From Centroscyllium fabricii (lineage: Eukaryota), in contig JBNRSN020000008.1 of the NCBI GenBank assembly GCA_051313645.2, positions 163,742,001-163,806,000 on the forward strand: a stretch of DNA of 64,000 nucleotides, in the 5' to 3' direction. The notes under the pieces are model-generated. The model saw only the letters and a program-made list of their open reading frames with translations, made no database searches and had not been told where the DNA came from. The translations under genes and the position numbers were made by a program. Positions within the stretch are counted from its first letter, which is position 1. The number at the start of each line of letters is the position of its first letter. Positions 1 to 64,000 of the stretch are shown here, one piece after another.

Positions 1-3000
1 GTGAGTACATGGGGTGGTGTGTACATTGGGTGGTGTGTACATGGGGCAGTGTGTAAATCGTGCGATGTTTAAATGGTGTGTAAATGGGCTGGTGTGTAAA
101 TTGTGCGGTGTGTAAATGGGGCGGTGTTTAAATTGGACAGTGTGTAAATCGGGCAGTGTGTAAATGGGGCCGTGTGGAAATGGCGTGGTGTGCAAATCAA
201 TCGGTGTGGAAATGGGGCGGTATGTATAGCGGGCAGTATGTAAATCAGGCGTTCTGTCAATGGGGTGGTCTGTAAATGGGGTAGTGTGTAATTGGAGCAG
301 TGTGTAAATGGGACAGTGTGTAAATGGGACAGTGTGTAACTCAGGCGCTGTGTAAATGTGGCTCTACATGAGGCAGTGTGTAAATCGGGCAGTGTGCAAC
401 TGGGGGTTGTGTAATTGGGGCAGTTTGTAAATGGGGCAGTGTGTAAATCGAGCAGTGTGTAAATGGGACAGTGTGCAAATCAGGCAGTGTGTAAATGGGG
501 GTGTACATGAGGCAGTGTGTAACTCAGGTGGTGTATAAATGGGGGGTGTACATAAGGCAGTGTGTAAATCGGGGTTGTGTGAATGGAGGTTGTGTAAATG
601 GGGCATTGCGTTAATGCGGCGATGTGTAAAAGGGACGGTGTGCAATAGGGGTGACGTGCAAATGTGGCGGCGTGCAAATAGGGCGGTGTGTAAATGGGGT
701 GGTGTGTAAATGGGGTGGTGTGTAAATGGGGTGGTGTGTAAATGGGGTGGTGTGTAAATGGGGTGGTGTGTAAACGGGGCATTGTGCAAATGGGGCAGTG
801 TGTAAATGGGGCAGTGTGTAAATGGGGCAGTGTGTAAATAGGGTGGTGTGTAAGTTGTGCAGTGTGTAAATGGAATGGTGGGTATATCGGGCAGTGTGTA
901 AATGGGTCTGTGTTTACATGGGGCGATGTATAAATGGGATGGTGTGTCAATGGGCTGTTGTGTAAACCGTGCAGCGTGTAAATCGGGTGGTGTGTAAATT
1001 TGGCGATGTGTAAATTGGGTGGTGTGTAAATGGGGTGGTGTGTTAATGGGCAGTGTATAAATGGTGCACTGTGTAAATGGGGCATTGTGTAAATCGGACA
1101 GTGTGTAAATCGGGTGGTGGATAGATCAGGCAATGTGTAATGGGGATGGTGTGTAAATGGGGCGGTGTGCAGATCAGGCAGTGTGTAAATCGGGTGATGT
1201 GTAAATGATGCAATGTGTTAATGGGGCGGTCTGTAAATTAGGCGGTCTGTGAATTAGGTGGTGTGTAAATAGGGTGGTGTGTTAATGGGCGGTGTGTAAA
1301 TGTGGCGGTGTGTAAATGGGTCATGTGTAAATGGGATGGTGTGTAAATGGGATGGTGTGTTAATGGGCTGGTGTGTAAATTGTGTGGTGTGTAAATGGGG
1401 AGGTGTATAAATGGGGCGGTGGGTAAATGGGGCAGCGTGGAAATGGGGAGACATGTAAATGGAATGGTGGGTAAATGGATCAATTTGTAAATGGGCCATT
1501 GTGTAAATTGGGTAGTGTGTAAATGGTGCGGTATGTAAGTTGACTGGTGTGTAAATCAGGCAGTGTAAATGGGGTGGTGTGTAAACTGAGCAGAGTGTAA
1601 ATGGGACTGTGTGTAAATCAGGTGCTGTGTAAATGGGTGTGTGCATGGGGCGGCATGTAAATGGGGCGGTGTGTAATTTGGACAGTGTGGAATTGGGGTG
1701 GTGTGTAAATCGGGCAGTGTGTATATTTAACGGTGTGTAAATGGAGCTGTGTCAAAATCGGGCAGTGTGTAAATTGGGCTGTGTGTGAATGGGTCAGTGT
1801 GTAAATGGGAGTGTAAATTTGACGGTGTGGAAATGGGGAGGTGTGTAACTGGGGTGGTGTGTAAATGGAACAGTGTGTTACTGGGGTGGTGTGTAAATGG
1901 GTCTGTGTGTAAATGGGTCTGTGTGTAAATGGGTCTGTATATAAATGTGACGGTGTATAAATGGGCTATTGTGTAAATTGGGCAATGTGTAAATGGGGCG
2001 ACGTGTAAATCGGTCAGTTTGTAAATGGGCCAATGTGTAAATTGGGCAGTGTGTAAATGGCGCGGTGTGTAAATTGATCAGTGTGTAAATGGGGCGGCAT
2101 GTAAGTTGACTGGTGTGTAAATCAGGCAGTGTAAATGGGGCGGTGTGTAAACTGAGCAGAGTGTAAATGGGACAGTGTGTAAATCAGGTGCTGTGTAAAT
2201 GGGTGTGTGCATGGGGCGGCATGTAAATGGGGCGGCGTATAAATGGGACAGCGTGTAAATGGGGCGGCGTGTAAATGGGGCGGCGTGTAAATGGGGTGGC
2301 GTGTAAATGGGACGGCGTGTAAATGGGGCGGCGTGTAAATGGGGCGGCGTGTAAATGGGGCGGCGTGTAAATGGGGCGGCGTATAAATGGGGCAGCGTGT
2401 AAATTAGGCGGCGTGTAAATGGGGCGGCGTGTAAATGGGGCGGCGTGTAAATGGGGCTGCATGTAAATGGAATGGTGTGTAAATCGGGCAGTGTGTAAAT
2501 CGGGCAGTGTGTAAATCGGGCTGTGTGTGAATGGGCCATTGTGTAAATTGGGCAGTGTGTAAATGGCGCGGTGCGTAAATTGATCAGTGTGTAAATGGGA
2601 CGGCGTGTAAATGGGGCGGCGTGTAAATGGGGCGGCGTGTAAATGGGGCGGCGTGTAAATGGGGCGGCGTGTAAATGGGGCGGCGTGTAAATGGGGCAGC
2701 GTGTAAATTAGGCGGCGTGTAAATGAGGCGGCGTGTAAATGGGGCTGCATGTAAATGGGGCTGCGTGTAAATGGAATGGTGTGTAAATCGGGCAGTGTGT
2801 AAATCGGGCAGTGTGTAAATCGGGCTGTGTGTGAATGGGCCATTGTGTAAATTGGGCAGTGTGTAAATGGCAGTGTGTAAATTGATCAGTTTGTAAATGG
2901 GCGGTATGCAATTGGGTGGTGTGTAAATTGGGCGGTGTTTCAATGGGGTGGTTTGTAAACTGATCAGAGTGTAAATGGAGCAGTCTGTAAATTGAGCGGT

Positions 3001-3067
3001 GTATAAGTGGGTTTCTGTCTAAATGGGGCGGTTTATAAATGGGATGGTGTCTAACTGGGGCAGTGTG

Positions 3068-3296
3068 TGACATGAATCTTGTCGTTCATGTGGAAATGAT
3101 TTATGAAATAATACTGGGCGGCCTGCTAGTGGCGCTGTCCAGGCAGAGTATAAATACTCGGGCCTAAGCCCAGCTTGCTCAGGATATTCTTTAACAGGAA
3201 CTGGTGAAGGACACACCTTGACCTCCATGTTCTAAAACAGTTGATTAAAGCTTTGTTTAATGATTAGACTAAGTGCCTAGTAGTTTTCTTATGTCA
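3068..3296 (+). mobile_element. Solo-LTR-like 229-bp cassette, copy 1
   Basis: TGACATGA...TTATGTCA imperfect inverted termini, GAGTATAAAT TATA box, ATTAAA signal, GTGTG duplicated on both sides relative to the empty repeat unit GGGGCAGTGTGTAAAT. Confidence 0.75.
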
Positions 3297-4930
3297 GTGT
3301 GTAAATGGGGCGGTGTGTAAATGGGATGGTGTGTAAGTCATGCGGTGTGTAAATGGTAATGCTTAGAGTACGTGGCTGGTAGTTTTCTAATCACAGTGTG
3401 TAAAATGGAACGGTGTGTAAACTGAGTGGTGTGTAAATGGGACAGTGTGTAAATCAGGCAATGTATAAATGGGGGTGTACATGAGGCAGTGTGTAAATCG
3501 GGCAGTGTATAAATGGGGTGGTGTGTAAATTGAGCAGTGTGTAAATTGAGCAATGTGGAAATGGGGTGGTGTTCAAAATTGGGAGGTGTGTGAAACGGGC
3601 TGTGTGTGAAACGGGCTGTGTGTAAATAGGGCAGTGTATAAATTGGATGGTGTATAAATCAGCCAGGTGTGTAAATGGGGCAGTGCTTAAATGGGTCGGT
3701 GTGTAAATAGGGTGGTGAGGAAATGGGATTGTGTGTAAATGGGGCGGCGTGTAAATGGGACGGAGTGTAAATCAGATGGTGTGTGAATGGGGCGGTGTGT
3801 GAATGGGGCGGTGTGTGAATGGGGCAGCGGTGTGTCAATGGGGCGGTGTGTCAATGGGGCGGTGTGTCAATGGGGCGGTGTGTCAATGGGGCGGTGTGTC
3901 AATGGGGCGGTGTGTCAATGGGGCGGTGTGTCAATGGGGCAGTGTGTCAATGGGGCGGTGTGCCAATGGGGCGGTGTGTGAATGGGGCGGTGGTGGGTGA
4001 ATGGGGCGGTGTGTCAATGGGGCGGTGTGTCAATGGGGAGGTGTGTCAATGGGACGGTGTGTCAATGGGGCGGTGTGCCAATGGGGCGGTGTGCCAATGG
4101 GGCGGTCTGTAAATCAGGTGGCTGTGTAAATGGGGCGGCATGAAAAAAAGGGGTGCTGTGTAAATGGGGCAGTGTGTAAATGGGGCGGTGTGTCAAATCG
4201 GATGGTGTGTAAATCGGATGGTGTGTAAATGGGCGGCATTGTGTAAATGGGCGGCATTGTGTAAATGGGGCTGCGTGTAAATGGGACGGCGTGTAAATGG
4301 GGCTGCGTGTAAATGGGGCTGCGTGTAAATGGGGCGGCGTGTAAATGGGGCGGCGTGTAAATGGGGCGGCGTGTAAATGGGGCGGCGTGTAAATGGGGCG
4401 GCGTGTAAATGGGGCAGTATGTGAAAGGGGCGGCGTGTAAATGGGCCATCGTATAAATTGGGCAGTGTGTAAATGGCACGGTGCGTAAATTGATCAGAGT
4501 GTAAATGGGACGCCGTGTAAATGGGGCGGCGTATAAATGGGGCGGCGTGTAAATGGGGCGGCGTGTAAATGGGGCGGCGTGTAAATTAGGCGGCGTGTAA
4601 ATGGGGCGGCGTGTAAATGGGGCTGCGTGTAAATGGGGCTGCGTGTAAATCAAATGGTGTGTAAATCGGGCAGTGTGTAAATCGGGCTGTGTGTGAATGG
4701 GCCATTGTGTAAATTGGGCAGTATGTAAATGGCAGTGTGTAAATTGATCAGTTTGTAAATGGGCGGTATGTAAATTGGGTGGTGTGTAAATTGGGCGGTG
4801 TTTCAATGGGGCGGTTTGTAAACTGATCAGAGTGTAAATGGAGCAGTCTGTAAATCGAGCGGTGTATAAGTGGGGTTCTGTCTAAATGGGACGGTTTATA
4901 AATGGGATGGTGTCTAACTGGGGCAGTGTG

Positions 4931-5159
4931 TGACATGAATCTTGTCGTTCATGTGGAAATGATTTATGAAATAATACTGGGCGGCCTGCTAGTGGCGCTG
5001 TCCAGGCAGAGTATAAATACTCGGGCCTAAGCCCAGCTTGCTCAGGATATTCTTTAACAGGAACTGGTGAAGGACACACCTTGACCTCCATGTTCTAAAA
5101 CAGTTGATTAAAGCTTTGTTTAATGATTAGACTAAGTGCCTAGTAGTTTTCTTATGTCA
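4931..5159 (+). mobile_element. Solo-LTR-like cassette, copy 2
   Basis: Appears identical to copy 1 (shares CTAGTGG, GATATTC and CACCTTG variants). Confidence 0.75.
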
Positions 5160-8100
5160 GTGTGTAAATGGGGCGGTGTGTAAATGGGATGGTGTGTAAG
5201 TCATGCAGTGTGTAAATGGTAATGCTTAGACTACGTGGCTGGTAGTTTTCTAATCACAGTGTGTAAATGGGACGGTGTGTAAACTGAGTGGTGTGTAAAT
5301 GGGACAGTGTGTAAATCAGGCAATGTGTAAATGGGGGTGTACATGAGGCAGTGTGTAAATCGGGCAGTGTATAAATGGGGTGGTGTGTAAATTGAGCAGT
5401 GTGTCAATTGAGCAATGTGGAAATGGGGTGGTGTTCAAAATTGGGAGGTGTGTGAAACGGGCTGTGTGTGAAACGGGCTGTGTGTGAATAGGGCAGTGTA
5501 TAAATTGGATGATGTATAAAACAGCCAGGTGTGTAAATGAGGCAGTGCTTAAATGGGTCGGTGTGTAAATAGGGCGGTGAGGAAATGGGATTGTGTGTAA
5601 ATGGGGCGGCGTGTAAATGGGACGGAGTGTAAATCAGATGGTGTGTGAATGGGGCGGTGTGTGAATGGGGCGGTGTGTGAATGGGGTGGGTGTGTGAATG
5701 GGACGGTGTGTGAATGGGGCGGTGTGTGAATGGGGCGGTGTGTCAATGGGGCGGTGTGTCAATGGGGCGGTGTGTCAATGGGGCGGTGTGTCAATGGGGC
5801 GGTGTGTCAATGGGGCGGTGTGTCAATGGGGCGGTGTGCCAATGGGGCGGTGTGCCAATGGGGCGGTGTGCCAATGGGGCGGTGTGCCAATGGGGCGGTG
5901 TGCCAATGGGGCGGTGTGCCAATGGGGCGGTGTGTCAATGGGGCGGTGTGTCAATGGGGCGGTGTGTCAATGGGGCGGTGTGTCAATGGGGCGGTGTGTC
6001 AAAGGGGCGGTGTGTCAAAGGGGCGGTGTGTCAAAGGGGCGGTGTGTCAATGGGGCGGTGTGTCAATGGGGCGGTGTGTCAATGGGGCGGTGTGTCAATG
6101 GGGCGGTGTGTCAATGGGGCGGTGTGTCAATGGGGCGGTGTGTCAATGGGGCGGTGTGTCAATGGGGCAGTGTGTCAATGGGGCGGTGGTGGGTTAGTGG
6201 GGCGGTGTGTCAATGGGGCGGTGTGTCAATGGGGCGGTGTGTCAATGGGGCGGTGTGTCAATGGGGCGGTGTGTCAATGGGGCGGTGTGCCAATGGGGCG
6301 GTGAGCCAATGGGGCGGTGTGCCAATGGGGCGGTGTGCCAATGGGGCGGTGAGCCAATGGGGCGGTGTGCCAATGGGGCGGTGTGCCAATGGGGCGGTGT
6401 GCCAATGGGGCGGTCTGTAAATCAGGTGGCTGTGTAAATGGGGCGGCATGAAAAAAAAGGGGTGGTGTGTAAATGGGGCAGTGTGTAAATGGGGCGGTGT
6501 GTCAAATCGGATGGTGTGTAAATCGGATGGTGTGTAAATGGGCGGCATTGTGTAAATGGGCGGCATTGTGTAAATGGGGCATTGTGTAAATGGGACTGCA
6601 TGTAAATGGGGCTGCGTGTAAATGGGGCTGCGTGTAAATGGGGCGGCGTGTAAATGGGGCTGCGTGTAAATGGGGCAGTGTGTAAATGGGCCATCGTATA
6701 AATTGGGCAGTGTGTAAATGGCGCGGTGCGTAAATTGATCAGTGTGTAAATGGGGCGGTGTATAAATGGGGCGGCGTGTAAATGGGGCGGCGTGTAAATG
6801 GGGCGGCGTGTAAATGGGGCTGCGTGTAAATGGGGCGGCGTGTAAATGGGGCAGCGTGTAAATGGGGCGGCGTGTAAATGGGGCGGCGTGTAAATGGGGC
6901 GGCGTGTAAATGGGGCGGCGTGTAAATGGGGCGGCGTGTAAATGGGGCGGCGTGTAAATGGGGCTGCGTGTAAATGGGGCTGCGTGTAAATGGGGCGGCG
7001 TGTAAATGGGGCGGCGTGTAAATGGGGCGGCGTGTAAATGGGGCGGCGTGTAAATGGGGCTGCGTGTAATTGGGGCGGCGTGTAAATGGGGCGGCGTGTA
7101 AATGGGGCGGCGTGTAAATGGGGCGGCGTGTAAATGGGGCGGCGTCTAAATGGGGCGGCGTCTAAATGGGTCTGCGTGTAAATGGGTCTGCGTGTAAATG
7201 GGGCGGCGTGTAAATGGGGCGGCGTGTAAATGGGGCGGCGTGTAAATGGGGTGGCGGGTAAATGGGCCATCGTGTAAATAGGGCTTTGTGTAAATGGCGC
7301 GGTGCGTAAATTGATCAGTGTGTAAATGGGGCGGTATGTAAATTGGGTGGTGTGTAACTCGGGCAGTGTTTCAATGGTGTGGTGTGTAAACTGAGCAGAG
7401 TGTAGATGGAGCAGTGTGTAAATCAAGCAATGTGTAAATGGGACAGTGTGTAAATCAGGTGGTGTGTAAATCGGGGTGTGCATGAGGCGGTATGTAAATC
7501 GGGAAGTGTGTATATTTAGCGGTGCGTAAATGGGGCAATGTCTAAATCGGGCAGTGTGTAAGTTGGGCTGTGTGTGAATGGGGCAGTGTGTAAATTGGAT
7601 GGTGTGGAAATGGGGAGGTGTGTAAATGGGACGGTGTGTAAATGGGTCGGTGTGTAAATGAATCTGTACATAAATGTGATGGTGTATAAATGGGCTGTTG
7701 TGTAAATTGGGAAGTGTGTAAATGGGTCTGTGTGTTAATGGAATGATGTGTATATGGTGGGGTGTGTAAAAGGTGTGTGTAAATGGGGTGATGTGTAAAT
7801 TCGGCGGTGTGTAAAGGGGATAGTGTGTAAATTGAGCAGGGTGCAAATCAGGCGGTGTGTAAATCAGGCGGTCTAAATGGGGCGGTGTGTAACTGGGGTG
7901 ATGTGTAACTGGGGCGGTGTGTAAATGGGGCGGCGTGTAAATGGGGCGGCCTGTAAATGGGGCGGCGTGTAAATGGGGCGGCGTGTAAATGGGGCGGCGT
8001 GTAAATGGGGCGGCGTGTAAATGGGGCGGCGTGTAAATGGGGCGGCGTGTAAATGGGGCGGCGTGTAAATGGGGCGGCGTGTAAATGGGGCGGCGTGTAA

Positions 8101-9752
8101 ATGGGGCTGCGTGTAAATGGGGCTGCGTGTAAATGGGGCTGAGTGTAAATGGGGCTGCGTGTAAACGGGGCAGCGTGTAAACGGGGCTGTGCAGCAGTGT
8201 GCAAATGGGGCAGTGTGTAAATGGGGCAAATTGGGCAGTGTTTACATGGGGCAGTGTTTAAATGGGGCAGTGTGTAAATGGGGCAACATGTAAATGGGGC
8301 AGTGTGTAAATGGCGCGGTGCGTAAATTGATCCGAAATGGGGCGGTATGTAAATTGGGTGCTGTGTAAATCGGGCGGTGTTTCAATGGGGCGGTTTGTAA
8401 ACTGATCAAAGTGTAAATGGAGCAGTCTGTAAATCGAGCGGAGGGTGAATGGGGCGGTGTGTAAATGAGGTGGTGTGTAAATGGGGCAGCGTGTAAATGG
8501 GGCAGCGTGTAAATGGGGCAGGGTGTAAATGGGGCAGCGTGTAAATGGGGCTGCGTGTAAACGGAGCTGCGTGGAAACGGGGCAGCGTGTAAACGGGGCA
8601 GCGTGTAAACGGGGCAGCGTGTAAACAGGGCAGCGTCTAAACGGGGCAGCATGTAAACGGGGCAGCGTGTAAATGGGGCAGTGTGTAAATGGGGCAGTGT
8701 GTAAACGGGGCAGCGTGTAAACGGTGCAGTGTGTAAACGGGGCAGTGTTTAAACGGGGCAGTGTGTAAATGGGGCAGTATGTTAATGGGATGGTGTGTAA
8801 ATCGGGCAGTGTTTACATGGGGCAGTATTTAAATGGGGCAGTGTGTAAATGGGGCGACATGTAAATGGGCCATTGTGTAAATTGAGCAGCGTGTAAATGG
8901 CGCAGTGCGTAAATTGATCCGAAATGGCGCGGTATGTAAATTGGGTGGTGTGTAAATCGGGCGGTGTTTCAATGGGGCAGTTTGTAAACTGATCAGAGTG
9001 TAAATGGAGCAGTCTGTAAATCGAGCGGAGTGTAAATGGGGCAGTGTCTAAATCGGGCGGTGTGTAAATTGGGCTGTGTGTGAATGGGGCAGTGTCTAAA
9101 TGGGACGGTGTGTAAATGGGTCTGTGTGTAAATGGGGTGGTGTGTAAATGGGTCTGTGTGTAAATGGGTCTGTGTGACAGTGTGTAAATGGGCCGTTGAG
9201 TAAATTGGGCAGTGTGTAAATTGGATGGTGTAAATGGAACAGTGTGTAACTGGGGTGTTGTGTAAATGGGTCTGTATATAAATGTGACGGTGTATAAATG
9301 GGCTGTTGTGTAAATGGGGCAGTGTGTAAATGGGGCAGTGTGTAAATGGGTCTGTGTGTGAATGGGTCTGTGGGTAAATGATATGCTGTGTAAATGGTGT
9401 GTGTGCATGGTGGGGTGTGTAAATGGGGCGGCGTGTAAATGGGGCGGCGTGTAAATGGAATGGTGTGTAAATCGGGCAGTGTGTAAATGGGGCAGTGTGT
9501 AAATTGGGCTGTGTGTGAATGGGCCATTGTGTAAATTGGGCAGTGTGTAAATGGCAGTGTGTAAATTGATCAGTTTGTAAATGGGCGGTATGTAAATTGG
9601 GTGGTGTGTAAATTGGGCGGTGTTTCAATGGGGCGGTTTGTAAACTGATCAGAGTGTAAATTGAGGAGTCTGTAAATCGAACGGTGTATAAGTGGGGTTC
9701 TGTCTAAATGGGGCGGTTTATAAATGGGATGGTGTCTAACTGGGGCAGAGTG

Positions 9753-9981
9753 GGACATGAATCTTGTCGTTCATGTGGAAATGATTTATGAAATAATATA
9801 GGGCGGCCGGCTGGTGGCGCTGTCCAGGCAGAATATAAATACTCGGGCCTAAGCCCAGCTTGCTCAGGACATTCTTTAACAGGAACTGGTGAAGTACACA
9901 ACTAGACCTCCATGTTCTAAAACAGTTGATTAAAGCTTTGTTTAATGATTAGACTAAGTGCCTAGTAGTTTTCTTATGTCA
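9753..9981 (+). mobile_element. Solo-LTR-like cassette, copy 3
   Basis: Same cassette with GGACAT start and GAAGTACAC variant. Confidence 0.75.
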
Positions 9982-11111
9982 GTGTGTAAATGAGGCGGTG
10001 TGTAAATGGGATGGTGTGTAAGTCATGCGGTGTGTAAATGGTAATGCTTAGACTACGTGGCTGGTAGTTTTCTAATCACAGTGTGTAAATGGGACGGTGT
10101 GTAAACTGAGCGGTGTGTAAATGGGACAGTGTGTAAATCAGGCAATGTGTAAATGGGGGTGTACATGAGGCAGTGTGTAAATCGGGCAGTGTATAAATGG
10201 GGTGGTGTGAAAAATTGAGCAGTGTGTAAATTGAGCGATGTGGAAATGGGGTGGTGTTCAAAATTGGGAGGTGTGTGAAACGGGCTGTGTGTGAAACGGG
10301 CTGTGTGTGAATAGGGCAGTGCATAAATTGGATGGTGTATAAATCAGCCAGGTGTGTAAATGGGGCAGTGCTTAAATGGGTTGGTGTGTAAATAGGGCGG
10401 TGAGGAAATGGGATTGTGTGTAAATGGGGCGGCGTGTAAATGGGACGGAGTGTAAATCAGATGGTGTGTGAATGGGGCGCTGTGTGAATAGGGCGGTGTG
10501 TGAATGGGGCGGTGTGTCAATGGGGCGGTGTGTCAATGGGGCGGTGTGTCAATGGGGCGGTGTGTCAATGGGGCGGTGTGTCAATGGGGCGGTGTGTCAA
10601 TGGGGCGGTGTGTCAATGGGGCGGTGTGTCAATGGGGCGGTCTGTAAATCCGGTGGCTGTTTAAATGGGGCGGCATGGAAATGTGGTGGTGTGTAAATGG
10701 GGCAGTGTGTAAATGGGGCGGTGTGTCAAATCGGATGGTGTGTAAATTGGATGGTGTGTAAATGGGCAGCATTGTGTAAATGGGCGGCATTGTGTAAATG
10801 GGGCATTGTGTAAATGGGGCAGCGTGTAAATGGGGCTGTGTGTAAATGGGGCAGTGTGTAAATTGGGCTGTGTGTGAATGGGCCATTGTGTAAATTGGGC
10901 AGTGTGTAAATGGCAGTGTGTAAATTGATCAGTTTGTAAATGGGCGGTATGTAAATTGGGTGGTGTGTAAATTGGGCGGTGTTTCAATGGGGCGGTTTGT
11001 AAGCTGATCAGAGTGTAAATTGAGGAGTCTGTAAATCGAGCGGTGTATAAGTGGGGTTCTGTCTAAATGGGGCGGTTTATAAATGGGATGGTGTCTAACT
11101 GGGGCAGAGTG

Positions 11112-11340
11112 GGACATGAATCTTGTCGTTCATGTGGAAATGATTTATGAAATAATACAGGGCGGCCGGCTGGTGGCGCTGTCCAGGCAGAATATAAATA
11201 CTCGGGCCTAAGCCCAGCTTGCTCAGGACATTCTTTAACAGGAACTGGTGAAGTACACAACTAGACCTCCATGTTCTAAAACAGTTGATTAAAGCTTTGT
11301 TTAATGATTAGACTAAGTGCCTAGTAGTTTTCTTATGTCA
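11112..11340 (+). mobile_element. Solo-LTR-like cassette, copy 4
   Basis: Shares diagnostic variants with copy 3. Confidence 0.75.
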
Positions 11341-14300
11341 GTGTGTAAATGGGCGGTGTGTAAATGGGATGGTGTGTAAGTCATGCGGTGTGTAAATGGT
11401 AATGCTTAGACTACGTGGCTGGTAGTTTTCTAATCACAGTGTGTAAATGGGACGGTGTGTAAACTGAGTGGTGTGTACATGAGGCAGTGTGTAAATCGGG
11501 CAGTGTATAAATGGGGTGGTGTGAAAAATTGAGCAGTGTGTAAATTGAGCGATGTGGAAATGGGGTGGTGTTCAAAATTGGGAGGTGTGTGAAACGGGCT
11601 GTGTGTGAAACGGGCTGTGTGTGAAACGGGCTGTGTGTGAAACGGGCTGTGTGTGAAACGGGCTGTGTGTGAAACGGGCTGTGTGTGAAACGGGCTGTGT
11701 GTGAATAGGGCAGTGTATAAATTGGATGGTGTATAAATCAGCCAGGTGTGTAAATGGGGCAGTGCTTAAATGGGTCGGTGTGTAAATAGGGCGGTGAGGA
11801 AATGGGATTGTGTGTAAATGGGGCGGCGTGTAAATGGGATGGAGTGTAAATCAGATGGTGTGTGAATGGGGCGGTGTGTGAATGGGGCGGTGTGTGAATG
11901 GGGCGGTGTGTGAATGGGGCGGTGTGTCAACGGGGCGGTGTGTCAACGGGTCGGTGTGTCAACGGGGCGGTGTGTCAACGGGGCGGTGTGTCAACGGGGC
12001 GGTGTGTCAACGGGGCGGTGTGTCAATGGGGCGGTGTGTCAATGGGGCGGTGTGTCAATGGAGCGGTGTGCCAATGGGGCGGTGTGCCAATGGGGCGGTG
12101 TGTCAATGGGGCAGTCTGTAAATCCGGTGGCTGTGTAAATGGGGCGGCATGGAAATGTGGTGGTGTGTAAATGGGGCAGTGTGTAAATGGGGCGGTGTGT
12201 CAAATCATATGGTGTGTAAATTGGATGGTGTGTAAATGGGCGGCATTGTGTAAATGGGTGGCATTGTGTAAATGGGGCATTGTGTAAATGGGGCAGCGTG
12301 TAAATGGGGCAGCGTGTAAATGGGGCTGTGTGTAAATGGGGCTGCGTGTAAATGGGGCTGCGTGTAAATGGGGCTGCGTGTAAATGGGGCGGCGTGTAAA
12401 TGGGGCGGCGTGTAAATGGGGCGGCGTGTAAATGGGGCGGCGTGTAAATGGGGCGGCGTGTAAATGGGGCGGCGTGTAAATGGGGAGGCGTGTAAATGGG
12501 GTGGCATGTAAATGGGCCATCGTATAAATTGGGCAGTGTGTAAATGGCGCGGTGCGTAAATTGATCAGTGTGTAAATGGGTCAGCGTGTAAATGGGGCGG
12601 CGTGTAAATGGGCTGTTGTGTAAATAGGGCAATGTGTAAATGGGGAAAATGTGTAAATGGGTCTGTGTGTGAATGAGTCTGTGTGTAAATTGAATGCTGT
12701 TAAATGGTGTGGTGTGTACATGGGGTGTGTAAATGGTGTGGTGTGTAAATGGGGCGGTGTGTAAATGGGGCACAGTGTGTAAATGGGGCACAGTGTGTAA
12801 ATGGGGCCGTGTGTAAATGGGATGGTGTGTAAATTGGCCAGTGTTTACATGGGGCAGTATTTAAATGGGGCAGTGTGTAAATGGGGCGATATGTGAATGG
12901 GCCATTGTGTAAATTGGGCAGTGTGTAAATGGCGCGGTGCGTAAATTGATCCAAAACGGCGCGGTATGTAATTTGGGTGGTGTGTAAATTGGGCGGTGTT
13001 TCAATGGGGCGGTTTGTAAACTGATCAGAGTGTAAATAGAGCGGTCGGTTAATCGAGCGGAGTGTAAATGGGGCGGTGTCTAAATGGGGCGGTGTCTAAA
13101 TGGGGCGGTGTGTAAATGGGGTGGTGTGTAAATGGGTCTGTGTTTAAATGTGATGGTGTATAAATGGGCTGTTGTGTAAATAGGGCAATGTGTAAATGGG
13201 GCAGTGTGTAAATGTTGTGATGTGTACATGGTGGGGTGTGTAAATGGGGCCGTGTGTAAATGGGATGGTGTGTAAATCGGGCAGTGTTTACATGGGGCAG
13301 TATTTAAATGGGGCGACATGTGAATGGGCCATTGTGTAAATTGGGCAGTGTGTAAATGGCGCGGTGCGTAAATTGATCCGAAACGTGTAAATTGGGCTGT
13401 GTGTAAATGGGGTGGTGTATAAATGGGGCGGTGTGTAAATGGGGTAGTGTATAAATTGGGCTGTGTGTAAATGGGGTGATGTGTAAATGGGGCGGTGCGT
13501 AAATGGGGTGGTGTATAAATGGGTCTGTGTGTAAATTGGGCAGTGTGTAAATTGGATGGTGTGGAAATGGGGAGGTGTAAATGGGGCGGTGTGTAAATGG
13601 AACAGTGTGTAACTGGGGTGTTGTGTAAATGGGTCTGTATATAAATGTGACAGTGTATAAATGGGCTGTTGTGTAAATAGGGCAATGTGTAAATGGGTCT
13701 GTGTGTGAATGGATCTGTGTGTAAATGGAATACTGTGTACATGGTGTGGTGTGTACATGGTTGGGTGTGTAAATGGTGTGGTGTGTAAATGGGGCGGTGT
13801 GTAAATGGGGCACAGTGTGTAAATGGGGCCATGTGTAAATGGGACAGTGTGTAAATTGGGCGGTGTGTAAAGGGGATGGTGTGTAAATTGAGCACGGTGC
13901 AAATCGGGCGGTGTGTAAATCAGGCGGTGTAAATGGGGCGGTGTCTAAATGGGACCGTGTGTAAATGGGGCAGTGTGTAAATGGGGCGGTGTGTAAATGA
14001 GGCGGTGTGTAAATGGGGCAGTGTGTAAATGGGGCGGTGTGTAAATGGGGCGGTGTGTAAATGGGGCGGTGTGTAAATGGGGCGGTGTGTAAATGGGGCG
14101 GTGTGTAAATGGGGCGGTGTGTAAATGGGGCGGTGTGTAAATGGGGCGGTGTGTAAATGGGGCGGTGTGTAAATGGGGCGGTGTGTAAATGGGGCGGTGT
14201 GTAAATGGGGCGGTGTGTAAATGGGGCGGTGTGTAAATGGGGCTGTGTGTAAATGGGGCTGTGTGTAAATGGGGCTGTGTGTAAATGGTGCAGTGTGTAC

Positions 14301-17300
14301 ATGGGGCAGTGTGTACATGGGGCAGTGTGTACGTGGGGCAGTGTGTAAATGGGGCTGTGTGTAAATGGGGCAGTGTGTAAATGGGGCAGTGTGTAAATGG
14401 GGCAGTGTGTAACTGGGGCAGTGTATAAATGGGGCAGTGTGTTAATTGGGCAGTGTGCAAATTGGGCAGTGTGCAAATTGGGCAGTGTGTGCATGGGTCA
14501 GTTTGTAAATGGGCCATTGTGTAAATTGGGCAGTGTGTAAATGGCCTGGTGTGTAAATTGATCAGTTTGTAAATGGGGCGGTATGTAAATTCTGTGTTGT
14601 GTAAATCGGGTGGTGTTTCAATGGGGCCGTTTGTCAACTGAACAGAGTGTAAATGGAGCAGTCTGTAAATCGAGCGGTGTGTGAATGGGGCGGTGTGTAA
14701 ATGGAGCTGTGTGTCAATGGAGCGGTGTGTCAATGGGGCGGTGTGTCAATGGGGCGGTGTGTCAATGGGGCGGTGTGTCAATGGGGCGGTGTGTCAATGG
14801 GGCGGTGTGTCAATGGGGCGGTGTGTCAATGGGGCGGTGTGTCAATGGGGCGGTGTGTCAATGGGGCGGTGTGTCAATGGGGCGATGTGTCAATGGGGCG
14901 GTGTGTCAATGGGGCGGTGTGTCAATGGGGCGGTGTGTCAATGGGGCGGTGTGTCAATGGGGCGGTGTGTCAATGGGGCGGTGTGTCAATGGGGCGGTGT
15001 GTCAATGGGGCGGTGTGTCAATGGGGCGGTGTGTCAATGGGGCGGTGTGTCAATGGGGCGGTGTGTCAATGGGGCGGTGTGTCAATGGGGCGGTGTGTCA
15101 ATGGGGCGGTGTGTCAATGGGGCGGTGTGTCAATGGGGCGGTGTGTCAATGGGGCGGTGTGTCAATGGGGCGGTGTGTCAATGGGGCGGTGTGTCAATGG
15201 GGTGTTGTGTAAATCGGGCATTGTATAAATTGGCCAGTGTGTAAATGGGGTGGTGTATAAATGGGTTGGTGTGTAAATGGGCTGGTGTGGAAATTGGACA
15301 GTGTGTAAATGGGGCAGTGTATAAATGGGTTGGTGTGTAAATGGGCTGGTGTGGAAATTGGACAGTGTGTAAATGGGGCAGTGTGTAAATGGGGCGCTGT
15401 TCAAATTGGGTGGTGCGTCAATGGGGCGGTGTGTCAATGCGGCGGTGTGCAAATTGGATGGTGTGTAAATGGGGAGCTGTGTAAATGGGGTAGTGTGTAA
15501 ATGGGGCGGTGTGTAAATGGGCGGTGTGTTAATGGACGGCATTGTGTAAATGGGCGGCATTGTGTAAATGGGTGGCATTGTGTAAATGGGGCTGCGTGTA
15601 AATGGGGCTGCGTGTAAATGGGGCTGCGTGTAAATGGGGCTGCGTGTAAATGGGGCGGCGTATAAATGGGGCGGCGTGTAAATGGGGTGGCGTGTAAATG
15701 GATCAGTTTGTAAATGAGCCATTGTGTAAATGGCACGGTACGTAAATTGATCAGTGTGTAAATGGGGCGGTATATAAATTGGGTGGTGTGTAAATCAGGC
15801 AGTGTTTCAATGGGGTGGTGTGTAAACTAAGCAGAGTGTAAATGGAGCAGTGCATAAATCAAGCGGTGTATAAATGGGGCAGTGTGTAATTGGGGTGGTG
15901 TGTAAATCGGGCAGTGTGTAAATTTAGCAGTGCGTAAACTGGGCGGTCTCTAAATCAGGCAGTGTGTAATTTGGGCTGTGTGTGAATGGGGCGGTGTGTA
16001 AATGAAACAGTGTGTAAATTGGATGGTGTAGAAATGGGGCGGTGTGTAAATGGGTCTGTATTTAAATGGCTCTGTATATAAATGTGACGGTGTATCAATG
16101 GGCTGTTGTGTAAATTGGGCAGTATGTAAATGGGGCAGTGTGTAAATGGGGCTATGTGTAAATGGGTCTGTGTGTAAATGGGTCTGTGTGTAAATGGGTC
16201 TGTGTGTTAATGGAATGCTGAGTATATGTTGTGTTGTGTACATGTTGTGGTGTGTAAAAGGTGTGGGGTGTAAATGGGGTGGTGTGTAAATGGGGTGGTG
16301 TGTAAATGGAGTGGTGTGTAAATGGGGCTGTGTGTAAATGGAGCTGTGTGTAAATGGGGCGGTGTGTCAATGGGGCGGTGTGTCAATGGGGCGGTGTGTC
16401 AATGGGGCGGTGTGTCAATGGGGCGGTGTGTCAATGGGGCGGTGTGTCAATGGGGCGGTGTGTCAATGGGGCGGTGTGTCAATGGGGCGGTGTGTCAATG
16501 GGGTGGTGTGTCAATGGGGTGTTGTGTAAATCAGGCAGTGTGTAAATTGGCCTGTTTGTAAAGGGGGCATTGTGTAAATTGGCCAGTGTGTAAATGGGGT
16601 GGTATGTAAATTGGGTGGTGTGTAAATCGGGCGGTGTCAATCGGGCAGTGTGTAAACTGAATGGGGTGTAAATGGAGTGGTGTGTAAATGGGAGTGTGTA
16701 AATCAGGTGGTGTGTAAATGGTGGTGTACATAAGGCTGTATGTAAATGGGGTAGTGTGTAAATGGGGCGGTGTGTAAATGGGCGGTGTGTTAATGGGCAG
16801 CATTGTGTAAATGGGCGGCATTGTGTAAATGGGGCTGCGTGTAAATGGGGCTGCGTGTAAATGGGGCTGCGTGTAAATGGGGCGGCGTGTAAATGGGGCG
16901 GCGTGTAAATGGGGCGGCATGTAAATGGATCAGTTTGTAAATGAGCCATCGTGTAAATGGCACGGTACGTAAATTGATCAGTGTGTAAATGGGGTGGTAT
17001 ATAAATTGGGTGGTGTGTAAATCAGGCAGTGTTTCAATGGGGTGGTGTGTAAACTAAGCAGAGTGTAAATGGAGCAGTGCATAAATCAAGCGGTGTGTAA
17101 ATGGGGCAGTGTGTAATTGGGGTGGTGTGTAAATCGGGCAGTGTGTAAATTTAGCAGTGCGTAAACTGGGCGGTCTCTAAATCAGGCAGTGTGAATTTGG
17201 GCTGTGTGTGAATGGGGCGGTGTGTAAATGAAACAGTGTGTAAATTGGATGGTGTAGAAATGGGGCGGTGTGTAAATGGGTCTGTATGTAAATGGATCTG

Positions 17301-20300
17301 TATATAAATGTGACGGTGTATCAATGGGCTGTTGTGTAAATTGGGCAGTGTGTAAATGGGGCAGTGTGTAAATGGGGCTATGTGTAAATGGGTCTGTGTG
17401 TAAATAGGTCTGTGTGTTAATGGAATGCTGAGTATATGTTGTGGTGTGTACATGGTGTGGTGTGTAAAAGGTGTGGGGTTTAAATGGGGTGGTGTGTAAA
17501 TGGGGTGGTGTGTAAATGGAGTGGTGTGTAAATGGGGTGGTGTGTAAATGGGGTGGTGTGTAAATGGGATAGTGCAGAACGGAGGCTCTGTGTAAATGGG
17601 GCGGTGTGTAAATGGGGCGGTGTGTAAATAGGGCGGTGTGTAAATGGGGCAGCATGTAAATGGGACGGTGTGTAAATTGGGTGGTGTGTAAAGGGGATGG
17701 TGTGTAAATTGAGTGTGGTGCAAATCGGGCGGTGTGTAAATCAGGCGGTGTAAATGGGCCGGTGTGTAAATGGGCCGCAGTGTGTAAATGGGATAGTGCG
17801 GAACGGAGGCTCTGTGTAAATGGGGCGGTGTGTAAATGGGGCAGTGTGTAAATAGGGCGGTGTGTAAATGGGGCAGCATGTAAATGGGACGGTGTGTAAA
17901 TTGGGTGGTGTGTAAAGGGGATGGTGTGTAAATTGAGTGAGGTGCAAATCGGGCGGTGTGTAAATCAGGCGGTGTAAATGGGCCGGTGTGTAAATGGGCC
18001 GGTGTGTAAATGGGGCAGTGTGTAAATGGGGCAGTGTGTGAATCATGCAGTGTGTAAATGGGGTGGTGTGTAAATGGGGCGCTGAGTAAATGGGGCGGTG
18101 TGTAAATGGGGCGGTGTGTAAATGGGGCGGTGTGTAAATGGGGCAGTGTGTAAATGGGGCAGTGTATAAATGGGGCAGCATGTAAATGGGACTGTGTAAA
18201 TGGGGCTGTGTGTGTAAATTAGGCAGTGTATAAATGGGACTGTGTGTAAATGGGACTGTGTGTGTAAATGGGGCTGTGTGTGTAACTGGGGCTGTGTGTA
18301 AATGGGGCTGTGTGTAAATGGGCCTGTGTGTAAATGGGCCTGTGTGTAAATGGGGCTTTGTGTGTAAATGGGGCTTTGTGTGTAAATGGGGCTTTGTGTG
18401 TAAATGGGGCTGTGTGTAAATGGGGTTGTGTTTACATGGGGCAGTATGTAAATGGGGCAACATGTAAATGGGATGGTGTTTACGTGGGGCAGTGTTTACA
18501 TGGGGCAGTGTGTAAATGGGGCGACAAGTAAATGGGATGGTGTGTAAATCGGGCAGTGTGTAAATCAGGCAGTGTTTAAATCGGGCAGTGTGTGAATGGG
18601 TCAGTTTGTAAATAGGCCATTGTGTAAATTGGGCAGTGTGTAAATGGCGCGGTGCGTAAATTGATCAGTTTGTAAATGGGGCGGAGTGTAAATTGGGTGG
18701 TGTGTAAATCGGGCGGTGTTTCAATGGGGCATTTTGAAAACTGATCAGAGTGTAAATGGAGCAGTCTGTAAATCAAGCGGTATGTAAATGGGGCGGTGTC
18801 TAAATCGGGCAGTGTCTAAATCGGGCGGTGTGTGAATGGGACATGTGTGTAAATGGGACATGTGTGTAAATGGGACATGAGTGTAAATGGGACATGAGTG
18901 TAAATGGGATGGTGTGTAAATGTGGCGGTGTGTAAATGGGGTAGTGTGTAAATGGGGTGGTGTGTAAATGGGTGTGTGTGTAAATGGGTGTGTGTGTAAA
19001 TGGGTGTGTGTGTAAATGGGTGTGTGTGTAAATGGGTGTGTGTGTAAATGGGTGTGTGTGTAAATGGGTCTGTGTGTAAATGGGTCTGTGTGTAAATGGG
19101 TCTGTGTGTAAATGGGTCTGTGTGTAAATGGGTCTGTGTGTAAATGGGTCTGTGTGTAAATGGGTCTGTGTGTAAATGGGTCTGTGTGTAAATGGGTCTG
19201 TGTGTAAATGGGTCTGTGTGTAAATGGGTGTGTGTGTAAATGTGTGTGTGTGTAAATGGGGTGGTGTGTAAATGGGTCTGTGTGTAAATGGGTCTGTGTG
19301 TAAATGGGTCTGTGTGTAAATGGGTCTGTGTGTAAATGGGTCTGTGTGTAAATGGGTCTGTGTGTAAATGGGTCTGTGTGTAAATGGGTCTGTGTGTAAA
19401 TGGGTCTGTGTGTAAATGGGTCTGTGTGTAAATGTGATGGTGTATAAATGGGCCGTTGAGTAAATTGGGCGGTGTGGAAATGGGGAGGTGTGGAAATGGA
19501 ACAGTGTGTAAATGGGTCTGTATGTAAATGGGTCTGCATAAAAATGAGATGGTGTATAAATGGGCTGTTGTGTAAATAGGGCTACGTGTACATTGGGGCA
19601 GTGTGTGAATGAGTCTGTGTGTAAATGCAATGCTGTGTAAATGGTGGGGTGTGTAAATGGAATGCTGTGTAAATGGTGGGGTGTGTACATGGTGGGGTGT
19701 GTAAATGGGGCGGCGTGTAAATGGGGCGGCGTGTAAATGGGGCGGCGTGTAAATGGGGCGGCGTGTAAATGGGGCGGCATGAAAATGGGGCGGCGTGTAA
19801 ATGGGGCGGCGTGTAAATGGGGCGGCGTGAAAATGGGACGGCGTGTAAATGGGGCGGCGTGTAAATGGGGCGGCGTGAAAATGGGGCTGTGTGTAAATGG
19901 GGGGCTGCGTGTAAATGGGGCTGCGTGTAAATGGGGCTGCGTGTAAATGGGGCTGCGTGTAAATGGGGCTGCGTGTAAATGGGGCGGCGTGTAAATGGGG
20001 CGGCGTGTAAATGGGGCGGCGTGTAAATGGGGCGGCGTGAAAATGGGGCTGTGTGTAAATGGGGCTGCGTGTAAATGGGGCTGCGTGTAAATGGGGCTGC
20101 GTGTAAATGGGGCTGCGTGTAAATGGGGCTGCGTGTAAATGGGGCTGCGTGTAAATGGGGCTGCGTGTAAATGGGGCAGCGTGTAAATGGGGTAGCGTGT
20201 AAATGGGGCAGCGTGTAAATGGGGCAGAGTGTAAATGGGGCAGTGTGTAAATGGGGCAGTGTGTAAAGGGGGCGACATGTAAATGGAACGGTGTGTAAAT

Positions 20301-23300
20301 CGGGCAGTGTGTATATTCGGTGGTGTGTAAAGGGGGCGGTGTGTAAAGGGGGCGGTGTGTAAAGGGGCGGTGTGTAAAGGGGACGGTGTGTAAAGGGGAC
20401 GGTGTGTAAATGGGGCGGTGTGTAAATGGGGCAGCATGTAAATAGGGCAGCATGTAAATAGGGCAGCATGTAAATGGGGCAGCGTGTAAATGGGGCAGTG
20501 TGTAAATCAGGCAGTGTATAAATCGGCCTGTTTGTAAAGGGGGCACTGTGTAAATTGGCCAGTGTGTGAATGGGGTGGTATGTAAATTGGGTGGTGTGTA
20601 AATCAGGCGGTGTGTCAATGGGGCAGTGTGTAAACTGAATGGTGTATAAATGGAGCAGTGTGTAAATGGACTGGTGTGTAAATGGAAGAGTGTGTAAATC
20701 AGGTGGTGTGTAAGTGGTGGTGTACATGAGGCGGTATGTAAATTGTTGTCTTTAAATGTGGTGTTGTGCAAATGGGATGGTGTGTAAATGGGTCTGTGTG
20801 TACATGGGGCGGTGTATAAATGGGATGGTGTGTAAATGGGCTGGTGTGTAAATCATGCGGTGTGTAATTGGGGTAGTTTGTAAATTGGGCAGTGTGTAAA
20901 CGGGGCGGTGTTTAAATCAGGAAGTGTGTAAATTGGGAAGTGTGTGAATGGGATGGTGTGTGAATGGGGTGGTGTGTGAATGGGTCAGTGTGTAAATGGG
21001 GCGTAATGTGAATTGGGACTGGTGTAAATCGGGCAGTGTGTCAATGGGGCAGTGTGTAAACTGAGCGGTGTATAAATGGAGCAGTGTGTAAATCGAGCAG
21101 TGTGTACATGGGACAGTGTATAAATCTGGTGGTGTGTAAATGGTGGTGTACATGAGGCGGTGTGTAAATCGGGCAGTGTGTAAATGGGGTGGTGTGTAAA
21201 TTGAGCGGTGTGTAAATGGGGCATTGTCTAAATCAGGCGGTGTGTAAATGGGCTGGTGTGGAAGTCGGACGGTGAGTAATTGGGGTGGTGTGTAAATGGG
21301 AGGGTGTTTAAATGGGGTGGGGTGTAAAATGGCCAGTGTGTCACGCGGCCGGTATATAAATCGGGCAGGTGTGTAAATGGGGCGGTGTTTAAATGGAACA
21401 GTGTGTAAATGGGTCGGTGTGCAAATGTGACTGTGTACAAATGGGCCGTTGTGTAAATTTGGTCGTGTGTAAATGAGACGGTGTGTAAATGGGACGGTGT
21501 GTAAATGGGGCGGTGTGTAAATGGGGCGGTGTGTAAATGGGGCGGTGTGTAAATGGGGCGGTGTGTAAATGGGGCGGTGTGTAAATGGGGCGGTGCGTAA
21601 ATGGGGCGGTGTGTAAATGGGGCGGTGTGTAAATGGGGCACTGTTTAAATGGGGCACTGTTTAAATGGGGCAGTGAATAAATGGGGCGGTGTTTAAATGG
21701 GTCAGTGTGTAAATGGGGCAGCGTTTCAATGGGGTAGTATGTAAATGGGGCAGCGTGTAAATGGGATGGTGTGTAAATGGGGCAGTGTCTAAATGGGGTA
21801 GGATGTAAATGGGGTGGTGTGTAAATCAGACGGTGTGTAAATCAGTCAGTGTAAATGGGGCGGTGTCTAAATGGGACAGTGTGTAAATGGGGCAGTGTGT
21901 AAATCGGGCAGTGTGTCAATGGGGTGGTGTGTAAACAGAGTGGTGTATACATGGAGCAGTGTGTAAATCGAGCGGTGTGTAAATGGGACACTGTATAAAT
22001 CAGTTGGTGTGTAAATGGTGGTGTACATGAGGTGGTGTGTAAATAGGGCCGTGTGTAAATGGGGTGGTGTGTGAATTGAGCAGTGTGTAAATGGGGCGGC
22101 GTGGAAATCAGGCGGATGTGTAAATGGGGCGGTGTGTAAATGGGGCAGTGTGTAAATGGGATGGTGTGTAAGTCATGCGGTGTGTAAATGGTAATGCTTA
22201 GACTATGGGGCTGGTAGTTCTCTTATCTCAGTGTGTAAACAGAGTGGTGTGCAAATGGGACAGTGTATAAATCAGGCAGTGTGCAAATGGAGGTGTACAT
22301 GAGGCAGGGTGTAAATCGGCAAGTGTATAAATGGGGTGTTGCATAAATCGAGCAGTGTATAAATTGAGTGATGTGTAAATGAGGTAGTGTCTAAATCGGG
22401 CGGTGTGTGAATTCGGCTGTGTGTTAATGGGGCTGTGTGTAAATGGGGCAGTGTATAAATCAGCCGAGTGTGTAAATGGGGCAGTGTGTAAACGGGGCCG
22501 TGTGGAAATCAGATGGTGTGTAAATCGGATGGTGTGTAAATGGGGAGGAGTGTAAATGGGGAGGAGTGTAAATGGGGTGGTGTCTAAATGGGCCATTGTG
22601 TAAATTGGGTGTCGTGTAAATGGGGCAGTGTGTGAATGGAGTGGTGTGTAAATGGTGCGATGTGTAAATGGGGCAGTGTGTAAATGGGGCAGTGTGTAAA
22701 TGGGGCGGTGTTTAAATGGGGCGGTGTTTAAATGGGGCGGTGTATAAATGGGGCGGTGTATAAATGGGGCGGTATATAAATGGGGAGGTGAGGAAATGGG
22801 ATTGCGTGTAAATGGGGCAGCGTTTCAATGGGGTAGTATGTAAATGGGGCAGCGTGTAAATGGGATGGTGTGTAAATTGGTCAGTGTGTAAATCAGGTGG
22901 ATGTATAAATGGGGTGGTGTGTGAATGGGGCGGTCTGTAAATCAGGTGGCTCTGTAAATGGGGCGGTGAGGAAATGGGATTGTGTGTAAATGGGGCGGTG
23001 TGTAAATGGGGCGGTGTGTAAATGGGGCGGTGTGTAAATGGGGCGGTGTGTAAATGGGGCGGTGTGTGAATGGGGCGGTGTGTGAATGGGGCGGTGTGTG
23101 AATGGGGCGGTGTGTGAATGGGGCGGTGTGCGAATGGGGCGGTGTGCGAATGGGGCGGTGTGCGAATGGGGTGGTGTGCGAACAGGGGCGGTATGTAAGT
23201 GGGCGGAGTATGAATGGGGCAGTGTGTGTGAATGGGGCAGTGTGTGCGTATGGGGCAGTGTGTAAATGGGGCGGTGTGAAAATGCGGCGGTGTGCGAATG

Positions 23301-23566
23301 GGGTGGTGTGCGAAAGGGGGCGGTCTGTAAATGGGCGGTGTTGAATGGGGAAGTGTGTGTAAATGGGTCAGTGTGTAAATGGGTGGTGTGCGAATGGGCA
23401 GTGTGTGAATGGGGCAGCGTGTGTAAATGGGGAAGCGTGTAAATGGGCAGCATGTAAATGGGGCAGTGTGTAAAGGGGGCCGTGTGCGAATGGGGCCGTG
23501 TGTGAATGGGGCCGTGTATAAATGGGGCAGTGTGTAAATGGGTTGGTGTGTAAATGGGGCTGTGTG

Positions 23567-23795
23567 TGACATGAATCCTGTCGTTGATGTGGAAATGATT
23601 TCTGAAATAATACTGGGCGGCCTGCTGGTGGCCCTGTGCAGGCAGAGTATAAATACTTGGGCCTAAGCCCAGCTTGCTCAGGACTTTCTTTAATAGGAAC
23701 TAGTGAAGGACACAACTAGACCTCCATGTTCTAAAATAGTTGATTAAAGCTTTGTTTAATGATTAGACTAAGTGCCTAGTAGTTTTCTTATGTCA
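23567..23795 (+). mobile_element. Solo-LTR-like cassette, copy 5
   Basis: TGACATG...TTATGTCA with GTGTG flanks. Confidence 0.75.
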
Positions 23796-24555
23796 GTGTG
23801 TAAATGGGGCTGTGTGTAAATGGAGCAGTGTGTAAATGGAGCAGTGTGTAAATGGGAGGGTGTGTAAATGGGGTGGGGTGTAAATGGGGTGGTGTGTAAA
23901 TGGGGCAGTGTGTAAATGTGGCAGTGTGTAAATGTGGCAGTGTGTAAATGGAGCAGTGTGTAAATGGGGCAGTTTGTAAATGGGGCAGTGTGTAAATGGG
24001 GCAGTGTGTAAATGGGGCAGTGTGTAAATGGGGCAGTGTGTAAATGGGGCAGTGTGTAAAATGGGGCAGTGTGTAAAATGAGGCAGTGTGTAAAATGAGG
24101 CAGTGTGTAAAATGGGGCGATGTGTAAATGGGGCGGCGTGTAAATGGGGTGGCGTGTAAATGGGGCGGCGTGTACATGGGGCGTCGTGTACATGGGGCGT
24201 GGTGTACATGGGGCGTGGTGTACATGGGGCGTGGTGTACATGGGGCGTCGTGTACATGGGGCGTCGTGTACATGGGCGTCGTGTACATGGGGCGTCGTGT
24301 ACACGGGGCGTCGTGTACACGGGGCGTCGTGTACACGGGGCGTCGTGTACATGGGGCGTCGTGTACACGGGGCGTCGTGTACACGGGGCGTCGTGTAAAT
24401 GGGGCGTCGTGTACATGGGGCGTCGTGTAAATTGGGCGTCGTGTAAATGGGGCGTCGTGTAAATGGGGCGTCGTGTAAATGGGGCGTCGTGTAAATGGGG
24501 CGGCGTGTAAATGTGGTGGCGTGTAAATGGGATGGTGTCTAACTGGGGCAGTGTG

Positions 24556-24783
24556 TGACATGAATCTTGTCGTTCATGTGGAAATGATTTCTGAAATAAT
24601 ACTGGGCGGCCTGCTGGTGGCGCTGTCCAGGCAGAGTATAAATACTCGGCCTAGGCCCAGCTTGCTCAGGCCATTCTTTAACAGGAACTAGTGAAGGACA
24701 CAACTAGACCTCCATGTTCTAAAACAGTTGATTAAAGCTTTGTTTAATGATTAGACTAAGTGCCTAGTAGTTTTCTTATGTCA
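24556..24783 (+). mobile_element. Solo-LTR-like cassette, copy 6
   Basis: TGACATG...TTATGTCA with GTGTG flanks. Confidence 0.75.
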
Positions 24784-25770
24784 GTGTGTAAATGGGGCGG
24801 TGTGTAAATCAGGTGGGCGTGTAAATGGGCAGTGTGTAAATCAGGCAGGTGTGTAAATGGGGTGGTGTGTAAATGCGGCATGTATGTAAATCAGGTGGTG
24901 TGTAAATCATCAGGTGTGTAAATTGTGCAGTGTGTTAATTGGACGATGTGTTAATCAGGCGGTGTGTGTAAATAGGGCGGAGTGTAAATGCGGTGGTGTG
25001 TAAACTGAACGGTGTACTAATCAGGCGGTGTGTATATCAGACAGTGTGTAAATCTGGTGGTGTGTGTAAATGGGGCTGTGTGTAAATCAAGCAGCGTGTT
25101 AATCAGGCAGTGTGTAAATCAGACGGTGTGAAAATGGGGTGGTGTGTGTAACTCAGACGGTGTGTAAATCAGACAGTGTGTAAAAATAGGGCGGAGTGTG
25201 AATGGGGCGGTGTGTAAACCAGGTGGTGTGTGTAAATGGGGTGGTGTTTAAATGGGGCGGTTTGTAAAGCGGACGGTGTGTAAATGAGCTGGTGTATGTA
25301 AATGGGGTGGTGTGTAAATGGGACAGAGTGTAAATTGAGCGGTGTGCTAATCGGGCAGTGTGTAAATCGGGCAGTGTGTGTAAATCGGGCAGTGTGTGTA
25401 AATGGGGTGATGTGTGAGAATGGGGCAATGTGTGAATGGTGCAGGGTGTAAAGCGGGCGGTGTGTAAAGTGGGTGAAGTGTGAAAGGGGGCGGTATGTAA
25501 ATGGGAGGTGTGTGAATGGGGCAGTGTGTGAATGGGGCAGTGTGTAAATGGGGCGGTGTGTAAATGGGGCAGCGTGTGTAAATGGGGCAGTGTGTAAATG
25601 GGGCGGTGTGTAAATGGGGCGGTGTGTGAATGGAGTGGTGTGTAAAAGGGGCGGTGTGTGAATGGGGCAGTGTGTAAATGGGGCGGTGTGTAAATGGAGC
25701 GGTGTGTAAATGGAGTGGTGTGTAAAAGGGGCGGTGTGTGAATGGGGCAGTGTGTAAATGGGGCAGTGTT

Positions 25771-25995
25771 TGACATGAACCTTGTCATTCATGTGAAAAT
25801 GATTTATGAAATCATACTGGGTGGCCTGCTGGTGGCTCTGTTCAGGCAGAGGAAAATACTCGGCCTAAGCCCAGCTTGCTCAGGACATTCTTTAACAGGA
25901 ACTAGTGAAGGACACAACTAGACTTCCGTTCCAAAATAGTTGATTAAAGCTTTATTCAATTATTAGACTAAGTGCCTAGTAGTTTTCTTATGCCA
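25771..25995 (+). mobile_element. Solo-LTR-like cassette, copy 7 (more diverged)
   Basis: Same cassette with small deletions; TATA box lost (GAGGAAATAC); ends TATGCCA. Confidence 0.72.
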
Positions 25996-28020
25996 GTATG
26001 TGAATAGGGTGGTGTGTGCAAATGGGCAGTGTGTAAATGGTGCAGGGTGTAAAGCAGATGGGGTGTAATGAGGGTGGTCTGTAAAGTGGGTGATGTGTGA
26101 ATGGGGTAAGTATGTAAATCGGGCGGTGTGTAAATCAGGAGGTGTGTAAATTGTGCAGTATGTTAATTGGACGATATGTTAATCAGGCGGTGTATAAATG
26201 GGGTGGTGTGTAAACTGAGCGGTGTGTTAATCAGGTGGTGTGTAAATCTGGTGGTGTGTGTAAATGGGGCGGTGTGTAAATCAAGCGGCGTGTTAATCGG
26301 CCATTGTGTAAATCAGACAGTGTGTAAATCAGGCGGTGTGTTCAAATGGGGTGGATTGTAAATTGGACGGTGTGTAAATCAGCCGGTGTGTGTAAATGGG
26401 GTGGTGTGCGAATGGGGTGGTGTGCGAAAGGGGGCAGTATGTAAATGGGAGGTGTTGAATGGGGCAGTGTGTAAATGGGCGGTGTGCAAATGTGCAGTGT
26501 GTGCGAAGGGGCAGTGCGTGTAAATGGGGCAGCATGTGTAAATAGGGCAGCGTGTAAATGGAGCAGCGTGTAAATGGAGCAGCATGTAAATGGAGCAGCG
26601 TGTAAATGGAGCAGCGTGTAAATGGAGCAGCGTGTAAATGGGGCAGCGTGGAAATGGGGCAGCGTGGAAATGGGGCAGCGCGGAAATGGGGCAGCGCGGA
26701 AATGGGGCAGCGCGGAAATGGGGCAGCGCGGAAATGGGGCAGTGCGTAAATTGGCGGTGTGTAAATGGGGCGGTATTTAAATCAGACGGGTGTGTACATA
26801 TGGCGGTATGTAAATGGGGTGGGTGTGTAAATTGGGTGGTGTGTAAATCGGCTAGTGTGTAAATCGGGCGGTGTGTAAATCGGGCAGTGTGTAAATCTGG
26901 CAGTGTGTAAATCTGGCAGTGTGTAAATCTGGCAGTGTGTAAATCTGGCAGTGTGTAAAACGGGCAGTGTGTAAAACGAGCAGTGTGTAAAACAGGCGGT
27001 GTGTAAATCGGGTGGTGTGTTAATCGGGCGCTGTTTTAATCGGGCGGTGTTTAAATGAGGCGATGTGGAAATGGGACGGTGTGTAAATTGAGCGGTATGT
27101 AAATCAAGCAGCGTGTTAATCAGCCAGTGTGTAAATCAGACGATGTGTAAATCAGATGATGTGTGTAAATGGAGCGGTGTGTAAATCATGCAGTGCGTAA
27201 ATCGGATGATGTGTAAATCAGACGGTGTGTGTAAATGGGGCGGTGTGTAAATCAGATGGTGTGTAAATCATGCAGTGTGTGTAAGTGGGACGGTGTGTGA
27301 ATGGGGCGGTGTGTGAATGGGACGGTGTGTGAATAGGGCAGTGTTAAATGGGGCGGTGTGCAAATGGGCAGTGTGTAAAGCGGGTGGTATTCAAATCGGG
27401 CGGTGTGTAAATGGTGCAGTGGATAAATGAGGCGGTGTGTGTGAATGGGGCGGTGTGTGTAAATGGGACGGTGTGTAAATGGGTCGGTGTGTAAATGGTG
27501 CGGGGTGTAAAGTGGGTGAGATTTAAAGCAGGCGGTGTGTAAATGAGGCGGTGTGTAAATGAGGCAGTGTGTAAATGAGGCGGTGTGTAAATGAGGCGGC
27601 GTGTAAACAGGGCGATGTGTGAATGGGGCATTGGTTAATGGGTGGAGTGCGAAAGGGGGCAGTGTGTAAATGGGCCGGTGGGTAAATGGGGCAGTGTGTA
27701 AATGGGGTTGTGTGTAATCAGGGTCGGTGTGTAAATTAGATGGGTGTGCAAATGGGGCGGTGGGTAAATCAAGCAGTCTGTAAATGGAGCGGCGTGTAAA
27801 TGGGACGTTGTGTAAATGGGGTGGTGTCTAAATGGGGCGGTGTGCAAATGGGGCGGTGTGCAAATGGGGCGGTGTGCAAATGGGGCGGTGTGCAAATGGG
27901 GCAGTGTGCAAATGGGGCAGTGTGCAAATGGGGCGGTGTGCAAATGGGGCGGTGTGCAAATGGGGCGGTGTGCAAATGGGGGTGTGTGTAAATGGGGCGG
28001 TGCGTAAATGGGGCAGTGTG

Positions 28021-28248
28021 TGACATGAATCTTGTCATTCATGCAGAAATGATTTATGAAATAATACTGGGTGGCCTGCTGGTGGCGCTGTCCAGACAGA
28101 ATATAAATACTCGGCCTAAGCCCAGCTTGCTCAGGACATTCTTTAACAGGAACTAGTGAAGAACACAACCAGACCTCCATGTTCTAAAACAGTTGATTAA
28201 AGCTTTGTTTAATGATTAGACTAAGTGCCTAGTAGTTTTCTTAGGTCA
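28021..28248 (+). mobile_element. Solo-LTR-like cassette, copy 8
   Basis: TGACATG...TTAGGTCA with GTGTG flanks. Confidence 0.75.
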
Positions 28249-29891
28249 GTGTGTAAATGGGGCGGTGTGTAAATCATGTGCGCATGTAAATGCGAGGTGT
28301 GTAAATTAGGTGGGTGTGTAAATGGGGCAAGTATGTAAATCAGGCGGTGTGTAAGTCGGGAGCTGTTTAAAGTGGGAGGTGTGTAAATCAGGCGGTGTGT
28401 AAATCAGGTGGTGTGTAAATCGGACAGTGTGATAATCAGACGATGTGTTAACAAGGCGGTGTGTGTAAATGGGGCGGTGTGTAAATCAGACAATGTGTAC
28501 AGCAGGCGGTGTGTACAGCAGGCAGTGTGTAAAGTGGGCAGTGTGTAAAGTGGGCGGTTTGTGTAAATGGGGCAGTGTGTGAATGGGTCAGTGTGTGAAT
28601 GGGGCGGTGTGTAAATTGGGCGGTGTTTAAATGGGGCAGTGTATAAATCGGGCAGTGTGTAAATGGGTCAGTGTGTAAATGGGTCAGTGTGTAAATGGGG
28701 CATTGTGTAAATGGGGCATTGTGTAAATGGGGCAGTGTGTAAATGGGGCAGTGTGTAAATTGGGCAGTGTTTAAATGGGGCGGTGTTTAAATCGGGCAGT
28801 TTATAAATCAGGCAGTGTGTAAATCGGGCAGTGTGTAAATCGGGCAGTGTGTGAAATGGACAGTCTATAAATGGGTCTGTGTGTAAATGGGGCAGTGTGT
28901 AAATGGCACGGTGTGTAAATGGTGCGGTGTGTAAATGGCGCGGTGTGTAAATTGATCAGTGTGTAAACTGAGCAGTGTGTAATTGGAGCGGTGTGTAAGT
29001 CAAGCGGTGTGTAAATGGGACAGTGTGTAAATCAGGCAGTGTAAAAATGGGGCGGTGTGTAAATCGAGCGGTGTGTAAATCGGTCGGTGTGTAAATCGGG
29101 CGGTGTGTAAATCGAGCGGTGTGCAAATCGAGCGGTGTGCAAATCGAGCGGTGTGTAAATCGAGCGGTGTGCAAATCGAGCGGTGTGCAAATCGAGCGGT
29201 GTGCAAATCGAGCGGTGTGCAAATCGAGCGGTGTGCAAATCGAGCGGTGTGCAAATCGAGCGGTGTGCAAATCGAGCGGTGTGCAAATCGAGCGGTGTGC
29301 AAATCGGGCGGTGTGCAAATCGGGCGGTGTGTAAATCGAGCGGTGTGCAAATCGAGCGGTGTGCAAATCGAGCGGTGTGCAAATCGAGCGGTGTGCAAAT
29401 CGAGCGGTGTGCAAATCGAGCGGTGTGTAAATCGAGCGGTGTGTAAATGGGGCGGTGTCTAAATCGGACCGTGTGTAAATCGGGCTGTATGTGAACGAGG
29501 TGGTGTGTTAATGGGGTGGCGTGTAAAAGGGATGCTGGGTAAACGGGACAGTGTGTATATTGGACAGTGTGTAAATGGGGCCGTGTCTAAATGGGGCCAT
29601 GTATAAATGGGGTGGTGTGTAAACAGGACAGAGTGTAAATGGGATGATGCGTAAATGGGGCGGTGCGTAAACGGGGCGGTGCGTAAACGGGGCGGTGTGT
29701 AAATGGGGCATTGCATAAATGGGGCGGTGTGTAAACGGGGCGGTGCGTAAACAGGGCGGTGCGTAAACGGGGCGGTGCGTAAACGGGGCGGTGCGTAAAC
29801 GGGGCGGTGCGTAAACGGGGCGGTGTGTAAATGGGGCAGTGTGTAAATGGGGCAGTGTGTAAATCGGACAGTGTGTAAATGGGGCAGTGTG

Positions 29892-30117
29892 TGACATGAA
29901 TCTTGTCATTCATGTGGAAATGATTTCTGAAATAATACTGGGTGACCTGCTGGTGGCGCTGTCCGGGCAGAGTATAAATATTCGGCCTAGGCCCAGCTTG
30001 CTCAGGACATTCCTTAACAGGAACTAGTGAAGGACACAACTAGACTTCTATTCTCAAATAGTTGAGTAAAGCTTTGTTCAATGATTAGACTAAGTGGCTA
30101 GTAGTTTTCATATGCCA
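29892..30117 (+). mobile_element. Solo-LTR-like cassette, copy 9
   Basis: Subtype with GGGTGACC, GACTTCTATTCTCAAATAG and a CATATGCCA end. Confidence 0.75.
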
Positions 30118-32104
30118 GTGTGTAAATGGGGTGGTGTGCAAATGTGGCAGTGTGTAAATCAGCTGGGTGTGTAAATGGGGTGTGATTTAAATCAGATGGG
30201 TTTGTAAATGGGGCGGTGTGTTAATCGGGCGGTGTATTAATCAAGCAGTGTGTAAATCGGATGGTGTGTAAATGGGGCGGTGTGTAAATTGGACAATGTG
30301 TAAATCAGGCAGTGTGTGTAAAGGGGCAATGTGTAAATAGGGCGGTGTGCAAATCGGGCATTGTGTGTAAAGGGGAACTGTGTAAATGGGGCAGTGTGTA
30401 AATCGGATGGTGTGTAAATCGGATGGTGTGTAAATCGGATGGTGTGTAAATCGGATGGTGTGTAAATCAGGCAGTGTGTGCGAATGCGACGGTGTGCGAA
30501 TGGGACGGTGTGCGAATGGGAAGGTGTGCGAATGGGAAGGTGTGCGAATGGGTCGGTGTGCAAATGGGGCGGTGTGTGTGAATCGAGCGGTGTGTAAATG
30601 AGGCAGTGTGTAAATGAGGCAGTGTGCATTTGGGCGGTGTGTCAATGGGGCAGTGTGTGTGAATGGGGCAGTGTGTGTGAATCGGGCAGTGTTTAGATGG
30701 GGCGGCATGTAAATGGGGCGGTTTATAAATGGGCCGGTGTGTAAATGGAGCGGTGGGTAAATGGGGCAGTGTTTAAACGGGGTCTGTGTGTAAATTGGGC
30801 GGTGTGCAAATGGGGTGGTGTGCAAATGGGGCGGTGTGTAAATGGGGCGGTGTGTAAATGGGGCGGTGTGTAAATGGGGCGGTGTGTAAATGGGGCGGTG
30901 TGTAAATGGGGCGGTGTGTAAATGGGGGTGTGTGTAAATGGGGCAGTGTGTAAATGGGGCAGTGTGTAAATGGGGCAGTGTGCAAATGGGGCAGTGTGCA
31001 AATGGGGCAGTGTGTAAATGGGTCAGTGTGTAAATGGGTCAGTGTGTAAATGGGTCAGTGTGTAAATGGGGCATTGTGTAAATGGGGCATTGTGTAAATG
31101 GGGCAGTGTGTAAATGGGTCAGTGTGTAAATGGGTCAGTGTGTAAATGGGGCATTGTGTAAATGGAGCATTGTGTAAATGGGGCAGTGTGTAAATGGGTC
31201 AGTGTGTAAATGGGTCAGTGTGTAAATGGGTCAGTGTGTAAATGGGGCATTGTGTAAATGGGGCGGTGTGTAAATTGGGCGGTGTTTAAATATCAGGCAG
31301 TGTGTAAATCGGGCAGTGTGTAAATCGGGCAGTGTGTGAAATGGACAGTCTATAAATGGGGCAGTGTGTAAATGGCGCGGTGTGTAAATGGCGCGGTGTG
31401 TAAATGGCGCGGTGTGTAAATGGCGCGGTGTGTAAATGGTGCGCTGTGTAAATGGATCAGTGTGTAAACTGAGCAGTGTGTAATTGGAGCGGTGTGTAAG
31501 TCAAGCGGTATGTAAATGGGACAGTGTGTAAATCAGGCAGTGTAAAAATGGGGTGGTGTGTAAATCGGGCGGTGTGTAAATCGGGCGGTGTGCAAATCGA
31601 GCGGTGTGCAAATCGAGCGGTGTGCAAATCGAGCGGTGTGTAAATCGAGCGGTGTGTAAATCGAGCGGTGTGTAAATGGGGCGGTGACTAAATCGGGCCG
31701 TGTGTAAATCGGGCTGTATGTGAACGAGGTGGTGTGTTAATGGGGCGGCGTGTAAAAGGGATGCTGGGTAAACGGGACAGTGTGTATATTGGACAGTGTG
31801 TAAATGGGGCCGTGTCTAAATGGGGCCATGTATAAATGGGGTGGTGTGTAAACAGGACAGAGTGTAAACGGGACGATGCGTAAATGGGGCAGTGCGTAAA
31901 CGGGGCGGTGCGTAAACGGGGCAGTGCGTAAACGGGGCATTGCATAAATGGGGTGGTGTGTAAATGGGGCGGTGCGTAAACGGGGCGGTGCGTAAACGGG
32001 GCGGTGCGTAAACGGGGCGGTGCGTAAACGGGGCGGTGCGTAAACGGGGCGGTGCGTAAACGGGGCGGTGTGTAAATGGGGCGGTGTGTAAATGGGGCAG
32101 TGTG

Positions 32105-32330
32105 TGACATGAATCTTGTCATTCATGTGGAAATGATTTCTGAAATAATACTGGGTGACCTGCTGGTGGCGCTGTCCAGGCAGAGTATAAATACTCGGCC
32201 TAGGCCCAGCTTGCTCAGGACATTCCTTAACAGGAACTAGTGAAGGACACAACTAGACTTCTATTCTCAAATAGTTGAGTAAAGCTTTGTTCAATGATTA
32301 GACTAAGTGGCTAGTAGTTTTCATATGCCA
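32105..32330 (+). mobile_element. Solo-LTR-like cassette, copy 10
   Basis: Same subtype as copy 9. Confidence 0.75.
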
Positions 32331-33627
32331 GTGTGTAAATGGGGTGGTGTGCAAATGTGGCAGTGTGTAAATCAGCTGGGTGTGTAAATGGGGCGTGATT
32401 TAAATCAGATGGGTTTGTAAATGGGGCGGTGTGTTAATCGGGCGGTGTGTTAATCGGGCGGTGTATTAATCAAGCAGTGTGTAAATCGGATGGTGTGTAA
32501 ATGGGGCGGTGTGTAAATTGGACAATGTGTAAATCAGGCAGTGTGTGTAAAGGGGCAATGTGTAAATAGGGCGGTGTGCAAATCGGGCGTTGTGTGTAAA
32601 GGGGAACTGTGTAAATGGGGCAGTGTGTAAATCGGATGGTGTGTAAATTGGATGGTGTGTAAATCAGGCAGTGTGTGCGAATGGAACGGTGTGCGAATGG
32701 GACGGTGTGCGAATGGGACGGTGTGCGAATGGGACGGTGTGCGAATGGGGCGGTGTGCGAATGGGGCGGTGTGCGAATGGGGCGGTGTGCGAATGGGGCG
32801 GTGTGCGAATGGGACGGTGTGCGAATGGGACGGTGTGCGAATGGGACGGTGTGCGAATGGGACGGTGTGCGAATGGGACGGTGTGCTAATGGGACGGTGT
32901 GCGAATGGGACGGTGTGCAAATGGGGCGGTGTGTGTGAATCGAGCGGTGTGTAAATGAGGCAGTGTGTAAATGAGGCAGTGTGCATTTGGGCGGTGTGTC
33001 AATGGGGCAGTGTGTGTGAATCGGGCAGTGTGTGTGAATCGGGCAGTGTTTAGATGGGGCGGCATGTAAATGGGGCGGTTTATAAATGGGCCGGTGTGTA
33101 AATGGAGCGGTGGGTAAATGGGGCAGTGTGTAAACGGGGTCTGTGTGTAAACGGGGTCTGTGTGTAAACGGGGTCTGTGTGTAAACGGGGTCTGTGTGTA
33201 AACGGGGTCTGTGTGTAAACGGGGCGGTGTGTAAACGGGGCGGTGTGTAAACGGGGCGGTGTGTAAACGGAGCGGTATGTAAATGGAGCGGTGTGTAAAT
33301 GGGGCGGTGTGTAAATGGGGCGGTGTGTAAATGGGGCGGTGTGTAAACGGGGTCTGTGTGTAAACGGGGTCTGTGTGTAAACGGGGTCTGTGTGTAAACG
33401 GGGTCTGTGTGTAAACGGGGTCTGTGTGTAAACGGGGTCTGTGTGTAAACGGGGTCTGTGTGTAAACGGGGTCTGTGTGTAAACGGGGTCTGTGTGTAAA
33501 CGGGGTCTGTGTGTAAACGGGGGCGGTGTGTAAACGGGGGCGGTGTGTAAATGGAGCGGTGTGTAAATGGGGCAGTGTTTAAACGGGTCAGTGTATAAAT
33601 GGGATGGTGTCTAACTGGGGCAGTGTG

Positions 33628-33856
33628 TGACATGAATCTTGTCGTTCATGTGGAAATGATTTCTGAAATAATACTGGGCGGCCTGCTGGTGGCCCTGTCC
33701 AGGCAGAGTATAAATACTCGGGCCTAGGCCCAGCTTGCTCAGGACATTCTTTAACAGGAACTAGTGAAGGACACACCTTGACCTCCATGTTCTAAAACAG
33801 TTGATTAAAGCTTTGTTTAATGATTAGACTAAGTGCCTAGTAGTTTTCTTATGTCA
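33628..33856 (+). mobile_element. Solo-LTR-like cassette, copy 11
   Basis: Shares CACACCTTGACC and the upstream GTCTAACTGGGG flank with copies 1 and 2. Confidence 0.75.
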
Positions 33857-34453
33857 GTGTGTAAATGGGGCGGTGTGTAAATCAGGCGGGTGTGTAAATG
33901 GACAGTGTGTAAATCAGCCGGTGTGTGTAAATGGGGCAGAGTGTAAATTGAGCGGTGTGCTAATCGGGCGGTGTGTAAATTGGACAGTGTGTGTAAATGG
34001 GGCGGTGTGTGTAAATGGGGCGGTGTGTGTAAATGGGGCGGTGTGTGTAAATGGGGCGGTGTGTGTAAATGGGGCGGTGTGTGTAAATGGGGCAGTGTGT
34101 GTAAATGGGGCGGTGTGTAAATGGGGCGGTGTGTAAATGGGGCGGAGTGTAAACGGGACGATGCGTAAATGGGGCGGTGCGTAAACGGGGCGGTGCGTAA
34201 ACGGGGCGGTGTGTAAATGGGGCATTGCGTAAATGGGGCGGTGTGTAAATGGGGCGGTGCGTAAACGGGGCGGTGCGTAAACGGGGCGGTGCGTAAACGG
34301 GGCGGTGCGTAAACGGGGCGGTGCGTAAACGGGGCGGTGCGTAAACGGGGCGGTGCGTAAACGGGGCGGTGCGTAAACGGGGCGGTGCGTAAACGGGGCG
34401 GTGTGTAAACGGGGCGGTGTGTAAATGGGGCGGTGTGTAAATGGGGCAGTGTG

Positions 34454-34679
34454 TGACATGAATCTTGTCATTCATGTGGAAATGATTTCTGAAATAATAC
34501 TGGGTGACCTGCTGGTGGCGCTGTCCAGGCAGAGTATAAATACTCGGCCTAGGCCCAGCTTGCTCAGGACATTCCTTAACAGGAACTAGTGAAGGACACA
34601 ACTAGACTTCTATTCTCAAATAGTTGAGTAAAGCTTTGTTCAATGATTAGACTAAGTGGCTAGTAGTTTTCATATGCCA
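34454..34679 (+). mobile_element. Solo-LTR-like cassette, copy 12
   Basis: Same subtype as copies 9 and 10. Confidence 0.75.
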
Positions 34680-36236
34680 GTGTGTAAATGGGGTGGTGTG
34701 CAAATGTGGCAGTGTGTAAATCAGCTGGGTGTGTAAATGGGCCGTGATTTAAATCAGATGGGTTTGTAAATGGGGCGGTGTGTTAATCGGGCGGTGTGTT
34801 AATCAAGCAGTGTGTAAATCGGATGGTGTGTAAATGGGGCGGTGTGTAAATTGGACAATGTGTAAATCAGGCAGTGTGTGTAAAGGGGCAATGTGTAAAT
34901 AGGGCGGTGTGCAAATCGGGCGTTGTGTGTAAAGGGGAACTGTGTAAATGGGGCAGTGTGTAAATCGGATGGTGTGTAAATCGGATGGTGTGTAAATCGG
35001 ATGGTGTGTAAATCGGATGGTGTGTAAATCGGATGGTGTCTAAATCGGATGGTGTGTAAATCGGATGGTGTGTAAATCAGGCAGTGTGTGCGAATGGGAC
35101 GGTGTGCGAATGGGACGGTGTGCGAATGGGAAGGTGTGCGAATGGGAAGGTGTGCGAATGGGACGGTGTGCGAATGGGTCGGTGTGCAAATGGGGCGGTG
35201 TGTGTGAATCGAGCGGTGTGTAAATGAGGCAGTGTGTAAATGAGGCAGTGTGCATTTGGGCGGTGTGTCAATGGGGCAGTGTGTGTGAATGGGGCAGTGT
35301 GTGTGAATCGGGCAGTGTTTAGATGGGGCGGCATGTAAATGGGGCGGTTTATAAATGGGCCGGTGTGTAAATGGAGCGGTGGGTAAATGGGGCAGTGTTT
35401 AAACGGGGTCTGTGTGTAAATTGGGCGGTGTGCAAATGGGGCGGTGTGCAAATGGGGCGGTGTGCAATTGGGGCGGTGTGCAAATGGGGCGGTGTGCAAA
35501 TGGGGCGGTGTGTAAATGGGGCTGTGTGTAAATGGGGCTGTGTGTAAATGGGGCAGTGTGTAAATGGGGCGGTGTGTAAACGGGGGGGTGTGTAAACGGG
35601 GGGGTGTGTAAACGGGGGGGTGTGTAAACGGGGGAGTGTGTAAACGGGTCGGTGTGTAAACGGGTCGGTGTGTAAACGGGTCGGTGTGTAAACGGGTCGG
35701 TGTGTAAACGGGTCGGTGTGTAAACGGGTCGGTGTGTAAACGGGTCGGTGTGTAAACGGGTCGGTGTGTAAACGGGTCGGTGTGTAAACGGGTCGGTGTG
35801 TAAACGGGTCGGTGTGTAAACGGGGCGGTGTGTAAACGGGGCGGTGTGTAAATTGGGCGGTGTTTAAATATCAGGCAGTGTAAATCGGGCAGTGTGTAAA
35901 TCGGGCAGTGTGTGAAATGGACAGTCTATAAATGGGGCGGTGTGTGTAAACGGGGCGGTGTGTGTAAACGGGGCGGTGTGTGTAAACGGGGCGGTGTGTG
36001 TAAACGGGGCGGTGTGTGTAAACGGGGCGGTGTGTGTAAACGGGGCGGTGTGTGTAAACGGGGCGGTGTGTGTAAACGGGGCGGTGTGTGTAAACGGGGC
36101 GGTGTGTGTAAACGGGGCGGAGTGTAAACGGGGCGGAGTGTAAACGGGGCGGAGTGTAAACGGGGCGGAGTGTAAACGGGGCGGAGTGTAAACGGGGCGC
36201 TGCGTAAACGGGGCGCTGCGTAAACGGGGCGGTGTG

Positions 36237-36300
36237 TGACATGAATCTTGTCATTCATGTGGAAATGACTCATGAAATAATACTGGGCGGCCTGCTGGTG
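36237..36300 (+). mobile_element. 5'-only fragment of the cassette (copy 13)
   Basis: TGACATGAATCTTGTC...CCTGCTGGTG, then returns to repeat units. Confidence 0.75.
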
Positions 36301-37829
36301 ACTGCAGCGGTGTGTGACTGGGACGGTGTGTGAGTGGAGCGGTGTGTGAGTGGGGCGGTGTGTGAGTGGGGCGGTGTGTGAGTGGGGCGGTGTGTGAGTG
36401 GGGCAGTGTGTGAGTGGGGCGGTGTGTGAGTGGGGCGGTGTGTGAGTGGGGCGGTGTGTGAGTGGGGCGGTGTGTGAGTGGGGCGGTGTGTGAGTGGGGC
36501 GGTGTGTGAGTGGGGCGGTGTGTGAGTGGGGCGGTGTGTGAGTGGGGCGGTGTGTGAGTGGGGCGGTGTGTGAGTGGGGCGGTGTGTGAGTGGGGCGGTG
36601 TGTGAGTGGGGCGGTGTGTGAGTGGGGCGGTGTGTGAGTGGGGCGGTGTGTGAGTGGGACGGTGTGTGACGGGGGCGGTGTGTGACGGGGGCGGTGTGTG
36701 ACGGGGCGGTGTGTGACGGGGCGGTGTGTGACGGGGCGGTGTGTGACGGGGGACGGTGTGTGAGTGGGGCGGTGTGTGAGTGGGGCGGTGTGTGAGTGGG
36801 GCGGTGTGTGAGTGGGGCGGTGTGTGAGTGGGGCGGTGTGTGAGTGGGGCGGTGTGTGAGTGGGGCGGTGTGTGAGTGGGGCGGTGTGTGAGTGGGGCGG
36901 TGTGTGAGTGGGGCGGTGTGTGACTGGGGTGGTGTGTGACTGGGGCGGTGTGTGACTAGCAACATAGAAACGTGGGGGAAAATTCAGTATCGCCACGTTT
37001 GGGGCGCTATAGTCGGCGCAGCGCTAATTTTAGCGACTGGTGCAAATTAGCGCCACCAACAGCAAACTTGGGTTTTAACACCCCTGGAGGTGATTGGAGC
37101 GCTAAACCAGGCACTACACACCTTTCTTAAGCCGCAAAGGCCAAGGAGCGAGGCATTACCTCAGACCGTTGGCAAAGTTCATGTGATGTCAGTCAGCAAT
37201 GGAACACAGACACACTGGCACCATCCAATTCTTAAAGGGTTGTTCTGATGAATGGTCATCGACCTGAAACGTTGGCCCAGAAATTCCGGTCGCCCCGGGT
37301 GAGTACGCGCTGGGTACTGACCCGTAGGCCCATCCGAAGTGCCGGTTTCGTGCATGCACAGCGCATGCGTGCAAAACCGGCACTTCCGATCCCCTGTCAG
37401 AAGTGGTCAGGGGTCAGAACACGTGCACGTGCACATGTGCGGCAGCGCGTGCGCAATGGACTTCCGATTTTTTTTACAGGTCTGTGTGCGGGTAAGTATG
37501 GAGAAAGATACGGCTGCTTTTATCATGCGCAAAGACCCCTTTTCATAAGGTAAGTGGTGAATTTATTCAATTTAAAAAACAATTTCCACAGGTTTTTTAT
37601 TTTTAAATATTTTAAAGAAAGGTAAGTTTATTTTTAGCACCATAAAAAACTTTAATTATTTTTTTCAAAATTTTTAATTTTTGTTTAAAATAGCTAATTT
37701 ATGTAATTGATAGTTATTTATAAAAATGTGATTTAAAAAAATTTATTTGTAGATTCACTAAGGTTTTGGGGCTTGTAGTACTGTATTCATAAGTGACAGG
37801 TCTTCCTGTCAAACTTAAGAATGGAGCAT

Positions 37830-37925
37830 TCTCAATTCTATTCAATTTTATTGTAATTGTAGAGTACTAGTACAATACAACGAGACGAAGACTCGCCGCT
37901 CCCGAGAGTAGTGCAAATAATTTAC
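37830..37925 (-). mobile_element. Rex1/Babar-like LINE 3' tail fragment
   Basis: Reverse complement of the 3' UTR at ~50495-50585 (GAGTCTTCGTCTCGTTGTATTGTACTAGTACTCT). Confidence 0.65.
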
Positions 37926-38029
37926 ATATAATTGCATACAGTAAGGTACAGTTCAGGTGTGCAGATACTCGAGTTTTTTGTTAGAATCTGTGATTCCACG
38001 TGGCCCACGTGATCCCTGGCTGGCTAGGC

Positions 38030-38752
38030 CTGCATTTAGTGCCCATCCCTAATTGCCCATGAGAAGATGGTGGTGAGCCGCCTTCTTGAACCACTGCAGT
38101 CCATATGGTGTAGCTACACCCACAATGTTGTTAGGAAGGGAGTTCCAGGATTTTGGCCCAGCAACAATGAAGGAGCGGCGATACAGGTCCAAGTCAGGAT
38201 GGTGTGTGGCTTGGAGGGGAACTTGTAGGTGGTGCTGTTCCCATGCGTCTGCTGCCCTTGTCCTTCTAAGTGGTAGAGGTCGCGGGTTTGGAAGGTGCTG
38301 TTGAAGGAGCTTTGGCGAGTTGCTGCAGTGCATCTTGTAGATGGTACACACTGCAGCCACAGGGCGCCGGTGGTGGAGGGAGTGAACGTTGAAGGTGGTG
38401 GATGGAGTGCCAATCAAGCGGCCTGCTTTATCCTGAATGGTGTCGAGCTTCTTGAGTGTTGTTGGAGCTGCACTCATCCAGGCAAGTGGAGAGTATTCCA
38501 TCACACTCCTGACTTGTGCCTTGTAGATGGTGGAAAGGCTTTGGGGAGTCAGGAGGTGAGACACTCGCCGCAGAATTTCCAGCCTCTGGCCTGCTCTTGT
38601 AGCCACAGTATTTATATGGCTGGTCCAGTTCAGTTTCCGATCAATCGTAACCCCCAGGATGTTGATAGTGGGGGATTCAGCGATGATAATGCCATTGAAT
38701 GTCAAGGGGAGATGGTTAGAGTCTCGCTTGTTGCAGATGATCATTGCCTGGC
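38030..38752 (-). mobile_element. 3' fragment of a CR1/L2-group LINE (RT C-terminal region)
   Basis: LTFNGIIIAESPTINILGVTIDRKLNWTSHINTVATRAGQRL...IYKAQVRSVMEYS; same family as 55972-56436. Confidence 0.85.
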
Positions 38753-39509
38753 AATGACCATCTAAATCGATACAAGGAAGGGCAAATCAAAATGAACATG
38801 CAAAGTGCTGCCATGTACCCAAAACTCCTTCACACAGTGTTGAATCTCTCCAGGAGTCTCTCTCTCACTCTCTCAGAATGCGTGGTGCAAAAATGTCACC
38901 AACAAAAAAAAGGCAGGAAGCAGTCACTTTTAAATAGCGCTCCCCCAGTCCCTTTCTAACTGCAGAACGATCACCTCAACCTATCGTTGTTAGCGCAAGG
39001 CGGTAAGGCAGGGGGCGCCACTCAATATCGTGTCCAGGGCACTACCGGGGTGTTGCGCACTCGAATGACATCACAATCTGCCGGCACAGATCGTGGCGTT
39101 AATGTCTAGCGCCGCCGCCGAGCGCCTAGTCAATTTGCCGAGCAGCGCTTAACTCGCTGCACCCGGGCGCTAGTTGCTTTGCGCCCCCGTTAGCACCCTC
39201 CTAGGGCACTAACGGGTGGTGCAACCAACCAAATTTTTCCCTCAGAATATAGGAGCAGAAGTAGGCCATTCAGCCCCTCGAGCCTGCTCCATCATTCAAT
39301 GCGACCATGGCTGATCATCCAAATTCAGTATCGTGTCCCTGCCTTCTCCCCATATCCCTTGATCCCTTTAGCCTTAAGAAATATATCGAACTCCTTCTTG
39401 AATAAATTTAATGAATTGGTCTCCACTGCCTTCTGTGATAGAGAATTTCACAGGTTCACCACTCTCTGGGTGAAAAAATTCCTCCTCATCTCTGTCCTAA
39501 ATGACATAT

Positions 39510-39978
39510 GGGAGGCGGTGTCGTAGTGGTTATGACACTAGACTAGTAAGCCAGAGGCTCAGTCAAATGCTGTGAGAGTATGGGTTCAAATCCCACCACA
39601 GCAGTTGGTGGAATTTAAATTCAATTCAACTTAATTCTGGAATGAAATGTTAGTCTTAGTAATGGCGACCATGATACCATTGTCGATTGTTGCAAAAACC
39701 CATCTGGTTCACTAATGTCCTTTAGGGAAGGAAATCTTCCGTCCTTACCTGGTCTGGCCTACATGTGACTCCAAACCCATAGCAATGTGGTTGACTCATA
39801 ATGCCCTCTGAAATGGCCCAGCAAGCCACTGAGTTGTAAGCAACCGCTATGGACTGCAGCGGTTCAAGAAGGCGGCACACCACCATCTTCTCAAGGGCAA
39901 CTAGGGATGGGCACTAAATGCAGGCCTAGCCAGCCAGCGACGCCCACATCCCATCAATGGATAAACATTTTTTTAAAA
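39510..39978 (+). mobile_element. tRNA-derived SINE with a LINE-derived 3' tail, inserted in the CR1
   Basis: A-box-like GTCGTAGTGG and B-box GGTTCAAATCC; 3' end CAAGGGCAACTAGGGATGGGC resembles the LINE ends at ~56630 and 38040. Confidence 0.75.
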
Positions 39979-40687
39979 CTTACCCCTTATCCTTAGACTG
40001 TGACCCCTGGTTCTGGACTCCCCGGCCATCGGGAACATCCTTCCAGCATTTAGTCTGTCTGGTCCTGTTAGAATTTTGTAAGTTTCAATGAGATCCCCTC
40101 TCATTCTTCTACACTCCAGCGAGTATAAGCCCAATCAACCCAATCTCTCCTCATACATCATTCCTGCCATCCCAAGTATCAGTCTGGTGAATCTTCGCTG
40201 CACTCCCTCCATGGCAAGAGCATCCTTCCTCAGATAAGGTGTCAAAAACTGCACACAATTCTCAAGGTGTGGCCTCACCAAGGCCCTGTACAGCTGCAGC
40301 AAGACATCCTTGTTCCTGTACTCGAACCCTCTTGCTACAAAGGCCAACATACCATTTGCCTTCTTAACTGCCTGCTGTACCTGCATGCTTACCTTCAGCG
40401 ACTGGTGCACAAGGACACCCAGATCTCATTGCACTTCCCCTTCTCCCAATCTATTGCCGTTCAGATAATAATCTGCCTTCCTGTTTTTGCTACCAAAGTG
40501 GATAACCTCACATTTATCCACATTATACTGCATCTGCCATGCTTCTGCCCAATCACCCAACCTGTCCAAATCATACTGAGGTTTCTCGGCATCTTCCTCA
40601 CAGCTCACACGCCCACCCAGCTTTGTGTCATCTGCAAACTTGGAGATATTACATCTAGTTCCCTCGTCCAGATTATTAATATATAAT

Positions 40688-41365
40688 GGGCCATGTTTTC
40701 CTGTGGCCCGTTTGCCGCTGGTGCGCGCTCCCGAGCACCCGCGGCGCACGCGCACGTAATTTTAATTTTTTTTCTGACGGCAATTTCCTGTGGGAAATAC
40801 CATTTTTTTTTCCAGCGGAGGGGTCGTGTTTTTTTTGGTGCGTGGTGATCGGGTAGGGAAGCACCTTTTTTTTGGTTTTTTTCAGTTTCTAGGAAGCTGT
40901 TTTTTTAAAGTTTCTGCCTTTTCTGCTGTTAGGGTTTTTTTTGATGGCCATCAGAGCTGCTGACATTGTGTTAAAATACCGTTTTTTTTTCACTTTCACC
41001 AAAAAATATAAAACCCTACCCATTTACAAGCTGAAAGACCACAGACAAATATCTCCAAAGGAATCAAAAAAAACGTTACTTTAAACGTGTTTTTTTCACT
41101 TCTCAAAGCTGCCTGCAGCCCTCTAAGACTGCTTTTTAAATGTACAGCAAAAGAGAGACTTGCCCATGTGATACACACGCATTTTGAGCAGCTGCCACAG
41201 GAAATCTGCAGCTCAAAGTCTTCCTGGGTAGGAAGCTGAAGCCCCTTGCCCATCAGCACAGGAAATTCACGTTTCTGGTAATCACCCGAGCTGCACCCCC
41301 ACGAGGCATTTCTGACCCCCCTTTGTGGGGGTGCAGCTCTTCTGGAGCACAGGAAAACAGGGCCC
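40688..41365. mobile_element. MITE with 18-bp TIRs inserted in the CR1 RT region
   Basis: GGGCCATGTTTTCCTGTG versus rc of CACAGGAAAACAGGGCCC (17/18 match); 3-bp flanks AAT/ATT; CR1 reading frame continues across it. Confidence 0.8.
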
Positions 41366-41634
41366 ATTGTGAATAGCTGGGGTCCAAGGATCGATCCCTG
41401 CGGTACCCCACTAGTCACTGTCTGCCACTCGGAAAAAGACTTGTTTATTTCAATACTTTACTTCCTATCTGCCAACCAGTTCTCTATCCAAGTCACCACC
41501 TTGGCCCCAGTCCCATGTGCCTTATCTTTACATGCTAATCTCTTATGCGGGACCTTATTGAAAGCCTTCGGAAAGTCCACATCCACTGGTTCTCCCTTAA
41601 CTATTTTATCAGTTACATCCTCAAAAAATTCCAA

Positions 41635-44215
41635 GGGGCAAACTGAATGGGGCAGGGTGTGTGAATGGGGCAGTATGTGTGAACGGGGCAGTGTGTGAAT
41701 GGGGCGGTGTGTGTGAATGGGGCGGTGTGTGTGAACGGGGCGGTGTGTGTGAACAGGGCGGTGTGTGTGAACAGGGCGGTGTGTGTGAACGGGGCGGTAT
41801 GTCGGAGAGGAATTTCCCAGATTTTTTCTCCCAAATTGGCCATTGGGATTTTTATCTGGTTTTTCGCCTCTCCCGGGTGATCACATGGGTTCGGGCGGGA
41901 TGGAGAGTAAAAGTAAAATTGAGGTTAGGATCAGATCAGCCATGATCTTGTTAAATGGCGGAGCAGGCTCGAGGGGCCGATTGGCCTACTCCTGCTCCTA
42001 TTTCTTATGTTCTTATGTTCTTATGTGAACGGGGCGGTGTGTGTGAACGGGGCGGTGTGTGTGAACGGGGCGGTGTGTGTGAACGGGGCGGTGTGTGTGA
42101 ACGGGGCGGTGTGTGTGAACGGGGCGGTGTGTGTGTGAACGGGGCGGTGTGTGTGTGAACGGGGCGGTGTGTGTGTGAACGGGGCGGTGTGTGTGTGAAC
42201 GGGGCGGTGTGTGTGTGAACGGGGCGGTGTGTGTGTGAACGGGGCGGTGTGTGTGTGAACGGGGCGGTGTGTGTGTGAACGGGGCGGTGTGTGTGTGAAC
42301 GGGGCGGTGTGTGTGTGAACGGGGCGGTGTGTGTGTGAACGGGGCGGTGTGTGTGTGAACGGGGCGGTGTGTGTGTGAACGGGGCGGTGTGTGTGTGAAC
42401 GGGGCGGTGTGTGTGTGAACGGGGCGGTGTGTGTGTGAACGGGGCGGTGTGTGTGTGAACGGGGCGGTGTGTGTGTGAACGGGGCGGTGTGTGTGTGAAC
42501 GGGGCGGTGTGTGTGTGAACGGGGCGGTGTGTGTGTGAACGGGGCGGTGTGTGTGTGAACGGGGCGGTGTGTGTGTGAACGGGGCGGTGTGTGTGTGAAC
42601 GGGGCGGTGTGTGTGTGAACGGGGCGGTGTGTGTGTGAACGGGGCGGTGTGTGTGTGAACGGGGCGGTGTGTGTGTGAACGGGGCGGTGTGTGTGTGAAC
42701 GGGGCGGTGTGTGTGTGAACGGGGCGGTATGTCGGAGAGGAATTTCCCAGATTTTTTCTCCCAAATTGGCCATTGGTTTTTTTATCTGGTTTTTCGCCTC
42801 TCCCGGGTGATCACATGGGTTCGGGCGGGATGGAGAGTAAAAGTAAAATTGAGGTTAGGATCAGATCAGCCATGATCTTGTTAAATGGCGGAGCAGGCTC
42901 GAGGGGCCGATTGGCCTACTCCTGCTCCTATTTCTTATGTTCTTATGTGCTTATGTGAACGGGGCAGTGTGTGTGAACGGGGCGGTGTGTGAACGGGGCG
43001 GTGTGTGTGTGAACGGGGCGGTGTGTGTGTGAACGGGGCGGTGTGTGTGTGAACGGGGCGGTGTGTGTGTGAACGGGGCGGTGTGTGTGTGAACGGGGCG
43101 GTGTGTGTGTGAACGGGGCGGTGTGTGTGTGAACGGGGCGGTGTGTGTGTGAACGGGGCGGTGTGTGTGTGAACGGGGCGGTGTGTGTGTGAACGGGGCG
43201 GTGTGTGTGTGAACGGGGCGGTGTGTGTGTGAACGGGGCGGTGTGTGTGTGAACGGGGCGGTGTGTGTGAACGGGGCGGTGTGTGTGAACGGGGCGGTGT
43301 GTGTGAACGGGGCGGTGTGTGTGTGAACGGGGCGGTATGTCGGAGAGGAATTTCCCAGATTTTTTCTCCCAAATTGGCCATTGGTTTTTTTATCTGGTTT
43401 TTCGCCTCTCCCGGGTGATCACATGGGTTCGGGCGGGATGGAGAGTAAAAGTAAAATTGAGGTTAGGATCAGATCAGCCATGATCTTGTTAAATGGCGGA
43501 GCAGGCTCGAGGGGCCGATTGGCCTACTCCTGCTCCTATTTCTTATGTTCTTATGTGCTTATGTGAACGGGGCAGTGTGTGTGAACGGGGCGGTGTGTGA
43601 ACGGGGCGGTGTGTGTGAACGGTGCGGTGTGTGTGAACGGGGCGGTGTGTGTGAACGGGGCGGTGTGTGTGAACGGGGCGGTGTGTGTGAACGGGGCGGT
43701 GTGTGTGAACGGGGCGGTGTGTGTGAACGGGGCGGTGTGTGTGAACGGGGCGGTGTGTGTGAACGGGGCGGTGTGTGTGAACGGGGCGGTGTTTGTGAAC
43801 GGGGCGGTGTTTGTGAACGGGGCGGTGTGTGAACGGGGCGGTGTGTGAACGGGGCGGTGTGTGTGAACGGGGCGGTGTGTGTGAACGGGGCGGTGTGTGT
43901 GAACGGGGCGGTGTGTGTGAACGGGGCGGTGTGTGTGAACGGGGCGGTGTGTGTGAACGGGGCGGTGTGTGTGAACGGGGCGGTGTGTGTGAACGGGGCG
44001 GTGTGTGTGAACGGGGCGGTGTGTGTGAACGGGGCGGTGTGTGTGAACGGGGCGGTGTGTGTGAACGGGGCGGTGTGTGTGAACGGGGCGGTGTGTGTGA
44101 ACGGGGCGGTGTGTGTGAACGGGGCGGTGTGTGAACGGGGCGGTGTGTGTGAGAACGGGGCGGTGTGTGAACGGGGCGGTGTGTGTGAACGGGGTGGTGT
44201 GTAAATGGGGTGGGG
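41635..44215. repeat. Continuation of the minisatellite with 16/18/20-bp units, (GT)nGAACGGGGCG
   Basis: Near-perfect 20-bp units at 42120-42725 and 42990-43260; mostly 18-bp units at 43600-44130. Same GGGGCG-(GT)n core and same strand as the main array. Confidence 0.97.
41799..42025 (+). mobile_element. CR1 3'-UTR/tail fragment, copy 1 of 3 (others at 42729-42955 and 43337-43563)
   Basis: Ends GATCAGCCATGATC...GGAGCAGGCTCGAGGGGCCGATTGGCCTACTCCTGCTCCTATTTCTTATG(TTCTTATG)n, the same tail as at 60900-60990. Confidence 0.85.
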
Positions 44216-45675
44216 CAGCCAATCAGCTCGCGTCAGTGTGTCACCGGGTTTTGATTAAAATGACATCTCCTCGGAGACTGAGTCGTGAGCTGTGAGAGCA
44301 TGAGGGATGGGTGAGGTGTGTGATGGTCTCTGAGCTTGTCCCACATTCAATAGAAGTGAGCTGTGACTGGAAGACTTGAGCCAGGGCTGTGAAAATAGTT
44401 GCAATGGTGAAATAACCCTGCTTTAATAAACCATCACTTTTCAGACCACATGTGTGGTATAAATAGAGAATAATGGATATCTCAGAGTGATTACAAGTCA
44501 GTAATATACTCAAGGGGTTTGGTTGATGTCATAAGCTACAAAATGTGCAGCTCAAGCAGTTTATAATTATTATCTGAATCCGAATAATAGATTACAGGCT
44601 TGAAATAATTCTGAAATATGTCTGTCATTTCTTTTAAATAATACATACTGCTAATCCTATGGGTGGATTTGTTCAGTTTTGGGTCCGTCTTGCGTGAGCA
44701 ATAGCTGTCAGAATAGACCTTAACTCCCAGTGCAATCTGTGCTGTTGATGTATAATGACATCCACACTGAAGATGATTGCTACATTGTTACTCAAAGTTG
44801 ATCGTGAAGTAATTTTTCCCATGTGATGTACACTGATCCTAGAATTTTTCTAATCAGTGTGTATCGCAATGGAAAAAATGAAGCCAAAAGAAAACAGGAG
44901 GGCATCTAAGACATTAACAAAGATTAACCTCCATGCTCACTGGCGGCATTTGACTCCACAGTGGATCCAGAGTGGATGATCAATTAACATAGACCTGGAG
45001 TAACACTGGAGTTCACCTATTAAGTTGACTATGTGGAAGAAGATGTAAGATATGCGACCTTATACTCGGGCTGTTCAAAGTTTTGTCTTTATGGGCAACA
45101 TAGGTGTAGACCATGGAGCTTCAAGGAGCCACATAGAAAGTTTAAATGAATGATTGCACTTGCTTGCATGTATCTGAAGTTGCTGATTCTAACAGCTCTT
45201 GGTTTTACGATTTGGATCTATCCACCAGTGACGCAATGATGCTCAAAGCACAGCCTCTTCCAAACCAACAGGCCCACAAAATTCAAACTGGACAAGCTAG
45301 CAAACTACAAAAATAAAGGCAAATAAGACTGAGTTGCACCTGCTTTGAGGGCCAGATTGGCAGGTTTCAGGAGCCATGCGTGGCCCAAGGCCCACACACT
45401 GACTTCCTTGAGGAACGTGCAGCAAGTACTTTGGATGTGAGCTTTATGACTGTGTCTGTAGCAATGAAATGAAGCCTTATGAAGAGATTTTCATTTGCTT
45501 TGTGTGACACAGGTTGAAGTTTCCTAAACCATAACTGAGGCAAACTGATATTATTTTAAGGCTAAAATGTAGCAAAACTAGTCAACATGTAGTGAGACAA
45601 GCCAATTGAACAAGAAACGGTATCATGGTGTATTATAAGAAATGCTAAGAACAACATGGCTCATCGCCCTCTCAC

Positions 45676-45831
45676 CTGACTTTTATTTGCTGCCACCTTT
45701 GCAAACAATGCCTGAGACACTTTGGCCCGTTTCATCTCTTGTTGGATCTCATCGTAAATGGCTGATGTGATGTTCAGGTTCGTGCTCTCCACCTTAACCA
45801 GAAGGTCTGATGTTGACGCAGAGGTCTTGGC
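45676..45831 (-). CDS. SATB2: SATB2 coding exon (start of CUT2); not in the ORF track
   Basis: Hand translation: ctcggtag|GCC...AGT CAG|gtgaga; 156 bp, phase 0-0; [52 protein letters not shown]. Confidence 0.95.
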
Positions 45832-46581
45832 CTACCGAGAGAGACCAGCAAAAAAAAATTAAAATAAAAAACTGCTTTCAGCCAGCCATCTGTGCACAAA
45901 TCATCAGCGGATTTCAGTCAGCTGATGCCAAACTACATTAGCTATGGAGGACACTTCCTGTCCATTATTCTAATCAGGTTAATTGTGATTAGAAATAATT
46001 GCTGTTCAGGAACAGAGCATTCCTATAGGACATGCAAACACAGTAAAGCACTTTTCATGCTGTTTACCAAATCACTAAGGTAGGCTGTGCGAATCATGCC
46101 AAGCAATAATAAACATTTCATTGGAAGGAGAGAAAAAAACCTGCTAAAGCAGCACATATACATGAAGATAAAAAAGCAGCATGCCTTAGAGAGGAAGAAC
46201 CAATTCTCCTAGAAAAAATGAGTAAATGGGTAGAGACCCCTAAATAATAAATTATTACTCAATTAAATGTGCTCCCAAAAGTCTAGCTCATCCTTTATTA
46301 ACGCATTACATATGTCAACCCGGTATGTACAGTATACCATCATTATCATTATTATGCTAGCCATGGATGCTGATAATTTCACATAGGAAATCACTGTAAA
46401 TGAAAAAATTTAAATTTCATGGAACACTGAAAGAAATGCAGCTGATTTGATGGTTTAATTTCCTTGATGCCTATTTACATTTATGTATTCTACCGTGTTC
46501 ATTTTAAAAAGTGTGCAAGTCTGCTTTTAGTTCCTGCATCAATAAAAAAAAAGGTTGTTGGAGGACAAGCTTTTTAAGTAC

Positions 46582-46794
46582 CTGCGAGGCTCGGGAAGAC
46601 CCTGGGCTGCCTGCTGAAGGCGAGACCATGGAGATGTTTGGGTTCATGCTTCGTTCTCTCTCCTCCTGGTAGATTCGGTCACGTTCTGCCTCTGGAAGGT
46701 TCAGGAAGTTCTGCATGGCTCTTAGATTTACAAGAAGTGACTGGGATGCTGTTCTAGGATCTTCCTCTTTGCGGAGGATCTCTGATAGCAAGCC
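46582..46794 (-). CDS. SATB2: SATB2 coding exon (C-terminal part of CUT1)
   Basis: caccag|GGC...TCG CAG|gtactt; 213 bp, phase 0-0; [71 protein letters not shown]. In frame with the upstream exon. Confidence 0.96.
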
Positions 46795-47271
46795 CTGGTG
46801 TAGAAGGCACCCAATGTCAGTAAAAAAAAAATCAAGTGTGAATACCCTGTCCCCAACAACCCCCAAGATATATTCCAGTATTTCCTGCATGCAGCAATGC
46901 TTTTGCTATTGTGCAGTACAGTAGAAGCAACTAATGTCAGGACGTCAAGTCTTTTTGGAAGCAGGCTAAGAGCCCGTTGATAAAGTGCTCAAATTCTGAA
47001 TTTGCTTTCATTCAGTTTCAGCATAATGTTGGTGTTGACAATAGCAAAGTAAACTCATAAATCAGCTTCAAAACTTTCACAATTAAAGCAGTTTAATGGG
47101 CAGGCATTGAATGTGAAACCCCGTAAAATAAAACAATTTTCACTTCCTAGTCTGCTGGTGGTTCTTTTCATTTCACACATGTAAGACCCGTCACTCCGTG
47201 ATGTCTGGCCATCGACTAGCTTTTAAAGTCCAAGTGGAGCATCACCCAGCCATTACTCGTTGATACACCAT

Positions 47272-48033
47272 GGGCGCGAAATTGGCGGTCTAGCGCCGGC
47301 CCATTGGCACCCAAAATGGGTGCTAATTGGGTGCTACAAAATTAGCGCTAGCGCTCGCGCCCAGCGCAAAATTCAGGTGAGCGCTAAGTTGGGGGCTAAC
47401 TGGTAGCGCCCCAACGAATTTAGTGCCCAGCTGGACATCAGGAATGACGTCATCAGCCCGCGCAGCGCCTGGGAGGCGCCCGTGACTGAAATTGGCCAGC
47501 GCCTGCCGATTTATCACTGGGCGCTGCCCGCGCCAGCTTTCTGCGGCCGTAGCAGCAGCGGGGGAGCGCTGCTTAAAGGGGAGTGTGGCGGTCGGCCATT
47601 TATATTGCTGGTCGACTGCCAGCACCTTCCCCCTCGGTCTCCCCCGCTGCTCCCCTGGTGGGGTCAGGCCTCCGGCAACTGAGCCCGGCACTTCCCTCCA
47701 GTGCCGGGCTCCTTCTGGCGAGTCTGCTCCCACGGCGGCCCTGCGAGGCTCCGGCCGCAGCCACGCTAGGCCCCTCCCCTTTAATCAGGGAGAAAGGCCT
47801 GCAGTACCGCGGGCCACCACTATGGGCTCCTTGGCACAGCGACGTGCCAGCACCCCGATATTCGTCCGCCTCGCACCAAGAGCGAGGCACCCCGTCTGCT
47901 TTAGTGCCCGCCCTCCCATTATGGGCGATGCAGGCGAATTTGGGCCCCAACTGCGCCAGCGATGAGCTGGCGCTAAAACTAGCGCAGCACCCAGGTCAGC
48001 GCCACAAAACGTGAGCTGACCAATTTAGCCCCC
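47272..48033. mobile_element. GC-rich MITE (Harbinger-like TIRs)
   Basis: GGGCGCGAAATTGG...CCAATTTAGCCCCC termini and TAGCGC-rich subterminal repeats, as in 36974-39243. Confidence 0.65.
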
Positions 48034-48037
48034 AATA

Positions 48038-48441
48038 GGGCGGCACGGTGGCATAGTGGTTAGCACTGTTGTCTCACAGCACTGGAGACCCGGGTTCAAA
48101 TCCAGCCTCGGGTACTATCTGTGTGGAGTTTGCACATTCTCCCCGTGTCTGCGTGGGTTTCCTCCGGGTGCTCCAGTTTCCTCCCACAGTCCAAAGATGT
48201 GCGGGTTAGGTTGATTGGCCAGGATAAATTGACCCTTAGTGTTAGGGGGATTGAATAGGTGGGGTTACGGGGATAGGGTGGGATATGTGTCGATGCAGGC
48301 TCGATAGGGATCGAGGGATATGGGGAGAGGGCAGGGGCGGGGTGCTGGGTTTGGATGATCAGCCATGATCTCATTGAATGGCGGAGCAGGCTCGAAGGGC
48401 CGAATGGCCTACTCCTGCTCCTAGTTTCTATGTTTCTATGT
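48038..48441 (+). mobile_element. HE1/V-SINE-type tRNA-derived SINE
   Basis: A box TGGCATAGTGG, B box GGTTCAAATCC, V-domain TGTGGAGTTTGCACATTCTCCCCGTGTCTGCGTGGGTTTCCTCCGGGTGCTCC and CR1-type tail (TTTCTATG)n. Confidence 0.9.
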
Positions 48442-50329
48442 CTTCGCCCGACTCTTTTTAACTTTAGTGCTGTTCTGCACCATAGGCATTGTCCTTCGCT
48501 TGAGTGTCTCAGTTAAATAAACAACACCTATAGGAAAGGGGGCTTATTTTAAATGGCCTAGACTTTGCTTTAGAAAAATTTTAAATGCTATAAGTTGCTT
48601 CATATTTAGTGCACCCCGTGTTTTGAAATGTATTACTGAAGTTGAAAAGTTGTGCAAAGGTTATTTATAATTAAGATGGTAATGTAATGTATTTTAATGT
48701 TGTAAATCTACACCCATTGCCATAAGATATCATGAAGTTAATCCCAAAGTCAAACACCTTGGCCTAGGAAATTTAATTTTTAATGCGGTCATATCTGTTT
48801 AATTCCCTACCTCCTCACATAACCTGCAAGCTGCACTTTGAATTCAACATTCTACCTGTACTCTGACTGTTTACATCATTTTGGATGATATGCAGGTCAA
48901 ATAATTAATGGAGCATGATGACCGGAGGCGGATAAAAATCCTCCATTTGAGCTCATGGACCTGTACCGCAACAAGCTCAATGCCTTTGGGAAAAGGGGGT
49001 GATGGGAAAAAAGTTGTCCAGAAAAGAATTCATTCCCATTACCTGCAAAGGACCCACCTCCTGTGCGAAGATAAGTTGATACACGAAGTTAAATTTCACA
49101 ACAACAACAAAAATCCCTTTTAAATAACTCATTTGAAAAATGAATTGCTTTCTTGCCTGCGCACGTAGTGAGAAGTAATTCAGATTGGCTTTACGTACAG
49201 TAGAAGGTTAAATTAAGATCATTTAAAATATATTGCGTTTGTATAAATAAATGCTCGGCCCTTTATTCACCTGGAAAACATTAGGATTCCAGTATGCAAA
49301 ACAACGCAAATGACTTTTTAAAATCATGATTCTATTTAATTGTAATTTAATGAGGTGCAATTTAGTTTAAAAAATGCCAGGTGCAAGGCTGAGTGCTGCC
49401 TTGTAGTCTACATCAGTGAGTGTGTGAAAGCCTGGCCTGCAAAATACACGGCAAATTCCAACGGCTCCTTTGCCAACCAACTGCCACTGCTAGAATATCA
49501 TGTATACAAAGCCTCCATCTAGTTAAAGATTTAGTCAGTTATCGCCGTAGACCCGAGCTAATTGTTACAGTCTCTGTCTTCTCTGGCTGGCGATCTAGTG
49601 TTGATATAATTGTTTCACTCGATATAGAGGTTATGGATGAACATCTGTGTTGTACGAGATCTGCTCTCTCATTCTCGAGCAGCTGTTTGCTGTTGGGAAT
49701 CTTTGTCTTATGCTTCACTAAGAATCTTGTACTGCCAGCCTCCAGACTACCTGCTTGTGCCCCTTGCCGATGAACTCTGCCACCAACCCATTAGGAGGGA
49801 GGGAGGTAGGAAGCCTTGGCCTAGAATTGGTATCCAGGAAAAGACAGTAGCACCCAGTTGAATCAGGAAGATAACATGGGTGGGAGGAGGGGGGGGGGGG
49901 GGGGGGGGGGTTGGTGGCAGGGCGGGGGTAATATAATATCGAAATGCAACATGTAATATATTAATTTACAACATGTACGAACTGAAAATAATCCAGTGGT
50001 ATATTGTGTGCATTTTCAGTATAACCCAGATTTGAGACTTCATACTTGCTAATGCTGTTACTTAGTTTCTCTCATTTTCTCAGCTGCAGCTTTGTGAAAA
50101 ATTGGAATTTATTTTTCAGAAACTTTGATCTGAAGAAAGAGAAACACAACATACCAGCGTGCCAACAAGTTTCGAACCCCAAATCTGGGGTTTTAGTATG
50201 GAATGAGTGAAAATTCAATTATATTTCAGCTGTAATACTGCCATACGTCCTTGTATCTACTTGTCTATTTGTGTGTAAATAGTAGGAAAATAATCTATTA
50301 TTAGTATTAATAATTATATTTAAATATAG

Positions 50330-50585
50330 CCCTCCGGGAGACGCTACAGAGCAATTTGCACCCGCACGACTAGATTTCAGAACAGCTTCTTCCCCAGGGC
50401 TGTCAGCCTCCTGAACTCTAAAAAGAAACTCCGGTACCTGCACGCCTGATAATGAACTTTACTGTATGCAATTTATTTATGTAATTTATTTCTTTTGTCT
50501 ACACTACTCTCGGGAGAGTCGAGTCTTCGTCTCGTTGTATTGTACTAGTACTCTGCAATGACAATAAAACTTGAATTGAATTGAA
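50330..50585 (+). mobile_element. Rex1/Babar-like LINE 3' end
   Basis: Encodes PSGRRYRAICTRTTRFQNSFFPRAVSLLNS, followed by AATAAA and a (TTGAA)n tail. Confidence 0.75.
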
Positions 50586-50872
50586 TCCGCATATCTTTAA
50601 AAAAAAATCTCCAACGTAGCGCTTGCATCTCTCCCCTCCGCCTTAGTGTTGGTGGCATCAACTCAGTGAGGAGCTAGTACTATTCCCTTCGGAAGGACTT
50701 AAGTGATATGCCTCAATAGAAAGGTTGGTTTATCCTCTTAATGGAGGGTTGGTGGTATCCGTCAATGCTGAATTGGTGATATCCCTTAGTGGAAACATGG
50801 TTATCTCACAACATTAGACAGTTGACCTGTCCCCTTAGTAGAGATTTGGTGCTATTCCCTCAGTAAAACATT

Positions 50873-53077
50873 AAGACCAAGAATTTGGTCCACTTACCGC
50901 CACCCGTTTGCGCCGTGATCTGGTCTAAAAATGGCGGCCGTCACCTTAGCACCCTTCTGTGGTGCGGGACTTGGCGGCCACGATCTTGGTGAGGACCTTA
51001 GCGCTGCCAATAGCAGCGCTGGCCCTGGAGATGTAAATTAAGAAAGCGTAATGTCAGTCAGCGTGCAACGCCGACTTAACATCACCTCAACGAACTTGGA
51101 CTGTAGCGCTGAGTTCAGCACTGGGTCCTAAGCTTACCATGAAAACCCAGCGTTCAGCAGACTGACAGAGGTGCTGTTAGCACCTCTTAAAGGGACACAC
51201 ACATCTTTCAGGTAAGTTTGCATTTAAGCTTTTGGACTGGATTTTGTTTTATTTTATTAAAGTAGTGGCTTGGTGCAATACATGTTAAAAGCTGCTGGAT
51301 GCTTGCAAGGCCTCGGATAGTAACAGAAGACACAAAATGCTGGAAATACTCAGCAGGCCAGGCAGCATCCATGGAGAGAGAAACAGAGTACAAAGCTCAG
51401 GTTGAGAGACTGCATCACCTGCTGAGTATTTCCAGCATTTTATGCTGTCATTTCAGATTTACAGCATCCACTCACAGAGGGAAAGGGCAGGCACAGAAGA
51501 GGAGGAAGCGGAAGAGGAGGAAGCAGAAGGAAGGATGCAACTCAGACAGCCCCTGTCTGGCCAGGATATACGGGATGGAATCATCCGCCTGCGGTACCAG
51601 TGACCATAACGCCAATTCCCCTTTCAACATTAGTCCCACACCTTACCTTCCCTCTGTTACTGACCATCACAGCATCCTCTTGGCCACGATGTTGAAATAA
51701 AAGCTACCACAAAGCAAACCTTCCAATCTAACTTTATACATCTATCCATACAATAGGACATCAAGAAATCAACTCATCATTCTTAATCATTCTCTTAGTG
51801 ACTGTCTTGCTTGTGCCTTTGTCTATCCTCCTGATGTCATGCAGTGCTACCCCAGTGTCTGCAGTATGGCTGGTGGAAGGCTGCTGACTTTCAGTGGGGG
51901 ACACTGAAAATGGCCTTGCAGACCGACCTGGATGAGCTGGTGGCCGGGAGTGTCAAATCGAGTGATGGTGTTTCTTTTTCTTCTTCACTCTGCTCTCCCT
52001 ATTTTTGGTCAATCACTGGCTGGGCAGGCTGCATTTCTTCAGTGTTTGAAATGAGGAAGACACAAAGGTGGAGTTGTGGTGAGGGGAGGGCAGAAAAGCA
52101 AGAGGTGTATGCGAGAAGGACGATAATGTATCCTTTCTGCCCCGCCACTGGCCAAGGGCTCATCCATGATCCTGCCAACAATGGCCTGCACATCTCTTCC
52201 AAGGAGGTGAGGTGAGGCTAGAAATGGGAGGTGCGCCTTATGTTTGGTACAGATTGTTGGTAGGTAAGTGATTGTGGTGGGGGGAAGTCGTGCATTAAGC
52301 AGTGTGTGAGGCTAGTGGTGCAGTTGGTAGGAGATGGCTTTTGAAGATACATTCACTGACCTTGACCTCTGGTTTGAGGTCATGAAGCTTCTTTGGACAC
52401 TGAAGCCAGGGGGTGGGGGTGACACTGTTGGCAGTGACGGCCTCGGTGATCTGATCCGAGATTGTTTTTTCTGGAGGGCCTCCTGGCCCCTGTGGGTAGA
52501 GGACCTCTCCTGCAATGTTGATGCCTGCACAAAGCTGGAGTGCTGTATGCAAAACCCTGGGTGTCCCTTCCCTGGCTCACTGAACCGTTTGTGTTAGTGC
52601 TGAAGCACTTTTTCCATTTTTTGAGGTGTAGAAGAGAATTCAGCTTTAAGAACGGAAGACCCCCAGTTGGGAATTCTTTTCACTGTTAATTTTTTTTTCA
52701 AAGGCAATTGAGCTATAAGGCCTCAAAACTGCATATTTTTACATCATTTTTACTTTTATCATTTCAGAAGGCATTGTCCTTTTAAGAAAATGACAATGTA
52801 GTGCCCTTTTAAGACCCCACAATGTTTTGTGAAATCACAACCTCACCTTCAGAGGTTGTTCGAAGCTGCAACGCTGCTCGTGGATGCCACACTGGGGCCT
52901 GATGCCAGGACAAACGCCACCAGGAGGGCATTACATGGTGAGCTTAGCGCTGGGTGAATAATCATTCGTCCCCAGTGCCAATTTTTCCATCCTACCAGCG
53001 CCAACATTTTCAGCAGCCATTAAGCCACAGCTATGGTGACACCGGCAGCTTTTGTGCCGCAGTCGAATTTTTAGCCC
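50873..53077 (-). mobile_element. Decayed PIF/Harbinger-type element with a Myb/SANT-like ORF remnant
   Basis: Peptide EVLYPQG...DQITEAVTANSVTPTPWLQCPKKLHDLKPEVK (52295-52552) resembles the Harbinger Myb/SANT W-x-Q-C-x-K-K-x-x-DL motif. Degenerate termini GACCAAGAATTT...AATTTTTAGCCCC. Confidence 0.6.
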
Positions 53078-53519
53078 CACAGATATTCTCTCAATAAAGG
53101 TTTGGTGCTGTCCCCGCAATGGGATGTTCATGCTAACTCCTCAGTGAAGAGTTGGTGCTGTGCTCTCAGTAGAGAGCTGATGGTGCTCCCTCAATAAAAT
53201 GTTGCCAGTATCCCTTCAATAAAGGGTTGGTGCTCGCTCCTCAGTAAGGAGCTGGTACTATTCTCTCAGTGGGCAGTTGATACTGACCCTCATTAAAGAG
53301 GTCGTACTATCCTCTGACTGAGAAGCTGAAGCCTACCCCTAAAATTCACTTGTGCAAAACTAAATTTCTCCCATTGATGTACGAAATATATTGGTCCGTG
53401 TAATGTGTCCATATCACCCCACTCACCGCCACCCCCCCCACCCCACCGTTCATCTGCTAAAGAGTTTCCCACATAAAATAAACAAAATAAAATCACCCCT
53501 GAAATAGATTCACCCAATG

Positions 53520-53710
53520 CCAAATTCTGCCCCAACCCTAAACCCAACTCTAACTCTGACTTCTATCTTAAACTGATCCTTAAGTCTAACTATATACCCA
53601 ACTCTAACCTAAGCCCAACTTCAGCCCTGGCCCAAACCTACAGCTAAGCACAACTCTAACCCTAACCCTAACCTGAAACTTAAAGCTATATTCAACCCTA
53701 ACCCTACTCT
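53520..53710. repeat. Degenerate (CCCTAA)n telomere-like tract
   Basis: CTAACCCTAACCCTAACC at ~53656-53673 and AACCCTAACCCTA at ~53694-53706, within hexamer-like variants. Confidence 0.55.
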
Positions 53711-53749
53711 TGCTCTAAAGTCAAGGACATCTGACAAGTTTTTCTTTTC

Positions 53750-56700
53750 ATTTTATTCTGGAGGCAGATCTGAAACCGGTGGCAAGAGGGTGGGTTCAAT
53801 GGTGATAAGACCAGGGGCAAGGTGGGCAGGGGGCAGTAACAAGCTCAGTGGGAGCAGCAAAGCAATATGAGCAGGGGAGCAACCAGGCTCGCCAGAGCAA
53901 AAACAAGGCGTCCAACTCTCCCAAGGTATAAAGACAGGAGGATTTGCCTGGAGTGAAAAGATTGGAGGTGTGATAGGGTTCAGCAACAACAAAAGAAAAG
54001 GCTGACACAGGCACAAACACGATAGAAGGTTGAAAAGACAAACGTACCTGCACTTTAATCAGGAAATCATTAGTCAAGGAACATGTGCCAGGATAGCTGA
54101 ATAACCCAGACTGAATAACCCTGGGTGGGGGACTCGGTAGCAACAATATTGAATAAGCAGGCTGAGTCCTGAAAGACATAGCTACCAGTCTGGGCCAGCG
54201 GCGGGGGGAGAGAACCAACACGAGTTAAAAGCCTACTTGACCACGTCCTCACCAATCTACCTGCCACACATGCACCTGTCCATGACAGTAGTGGTACCAG
54301 TGACCACCACAGTCCTTGTGGAGAAAAAGTCCTGTCTTCGCACTGAGAACGCCCTCTATCATATTGTGTGGCACTACCACCATGCTGAAGGGGACAAATT
54401 CAGCATAGATCTAGCAGCTCAAAACTGGGCATCCATGAGGCGCTGTGGGCCATCAGCAGCATCAGAATTATATTCCACCACAATCTGTAACCTCATAGCC
54501 CAGCATATTCCTCACTCTACCATTACCATCAAGTGAGGGGACCAACCCTGGTTCAATAACGAGTGCAGAAGAGCATGCCAGGAGCAGCACCAGGCGTACC
54601 TAAATATGTGGTGCAAATCTGGTGAAGCTACAACACAGGACTACATGCATGCTAAACAGCAGAAGCAACATGCTTTAGACAGGGCTAAGCAATCCCACAA
54701 CCAACAGATCAGATCAAAGCTCTGCAGTCCTGCTACACCCAGTCGTGAATGGTGGTGAACCATTAAAGAACTAATGGGAGGAGGAGGCTCCATGAATATC
54801 CCCATCCTCAATGATGGTGGAGCCCAGCACATGAGTGCAAAAGACAAGGCTGAAGCGTTTTCAACCATATTCAGCCAAAAATGCCGAGTGGATGATCTAT
54901 CTCAGCCTCCTCCTGAGGTCCGCACCATCACAGAAGCCAGTCTTCAGCCAATTCGATTCACTCCACATGATATCAAGAAACGGCTGAGTGCACTGGATAC
55001 AGCAAAGGCTTTGGGCCCCGACAACATCCCAGCTGTAGTGCTAAAGACATGTGTTACAGAACTAGCTGCGCCTCTAGCCAAGCTATTCTAGTACAACTAC
55101 AACACTGGCATCTACCCGAAAAAGTGGATAATTTCCCAGGTATGTCCTGTCCACAAAAAGCAGAACAAATCCAATCCAGCCAATTACCGGCCCATCAGTC
55201 GACTCTCAATCATCAGTAAAGTGATGGAAGGTGTCATCGACAGTGCTATCAAGTGGCAATTACTCACCAATAACCTGCTCACTGATGCTCAGTTTGGGTT
55301 CTGCCAGGACCACTCAGTTCCAGGCCCCATTACAGTCTTGGTCCAAACATGGACAAAAGAGCTGAATTCCAGAGGTGAGGTGAGAGTGACTGCCCTTGAC
55401 ATCAAGGCAGCATGTGACCGAGAATGGCATCAAGGAGCCGTGGTAAAATTGAAGTAAATGGGAATCAAGGGGAAAACTCTCCATGGGCTGGAGTCATACC
55501 GAGCACAAAAAAAGATGGCTGTGGTTGTCGGAGGCCAATCACCTCAGCCCCAGGACACCGCTGCAGCGGTTCCTCAGGGCAGTGTCCTAGGCCCAACCAT
55601 CTCCAGCTGCTTCATCACAGACCTTCACTCCATCATAAGGTCAGAAGTGGGATGTTCGCTGATGCTTGCACAGTGTTCAGTTCCATTCACAACTCCTCAG
55701 ATAATAAAGTAATGTTCCCTCTAATTTTTTTTGATGCGCTGTCCATGCTCAATGTTCCCCCAAATGTGCGCGGCTGCGCACCAATTGGGAGGTCCTGCAC
55801 AGGCCGTTCACCAGCTGCTGCCGCTGGAAAAGATACTACGCAGAATATTTAAAAGGACAGCGCATCAAAAAAAATTATAGGGAACATTTTCTGTCCACAG
55901 CAAGACCTGCAACACATGCAGGTTTAGGCTGATAAGTAGTAATTAACATTCGCACCACACAATGCCAGGCAATGACCATCTCCAACAAGAGAAAGCCTAC
56001 CCACGACCCCTTGACATTCAATGGTATTACCATCGTTAAATCCCCCACCATCAACATCCTGGGGGTCACCATTGACCAGAAACTTAACTGTACCACCCAC
56101 ATAAATACTGTGGCTACAAGAGCAAGTCAGAGGCTGGGTATTCTGCAGCAAGTGACTCACCTCCTGACTCTCCAAAGCCTTTTCATCATCTGCAAGGCAC
56201 AAGTCAGGAGTGTGATGGAATACTCTCCACTTGCCTGGATGAGTGCAGCTCCAACAACACACAAGAAGCTCGACACCATCGAGGACAAAGCAGCTCGCTT
56301 GTTTGGCACCCCATCCACCACCTTAAACATTCATTCCCTCCACTACCAGCGCACCGTGGCTGCAGTGTGTACCATCTACAAGATGCACTGCAGCAACTCA
56401 CCAAGGCTTCTTCGACAGCACCTCCCAAACCCGTGATCTCTACCACCTAGAAGGACAAGGGCAGCAGGTGCACAGAACACCATCACAACCAAGTTCTTCT
56501 CCAAGTCACACACCATCCTGACTTGGAGCTATATCAGTGTTCCTTCATCGTCGCTGGCTCAAAATCCTGGAACTCCCTCCCTAACAGCAGACTGCAGCAG
56601 TTCAAGAAGGTGGCTCACCACCACCTTCTCAAGGGCAATTAGGAATGAACAATAAATGCTGGCCTTGCAATGACCCTCACAGCCCATTAATTAATTTTTA
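53750..56700 (+). mobile_element. Decayed CR1/L2-group LINE ORF2 (endonuclease remnant plus RT) with stops and frameshifts
   Basis: KALGPDNIP, NYRPIS, QFGF, ALDIKAACD, VPQGSVLGP and MFADA motifs across broken ORFs 54774-56436, with a 3' tail near 56630-56700. The 5' limit is approximate. Confidence 0.88.
55710..55889. mobile_element. Small MITE (hAT-like TIR) inside the LINE
   Basis: AATGTTCCCTCTAATTTTTTTTGATGCGCTGTCC pairs with GGACAGCGCATCAAAAAAAATTATAGGGAACATT (~34-bp near-perfect TIR). Confidence 0.8.
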
Positions 56701-58093
56701 AAAAGCATGCAAACGTCTTGACTTAATCTTGCAATAATCAATGGCCAAAGAATATGTACAAATTCTGAAACTTCGTTGAAAGGTGAAGATCCAATATTAT
56801 GCTTAGCCAGTGGGACAAGAGCTGCAGCGGTGTCCCAGACAGTTCTGACCCACATTAACTCCTGATGTTATCCTTTTAGTAAGAATTGGTTCAGCCCCCT
56901 CAATAAGGAGTTACTCCTATCCCCTCAGTAGGGAGTTTCTGCTATAAATTTAGTAAGGATTTGGTGCCGCCCCTTCATAATGAGTCAGTGTTATCTTCTC
57001 ACTAATGTATCAACATTTAAAAATGTTCCTTAAATGTAACCTCATGTAATGAGTATTTGCCTGAAAAAGGTGTGTAATTTCTTAAATTAAAAAAATGAAT
57101 TGAAGATGTTGAGGTAGATGTTCCTCTATACTGCCACCTCCACTTGACAAATTCCTTTGTGATTTACTTTATCTTCCTAAATTTATATCTATATTATCTT
57201 GGAGTTGTTTTTGTCTACATGATAAATATTGGTGATATAATGAAGGACCTGCCTTGGAGGAGCTAATGAGCATGAAGTGAACTGATATCCACAGGTACAG
57301 TTACTGTGTTCTTCAACAACTGGATCATTCTGATTGTGCAATTTAATTAATTTCCCTCGCAAGACCAGCTCACTCACTCCTCAGTTCAGGTCCCCGATGA
57401 TGTAACTAATACTCATTATTTAAATGTTAAAAATATTTTATAAATGAAGAAAAGTTAACTCGGATCTCTTTGAATATTGTTATTTTATAGTGGGCTGATG
57501 GTGAGACTCCCTGGTTAAAGCAAAAGCACTTAATAAAGGAACTATGGGGTAGCGCAGGACCTACATTTACTGGAGTCAAGTGATTAGGAAAAAGATGTAA
57601 TTAGAAAGTAAATTAGATGGTGAGTCATGAATAGACGACTGGTAAGACTATAATGCAATGGTTTTATTGTATAATTAACTGCAAATCTTAGCTGATAACA
57701 TGGACTAGAACGTGGATTTGGTTAGGTAGGATTTTCCATGCCCTCTATCTACAGACAGTCCTATCAGTTAGGGGAGACTTAGTGAAAAACACTAACTATC
57801 CTTCTAATCATGCATTTGAACATTAGCCTTAGGTATCTACTTTTTTGATAATGTGGAAAGATGGGCAGATTATCTCAGAAAGGACCATAAACCCTTTCTA
57901 AAACAGGCTACTTGCCATTTCATCAATTCACAGAAAATCACTGCGCAATCTTCATTCTAGAGCTGATTTAGATATTAGGCCCATAAGTAAACAGAATTAC
58001 TGATAGCTGTTACAAAAAGGCAACAAGAATGAATAACAACCTTCATGAAATGTGAGACTATGGGAGGGATTCCGAAAAGATATGCACTGTTAA

Positions 58094-58421
58094 GGGCGGC
58101 ACAGTGGCATAGTGGTTAGGACTGTTGCCTCACAGCGCTAGGCGCCCGGGTTCAAATCCAGCCTCGGGTACTATCTGTGTGGAGTTTGCACATTCTCCCC
58201 GTGTCTGCGTGGGTTTCCTTCGGGTGCTCCAGTTTCCTCCCACAGTCCAATGATGTGCAGGTTAGGTTGATTGGCCATGATAAATTGACCCTTAGTGTGT
58301 TAGGGGGATTGAATATGTGGGGTTACAGGGATAGGGTGGGATATGTGTCGGTGCAGGCTCGATGGGCCGAAATGGCCTCTAGTTGCACTGTAGGGATTCT
58401 ATGATTCTATGATTCTATGAT
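58094..58421 (+). mobile_element. HE1/V-SINE-type SINE with (ATTCTATG)n tail
   Basis: Same A/B boxes and V-domain as 48038, with a different 3' end. Confidence 0.88.
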
Positions 58422-59159
58422 CTAAGGCCATACTTGACTGGTAAAGAGGTCTCAAATTGTAGGGTGGTAAAGGGCCAGCAACATTATGTATTTGGAGCAT
58501 TGGGATGCACCAAATTCTGCTATTATCCACCATTGCTAAGCTCCATAATTAGCAACATGTCCCTCAAAATAGCTGCAACCAATTCTTAATGATATTGCCT
58601 GAGGGAGGTGATGGGTGGGAATTGGTGAAGAGACTCTTTTAAAGCATTTTTATCTTTTCGCTTGAACTGGATCCTATTTCAGGAAGGTGACACCCATGTG
58701 TCACTCTCCCACATTTACATTTGGTCTGAGGAGCTGGTCTTTATAGGCACTGAGCTCTACTTTTACACTGAGCCCTACTGATAGCAAACATGTGGGGCCA
58801 GCTACCTGTGCTCCCTTATCCCACTGAGAATCACAGATCCATACTTTTGTGGGATTGTGATGGCACTGGGATAAGGGAGGTGAAATACAGGCGATGGAGA
58901 AGGATTGGGTTGTGCTCTGTTTAATGTTAATATGCTTTTAAATGTACTTGCTGGTTTATTGCAAAGAACAACTTGGTTTTCACCAGAGCGGGATATTTGT
59001 TTTGAGAGGTTTGGCCCACCTGCCAAATCCCCTCTTTCTCTTTGTGACTGTGGTATTAATGGAAGTGAAAATGGGGAGGAACTGCCCCCTCCAGATCCAT
59101 CCCTTCTGTTCCTGATGTATTCCAACATCATGAACTTTCAACATACTGTATTTTTTTAA

Positions 59160-59418
59160 ATTTCATTCACGGGATGTCAGCGTCACTGGCAAGGCCAGCA
59201 TTTGTTGCCCATCCCTAATTGCCCTTGAGAAGGTGATGAGCCGCTGTTAGGGAGGGAGTTCCAGGATTTTGACCCCGTGACGATGAAGGAATGGCAATAT
59301 ATTTCCAAGTCAGGATGGCGTGTAACTTGGAGGGGAATTTGCAGGTAGTGGTGTTCCCACGCGCCTGCTGCCCTTGTCCTTCTAGGTGGTAGAGGTTGTG
59401 GGTTTGGGAGGTGCTATC
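59160..59418 (-). mobile_element. 3' fragment of the CR1/L2-group LINE
   Basis: GCCCATCCCTAATTGCCCTTGAGAAGGTG..., parallel to 38041-38297. Confidence 0.8.
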
Positions 59419-59710
59419 CTATGACCTTGCACCTGTGAATATAGAGCAATTCCAACATACGGGAACCATGTCCCCTCATGGGTGTGTGCTGCTCATGCTC
59501 CACCCTTTTTGGGGAACATGTAAATAATCAAGTTCAACATTCATTAAAAAATTATTTTCTTTAAAAAAATGTTTGTGTAGCTTTTACCGAGTGAGTTTAT
59601 CCTGCCCCACTAAGGCAATTTTACTCAGCAGACACTATAGTTGTTCCCATTTTTATGACCTTTTTTTTTCAATTTTGTTTCTCCGACAAAGGCAAAGAAG
59701 AAATAAGCAC

Positions 59711-60177
59711 CTGTGTACGGTTGAAGGCAACTCGTGCAAACACAGCTTGTGATACGCTGGCTCTCTTCAGCTCATCCCGGACTTGCTGGTAGATTTCCGG
59801 AGCGACCTCCACGGATGAACTGGAAGGCTCCATAGGCTTCGCGGGCCTGGGGATAGGCGGGTGATTGAGGAACTGCTGGTTTATGGACTGGGGGTGCTGG
59901 TGCGCCAGCAGCCTGCTGACGGCTATCTGCTGGTTGATCAGGTGGGCCATGGCGAGCTGCTGCCTCACCAGCTGAGGGCTCAGCTGTGGTGACAGCAGAC
60001 TGGGACTCATAATCGGTTGCATCACCGGCACTTGGCTTCTGATGGGAGGGCTGTGCTGGAGCTGGCCGTGAGGAGACTGCTCGCTGCTCTTTGCTAAGTT
60101 TGCCAGTTGATTGATGTTCGTCAGGTGGGATGGCCGTTGTCCTAGGACACAGTACTCCGCCAGATTTTCTCTTTCGA
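59711..60177 (-). CDS. SATB2: SATB2 coding exon (linker region and N-terminal part of CUT1 domain)
   Basis: Acceptor ttttag|TC GAA and donor CAG|gtgctt. 467 bp reading (V)[15 protein letters not shown]...[44 protein letters not shown]...[28 protein letters not shown]. This matches SATB2 as recalled ([15 protein letters not shown]) rather than SATB1 ([15 protein letters not shown]). Confidence 0.96.
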
Positions 60178-60894
60178 CTAAAATTTAAAAAGAAAGATCC
60201 GCAGGAAGCACTCTTAGTGATTATTGACAACATAATAGAAAAAAAATGAATTCAGTACAAACCTAAACTATTTCAGTAAAATTCAAAAGGTACTGTTGCT
60301 CTAAATGACTTTACCTGGAAGGTAATAGCAAATAATCTGCTGCGTTAAAGAGAGAGCCCAAAACAAGTTTATTGTTGCACAAATGGGTACATTTCAGAAA
60401 TGAAAGTCTTACACAGCGTGTTCATTTTTACTCGCTGGCAGCGTGACTCCTATTATATTTAAATGGTCCAAATATAACAGGTCACCTGACACCTCGCAAT
60501 CACAAATCAATTGAAGTTGTTTGCGTTCATTTGTCTGAGGCCTGTGTTCCTCTATTAGGATCATGTGATGAACATTTCTCTTCGCACAGATTGCATGTGG
60601 AAGGCAGCGATGATGGAATATTTATGCTTTCTCTTTTTAAATGCATGTTTCTTGGCTGTGAGGGGGGTGAGGCATTGGTAGGACACTATGGACATCAATT
60701 TGCAGCAATGGTTCCTGGTGTATTTTCCAAAAGGTGACAAGGTTCATGGAGCATGTGAGCGACTGACTGGCTGTGTATTTAGATGACACTAGCATAGTTA
60801 TTTACTAAATGCACAGGGAAAGGAATATTGTCGGGTGGGTTAACTGGCACAGCTCACACCCAAATCCTCAATGGGGTTAGTGTAGGAAAGTGGA

Positions 60895-60989
60895 GATGAG
60901 ATAGAAGATCAGCCATGATCTTATTGAATGGCGGAGCAGGCTCGAGGGGCCAAATGGCCGACTCCTGCTCCTATTTCTTATGTTCTTAT
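60895..60989 (+). mobile_element. CR1 3' tail fragment
   Basis: GATCAGCCATGATC...CTCCTGCTCCTATTTCTTATGTTCTTAT. Confidence 0.8.
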
Positions 60990-61392
60990 ACCCACTGACA
61001 AGATGGGCCAGAGGCAAAGCAATACCCCTTACCTTACCCTGACAATACAGCTGAACCTCAGCCTCTGAATTGCATATGTGGCTCCATCATTTCCGTCTCT
61101 CTTATCCTTATTGCTTTTCTCAGCAAGATACCATTCTGGAGCTTTTGTACCGTAAACAAATAATCACTGGCTACTGGACTGAAACTGAGATACTTTCAAT
61201 GCTGCATACTTGTTCTGTGTTCATTTTTTCCTCTAATTTATTTTCAGGAATTAGTGGGGACTCAGTACATACTGAATGCATTGATGCCAATACTGAGGAA
61301 GTAGGCACAGTCTGCAGATGTTTCTGTACAGACCGAGGGCGATAGATGTCCATCTTGTATGTTGAAATTGGTAAAAAGAAAGAGGCATGATA

Positions 61393-61795
61393 GGGCGGCA
61401 TGGTGGCTAGCACTGTTGTCTCACAGCACTGGAGACCCGGGTTCAAATCCAGCCTCGGGTACTATCTGTGTGGAGTTTGCACATTCTCCCCGTGTCTGCG
61501 TGGGTTTCCTCCGGGTGCTCCGGTTTCCTCCCACAGTCCAAAGATGTGCGGGTTAGGTTGATTGGCCAGGATAAATTGACCCTTAGTGTTAGGGGGATTA
61601 AATATGTGGGGTTGCGGGGATAGGGTGGGATGTGTGTCGATGCAGGCTCGATAGGGATCGAGGGATATGGGGAGAGGGCAGGGACAGGGTACTGAGTTTG
61701 GATGATCAGCCATGATCTCATTGAATGGCGGAGCAGGCTCGAAAGGCCGAATGGCCTACTCCTGCTCCTAGTTTCTATGTTTCTATGTTTCTATG
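61393..61795 (+). mobile_element. HE1/V-SINE-type SINE
   Basis: Highly similar to 48038-48441. Confidence 0.9.
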
Positions 61796-61989
61796 ACCAA
61801 GCAGAGAGTCAAGACCCACAGAAAATATTAACGGACTTTTGTCTTCTCTTATTGTTTTTTCTGAATTTCGCTCCCATCTTAAAATAAAAGGTGTTCACAA
61901 AATAGTTAGGGGAAAATTTTGTTGGTTGAGCATGGATAAGAAATCAGAGTACAATTGTGCAGAGGAGGTTCTAAAGGAAGAGTGAGTTC

Positions 61990-62725
61990 TGAGCTACAGC
62001 CCAAACTGGCAGTCAGTGCTGGATCTGGTTCTGGAGAATGAGGTAAGTCAAGTGGAGCAAGTGTCAGTAGGGGAACATTTAGGGAACAGTGATCACAGAA
62101 TCATAAGGTGGAATCATTAGTTATGGAAAAGGACAGGGAGCAATCTAGAGTAACAATACTTAATTGGAGGAGGGACAATTTCAGTGGGTTGAGAACAGAT
62201 CTGGCCCGGGTAAATTGGAATCAAAGATTGGCAGGCAAAACTGTAATCGAACAATGGGCTGCCTTTAAAGAGGAGGTGGTTCGGCTACAGTCGAGGTACA
62301 TTCCCACTAGGGGGAAAGGAAAGACAATTAAACCCAGAGCTCCCTGGATGACAAAAGAGATAGAGAGTAAGATGAAGCAGAAAAAGAACATGTATGATAG
62401 ATGTCAAGTTGAGAATACAAGTGAGAACTAGGCTGAATTTAGAAAGTTCAGAGGGGAAGTGAAAAAGAAAATAAGAGGGGCAAAGAGAGAGTATGAGAAT
62501 AGATTGGCAGCTAATATCAAAGGGAATTCAAAAGTCTTCTATAGGCATATAATAAATGGATAGTAAGAGGAGAGTGGGGCTGATTAGGGACCAAAAAAGA
62601 GACCTACGCATGGAGGCAGAGGGTATGGTTGAGGTACTAAATGAATACTTTGCATCTGTCTTCACCAAGGAAGAAGATACTGCCAAAGTCATAGTGAAAG
62701 AAAAGGTGGTTGAGGTACTGGATGG
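61990..62725 (+). mobile_element. CR1 LINE ORF2 fragment (endonuclease end and linker), interrupted by an LTR element
   Basis: LDLVL...EHLGNSDH, LNWRRDNF, APWMTKEI and EVLNEYFASVFTKE motifs, with stops. Confidence 0.82.
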
Positions 62726-62962
62726 TGCGGTAACCGTGTATAACCACTGTACATAGTTGCTGGTCTATCTCTATAATCTTGTAGGCCAGGTCAGCCACAC
62801 CCCTAACTCCTCCCCTCAGGTCGGAGTATATAGGTGAGTGCAGACCTGCCCCCATTCATTCTTCACCTTGACCTCATCAGGAGACCAGCTCCATTCTTAG
62901 TTAATAAAAGCCTGTAGTTTAGGTAACTACGCGGCTTTGTATGATTAATTGACGATACATCA
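62726..62962 (+). mobile_element. 5' LTR of a Ty3/Gypsy-type retrotransposon
   Basis: TG at 62726 where CR1 homology stops; GAGTATATAG TATA box at ~62825; AATAAA at 62903; ends ...TACATCA, 24 bp before the gag ATG. Confidence 0.75.
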
Positions 62963-62986
62963 ATTTTATTAACTAATTTTTAAAAC

Positions 62987-64000
62987 ATGGAGAGCAACGC
63001 AGTGAGACCGGATCGCCTTGATATAAATCCTCAGGCGCCCGATGCTGCTGACGATTTCGAACACTTGTTTCGCCTGGTCGAGGCTTACATGAAGGCCGTA
63101 AAGGCGACGAGTGATGAGGACAAACTCCAGGTACTCTCATCACGGATCAGCGGCCGGGTGTACTCCTTTATCCGCGGCCTCAAGACTTACGAGGAAGCGG
63201 TCAAGAAATTGAAGGACAGCTACAGGCGCCCGGCCCACTCGGTCTATGCCAGGCATGTTCTGGCGACCAGAAGACAACGACTCGGTGAGTCTAATGAACA
63301 ATTTCTGCTAGCGCTCGAAGCCCTCGCACGGGCCTGCGACTGCAAAGCAAGGACAGCGGAGGAAGAGGTGAACATCCTAATCCGCGATGCCTATGTTGCA
63401 GGACTCAGATCCAGCCAGGCCCGCCAGCGGCTGCTGGAGCAGGACACACTGTCGCTTGATACCGCGATAACTCTTTCTAATGCGGTGGACGGAGCGCTTC
63501 CGAAGATGGACGCGTACAGGGACCACGACTTCCACGCGGGCACCCCTGACCCCTGGGTGACACAGGGACGGGCCGAGGCCCCCACGACGGCAGCGACGAC
63601 TGCGAAGGGGCACAGGTGCTACTTCTGCGGCCAAGGAAAGCACCCGCGGCTGTAGTGCCCCGCGAAGAATGCGACCTGCGCGCGGTGCGCGAAGAAGGAA
63701 CACTATGCTAAGGCGTTCAGATCCAGCCCAGTCTCCACCTCAAGACCCAACAGCGCGTCCTGTGAGAACAACGACGCCACTCCGTGGCTACAGGTACGGT
63801 GTTGCAGCGCGACCTAGCAGCGGTCAGCCGGGGGTAAATTGCGGGCGCCTCCAACCCCTTTAACTATACGGCAGAGGCCGGCCGCGCACGCGGCACAGGT
63901 GCCGCCATCACAAACGTGACCGCGACCAGCCATTTGCGACCCCCTGGCGCCGCCATCTTGCCCACAGCGGTCGGCCACGTACGAACCACGGGCGCCGCCA
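62987..64000 (+). pseudogene. Gypsy gag with two CCHC zinc knuckles and a premature TAG; element runs off the window
   Basis: RPDRLDINPQ..., YARHVLATRRQRLGES, LIRDAYVAGLRS, then CYFCGQGKHPRL*C. The same frame continues PAKNATCARCAKKEHYAKAF. Confidence 0.85.

Follow-up and report, generated by a model that had tools for sequence, protein, structure and literature searches.

A window of 64,000 nt from the genome of Centroscyllium fabricii was found to contain the 5' LTR and broken gag of a truncated Ty3/Gypsy retrotransposon, and this element probably begins reverse transcription by Tf1-like self-priming, using a capped 5' fragment of its own RNA that is ~52 nt long and cut just after AAUAAAA. 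The LTR ends, the absence of a tRNA site, a covarying 13-nt duplex that joins the primer-binding site (PBS) to the LTR, and the ends of chimeric genomic copies can all be read directly from the sequences. The primer would correspond to 62858..62909 (+), as judged from the chimera ends together with motif spacing.

The element has the hallmarks of Ty3/Gypsy retrotransposons (TG...CA LTRs, a PPT and a target-site duplication), and the best solved-structure match was the Ty3 RT. Its gag (62987..63655, +), taken from the open reading frame list, is broken by a stop codon at 63653-63655 within the zinc-knuckle region; the homologs are ~1200-aa Gag-Pol polyproteins from rays, sharks, crustaceans, a bug, a ctenophore and a tunicate. 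Tandem repeats of 45 bp lie between gag and protease (63919..64000, +), and the element breaks off just past the window. The first-pass annotation had placed an RT to the right of the window, which was not borne out: the window copy has no RT and ends ~200 nt past the window, and the RT was taken in its place from a full-length family copy (L062). In this copy, as in a neighboring element (L031), the pol order is PR-RT-RNase H-IN.

Three related families, each with its own pair of complementary sites, are nested within 12 kb (L031:227-10000, L063:1-1860): the truncated window copy, an element on the reverse strand and, inserted into the latter, a complete element whose LTRs are 99% identical. 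The RT catalytic motif is YLDN, not YxDD, in all three local families (L062:2685-2700; L031 pol), and gag and pol do not share a reading frame and are separated by tandem repeats (L031:4810-5730; L062:549-2049); many relatives have one ORF. A gag-pol intron was considered for family 1, that of the window, and rejected, as an acceptor AG was present in only 5 of 33 copies. Beside the element is an exon with a CUT domain (59669-60184, -), which we take to be SATB-like; the element is probably intronic and lies inside a LINE fragment, presumably CR1-like.

To define the LTR, copies were gathered by two DNA searches of the element's own 7.2-Gb genome (best 40 scored and 30 loci each). Of the 54 distinct LTR copies, 33 are 5' LTRs and 14 are 3' LTRs preceded by a PPT; a further 6 are solo LTRs flanked by 5-bp target duplications, and one is of another kind. 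The copies, including the 3' and solo LTRs, begin and end at the identical TG...CA, which delimits the 5' LTR to 62726..62962 (+, 237 nt), and no 3' LTR placed the boundary elsewhere before a TGG. Because the copies end at the same CA, the PBS 13-mer lies one base beyond the LTR, where a primer must bind. The lack of a TGG after the LTR end, seen in the first-pass annotation for the window copy, extended to the family, as none of the 33 5' LTR copies in this genome had a TGG in the first 8 nt after the LTR.

What stands at the PBS position instead is a site of non-tRNA type (62964..62976, +), starting 1 nt after the LTR end, that forms a perfect 13-nt inverted repeat with 62897..62909 (+), here called the primer arm. 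The exact complementarity between the PBS position and the LTR poly(A) region noted at first pass was therefore confirmed, and AATAAA (62903-62908) lies within the arm. The 54 nt between the two sites (62910..62963, +) comprise the remainder of R, U5 and a single spacer A, and the inverted repeat and the chimera ends suggest that they would be the template of the minus strong-stop DNA. A 237-nt LTR of the same composition would contain a perfect 13-mer complement by chance with a probability of ~2e-5, with four offsets allowed. In addition, the window stem of 13 exceeded that in all 12 dinucleotide shuffles (maximum 9), and the predicted RNA fold, in which the arm pairs with 62964-62976, includes this stem (z -2.8). 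Of the family-1 5' copies, 32 could be parsed for both arms: 23 were perfect and 9 had one mismatch. None of these nine mismatches was mirrored in the opposite arm, as expected from decay after insertion.

Analyses of more distant relatives indicated that the pairing itself, rather than its letters, has been kept. We compared 33 elements, consisting of the three local families and 30 metagenome elements; the latter were from a scan of 80 loci, 49 of which were inspected, with 9 near-copies and 10 loci without upstream LTR sequence dropped, and they still include some close pairs. No relatives were found in a viral contig collection. The arm/PBS geometry was found in 31 of the 33 elements (pairing 11-19 nt, loop 31-66 nt), with the paired letters differing between families, so the complementarity first noted in a single copy is retained through changed letters. 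The PBS started 1-3 nt past the LTR end in 31 of the 33, and the arm mostly ended in ...TAAA before GCC or ACC. The best stem was above all 12 shuffles in 32 of 33 elements; the two misses for the geometry were L077, with no stem, and L112, whose stem was of another geometry. Since the PBS letters vary between families, a fixed host primer is disfavored, and based on the absence of TGG together with the covariation we reject priming by tRNA, the host tRNAs retrieved being Lys and Cys only (among 30 loci read of 63 matches). Two near-identical metagenome copies (L071 and L074) differed by one mirrored arm/PBS change, as primer copying into the PBS would give.

Upstream of the arm there is a TATA-like box (TATATA, 62827..62832, +), 31 nt before the A of an initiator-like motif, TCATTCT (62856..62862, +). 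The spacing of these motifs, and a pile-up of chimera ends 49-54 nt before the arm end followed by a drop, point to a transcription start at 62858 (+/-1). This A is 39 nt before the arm and 52 bases before the arm end, which would fit the first-pass estimate that the arm lies ~40 nt past the likely start. RNA evidence was sought by aligning three contig runs, which showed neither ends nor splice joints.

The chimeras came to attention through a copy (L208) in which U3 through the arm is followed by antisense U5 that stops at the base after the arm. This copy led to a genome search for the junction pattern, which identified 76 family-1 places where the arm's last base is joined to antisense U5, all of which were read. 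The junction alone is uninformative, because any template switch at an inverted repeat yields the same junction, and it is the far ends that are informative. The primer-side breaks inside the LTR (40 unique flanks of 43) were at 21-48 nt in 18 cases and at 49-54 nt in 10, with 3 farther out at 55-117 nt and 9 at 118-178 nt, some of the last perhaps reflecting alignment drop-off in diverged copies. Across the start site (position 54) the breaks were distributed 28 versus 2 (p=4e-7), and the pile-up had p=0.017. The junction pattern has a floor of 21 nt, below which primer-side lengths are invisible, and an additional primer class of <21 nt may be compatible with these data. Eighteen of the 31 short family-1 chimeras were continued by sequence from within the element itself, oriented as a plus strand that had mis-landed would be, and one (L315) landed back on the PBS after a 52-nt primer copy.

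For family 2, a prediction of 52-53 nt was set down before its 26 junction hits were read. Five of the eight short breaks were at 49-56 nt, the others being at 29, 40 and 63 nt, and family 2 repeated the start-site boundary as predicted beforehand. Family 3 had only four short primer-side breaks, at 25, 33, 53 and 61 nt (44 of 45 hits read). A boundary at the start site is not explained by hairpin geometry, and it argues against a primer from the 3' end of the RNA, which would not stop there. That the chimera ends stop at the predicted start, 52 nt upstream, also supports the first-pass view that the position of the arm is unlike that in Tf1.

The other end of the putative primer, the cut site, is placed between the arm and the following GCC (62909..62910, +), as the chimeras start antisense U5 right after 62909. 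When hits were read, true breaks were present in 9 of 9 at the cut-site pattern versus 2 of 6 at a control site; the raw hit counts (9 versus 6) did not differ, the 9 versus 2 appearing only after reading, and 5 of the 9 cut-site breaks were small deletions explicable by microhomology. Two of 30 unselected family-3 copies started at the arm 3' end (+/-1). In the family-1 chimeras with a full U3 (n=33), the antisense U5 ended at 6-62 nt in 23 and at 63-119 nt in 3, and in none of the 33 did it stop at 103-108 nt, the length for uncut RNA. Ten of the 23 that stopped at 6-62 nt continued into the element interior. A stop near 54 nt can fit a 54-nt strong-stop DNA and, equally, a DNA hairpin opening in its 54-nt loop. 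No stop at the cut site was found in family 3 (44 of 45 hits read) and no clear one in the family-2 full-U3 chimeras; because it was not repeated in other families, the cut site is less secure than the start site.

A hairpin directly after the arm was above the shuffle mean in 20 of 26 families, ranking <=5 of 100 in 10 of the 26, and it was weak in family 1 (0.27 versus 0.42 shuffled). Duplexes flanking the PBS of the 'pretzel' type were not found as such in the predicted folds, and the idea that the leader generally pairs with the gag AUG was rejected, as 6 nt of such pairing occurred in only 3 of 26 families.

Several other classes of aberrant copy were observed. In family 3, 12 fold-backs of ~402 nt contained the whole U3 to the arm and then antisense sequence that continues 110 nt beyond the arm and has CA at its end (L255, L259, L262, L265, L268, L270, L276, L279, L326, L327, L331 and L335). 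Nine of the 12 had matching 5-bp flanks and they shared no private changes; to judge from these sequences they look like recurrent by-products inserted by integrase, and their fixed end may be a cryptic integrase site or another RNA start. Six plain loop inversions were present among the 44 family-3 hits read. Full LTR palindromes, in which the LTR and PBS are followed by antisense R and U3 to the LTR start, were also found (L221, L295, L378, L381, L388, L393, L397 and L398), and their layout is as would be expected if plus strong-stop DNA snapped back on its own arm.

We propose the following series of events for the window element. Transcription would start at 62858, and folding of the RNA would bring nt 40-52 into a duplex with the PBS. 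The RNA would then be cut after AAUAAAA by a nuclease, which by analogy with Tf1 may be the element's RNase H, leaving the capped ~52-nt fragment as the primer, either in cis or, as may also be, in trans. Its extension would yield a minus strong-stop DNA of 54 nt, which would transfer to the 3' R via the short segment that separates the cut from the poly(A) site. (A poly(A) site from a tailed retrocopy was sought; the single place found was another insertion into the LTR, with no tail, and was rejected.) Since just 13 of the primer's 52 bases are paired to the PBS, the plus strand could over-read the primer as far as its cap and then mis-land at internal sites, giving rise to the chimeras. Hiding of the 5' poly(A) signal would be a possible side benefit in those families with a hexamer in the arm.

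A related possibility is self-priming in which the primer comes from the 3' LTR at the distal end of the RNA, or in which a second RNA molecule acts on an uncut template. The 3' R carries the same arm, the family-3 fold-backs copy 110 nt more through the arm, and 3 of the 76 family-1 chimeras reach past the PPT on the primer side, all of which would suit such a primer. However, it would contain U3, so that over-reading should not halt at the start site as it did in family 1 (28 versus 2) and family 2 (5 of 8), and none of the 33 family-1 antisense copies stopped at the uncut length. We consider a primer of this kind unlikely, while a co-packaged RNA might provide its 5' fragment as a primer in trans. 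It is less likely still that the inverted repeat is merely structural or due to chance, the chimeras being DNA-level rearrangements after insertion; indeed we give this very little credence. Inverted repeats do promote template switches, and plain loop inversions and full LTR palindromes do occur. Yet the pairing, with a chance of ~2e-5 for one element, is retained by 31 of the 33 compared. Many of the chimeras run into the element's own interior and have their stop at a landmark of the RNA rather than of the DNA, and the element would still need a primer.

The first-pass annotation had left a choice between self-priming and a fold that hides the 5' poly(A) signal. For the latter to be the whole function of the stem, some other primer (a tRNA fragment, a host RNA or a protein) would have to start DNA synthesis. 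Formation of the stem is possible at the 5' LTR alone, a geometry that suits masking, and AATAAA or ATTAAA is present in 18 of the 31 arms (17 identified by script and L117 by eye). The other 13 arms have no hexamer, however, and in four elements the hexamer is outside the stem, unpaired in the loop, which disfavors masking as the main function. Moreover, the stem always begins where the primer must bind, the PBS letters vary by family beyond any fixed host RNA, and the over-read copies extend through LTR sequence as far as the start site. Masking with a separate primer thus seems improbable to us, and self-priming is favored, with chimeras in which synthesis starts exactly at the arm 3' end.

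Phylogenetic analyses of the RT indicated that the self-pairing elements are a lineage of their own. The RT tree had 58 rows, with three outgroup rows left out as too short and no fungal Tf1 sequence included. The 26 elements picked for a self-pairing site and 7 Gag homologs were on one side of a 100/99 branch, and fish and plant chromoviruses grouped at 100/97. In tests with 23 rows, grouping of the self-pairing families with the fish chromoviruses alone was borderline rejected (p-AU 0.045) and their position as sister to all chromoviruses was not rejected (p-AU 0.10). No chromodomain (PF00385) was identified in the L031 pol, the L062 integrase ORF, P0002, P0053 or P0076, and one was found in most fish relatives of L370. 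The self-pairing elements are one RT clade without a chromodomain and outside the sushi-like chromoviruses, with sisterhood to the chromoviruses compatible at the p-AU of 0.10.

Outgroup labels other than chromovirus are our own assumption from motifs, as is the label Mag-like for certain elements of the same genome. These Mag-like elements were a separate RT clade, with the caution that two long branches meet in the tree, and both of the two with LTR pairs had a TGG-type PBS. They share the compact layout of the window lineage, and presumably also the double CCHC zinc knuckle in Gag, but differ in having a tRNA-type PBS and in RT clade. As for a name, we assume that the window lineage is likely Cigr-1, which its short LTR and ~1200-aa polyprotein presumably match; 'Selgy', tried as a name for a self-priming Gypsy, was wrong, as it is a Selaginella clade. 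In the portions available to us, PMC6238403 and PMC8556966 describe the Cigr-1 clade of Ty3/Gypsy in Ciona, molluscs and annelids, a host range similar to that of the Gag homologs of the window lineage, and these portions make no mention of the PBS or primer binding.

To our knowledge, self-priming has been proven only for Tf1 and is assumed for its chromovirus kin. The primer of Tf1 is the RNA's first 11 bases, which RNase H releases by cleaving between bases 11 and 12 (PMC7175516, in part), and the self-primers of Tf1/sushi chromoviruses are at the 5' end of an RNA with a three-duplex fold (available parts of 10.1101/2022.12.06.519325, PMC4600332 and PMC5341516). As far as these excerpts go, Tf1/Tf2 (Schizosaccharomyces pombe), Tj1, Tosmo and Tf1/sushi elements share with the window element a PBS after the 5' LTR that is complementary to their own R and the absence of a tRNA site, and their primer is made by cutting of the RNA, as we suggest here. 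In contrast to the Tf1/sushi elements, the window lineage is without a chromodomain and in a separate RT clade, and its arm usually has ...TAAA as its last bases and in many cases includes the poly(A) hexamer. Whereas Tf1, in the excerpts, uses the first 11 bases, the arm of the window element would be 39 nt inside the transcript and its ~52-nt primer paired only at the 3' end. By analogy, the window element would work like Tf1, yet it falls outside that group by chromodomain, RT placement and, if the primer is as proposed, primer position.

Self-priming has also been predicted, with a PBS complementary to the 5' LTR, for plant Tcn1 (gypsy) and TAR/Houba/Osr-1 (copia) (PMC6317226, in part); these are of other lineages and hosts than the window element, and the part of the source available gives no mapped primer length. 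The parts seen of PMC2774666 had no match on point, and those of PMC3601003 nothing bearing on priming. The literature searched, with most subscription journals and Repbase outside its scope, contained no description of self-priming for this lineage. What the window adds would be a mapped primer length, ~52 nt, as read from the genomic copies. Taken at its broadest, our interpretation is of an animal-wide, non-chromovirus Gypsy clade that came to self-prime independently of Tf1/sushi and with a primer design of its own, having the whole capped leader through the poly(A) signal as a ~52-nt primer, a single RNA switch that rids the template of the 5' poly(A) signal and at the same time sets off reverse transcription, and chimeras preserved in large genomes that locate each end of the primer to the base. 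We offer this full combination only tentatively and expect that it is somewhat more apt to fail in some part than to hold.

If self-priming is correct, it would add to Tf1 and its kin a second lineage, one that is very abundant in animals and has a long primer, making escape from tRNA priming common, and the escape would extend to tRNA-fragment silencing aimed at the PBS. The cutting step would also have to accommodate 39 unpaired nt of leader. Predictions at the level of single bases follow from the chimeras, namely a start at 62858 and a cut at 62909/62910, and aberrant genomic copies might be read more generally as a record of reverse-transcription intermediates. A self-paired PBS would further explain why annotation based on the PBS misses such elements.

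The leader had one further feature in part of the lineage. In several invertebrate relatives (L084, L097, L101, L102, L118, L119, L126, L135 and L140) a pyrimidine tract and CAG, resembling a splice acceptor, were observed 15-40 nt before the arm, and in family 1 a donor-like motif follows the TATA box (62833-62841 in the window). From these motifs, splicing or trans-splicing of a discarded leader is possible.
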